NCBI RefSeq assembly: GCF_014349205.1
Contig: NZ_JACSOF010000032.1
Coordinates: 1-24,000, forward strand
Direction: 5' to 3'
Length of the DNA: 24,000 bases
From: Photobacterium sp. BZF1
Lineage (GTDB): Bacteria; Pseudomonadota; Gammaproteobacteria; Enterobacterales; Vibrionaceae
Below the pieces are notes generated by a model. That model was not told the DNA's origin, made no database searches, and was given only the letters and a program-made list of their open reading frames with translations. Within the stretch, counting starts at the first letter, position 1. Each line of letters starts with the position of its first letter. This document shows positions 1 through 24,000 of the stretch, piece by piece. A program made the translations under genes and the position numbers.

Positions 1-6878: not shown

Positions 6879-7544
6879 TATCTTCAGAATAATCCCAAAT
6901 CTGCTGAGCCAGCGCGGCATTGACGAATTTTGGGGATGTTTTGTGTAGCGCAGGGGCCCCAAATCCCGTATCTTGGGCCATAGAACCCTTGCGGTTTTAT
7001 CTCTGGCGCCGTTGCGGCTAGCAACTGTTAACGGCAGCCATTATTAATGGAAGAGGCTAAACAGCGTGAAGCCAACCTCCCTAAGGAAGGTTTTACACGT
7101 TAGAAATGTAAGGTTGACACCACCTTATCAAAGCTGCATTATAGAGACTAATAATGCATCGATTGCATATAAAGCCCCACCTGCCAGGTGAAATCTGGGG
7201 TTCCTGGCCCACTCTAATCCTTAGCTGTATGACGCAGCTCCAATTTGCATCATGTGATGCAGCATCAAGATAATGCGTCCTCGTTGCGCCCAAAATTTAC
7301 TCTAAGCACACTCAACCAATCTATCTTGCTTTCAATACCTGCAATCTCTTTGCGGTGTCTTCGCACACCACAACAAAATGAACCCGTAAGCAATCCAATA
7401 ATTTGATTCGTTTCAATCACTCAATCATCATCTTGAATAGACGCTTTGATACTTTCAGCGTCATAAACTCCACCATTATTCCAAACAGCCAACGTGTTAG
7501 TGCTCTTGACTGCGCTTTAAGTATATACACCTAGACCGTAGGTC

Positions 7545-7590
7545 CTGAAATGAAACCCGCCGCAGGCGGGACGCAACTTTCAGCTCTTTT
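7545..7590. terminator. two-tier GC hairpin with flanking U-tracts on both strands (orphan bidirectional terminator-like element)
   Basis: The outer stem is CTGAAA (7545-7550) with TTTCAG (7578-7583). The inner stem is CCCGCC (7556-7561), loop gca, GGCGGG (7565-7570). On the plus strand CTCTTTT follows. On the minus strand TTTCATTTC follows the inner stem. No annotated gene ends here. Confidence 0.45.
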
Positions 7591-7705
7591 CCAATAACTA
7601 CTCAGGCGGAAGTGAAATAAAGTTCGCCCTCAAATAGCCCGTTTTAGAGACAGTTCGGCGCTTGTGATAGTGGATGTTGGCCACCGTATGGTGAGACGCA
7701 ACATA

Positions 7706-7865
7706 CCCCTCAGGCCACCACAAGGCAGTTGTTTCTGGGTAATACCGATTGATAGAAAAAGCGTGGGTGTCGCTTTAACTACCCCTCCCCCACTCATACA
7801 GGAAAGCGCAGTCGTTAGTACGACACGAGAAGATGCAGACTTCACTTTCTGGTGGCCCTTAGGGG
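7706..7865. other. ~160-nt domain closed by a long-range inverted repeat (possible ncRNA or recombination-site architecture)
   Basis: CCCCTCAGGCCACC (7706-7719) pairs with GGTGGCCCTTAGGGG (7851-7865), giving 6-bp and 5-bp perfect sub-stems. Internal hairpins include AAGCG-tgggtgt-CGCTT (~7759-7777) and GTCGT-tagt-ACGAC (~7811-7824). A third GGCCACC copy lies at 7679-7685. Confidence 0.3.
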
Positions 7866-7969
7866 CATTAAATTTTGCTTAGCACTGGCCGATTCCGCCG
7901 AAAGGCTTGCCAACATCAGGGGTTGGATAAGAGAAAAGAGATAGAAGTCGAATATGTTATGGAGGATTG

Positions 7970-8926
7970 ATGATGAGAAATTTAAACACGCCCAATTTTA
8001 ACTTGGGTAATCGACGCATGGATTTGGCGCTGAAAAATGCACTTATAGAACTAGGGCAAAGCTATAAGAGCGTGGCAACCAACCATGGACACATAAAACA
8101 ATTCACATCCTATTTGTTTAAAGAGCATGGGATCCGCCAACTGGCCAAAATTGAGCATGGCCATGTCGCCGCCTATGCCAACGTTCTTGTAGAGCGTTAT
8201 GACCAAGGGGAGATCAGCGCCTCCACAGCCCAAAATGCGCTCAGTGCCATCAACTCAGCGATGAGTCAGGCGAGGCAAGATGAAGTATGCAGAGTCACAG
8301 GAAAAGAAGCCGGATTGCCTGGCCGTACTTTTGTCGCAACCAAAGATAAAAGCGTTGACGATGATAAACACATGGCAATAAAAGCTAAGGTCTCAGAACG
8401 ACTGGCCAGCCAACTCGACCTGCAACGCACCTTGGGATTGAGATTCAAAGAAAGTTGCTTAATCAATGCGAATAACATTCTCAAACAAGCAAAGAGCCAT
8501 GGGACCGTTCGAATCATAGATGGCACAAAAGGTGGTCGCCCAAGAGAGGTACCGATTACATCCCCAAACCAAATGGAAGCCTTGAAAGTAGCAGCACAAA
8601 TTCAGGGGGAGGATAAATCGATGATCCCACCATCCATGACCTTCAAAGATTACCGGGAAGCCGCGAATAACGAAATTCGCGGCAAGATGGCCGGGTTCCA
8701 TGGAGAAAGGCACACCTATGCCAATGACCGATACGAAAAACTGTCAGGCTTACCAAGCCCTGTTCGTGCCGGCATTGAGCATGGTAAAGCCCATCACCAA
8801 TACATCTCACAACAACTATCAATATCAATATCGGAAGCCAAAGCCCTTGACCACGCGGTACGCTTGCAAATATCAAACGAACTCGGCCATGGCCGTATTG
8901 ATGTCACCAACAGTTATTTGGGGTAG
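7970..8926 (+). CDS. tyrosine recombinase / integrase-family protein
   Basis: The catalytic signature appears in order: LGLRFKES (Arg), TKGGRPREV (Lys/Arg), FHGERHTYA (H-x-x-R) and LGHGRIDVTNSYLG (His...Tyr nucleophile). A Shine-Dalgarno GGAGGA lies at 7961-7966, with ATGs at 7970 and 7973 (the track lists the TTG at 7967). Confidence 0.8.
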   Translation: MMRNLNTPNFNLGNRRMDLALKNALIELGQSYKSVATNHGHIKQFTSYLFKEHGIRQLAKIEHGHVAAYANVLVERYDQGEISASTAQNALSAINSAMSQARQDEVCRVTGKEAGLPGRTFVATKDKSVDDDKHMAIKAKVSERLASQLDLQRTLGLRFKESCLINANNILKQAKSHGTVRIIDGTKGGRPREVPITSPNQMEALKVAAQIQGEDKSMIPPSMTFKDYREAANNEIRGKMAGFHGERHTYANDRYEKLSGLPSPVRAGIEHGKAHHQYISQQLSISISEAKALDHAVRLQISNELGHGRIDVTNSYLG

Positions 8927-8928
8927 AT

Positions 8929-9231
8929 ATGTCACCAGAATCTAAAAAAATTATCGACTTTCACTTTGGTGTCTATCGTCGTCAAGGAGCAAAAAAATAT
9001 CGCAAAAAGCAATACAGACGGTTACTCAATCTCCTGAATGATATTTTTAGGCATGAGCCCTCAGCACATGGTGAGTTAGAACGAATAGGACGAAAACAGG
9101 TTATCGGTTACTGGCAACGCACAAGAAATGAAACGGACCAAACACGATTAGAAAAATGGCGTGTTTTAGACCGATTATTTCAGGCAATAAAGAAGCCAAG
9201 CCCTCCAAGGCCAAGAAGAAAAGACAGTTAA
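8929..9231 (+). CDS. small basic protein translationally coupled to the recombinase
   Basis: The ATG lies 2 nt after the recombinase stop. The 100-aa protein is Lys/Arg-rich. The segment LLNLLNDIFRHEPSAHGELERIGRKQVIGYWQR loosely parallels the recombinase N-terminal segment IKQFTSYLFKEHGIRQLAKIEHGHVAAYANV (core-binding/SAM-like pattern). A strong terminator follows the gene. Confidence 0.6.
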   Translation: MSPESKKIIDFHFGVYRRQGAKKYRKKQYRRLLNLLNDIFRHEPSAHGELERIGRKQVIGYWQRTRNETDQTRLEKWRVLDRLFQAIKKPSPPRPRRKDS

Positions 9232-9242
9232 AATGCAGCCTT

Positions 9243-9279
9243 AAGCAAGTCTTTCATCTGATTAGACTTGCTTATTTTT
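9243..9279 (+). terminator. rho-independent terminator of the recombinase operon
   Basis: AAGCAAGTCT (9243-9252) pairs with AGACTTGCTT (9264-9273), a 10-bp perfect stem, followed by ATTTTT. Confidence 0.8.
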
Positions 9280-9788
9280 GCTCTCGAGGTCGAAATCAGA
9301 GGCAGCATGCAATAGATAAATCCAAGCTACTTACGCGTTTAAAATCATGATCTAGCTCTCTCGTATCCACCAACATCAGCTTAGTCATATTGAATCACTT
9401 TTACTCCCCTCTTATTTATAACGAGCAGATGAAATCAACGCTGAAAGGAAATGCAGTGAACACGACAGTGTAAGTTAGTTAAGCGATGAAGAGCAGGAAG
9501 ATTGGGGCAACTATACTGAAAATTTATCGAAAGAACTGCAATCGTAACAAACCTCTGCTCTTATCCGTTTAGGGAGTATTCCATAATTCTTATCAGTTAA
9601 TTATTAATTCAGGCAAGTTAGTACATAAAATATTCATATACTTCAGTTACCCTCGCCATTCTTGCTTCTTCAATGATCTTAGCATGCATGACCAACATCC
9701 CATAGACAGGGAATAAACCAAATGAAGCTAGATAGTTATAACGAAGCTGCGAGTAACCACTTTGAGATTCACTAGGAAATAATCGGCA

Positions 9789-9992
9789 ATGAAAAACACA
9801 CATTTTATCGAAGTAAAACGGTACTTGGAGCGTCAATATTCTGTACCAGCAGCTTACATCGATAGCCTGAAATCAGCACCACTTAAAGGATATCCCAATC
9901 AATATGCAGTTCTCGTAGAAGCGTTTGATAAAGAGTGGAGTTTCTTGGTTGATACCAGCTCGTCGAAAATCAACATCACAGAAGTCAAATAG
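9789..9992 (+). CDS. hypothetical small protein (67 aa)
   Basis: ATG-initiated ORF with protein-like composition and no recognisable motif. It overlaps a TTG-initiated antisense ORF that looks less plausible. Confidence 0.35.
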   Translation: MKNTHFIEVKRYLERQYSVPAAYIDSLKSAPLKGYPNQYAVLVEAFDKEWSFLVDTSSSKINITEVK

Positions 9993-10160
9993 CGCATATA
10001 CCAAGAACACTATTATGTGATCGCTCAATGCTAGCCCATTCGGAGTTACACCTGGTTGACATCTCAGTTCATCAAAGCATCATTTGACTTATTTTTTCTT
10101 CTACTTGTAATGTTTTCTATAAGATAGGTGTTACATCAATTTAAGTTATGAGGCAACGGA

Positions 10161-10730
10161 ATGTTTAGCTTACTACTTGGCTTAGTATTGTTTCTTGGTA
10201 TTCACTCGATTTCAATCATCACACCGCTATATCGAGAGAAGTTCGTAAAGAAAAGTGAAACCGTGTACAAAGCCGTTTATTCTTTGCTGTCTTTTCTGGG
10301 TATCTATCTTATTGTTACAGGTTTCGGTGCACTCAGGACTGACACAAGCGTTATTTATGTTGGATATCAATCTTTAAGGCCACTAGTTTATCTGTTTATG
10401 CTAGTCGGATTTATCCTCTTTTTTGCTCCCTATTTTCCTGGAAAAATTAAAGCAGTCACAAAAAATCCACAGTTGTTATCAGTAATCTTTTGGGCATTTT
10501 CTCATTTATTAGTTAACGGTAATTTAGCCGATATCTTGTTATTTGGATCTTTCTTAGTGTGGGCCACTGTCGATCTAATTTCGATGAGGAAACGCCATCA
10601 GAGAGTCGTCTCGCCTTTGAAGACCTCTTGGGTGAATGACGTGATAGTCATAGTGCTTGGAACGATTGTTTACGGCACCTTTGCGATGTTTTTACATGGC
10701 TATTTAATCGGTATTCCCTTAATGAGTTAA
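10161..10730 (+). CDS. NnrU-family integral membrane protein
   Basis: The 189-aa protein has about 5 hydrophobic helices. The N-terminus LLLGLVLFLGIHSISIITPLYREKFVKK...YKAVYSLLSFLGIYLIVTGF matches my recollection of NnrU-family proteins. Confidence 0.65.
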   Translation: MFSLLLGLVLFLGIHSISIITPLYREKFVKKSETVYKAVYSLLSFLGIYLIVTGFGALRTDTSVIYVGYQSLRPLVYLFMLVGFILFFAPYFPGKIKAVTKNPQLLSVIFWAFSHLLVNGNLADILLFGSFLVWATVDLISMRKRHQRVVSPLKTSWVNDVIVIVLGTIVYGTFAMFLHGYLIGIPLMS

Positions 10731-10787
10731 CGGTGTCTGTCCTGCTATTAATCAGAGTGCGTTACCCTTACCAACATCGGCGGAAAA

Positions 10788-11197
10788 CCCCTTCCTTCAG
10801 GTGGGGGATGGATAGCCGTTATTGCGTAGCAATAAACCGATTGACAACATAATCAGGGTGCTCGACTACACTGTTTATAAATACAGTGTTCGGAGCTACA
10901 AATGCAAAAATGAACAATGCAACTTTGTAGGAATCTGAGATAACGTTGGTGCAACCAACTTTTTGAATAAACAACACCACGATGGAAGGATTAAAGCTGG
11001 CGCTATGATCCCCCCATCGGTGGTAAAGTATCACCGACCCGTGCCTATGCGCCGGAACGGTATAGTCCGTCTGACTGGCGGCATGTTGCTAGATACCCCC
11101 CTTAAATCGGCATCGGATACTTCGGTATCAGGCTCTAACGAGCCGTCGTTGCTGACTTCTGCGGCCTGCTCTAGAATCTCCTCCTTCAGGTGGGAGA
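10788..11197. other. non-coding segment bounded by two direct-repeat hairpins with identical loops (candidate IS200/IS605-derived PATE/MITE or structured ncRNA)
   Basis: The 13-mer TCCTTCAGGTGGG occurs at 10793-10805 and 11182-11194. Copy 1 has stem CCCC (10788-10791) with GGGG (10803-10806). Copy 2 has stem TCTCC (11177-11181) with GGAGA (11193-11197). The interior contains GATAC-TTCG-GTATC (11116-11129, a UUCG tetraloop on the plus strand), TCGGTG...CACCGA (11017-11037), ACACTGT...ACAGTGT (~10869-10890), and two C6 runs each followed by ATCGG (11010 and 11096). Confidence 0.4.
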
Positions 11198-11388
11198 GCA
11201 GTCAATTAAATCAAAGTAACAAGAAAAATGTGAGCTCAGATCCTCAAGTTTCTGATGCAAATACTCAGAGATTGGAGACAACTCTCCCATCGCATTTAAC
11301 AGGGTTACACGATAAGTCATTTATCTTCCTTGATAATGTGGGTTAAGAGCAGCGAGCTTACAGTATAAAGAGTGAGCAGTTCTAGCGA

Positions 11389-12180
11389 TTACATCCCTTT
11401 GAACAAACTTTGAGATGCACGGCTCACAGGGAGCTTGCTTTCTCCAACGTGAACAAACATTCTACCAGCAAAGTCTTTGTTTACTTTGCTAATTTTACAC
11501 ACTTGTACCACGCTTGAACGGTGCACTTGCCAGAACTGTTCTGGGTTAAGCTGCCCTATCAACTCTTTCAGCGATGTGCGAATCAAATACTCCTGCACTT
11601 TGCCTTGTCCTTGTTGGGCATACACAGAAACGTATTTTTCTTCCGCTTTGAAATACAACACATCAGACGTGGCGATCAGATGAATATCTTCCCCTTGCGT
11701 CGCTTTGATCCACTGAAGAAATTGCGGCGTTTGTGGAGCGGATAATCGTTGCAGCTGCTCTAATAGGCTGCTCATCTGCACATTGCTACTTTCTTGCTCT
11801 CGCTTAGCAAGGCGAGCTTTCACTCTTTCACACGTCTTCAGGAGGCGCTCATCCGAGATAGGCTTCAACAAATAATCGGCGGCATTTTGCTCAAAAGCTT
11901 TGATGGCGTAATCATCGTACGCGGTAACAAACACAATCAAAGGTGGGTGGGAGAGTTGATTAAGTTTTTGCGCTAATGTCATGCCATCCAAAACTGGCAT
12001 ACGAATATCGAGAAACGCAATGTCAGGTTGGCTTTGCTCAATGGCTTGCAACGCTTGTTCACCATCCGCGACTTTGGCTATCACCTCTAGCTCTGGCCAC
12101 ACTTCAGCTAGGCTTTTATCAAGATGACGCCTCAATAGCGGTTCATCATCAGCAATAATGGCAGTAAACTCTCTATTCAT
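11389..12180 (-). CDS. two-component response regulator, LytTR DNA-binding family (AlgR/LytR-like)
   Basis: The receiver domain shows [20 protein letters not shown] and ADYLLKP. The C-terminal LytTR domain shows [22 protein letters not shown]...[12 protein letters not shown]. Confidence 0.9.
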
Positions 12181-12195
12181 TCCTTTCTTCCTTGA

Positions 12196-13218
12196 TTACG
12201 ATTCCATTGGCCAGGTCAAGCGAACACAAACGCCACCCTGAGCAGACTCACTGATAGAAACCTCTCCTTGCTCTGCGGACAGAGCTTCAATACGCTGCTT
12301 GAGATTACTTAGACCTACGCCTGAGCCCATGTGCCCACTAACGTGATTCAAGCCAACGCCAGTGTCTCTGACTTCGATCTGTAAGTTCTGGTGTTCACGC
12401 TTAATAAACAAACTGACTTCGCCGCCTTCTCGCTTCGGCTCAATACCATGGATGATGGCGTTTTCTATTAAGGGTTGTAGCATCATCGGCGGTAACTCGG
12501 TTCTACCTAGCCCCTCTTCCACCTCAATCTTGTAACTGAGTCGTTCACCCAAACGGGTTTGCTGAATGCCTAAGTAAGCCTCAATTAACGCCGTTTCATT
12601 GTCTATGGTGGTGCGTTCTTCGCGTGAACTTTTGAGCGTTGCACGCAAAAGTGCGGTTAACTGTTCGAGCATCAACTTGGCTCTATCGACATCTTGCGAC
12701 ATAAGAGCGCTGATATTCGCCAAGGTATTAAATAGGAAATGCGGTTCAATCTGGCTTTGCATCTGCTTTAACTGACTCAGTAACAGCGCACGGTCTTGCT
12801 CTGCTTTCTCGCGTTTGATGGCTTCCAACTCTCGTTGAGCGATCGCATGTTGCTCGCGTGAGTAGAAATAGAAAAAGCACATGGCACTGAATAACAACCC
12901 CATGAGTCCAACTGACAGCATACCTGAGATGCCGAAATATTCCCCGAGCCAGAACTGGGCGCTTACCACACCGAACAATAAGCAAGCCGTCAGCGAAATA
13001 GCTACTTCCGCCAAACGAGGAATGGTAGGAAACAGGCGATCGACAAGCCATGAGAAGAAGATAGCCGAATAGCCAAATCCAAAGCTAACCAACACATGGA
13101 TGTAGAATGGACCGCCCCAAACAGAGAACGTCATTGCTGCGATAAAGAGACAAAAGGCCGTTGTCACGAATAAGCTACGCGACCATCCACTCTTCACTGC
13201 TGATTTTGCTGAACACAT
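12196..13218 (-). CDS. membrane sensor histidine kinase, LytS/AlgZ (His_kinase + HATPase_c) type
   Basis: The N-terminus has about 4 transmembrane helices. The H-box is IEPHFLFNTLANI, the N-box LQPLIENAIIHGI, and the G-boxes VRDTGVGL and GSGVGLSNL. The start abuts the stop of the upstream gene (13218/13219). Confidence 0.88.
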   Translation of the reverse strand: MCSAKSAVKSGWSRSLFVTTAFCLFIAAMTFSVWGGPFYIHVLVSFGFGYSAIFFSWLVDRLFPTIPRLAEVAISLTACLLFGVVSAQFWLGEYFGISGMLSVGLMGLLFSAMCFFYFYSREQHAIAQRELEAIKREKAEQDRALLLSQLKQMQSQIEPHFLFNTLANISALMSQDVDRAKLMLEQLTALLRATLKSSREERTTIDNETALIEAYLGIQQTRLGERLSYKIEVEEGLGRTELPPMMLQPLIENAIIHGIEPKREGGEVSLFIKREHQNLQIEVRDTGVGLNHVSGHMGSGVGLSNLKQRIEALSAEQGEVSISESAQGGVCVRLTWPMES

Positions 13219-14547
13219 TTAGAATTTCCCTTTGATATTAAATACAATCATATGCTTATCATTGATTTGTGCGTAAGCAGATTGGTCGTCTCCGCTTAAA
13301 AAGCGTGCGGCAACTTCCACTTCTACACTTTGATCGCCGGTATCAATCCATTGGTAATTAAGCCACTGCGTGACAATCACACCGCCATCTTGCGGCGACA
13401 ACATCACATCCAACGTGGGTGTTACATCACTTAACCACCCCATATCCGCTTTGCCGCTCCATGCAGCCCATGCTTCCACATCCCAACTCCAGTGCAGCAT
13501 TACGTTATGCTGAACGATATTGGCATGCTGAAACCCTTGGGCATAACTTGTTGCAAGCAGAGACGTATTGGGAGCGGAAATTTGAGAGAGTAATTCTCCA
13601 CGTTCTATTGCTTGTTGCCATTCGCTTTTCGACCATGCACGGCTGTCGTACCAATATTCAGCGATCACATTGTGTCCAGCTTGGTTTGCCCAATTCAGTC
13701 CAACTAAGGCTTGGAATGCGCTGCCCTGCTCCTCAACCGAAACGGGTTGGTAAATATCATCCTGCTGAAACTGATAGCCGACACTTTGCTTTTGCCACAG
13801 CATTGAACCGTGTATGGCAATGGACTCATCCCACACGGCAATGGCACTGGCTCCAAGTAAACCTCGGCGCACATCATCGTAATAACCAATCAGCTGATAC
13901 TCTGTGTCACCCACCAGCGCATAACGGCGAATACCAACACCTTGCTGCTCTGCGGCTTGATCAAGTGAACTTTGGTCTTGTTGCCCCCAGCTTGAATCAG
14001 TCGCAATCACCGTCCATTCACCTGCCATATCGTAGTGTGAGAGTGAAAATACACCCGCGCCCTCTTCTGCGACTAAGCCAACAGGGTTTTGCCGATAAGG
14101 TTTAAACAGATCCAAAGGTCGGTAGCCATAACCGACACCCCAATCAACGCGCAACTTACCCAAACTCACATCAAGTGTGGTATCACCGACTTGCCATTCC
14201 CCTAGCCACGCAAGCTCTCGAATCAGCAGTTGGTTATCAGCTTCACTCCACCACTCACTCTCTCCTTGTTGATTGAGATACAAACCTTGGCTGTACAGGG
14301 CGAACAAGCCGCTGAAGTTTTGATAGTTCGCCTGTACATCCAGCAGCGCATTGAGTGAATCACGAGAACTGCCCTGCGCTTGCATAAACACGCTATCACG
14401 CTGCTTGGCAGTTTCGTAACTGACAGCCCAATCCCACTCAAAACTCAGTTCATCATTGGCAAAAACTGAGGCTGACGCGCCCACACACAATGAGGCAGCA
14501 ATCAACAGAATGGTACTTTTGTTAAGGTTAGGCTGACGCGATTTCAT
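13219..14547 (-). CDS. predicted outer-membrane beta-barrel protein (uncharacterised)
   Basis: The signal peptide is LLIAASLCVGASASVFA/ND. The sequence is aromatic-rich with an alternating pattern, and the C-terminus ...MIVFNIKGKF ends in Phe, as is typical of OMPs. No family was recognised by eye. Confidence 0.6.
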   Translation of the reverse strand: MKSRQPNLNKSTILLIAASLCVGASASVFANDELSFEWDWAVSYETAKQRDSVFMQAQGSSRDSLNALLDVQANYQNFSGLFALYSQGLYLNQQGESEWWSEADNQLLIRELAWLGEWQVGDTTLDVSLGKLRVDWGVGYGYRPLDLFKPYRQNPVGLVAEEGAGVFSLSHYDMAGEWTVIATDSSWGQQDQSSLDQAAEQQGVGIRRYALVGDTEYQLIGYYDDVRRGLLGASAIAVWDESIAIHGSMLWQKQSVGYQFQQDDIYQPVSVEEQGSAFQALVGLNWANQAGHNVIAEYWYDSRAWSKSEWQQAIERGELLSQISAPNTSLLATSYAQGFQHANIVQHNVMLHWSWDVEAWAAWSGKADMGWLSDVTPTLDVMLSPQDGGVIVTQWLNYQWIDTGDQSVEVEVAARFLSGDDQSAYAQINDKHMIVFNIKGKF

Positions 14548-14592
14548 GTGACTTCCTTGCCCGTTTACATGGTTCTATTTACGGAATTGATG

Positions 14593-15378
14593 CTAAAGCT
14601 GGGTCGTATTGGCTTTCGGCAAAAAGCTTGGGTTATAGAACTTGTTATCTAGTTGCCAAGGCACGATCTCTTGATACTCGATAACGGTCTTTTTGCTAGG
14701 CTGAATGCTATCAAGCAAAGTCATCTCACTGACGTAGTCTTCGCCGTTGTCGGTTGCACGTCCGTATTGCGCTTGCTTGGCGAGTTTGCCAGAGCGCAAA
14801 TAAAGATCGGCTTTGATTGGAAACGCATCTTGCTCAGACAACCACAAGTCGATCTTTTGGTAACTCGCCCCTTTGGTTTTCGCGGTTAAAGCAAGATGAT
14901 AAGCGGCCACACTTTCTCCTTTCACCGAAACGGTTTCTGTCGCTTTCCATTCACCGTGATAATCTTTGCTCCACGTCAGGGTTGAGATGTCGCCGATAGA
15001 CGCTTCACCAAGCAGCTTTTGCATTGGCGTGATGCGAATCGGACGGCGGCTCTTCGGCATTTGCAGCCAGTAGTTATCGCCCATCATCAACATCTTTTGC
15101 CCAGCTTCAACCGCCGATTTGAACACCACCAACGATTCACGATTTGGACGCGTGTACACGTGGTAAAGGCGAGTTTTATCTAACTCTTGGTCTTGATATA
15201 AGCGCACCAGTGACACCACTTTGGAGGAATCATCTTGCAAGCGGTAGCTGTCGGCTTTTTCAATCAATTGCGCGACTTGCTTTGCATCTAGCGGTGTTTC
15301 ATTCGCACTGGCATTCACGCTTGCAATGCCGCTTACCGTCAGCAGTGCAATTGGTAATAGTGATTTGAAATTAAACAT
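14593..15378 (-). CDS. LolA-like periplasmic protein (outer membrane lipoprotein-sorting protein family)
   Basis: The signal peptide is LLPIALLTVSGIASVNA/SA. The core SLVVFKSAVEAGQKMLMMGDNYWLQMPKSRRPIRITPMQKLLGEASIGDI resembles the LolA_like family as I recall it. The start overlaps the permease stop by 8 nt. Confidence 0.65.
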   Translation of the reverse strand: MFNFKSLLPIALLTVSGIASVNASANETPLDAKQVAQLIEKADSYRLQDDSSKVVSLVRLYQDQELDKTRLYHVYTRPNRESLVVFKSAVEAGQKMLMMGDNYWLQMPKSRRPIRITPMQKLLGEASIGDISTLTWSKDYHGEWKATETVSVKGESVAAYHLALTAKTKGASYQKIDLWLSEQDAFPIKADLYLRSGKLAKQAQYGRATDNGEDYVSEMTLLDSIQPSKKTVIEYQEIVPWQLDNKFYNPSFLPKANTTQL

Positions 15379-16639
15379 AAATCAGTGCCTCCGTAATTGG
15401 CTTGTTCACCCCTTTGCGCGCAGAGAAAAACGCCGCAACCAAACAAATCATCAATACGGCAAATCCTGCTATAGCCACCAGATCCCAAGAGAAGTAAATC
15501 GTCAATGGATAACCTTCTGTACGTCCTGGCGGTGGCGGCATTTGCACATCCACGACCATCAGTAAGACGGTCACTAGCGCCGTAAACAAAGCGCCGATTA
15601 AGCTGCCAATCACCGCAAGTAACCCTGCTTCGCGCAAGAACCCAGCAATAATTTCGCGAGGGTAGCTCCCAAGAGCCGACAAGGTGCCAATTTCACGGGT
15701 GCGCTCGGTGACCGACATGGTCATGGTGTTGAACAGCGCAACAAAGACCACCAGTGCCATCACTGCACCCATAATGCCGAAGATGCGGTCGTACAAATCT
15801 TTCACCTTGAGATAGAAGAACGCACGTTCTTGCCAAGGCGTAATCTCAATATCTTGATCGCCAAAGTTCTGTTTTTGCTTACTCAGAACCAAAGCCATTT
15901 GTTGCTCGACTTGGTTGGTTAAACCGGTATCGAACAGGAAGACAGATAACGCACTGACTTTGCCTGAGCCCAACAATGATTGCGCACTGTTGATGTGCAC
16001 GTACAACTGCCGTTTATCAAGGTCTGGTACGCCGGTTGAATAGATGCCACGCACTTTGAAGTCATACGCGTTCAAAGCACCGTCGGTTGTGGTCGCCAAC
16101 AAGGTAATCCAATCGCCAACGTGCACGCTTAGATTGTTCGCCAAATCAACGCCGAGCATCACTTCCGGCTCTGCTGGGTCATAACGCGATGCATGAATGT
16201 TGGACAACGTCTGCCCTTCACGCACATCTAAAAACGGTCCTTTCATATCGAATTCGCGTTCGTTCACGCCAATGCCGATAAAGATCGATGACTTGTTGCC
16301 GTTGGAAATCAAACCACTGAATTCAACTCGTGGCTGAACACCTCGCACTTCATTCAACCCAATCAATTGCTTGGTGATGTCGTCTGCATGAGTTAACCCG
16401 TGACTCAGTGGCATCTCTTCTTCTTTAGCGAAGTAACCCGGCGTGGTTAACGTCAGATGCCCCGTGTCACGCGCTGTCGACTCTTTTAAACTGTCGTAGG
16501 TGTACAGACCAAAACCACCCGCACTGGTTAACGCAAACACGGCAATGGCAATGATCAGCATCGACAATAAACTGCGACGGCGATTGCGTTGCAGATTCAA
16601 CCAAGCAAGCCGAACCGAAACAGGAATTAGCTTGCCCAT
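15371..16639 (-). CDS. ABC transporter permease, FtsX/MacB-LolC type
   Basis: The 422-aa protein has an N-terminal TM helix, a periplasmic domain of about 240 aa, and three C-terminal TM helices (FtsX topology). It overlaps the ATPase gene by 13 nt. Confidence 0.85.
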   Translation of the reverse strand: MGKLIPVSVRLAWLNLQRNRRRSLLSMLIIAIAVFALTSAGGFGLYTYDSLKESTARDTGHLTLTTPGYFAKEEEMPLSHGLTHADDITKQLIGLNEVRGVQPRVEFSGLISNGNKSSIFIGIGVNEREFDMKGPFLDVREGQTLSNIHASRYDPAEPEVMLGVDLANNLSVHVGDWITLLATTTDGALNAYDFKVRGIYSTGVPDLDKRQLYVHINSAQSLLGSGKVSALSVFLFDTGLTNQVEQQMALVLSKQKQNFGDQDIEITPWQERAFFYLKVKDLYDRIFGIMGAVMALVVFVALFNTMTMSVTERTREIGTLSALGSYPREIIAGFLREAGLLAVIGSLIGALFTALVTVLLMVVDVQMPPPPGRTEGYPLTIYFSWDLVAIAGFAVLMICLVAAFFSARKGVNKPITEALIYV

Positions 16640-17325
16640 GAAACCTCCTCCACACTTGCGTGCGTTTGGGTAATTTTGCCATCCACCAACTCAATGGTGC
16701 GCTCACAGCGGGATGCCATACGAGGATCGTGTGTGGCGACGATAAAAGTGGTGCCAAGCTCGTGTCCAAGTCCTTTCATAATATCGATAACCCTGTTGGC
16801 AGTTTGGCTATCAAGACTTGCGGTTGGCTCATCAGCAATCACCAATGCTGGCTTGTGCACTAAGGCGCGCGCAATTGCCACACGCTGCTGCTGACCACCA
16901 GATAGGTTATCGGGCATGTGATGAATAAACTCGCCCAAGCCGACGTGTTCTAGCATTTGTGTGGCGAGCTCGGTTTGTTCTGCTTTTGAAAACCCGTTGA
17001 GATGCAGCGGATAAGCCACGTTCTCCAACGCTGTCATCACAGGTACAAGGTTGAATTTCTGGAACACAAAGCCAAGCTTTTCACGGCGCATTTTCGCAGC
17101 CTGCATTTGTCCGGTTGGGTATGGGCTGCCTGCAAATATCACCTGTCCTTGGTATTGAGTATCCAGCATGCCAAGCACGTTGAGTAAGGTGCTTTTGCCT
17201 GATCCAGACGGTCCACACAGAGCCACCATTTCGCCGGCAAACACTTCACCAGAGACGTCTCGCAATGCACGCACAGTTTGGCTACCAAGGGCGTAATCGC
17301 GGCTAAGTTGATTAAAAACGATCAT
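16627..17325 (-). CDS. ABC transporter ATP-binding protein (LolD/MacB-type)
   Basis: Walker A is GPSGSGKST, the signature motif LSGGQQQRVAIARAL, Walker B LVIADEPTASLD, and the H-loop VATHD. Confidence 0.93.
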   Translation of the reverse strand: MIVFNQLSRDYALGSQTVRALRDVSGEVFAGEMVALCGPSGSGKSTLLNVLGMLDTQYQGQVIFAGSPYPTGQMQAAKMRREKLGFVFQKFNLVPVMTALENVAYPLHLNGFSKAEQTELATQMLEHVGLGEFIHHMPDNLSGGQQQRVAIARALVHKPALVIADEPTASLDSQTANRVIDIMKGLGHELGTTFIVATHDPRMASRCERTIELVDGKITQTHASVEEVSWAS

Positions 17326-17334
17326 GACGCCTCC

Positions 17335-18003
17335 CTAATACTTGGCTAGCAGCGATTTCGCGGTTTGCGTTTCTAGGTTGCTATCACCCATTTGCTCCAT
17401 TTGCACTAACCATGTTTTGGCTTGTTGAACATCCTCAGCTCGCAGTGCCGCTTCAATGGCATAACGGTATATCCATGAAGTAGCAGCGAAAGGTTGTTGG
17501 CTAAAACTCGGTTCATCAAGCAGAGAAAGGTACAGCTCGTAACCACGCTCAAAGTGATTGAACATGTCTGGCAGAGAGGTAAACGTAGTGGCTGCCATGG
17601 CGGTTGCTAATTGGTATTCCGGTAAGCCTTGTAAGCGTTGTTGTTCTTGAAGTAACAGTGGCTGATTCGCCATTAAATCCAAGCCTTTTTGGATTGTGGC
17701 AAGACCGCGCTCGGTGAACTTCATCTTGTTCCAAGGCATAAACGCCTCACGACCTTGCAACGTCTCAGCACTGCCCAAATAAACCAAGGTCACTGGCGTT
17801 GCACCCTGCTCTTCTAGTTGTTTGGATAAGTTGCCGTAAACAGTATCAACTAAGCCAGAGTCACCCTGCGCTGCTTGATTGAATTGGCTGAGTGTGCGCT
17901 CGCTCGGGTTAGCCAGAGCCAAATTGCTGCTGAGTGCAAATGCGGCGATAAACATACTTGCCAGTTTAAGAGCTTTGATTGAGCGAGATTGAGAAACCAT
18001 CAT
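17335..18003 (-). CDS. secreted alpha-helical protein of unknown function; first gene of the operon
   Basis: The signal peptide is ASMFIAAFALSSNLALA/NP. The remainder is Leu/Ala/Gln-rich and predicted helical. The stop lies 9 nt from the ATPase start. Confidence 0.6.
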   Translation of the reverse strand: MMVSQSRSIKALKLASMFIAAFALSSNLALANPSERTLSQFNQAAQGDSGLVDTVYGNLSKQLEEQGATPVTLVYLGSAETLQGREAFMPWNKMKFTERGLATIQKGLDLMANQPLLLQEQQRLQGLPEYQLATAMAATTFTSLPDMFNHFERGYELYLSLLDEPSFSQQPFAATSWIYRYAIEAALRAEDVQQAKTWLVQMEQMGDSNLETQTAKSLLAKY

Positions 18004-18079
18004 GTACTGTCCTTAGTTGAGCGTGATTTGATGGTTTCAGATTAAGGGAGAAGATCGCACGCTGCTTTTACATGCGACC

Positions 18080-18125
18080 AATGGCAGTTATGCGGAGTGA
18101 ATGGTATTGAGAAAGGATGAATGGT
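18080..18125 (-). promoter_or_regulatory. three 20-bp-phased direct repeats upstream of the operon (candidate LytTR-regulator sites)
   Basis: AATGG occurs at 18080-18084, 18100-18104 and 18120-18124. The last two extend to TGAATGGT. On the minus strand these read ACCATTCA, 77-122 bp upstream of the ATG at 18003. Confidence 0.35.
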
Positions 18126-18753
18126 TTTGCGTTTCGGCAGCCTGCAATATCGCCTCAATCATTAAACTGAGAGCCTTAGGCTGGTAGTTCCGTGGCGATA
18201 AACCAAATAAGCTTGGCGATCACCGCTTTGAGCACTGCAGTTAGGTCATTGACCACTAGGTTGAAATTGAAAGGACAGGCGCCATAGAGAATGAAATAAG
18301 TGTGAGTTATTGATACCTCGGTCTGAGATTGGTAAGGAGCAGATTGCGACATATTGGACTGTTTCTTAACCTGAATAGGTAATTCACTATGAGGGTAAGT
18401 GAATAGCCACCAAGTCAGTGGAAAGGCCTGACGTTTGTAGATAGTCTTGTGATGAGAAAATCTATCCCGTTAAAAGACTTTGTTATGCTATTAATATCTT
18501 TAACTAAAAAAGAACAGAGCAGAAGCTTGCCAGCATGATTCCTAGCACGGAACTGAACAAAATTAGCGAGTTACAGCTTTTGCTAAATTAGTAATTAACG
18601 GATAATCTGAGGCATTTCAAAACCTCTTATCGATTGGCCAAATCAACTCGAGAAGGTAAGCACGGCAAAGCGAGAGCCTTGCAATGAATACTGACTCACT
18701 CTCGCTCAACAAAACTTCTTAATGTCAAAAGAGCATCTCAAAACAAAGGCAGT

Positions 18754-18789
18754 AAAACGCCCAAGTAACTGTGATCGCTTGGGCGTTTT
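18754..18789 (-). terminator. rho-independent (bidirectional) terminator after the 5'-nucleotidase gene
   Basis: AAAACGCCCAAG (18754-18765) pairs with CTTGGGCGTTTT (18778-18789), giving a GC-rich stem with U-tracts on both strands. Confidence 0.8.
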
Positions 18790-18818
18790 CCATTTTTCAG
18801 CGTGGTATCAAAGCAGTC

Positions 18819-20675
18819 CTAGTTTAAAGCAATAAAACTCTGTACTGACATTTCGCTTACATCTGGACGATCCAATGTCTCACCATTATCTTCCAGCTTC
18901 TTGATGTAGTTAATCAGAGAGTCGGTGTAAAGCAACCCTGTATCTTCACGTCGACTATCATCCTCGTAAACGGGGACAAACGAGTCATAACGGTCACCAC
19001 CGGCCGCAATGAAATCGTTAGTAACGACGACATATATTTCAGTCAATTCGATGTCGTGCCACTCACCAAATGTACCGTCTTCCAACTTGCGACGAGCTTG
19101 AACATCCGTGATACGTTGTCCTTTCTCTGCATTCATATCTACGTCAAAACGTAGATTTGCCGCAGCAGGGAAAGCACCGCTCGAATCATTAACCACGACG
19201 TTATCAATCGCATCTTCAATCGTGTTTACAATTTCTTGGCCTGTCATATCAAGGTTAACTAGGTAGTTGCTAAACGGTAATACATTGAACGCATGACCAA
19301 CGGAAACATCACCTTCTGCAATTGTGGTACGAACACCACCACTATTTTGAATGGCAATGTCAGAACGAATAGACATATCAACAAATGCTTCAGAAACCAC
19401 GTTCGCCATGATGCTACCATGTTGATTCATGAACTCTCGCTCCTCGCTACCTTCAACACACAAAGCACCCGATGAATGGTTAGATCCCGGTGTACGCTCG
19501 TTACAAAGCAGCGCAACACTGTATCCAATAATTTCTTTCATCTTTTCATCGACTTGATCACTATAGAAGGCTAATTTTTCAGCAGTCACTGTATCTTTTT
19601 CAACTGAACTAAGTTCATTTTTACTTGCGATGTATTGATTAATCGCGTCAAGTTCTTCATCTGTATGAACACCCTCGCTATCTTCCGACGGATTAATAAA
19701 CTCATCACCAAGAAGAAGGTGTGGTGTGCCTGAACATTGAGTAACATTACCTTGCTCATTAAAGCTCACATTAAGCTCTCCGAGCACTAACGCATTTTCC
19801 CAAGCTTGGACAATACATACATCGTTGCCGTCAGCATTTTGAACCACTGTCGGATACTCACCATCAGTAGTACCAAATCCAATTTCAGTGTGAAGCTCGC
19901 TATCCGCGAGCAGCGAATGACTGTCACCGCCTACAATCACATCAACATCAGTTAGTTGTTTTGCCATCGCGATGTCGTTGCTATACATGTAGTGAGTTAA
20001 AAGAACAATTTTATCTACGCCTTGCTCTTTTAATATATCTATGTAACGTTGAGAGGTCTCAACCTCATCAAAAAACTCAGTATCAGCAGATGGAGAAGAT
20101 GATGCTTGAGTTTTGCTTGAAATATCAATACCAATAACACCTACCTGCTGACCTGCAACATCAAAGACTTTGTATGGGTCATAGATACCATAAATTGGGT
20201 TTGTAGATGGTACTTCAATATTTGCAGCCAGTACTTCTGTACCGCATGCATCCTCACCATTCTTAAGCGTTTCAATAAAATGTGCTAGTTGCTCATTACC
20301 ATCATCGAACTCATGGTTACCCAATGCAAAAGCGTCAAAACACACTTGATTCATCATAAGTGCGTCAGGTAATTCCTCACGAAATAAGCTATAGAACATG
20401 GTACCCGTTATCGCATCGCCAGCGTGAAGTCGCAGAGTAGAGTCATTTTGAAGCTCATTAAACTTAGTTACCAAGCGAGGAAAACCACCAATCTCTACTT
20501 CAGTTTTTACTCCACCTAAAGTCAAAGCAACCGGACCTGTTGCATCAAGCTTAGAGTGATGATCATTGATATGTAGAATACGTAAATCAAACGTATCATC
20601 GTTATCAGAACTTGAAGAGTTGCAACCCACTAGGCCAATAACAATCGCTAACGATAGCAGTGTCTTATTCATCAT
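18819..20675 (-). CDS. lipoprotein bifunctional metallophosphatase / 5'-nucleotidase (UshA/NadN-like)
   Basis: The likely start is MMNKTLLSLAIVIGLVGC, with lipobox LVGC; the track ORF extends 10 codons further to 20705. Metallophosphatase motifs are ILHINDHHS, HAGDAITG and LGNHEFD, followed by a C-terminal 5'-nucleotidase-type domain. Confidence 0.85.
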   Translation of the reverse strand: MMNKTLLSLAIVIGLVGCNSSSSDNDDTFDLRILHINDHHSKLDATGPVALTLGGVKTEVEIGGFPRLVTKFNELQNDSTLRLHAGDAITGTMFYSLFREELPDALMMNQVCFDAFALGNHEFDDGNEQLAHFIETLKNGEDACGTEVLAANIEVPSTNPIYGIYDPYKVFDVAGQQVGVIGIDISSKTQASSSPSADTEFFDEVETSQRYIDILKEQGVDKIVLLTHYMYSNDIAMAKQLTDVDVIVGGDSHSLLADSELHTEIGFGTTDGEYPTVVQNADGNDVCIVQAWENALVLGELNVSFNEQGNVTQCSGTPHLLLGDEFINPSEDSEGVHTDEELDAINQYIASKNELSSVEKDTVTAEKLAFYSDQVDEKMKEIIGYSVALLCNERTPGSNHSSGALCVEGSEEREFMNQHGSIMANVVSEAFVDMSIRSDIAIQNSGGVRTTIAEGDVSVGHAFNVLPFSNYLVNLDMTGQEIVNTIEDAIDNVVVNDSSGAFPAAANLRFDVDMNAEKGQRITDVQARRKLEDGTFGEWHDIELTEIYVVVTNDFIAAGGDRYDSFVPVYEDDSRREDTGLLYTDSLINYIKKLEDNGETLDRPDVSEMSVQSFIALN

Positions 20676-21065
20676 TTCTTTCCATGTACCTGTTAAATAT
20701 AACAATAAGTAGAGAGTGGATGCTAAATGACCTCTATGAACCTAGGGTGACACTTATATTTAAAGTTCAGTTTAGTTTTTAGATGACTGTACTAGGCGAC
20801 GAAAATTAATTGCTCAAGAAATGAATTAATACCTCCTATCGCGGCACTATTTTTGATGGCTCAAAAAAAACAGAACACTGCCCTAGTCGCAGTGAATAGA
20901 AGTAGCATGAATTGTGAGGGCAACTGAAGAATATGAATAATTGTAAGCGTACAACGTAGGATCGTGCCGCGCTTACCAACTAACCATTCGTAAAGTGCAA
21001 AGAAAAAGCGCTAGAGCACAATGAGGCACAAACGATTTATGGCCCATGCTAAAAACCATTAGTAA

Positions 21066-21353
21066 TTATGTATTGCTTCGTTCTAGTACGATTTCTTTTA
21101 GGGAGAACATTCCATTTAATGCCGCCAGGAAACCTACATAGACTGATATCTGCAATATGACTTCCTTTAGCTCAGCTTCGGAACACCCAACATTTAGGGC
21201 AGCATGCAGATGAACTTCCAGTTGTGGTGCACAATTTCTCATTGCAGTTAATGCTGCAACCGTGGCAATTTATCGCCCCTTAGAACTCAATCCTTTTTGG
21301 GCTATATATACCTAAAAAGGATACTCAATTGTAAACCGTTATTTTTGAACTTC
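21066..21353 (-). pseudogene. carboxymuconolactone decarboxylase (AhpD-like/CMD) family pseudogene
   Basis: The minus-strand frame reads RFTIEYPF*VYIAQKGLSSKGR*IATVAALTAMRNCAPQLEVHLHAALNVGCSEAELKEVILQISVYVGFLAALNGMFSLKEIVLERSNT*. This is a CMD-like core (L..H...AL..G.s..El.Ev..Q...Y.G...A.N) interrupted by at least two in-frame stops, plus a third further upstream. Confidence 0.6.
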
Positions 21354-21392
21354 GTCTAGTTGCCTATCGTCTTACTCAATGAAATTGGAGAG

Positions 21393-21680
21393 TTATGCTG
21401 TAGAGTCTGAAAGCAACCGTTGCATGATTGCAAGGAAGATATAAATTATGAAAACCCAAAAAATAAATGAGTAAACAAACCTAGACCAAAAAAAAGTATA
21501 AGTATCAAACTTTCCACTATAAGAAAGAAAATTAAACGGGTAGCCAATGATTCTCTCTGGATTAAAGAATGCACTAAACTGAGAAGCGATGGCGACAGTA
21601 CATAGACTTACTTTGGCGATAATGCGCTTTATCTTTTGAGTAAAAAACATTCTATGAAGACCCAGAACTTTAAATGACAA
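21393..21680 (-). CDS. hydrophobic ORF, probably a fragment of a decayed membrane-protein gene
   Basis: The ORF starts at a TTG. Hydrophobic reading continues upstream in another frame (LLGPLGSFLVGQLTFFCPLCVDMISG...) across an A8/T8 homopolymer near 21731-21738, which suggests a frameshift. Confidence 0.3.
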   Translation of the reverse strand: MSFKVLGLHRMFFTQKIKRIIAKVSLCTVAIASQFSAFFNPERIIGYPFNFLSYSGKFDTYTFFWSRFVYSFIFWVFIIYIFLAIMQRLLSDSTA

Positions 21681-22002
21681 GAGACTTCACTTTTAATCAT
21701 GCCACTGATCATGTCAACGCATAAAGGGCAAAAAAAAGTTAGCTGCCCAACCAAAAAAGAACCTAGCGGCCCCAACAGAATCAAATATCAAAATTACAAG
21801 TGAGAAAATTAAACCGTTACTTTCTTAATCGCTGCTCGCACCATCGTGTTAAGAGATTAAGCCAAACTTGGTCAGTACTCCCTTTTCTACCCACCCTCTT
21901 TTCCACACTATCTTCCACTGATCTTCCAGATCATTTCAAAAGTGTCGTTTAGATCTCACTTACCGGTTTGACTTTTACCCATATGATCATCGAACATACT
22001 AA

Positions 22003-22054
22003 GTAAACCGATTTACCAAACCGATTTACTATAGCGTTCATAAAGTGGCGCTTC
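22003..22054 (+). promoter_or_regulatory. tandem operator-like repeats upstream of the dehydratase gene
   Basis: GTAAACCGATTTAC (22003-22016, a near-palindrome TAAAC-CG-ATTTA) is followed immediately by CAAACCGATTTAC (22017-22029). CCGATTTAC lies at 22046-22054, and a related TACCGGTTTGAC at ~21961-21972. The sites lie 20-70 bp upstream of the ATG. Confidence 0.5.
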
Positions 22055-22075
22055 CCCGATTTACGGAGAGCAATG

Positions 22076-23293
22076 ATGAAAATTGAAGACATTAAAGTGT
22101 ATGTAACCAACCCTGGCCGCAACTTTGTTACGGTCAAAGTGATCACTGACGAAGGGGTCTATGGGCTCGGGGACGCTACTGTAAATGGCCGTGAGATGGC
22201 AGTAGCCAGCTATCTAGAGGAGCATGTGAGACCTTGTTTAATTGGGCGAGATCCTCACCAGATTGAAGACATTTGGCAGTACCTCTACATGGGCGTGTAC
22301 TGGCGTCGAGGTCCAATTACCATGGCTGCCATCGCAGCGATTGATATGGCTCTTTGGGACATTAAAGGTAAGGTTGCGAACCTTCCGGTTTACCAACTTC
22401 TAGGAGGCAAATGCCGTACTGGTGTTACGCTTTATGCCCACGCAAACGGCGAAACCATTGAAGATACGCTCGATATTGCTGAAAAGTATATTGAACAGGG
22501 CTTTAAGGCGATCCGACTACAGACGGCGATCCCCGGCCTTAGCGAGACCTACGGTGTGCTAGGTGATCGTAAAGATTACTTTGAACTACAAGGAAACCGC
22601 CCACTGCCACCAGAGCAGGAATGGTCAACTCCTAAGTATTTTGAACTGGTGCCAGAGCTATTTGCCAAAGCAAAAGAGCGTTTCGGTAACCGCGCCCAGT
22701 TCTGCCACGATGTCCACAGCCGCTTGACGCCGATTGAGTCAGCGAAACTTGGCAAGATGCTTGAACCCTACAATCTGTTATTCCTAGAAGATGCCTCTAT
22801 TGCTGAGAACCAGGATAACTACAAGTTGATTCGTCACCATACTACAACGCCTCTGGCACTCGGTGAGACCTACAATACCATCTGGGATTGCAAAGACTTG
22901 ATCCAAAATCAACTGATCGACTACATCCGCGCAGCTGCCACTCATGCAGGCGGGATCACTGGTATGAAGAAGATCGCTGACTTTGCTGCTATTTACAATG
23001 TTCGCACCGCTCCGCACGGTGCACCTGATTTGTCGCCTATCTGTTTTGCGGCACATATGCACCTCAATATTTCAACGCACAACTACGGCGTCCAAGAATT
23101 TGTTGGCTTTGGTAACGAGGCTTCACAGAAGATCTTCAAGCACGAGATGAAGCTAGAAAACGGCATGATCATGGTCAGTGATGCGCCGGGGCTTGGAGTT
23201 GAATTCGATGAAGAAGAAGCGGCCAAACATGAATACAAACGTTCATACCTGCCAGTGAGCCGTCTGGAAGATGGCACTCTGTGGCATTGGTAA
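22076..23293 (+). CDS. enolase-superfamily D-mannonate/sugar-acid dehydratase (ManD/RspA-like)
   Basis: The N-terminus [51 protein letters not shown] resembles E. coli RspA-type proteins (from memory). The metal-ligand contexts are [14 protein letters not shown] and ALGETY. The Shine-Dalgarno GGAGAG favours the second ATG at 22076; the track lists 22073. Confidence 0.85.
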
Positions 23294-23336
23294 TACCTGC
23301 ATTTATCTAAGTGAAACAACTGACTTGTTAATTGAT

Positions 23337-23358
23337 CTGCCTGCCGGATAGCAGGCAG
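23337..23358 (+). other. intergenic GC hairpin between the dehydratase and symporter genes
   Basis: CTGCCTGC (23337-23344), loop cggata, GCAGGCAG (23351-23358). AAAATT follows and there is no U-tract. It could be an attenuator, a processing site or an mRNA-stability element. Confidence 0.3.
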
Positions 23359-23399
23359 AAAATTAGCCCTGACTGTACCCCATTAGGAAAGTTAGACAG

Positions 23400-24000
23400 A
23401 TGATATATGAATACCTTGTGATCCTCGGCTATTTTGCCCTGATTGTTGGCATAGGCTTTGCCTTTAAACGACTCGCTAACCGTTCTACCAGTGACTACTT
23501 CCGAGGCGGCGGTAAGATGCTGTGGTGGATGGTAGGCTCAACCGCCTTTATGACCCAGTTTTCGGCCTGGACCTTTACCGGCGCTGCTGGTAAGGCGTTC
23601 AACGATGGTTTTACCGTTACTATGGTCTTCCTGGCCAACGCCATCGCCTACTTTGTCGGCTACCTCTACTTCTCGCACCGTTTCCGCCAAATGCGGGTCG
23701 ATACTCCGACTGAAGGTGTACGCCGTCGCTTCGGCACCCACAACGAGAAGTTCTTCTCTTGGACCCTGATTATCTTCAGCTTTATTAATGCTGGGGTTTC
23801 GCTAAATGCCCTCGGTGTCTTTGCCAGTGCAGTTTTCAACTCAGACCTCTATACCACTATCGTAGTGACGGGGCTGGCAGTGCTATTAGTCTCGGTGATT
23901 TCCGGGGCTTGGGGTGTCGTTGCCTCAGACTTTATCCAAACTTTGGTGGTCGCGATTGTCTCTGTCGCGTGTGCAATTGTGGCACTGATTGCTGTGGGAG
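23400..24000 (+). CDS. sodium:solute symporter family transporter, 5' partial (runs off the window)
   Basis: The open frame from the ATG at 23400 is absent from the track because it has no stop in the window. It reads MIYEYLVILGYFALIVGIGFAFKRLANRSTSDYFRGGGKMLWWMVGSTAFMTQFSAWTFTGAAGKAF..., a typical SSS-family N-terminus with successive TM helices. Confidence 0.8.
   Translation, partial: MIYEYLVILGYFALIVGIGFAFKRLANRSTSDYFRGGGKMLWWMVGSTAFMTQFSAWTFTGAAGKAFNDGFTVTMVFLANAIAYFVGYLYFSHRFRQMRVDTPTEGVRRRFGTHNEKFFSWTLIIFSFINAGVSLNALGVFASAVFNSDLYTTIVVTGLAVLLVSVISGAWGVVASDFIQTLVVAIVSVACAIVALIAVG

Follow-up and report, generated by a model that had tools for sequence, protein, structure and literature searches.

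What occupies the 658 bp that separate two convergent genes of Photobacterium sp. BZF1, and what are the two similar hairpins that lie within them? The gap is part of a 24,000-nucleotide stretch of contig NZ_JACSOF010000032.1 (hereafter the window, to which all coordinates refer) and is flanked by nnrU (10161-10730, plus strand; Pfam NnrU, E 2e-45) and by a LytTR response regulator gene (11389-12180, minus strand) that faces it. A preliminary description, made from the letters of the window, had treated the gap as one convergent intergenic region in which twin hairpins enclose structure-rich DNA, and had proposed either a non-autonomous PATE or MITE of the IS200/IS605 type, possibly with an orphan omega-like RNA, or a novel stand-alone structured RNA. 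PATEs, as described by Meers et al. 2023 (PMC10055086), are gene-less derivatives of IS200/IS605 elements and in many cases code for omega RNAs that are acted on in trans. The coordinates and strands of the two genes agree with the convergent arrangement, but the gap is not uniform, as it is made up of four pieces, one of them the stump of a gene:

10731-10771: spacer that ends in TTAC
10772-11205, plus strand: 434-bp tnpB-deleted IS200/IS605 derivative (PATE-like), whose blastn ends coincide with the left-end (LE) start and the right end (RE) of its family
11206-11320, minus strand: first ~38 codons of a truncated DUF2268 gene
11321-11388: native spacer 3' of the response regulator gene

The second piece very probably belongs to a tnpB-only IS200/IS605 family as a non-autonomous member with an internal deletion; it has IS608-type ends, resembles a PATE and has kept its omega-RNA gene. 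For annotation, this means that the gap should be recorded as a probable transposon relic plus a DUF2268 stump, and not as a host regulatory or ncRNA locus. A protein encoded on the Logan contig L001 shares 94% identity with the response regulator, and proteins of V. parahaemolyticus share 88%. An independent Logan assembly matches the window at 100% identity over 20.6 kb, so the element is not an assembly artefact.

Repeats, boundaries and homologues of the 434-bp element

The 24-kb window contains exactly two copies of the 13-mer TCCTTCAGGTGGG (at 10793 and 11182), which lie in direct orientation and 389 bp apart, just as first described, and a repeat search widened the pair to 23-nt direct repeats (10786-10808 and 11175-11197) with 83% identity. 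Each repeat copy can be folded into an imperfect hairpin with a TTCA loop, and the outer stems are unlike, in agreement with the earlier remark that the stems differ between the two hairpins. When compared with shuffled sequences, the DNA fold energies of the twin hairpins were not significant (z = +0.4 and +0.6); because fold energy does not single them out, their reality rests on homology and covariation. We discarded a reading of the repeats as the C-termini of tandem small minus-strand genes (both copies give ...SPT-stop, then a Shine-Dalgarno-like AGGAGG or AGGAAG), given that the 389-bp spacing is out of frame, that no ORF ends at copy 1 and that the upstream 44-aa ORF is the DUF2268 stump; SECIS and frameshift readings at TGA were dropped on the same grounds. 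The duplicated 'C6...ATCGG' hairpin module of the preliminary description was not confirmed, as the repeat search did not find it as a repeat and its halves are non-equivalent in the family alignment (coding sequence of the TnpB tail and omega-RNA core, respectively).

Homologues of the element were found on plasmids. Megablast of 7000-11300 against plasmids gave no match; a sensitive blastn search of the same collection with 10731-11210 found counterparts of 10917-11205, with ~75% identity, on an A. veronii plasmid and, more than once, on a P. damselae megaplasmid. The matching plasmid DNA comprises the 3' end of tnpB (with its CxxC...CxxC zinc finger and RDNVGA RuvC-III motif) and ~200 nt downstream of it, and the similarity ends past a conserved ...GCAGTCAA. 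The other side of the element, 10772-10886, aligns to the left ends and leaders upstream of those tnpB genes, including a hairpin homologous to repeat copy 1 (88.7% over 115 nt in V. metschnikovii). Further family members were gathered through TnpB homologues publicly annotated as 'RNA-guided endonuclease InsQ/TnpB', one of which, P0121 from V. toranzoniae, scores 134 bits against NCBIfam NF040570 (cut-off 100). The element is colinear throughout with tnpB-only IS200/IS605 elements of Vibrio, Photobacterium, Aeromonas, Colwellia, Endozoicomonas and metagenomes, whose full-length copies measure ~1458 bp (~1.46 kb), and in every family locus its position 1 (10772) corresponds to the LE start and its position 434 (11205) to the RE tip. 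In the alignments, the twin hairpins coincide with the LE and RE palindromes of these tnpB-bearing elements, and so have counterparts in other genera, which supports the initial proposal of a non-autonomous IS200/IS605-type PATE. The recognizable parts of the two ends are:

10768-10771, plus strand: TTAC, left cleavage and target tetranucleotide (CL) and presumed TAM of the family TnpB; abuts the left end
10784-10809, plus strand: LE recognition module (GL, IPL, then AT); hairpin 1 of the preliminary description
10784-10787, plus strand: guide tetranucleotide GL, AAAA here and AAAG in most relatives
10788-10807, plus strand: imperfect palindrome IPL, CCCCTTCC-TTCA-GGTGGGGG, with a T.T mismatch
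10819-10835, plus strand: second LE hairpin, TTATTGC-GTA-GCAATAA, 3' of IPL, with a perfect 7-bp stem
11174-11205, plus strand: RE recognition module (GR, IPR, spacer, CR); hairpin 2 of the preliminary description
11174-11177, plus strand: guide tetranucleotide GR, GAAT
11178-11196, plus strand: imperfect palindrome IPR, with a TTCA loop
11202-11205, plus strand: right cleavage site CR, TCAA

An alignment of 12 left ends showed compensatory changes at 5 of the 8 stem pairs of the LE hairpin, with an observed score that none of 500 shuffles matched, and the T.T mismatch is kept in 10 of the 12. At the position of the second LE hairpin, P. damselae and V. toranzoniae carry GTTGCTGC...GCAGCAA. 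The left flank ends in TTAC in six of seven family loci, the exception being A. veronii, where TTAT is accompanied by a compensating change in the LE guide tetranucleotide. On the other side, AGAATCC and a hairpin are followed by a terminal ...GCAGTCAA or GCATTCAA in all nine family loci, and the family sequences diverge directly past TCAA (9/9); the RE hairpin itself corresponds to helix 9/10 of the RNA alignment described below and covaries.

For 'peel and paste' single-strand transposition, the reference among IS200/IS605 elements is IS608 from Helicobacter pylori, and the ends described here resemble it closely. IS608 inserts 3' of TTAC (PMC3201880), and its tetranucleotides are AAAG (GL), GAAT (GR), TTAC (CL) and TCAA (CR) (PMC3201880; PMC5934647). 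Likewise, the element of the window lies 3' of TTAC and ends in TCAA, features that further favour the PATE proposal, and the guides are AAAG at LE in the family consensus and GAAT at RE. Terminal inverted repeats are absent from both systems, which instead have sub-terminal imperfect palindromes in direct orientation (homologous in 9-12 related elements in the present family), and the target is not duplicated, the flanks that abut the element here (CCCTTAC and TTAAATC) having no duplication in common. The AT that follows the LE hairpin and the second LE hairpin downstream are also common to both, the latter having been described for IS608, ISDra2 and IS605 (PMC5934647). The two systems differ in the distance between the cleavage site and the foot of the hairpin (16 nt for LE and 9 nt for RE here, compared with 19 and 10 nt in IS608), in their hairpin sequences, which are unrelated, and in gene content, as the examined family is tnpB-only in eight of nine loci and the window copy is without both tnpA and tnpB. 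Moreover, the LE guide of the window copy is AAAA, which mismatches TTAC at position 4 (the C of TTAC), while the AAAA of A. veronii goes with TTAT.

tnpB is the sole gene in eight of the nine family loci. The Colwellia locus has a TnpA-like ORF ~1 kb upstream, on the far side of an IS1595 transposase gene, and a metagenomic IS that shares the LE hairpin core bears a Y1 tnpA. Since no tnpA adjoins the element at eight of the nine loci examined, the transposase that mobilizes the family is a presumed one. The family itself is mobile elsewhere, as it is multi-copy in a single P. damselae replicon (five LE, five tnpB and six RE places). The MITE-like, multi-copy behaviour considered at the outset was not borne out for the short form, of which no second copy exists in any collection searched: plasmids, metagenome contigs, viral contigs and GTDB representatives yielded neither another 434-bp copy nor a full-length parent of near-identical sequence. 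A scan of GTDB with the omega-RNA core pattern GTCTGANTGGCGGCATGTTGCT returned one locus with no TnpB nearby, which we treated as spurious, and scans of metagenomes and viral contigs with a degenerate LE/RE hairpin pattern returned only the ends of other, distantly related IS elements. As neither a second copy nor a near-identical parent was found, transposition of the short form and a deletion in situ are equally possible; the element of the window may never have been mobile as a short form.

tnpB remnant and probable omega-RNA scaffold

The inner part of the element retains the 3' end of a tnpB gene, followed by a structured region that reaches the transposon boundary:

10841-10846, plus strand: TTGACA, -35-like hexamer of the tnpB leader
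10876-10983, plus strand: deletion joint (~10876-10895) and 3' remnant of tnpB, with the second zinc-finger CxxC and the RuvC-III motif
10984-11205, plus strand: omega-RNA (reRNA) scaffold of 10 helices, up to the RE boundary, as indicated by RNAalifold and covariation
11206-11221, plus strand: putative flank-derived omega-RNA guide of ~16 nt, TTAAATCAAAGTAACA

Residues 335-429 of the V. toranzoniae TnpB align to 10876-11166 (tblastn; 61% identity, E 2e-24), with an in-frame TGA at 10936-10938, while residues 1-334 have no counterpart in the window (tblastn). The LE-side homology to V. metschnikovii ends at position 115 of the element (10886). Hence, ~1 kb corresponding to tnpB codons 1-334 has been deleted from the element, which therefore encodes neither a transposase nor a nuclease and would need trans factors for any activity. 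The internal ORFs of the element, which have no Pfam matches, represent the tnpB tail remnant and chance frames; that the listed ORFs (71 aa and 127 aa) lack protein-like features is thus not entirely correct, as the 127-aa ORF and a 38-aa ORF (10822-10938) read the tnpB tail. The preliminary description had also reasoned that a remnant of a known protein gene would speak against its proposal. Such a remnant is present in part, namely the tnpB tail, and it strengthens the PATE reading instead. Upstream of the joint, the window shares a conserved GATTGACAAC with P. damselae, V. toranzoniae and V. metschnikovii, and the TTGACA of this stretch might serve as the -35 hexamer of a promoter. In the window copy, the -10 that follows this hexamer is degenerate (by eye), and a promoter scan of 10500-11600 gave no full sigma-70 match. 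The family TnpB has a glycine at the position of the RuvC-II glutamate, a substitution that belongs to the 'rearranged' site type catalogued by Altae-Tran et al. 2023 (PMC10691335).

For the structured region, the final ~260 nt of nine family members were aligned, and from them RNAalifold derived a consensus of 59 pairs in 10 helices; 41 of these pairs show compensatory double changes. On this consensus structure, 92% of all cells are paired, compared with 34-48% when the partners are slid by 1-3 columns, and none of 500 shuffles matched this result. The window copy retains 52 of the 59 consensus pairs, while the other members, in which tnpB is still present, retain 50-59; folded as a single sequence, its scaffold has a z of -2.0. 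The UUCG-tetraloop hairpin (11116-11129), which had been singled out before, is helix 7 of this covarying structure, with compensatory changes at all five pairs, and three hairpins lie within a long-range helix (11089-11094/11169-11174). As a whole, the structured part shares sequence with the tail of tnpB and stops at the transposon boundary, which is the arrangement that defines a TnpB omega RNA. Against Rfam 15, the whole window had no match at gathering score, and with permissive settings 10600-11500 produced a single, chance-level hit (FTX_1, E 1.4). Because Rfam 15 holds no matching family, the identification as an omega RNA is founded on position, covariation and analogy, and this covarying scaffold in the 3' half of the element is in line with the orphan omega-like RNA that had been proposed.

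The analogy is with the omega RNA (reRNA) of ISDra2 (Karvelis et al. 2021, PMC8612924), which also overlaps tnpB at its 3' end and extends as far as the RE boundary. Its final ~16 nt are supplied by DNA that flanks RE (PMC8612924); similarly, the putative guide of the window copy would derive from the flank, and the TAM would equal the target motif of the transposase. What sets the present RNA apart from the ISDra2 reRNA is a family-specific scaffold sequence and fold that match no Rfam family, with a conserved structure of ~220 nt known here from sequence, and a cognate family TnpB of the 'rearranged' type, with its RuvC-II glycine. No cognate TnpB for this omega RNA is encoded in the window.

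Strong conserved secondary structure between two convergent genes, with no Rfam match, is also what would be expected of the second initial candidate, a novel stand-alone structured ncRNA gene bounded by the two hairpins and unrelated to mobile DNA. We consider this explanation extremely improbable, as all homologues have a structured region that overlaps the 3' end of tnpB and stops at the IS boundary, and the 5' hairpin is part of the left end of the IS, which in full-length copies is separated by ~1.1 kb from the structured region. Moreover, the region is missing at the orthologous locus of close relatives, which have the DUF2268 gene there instead.

Insertion site and the adjoining strain-specific segment

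The orthologous locus also revealed where the element lies. In L001 and V. parahaemolyticus, the regulator gene is followed by a DUF2268 gene of 211-216 aa, which V. natriegens lacks. The window has retained only its beginning:

11186-11320, minus strand: truncated DUF2268 gene, a 44-aa ORF of ~38 native codons plus six codons and a stop contributed by the IS right end

The stump has the same Shine-Dalgarno sequence and 69-nt spacing as the genes of the relatives, and the alignment shows DUF2268 identity up to ...TTTGATTTAA and divergence beyond it. At the insertion point, the uninterrupted DUF2268 gene of L001 reads TTAC directly followed by TTAAATCAAAGTAAC. The window copy inserted 3' of a TTAC within this gene, which follows the LytTR two-component operon, and cut it short. 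By blastn, the window is homologous to L001 from 17162 to 11206 and no further, with the rest of L001 unmatched in 1-11205, and repeat copy 2 therefore lies right at the breakpoint. The DNA to the left of TTAC contains no remaining DUF2268 sequence (local alignment was no better than with shuffles). As this left flank is not DUF2268, a simple insertion is insufficient and a second rearrangement is needed, by which the left end of the element was joined to a strain-specific segment, at least 11 kb long, that carries an integrase gene, hipBA and nnrU.

The position of repeat copy 2, exactly where the homology with relatives breaks, together with the tyrosine integrase gene (Integrase_1, 7967-8926) 2 kb upstream, would also suit attachment-site or junction repeats of the strain-specific segment made by its integrase. 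The same hairpin modules, however, are found at the ends of tnpB elements of unrelated genera and contexts where that integrase is absent, and the only further copies of the motif are IS ends. Nor do the repeats resemble terminators of the convergent genes, as neither hairpin is followed by a T-run or called by a terminator scan. We therefore regard an origin of the repeats as attachment sites or terminators as barely credible, and a pair of IS200/IS605 ends as the preferred explanation.

Mode of mobility, present state and relation to known systems

By analogy with IS608 and ISDra2, a Y1 TnpA dimer would bind the two sub-terminal hairpins on the single-stranded top (plus) strand, and GL and GR, 5' of the hairpins, would pair with the cleavage sites, namely TTAC in the left flank and TCAA at the right tip. 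The element could then be excised as a single-stranded circle and re-pasted 3' of another TTAC without target duplication. The ~220 nt at its 3' end would encode the omega-RNA scaffold on a transcript that extends ~16 nt into the flank, and this stretch of flank may guide TnpB to the TTAC-flanked empty donor site, upon which the copy would be restored.

Could the element of the window still be active in this manner? It would then be a true PATE that moved as a 434-bp unit with a Y1 TnpA supplied in trans, for example by the tnpA gene at 5098-5505 or by another in the rest of the genome, while a cognate TnpB encoded elsewhere would load the omega RNA and defend the insertion. Several observations are compatible with such activity: both ends are complete, with GR, TCAA and both hairpins; the scaffold, at 52 of 59 consensus pairs, is within the range of intact members; the Y1 transposase gene is 5 kb from the element and belongs to an IS whose right end is built alike (read by eye as GAAT, a hairpin and then ...GTCAA); the omega RNAs that PATEs carry are often used in trans (Meers et al., PMC10055086); and nnrU, on the plus strand, could provide read-through transcription. 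These are set against the AAAA of GL, which in place of AAAG mismatches TTAC, whereas the AAAA of A. veronii has a compensating TTAT. Furthermore, the hairpins of the window IS605 differ in sequence from the twin hairpins, the two TnpB proteins that the window does encode (3829-5031 and 1912-3303) share only 24% and 21% identity with that of the family, no other short-form copies were found in the collections searched and no promoter-like site was detected. Taken together, we judge a still active PATE to be unlikely. The window IS605 was likewise rejected as the parent element, as both its hairpins and its TnpB are different.

Instead, the element is most likely an inert relic, because its LE guide mismatches TTAC, no promoter was detected, no cognate TnpB is encoded in the window and the DNA on its left is no longer the original target. 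A decidedly improbable variant, though one that would account for the intact scaffold, is that the omega RNA has been kept through its use in trans by a family TnpB elsewhere and that, separately, the edge of the IS took part in the capture of the strain-specific segment. Here, recombination at the IS end, or repair of a break made by TnpB and the omega RNA at a TTAC donor site, might have brought in the segment, and the same event would have deleted the rest of the DUF2268 gene and its neighbours. The IS does coincide exactly with the edge of the segment of at least 11 kb.

Among known systems, the relic comes closest to PATEs, which it resembles in its short length (434 bp), in having both IS ends and no intact ORF, and in the omega-RNA scaffold beside RE. 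It differs from PATEs, which usually form multi-copy families, in that one copy is known, visibly derived from a tnpB element by one deletion of ~1 kb that left the leader and tail of tnpB in place. All of these features fall within known categories, and PATEs that keep guide RNAs have already been described; for transposon biology, the element is one more such PATE and opens no new question. What is new is this lineage, its omega-RNA fold, for which Rfam 15 has no match, and this deletion derivative. The comparison delimits a Vibrionaceae/gammaproteobacterial TnpB lineage by its exact ends, its TTAC target (the presumed TAM) and its omega-RNA fold of ~220 nt, a definition that can be used to annotate other genomes. 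Since its RuvC-II site is glycine-substituted, the TnpB of this family is also a candidate for testing rearranged-site nucleases.

Other copies of the family and the RuvC-II site of their TnpBs

Two copies of the family to which the 434-bp element belongs lie in other species:

2370-3827, family copy in V. toranzoniae (locus L010)
334-1789, family copy on the P. damselae megaplasmid (locus L007)

The TnpBs of these copies are 93% identical, and the 15-nt flanks of the two copies are not the same. A gyrA-like gene is located directly upstream of both, despite the different genera; homologues of gyrA, topoisomerase and ftsZ are likewise present on the 599-kb 'plasmid' of P. damselae. The left end closest to that of the window element (88.7% over 115 nt) belongs to the V. 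metschnikovii copy (loci L021-L025), whose tnpB ends early, at codon ~329. At these loci (~1220-2412 and 2581-3662), a different TnpB-type IS was observed on the opposite strand, so that the IS200/IS605 elements are nested.

All six family TnpBs (P0121, the V. toranzoniae protein, and P0125, P0126, P0133, P0136 and P0165) carry VVGD where the window's canonical TnpB carries IEDL (alignment A6, columns ~301-308), which indicates that the RuvC-II catalytic glutamate has been replaced by glycine in these six proteins. This pattern matches the 'rearranged catalytic site' clades, such as RIIr-5 (Altae-Tran et al. 2023). The solved structures nearest to the family TnpBs matched at E ~1e-6 only.

Insertion site and a terminator-like site of the 434-bp element

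In the related strain, 15 nt of the DUF2268 gene are duplicated in tandem (contig L001, 5964-5993; GATTTAAGTAACCTC / GATTTAAGTAACGTT), and the two copies encode DLSNL/DLSNV. This duplication coincides exactly with the insertion site of the window's element and thus places two TTAC|TTAAATC targets side by side.

The sole terminator-like call within the element is at window 10945-10959 (GTTGGTGCAACCAAC, followed by TTTTTG). It lies within what remains of the tnpB coding sequence, in a conserved stretch (VGATNFL). The call is probably incidental, although it could stop nnrU read-through ahead of the omega-RNA scaffold.

Strain-specific left half of the window

Window 1-11205 has no counterpart beside the LytTR operon in the relatives L001, V. 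parahaemolyticus and V. natriegens, and the left boundary of this segment lies beyond the contig. Its genes include two for TnpBs, one for a PEP-CTERM protein, hipBA, an Integrase_1 gene and nnrU, and its GC content drops to 0.35-0.41 across 8900-10600. The window lacks the distal portion of DUF2268, as well as the genes located after DUF2268 in L001 (PPIase, MCP, DCC1-like and DUF4344). Features of the segment are:

1912-3303, minus strand, third, divergent TnpB-like ORF, 463 aa (NCBIfam guided_TnpB, 146 bits)
3755-5570, IS605-type element that exactly fills the space separating the stop codon of the hipB-like gene (3752-3754) from the start of hipA (5571), by eye
3829-5031, minus strand, tnpB of the IS605-type element, divergent from its tnpA
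5098-5505, plus strand, Y1 tnpA of the IS605-type element
7967-8926, Integrase_1 (PF12835) gene

The 463-aa ORF shares 33% identity with the 400-aa TnpB and has no adjoining tnpA. The hipBA toxin-antitoxin operon is split by the complete IS605-type element, the boundaries of which were assigned by eye. Its right end reads GAAT-hairpin-...GTCAA on the minus strand. At the left end, the hairpin is preceded on its 5' side by GGTA, and CCAT forms the flank, a combination consistent with the guide/cleavage pairing rule of IS608.
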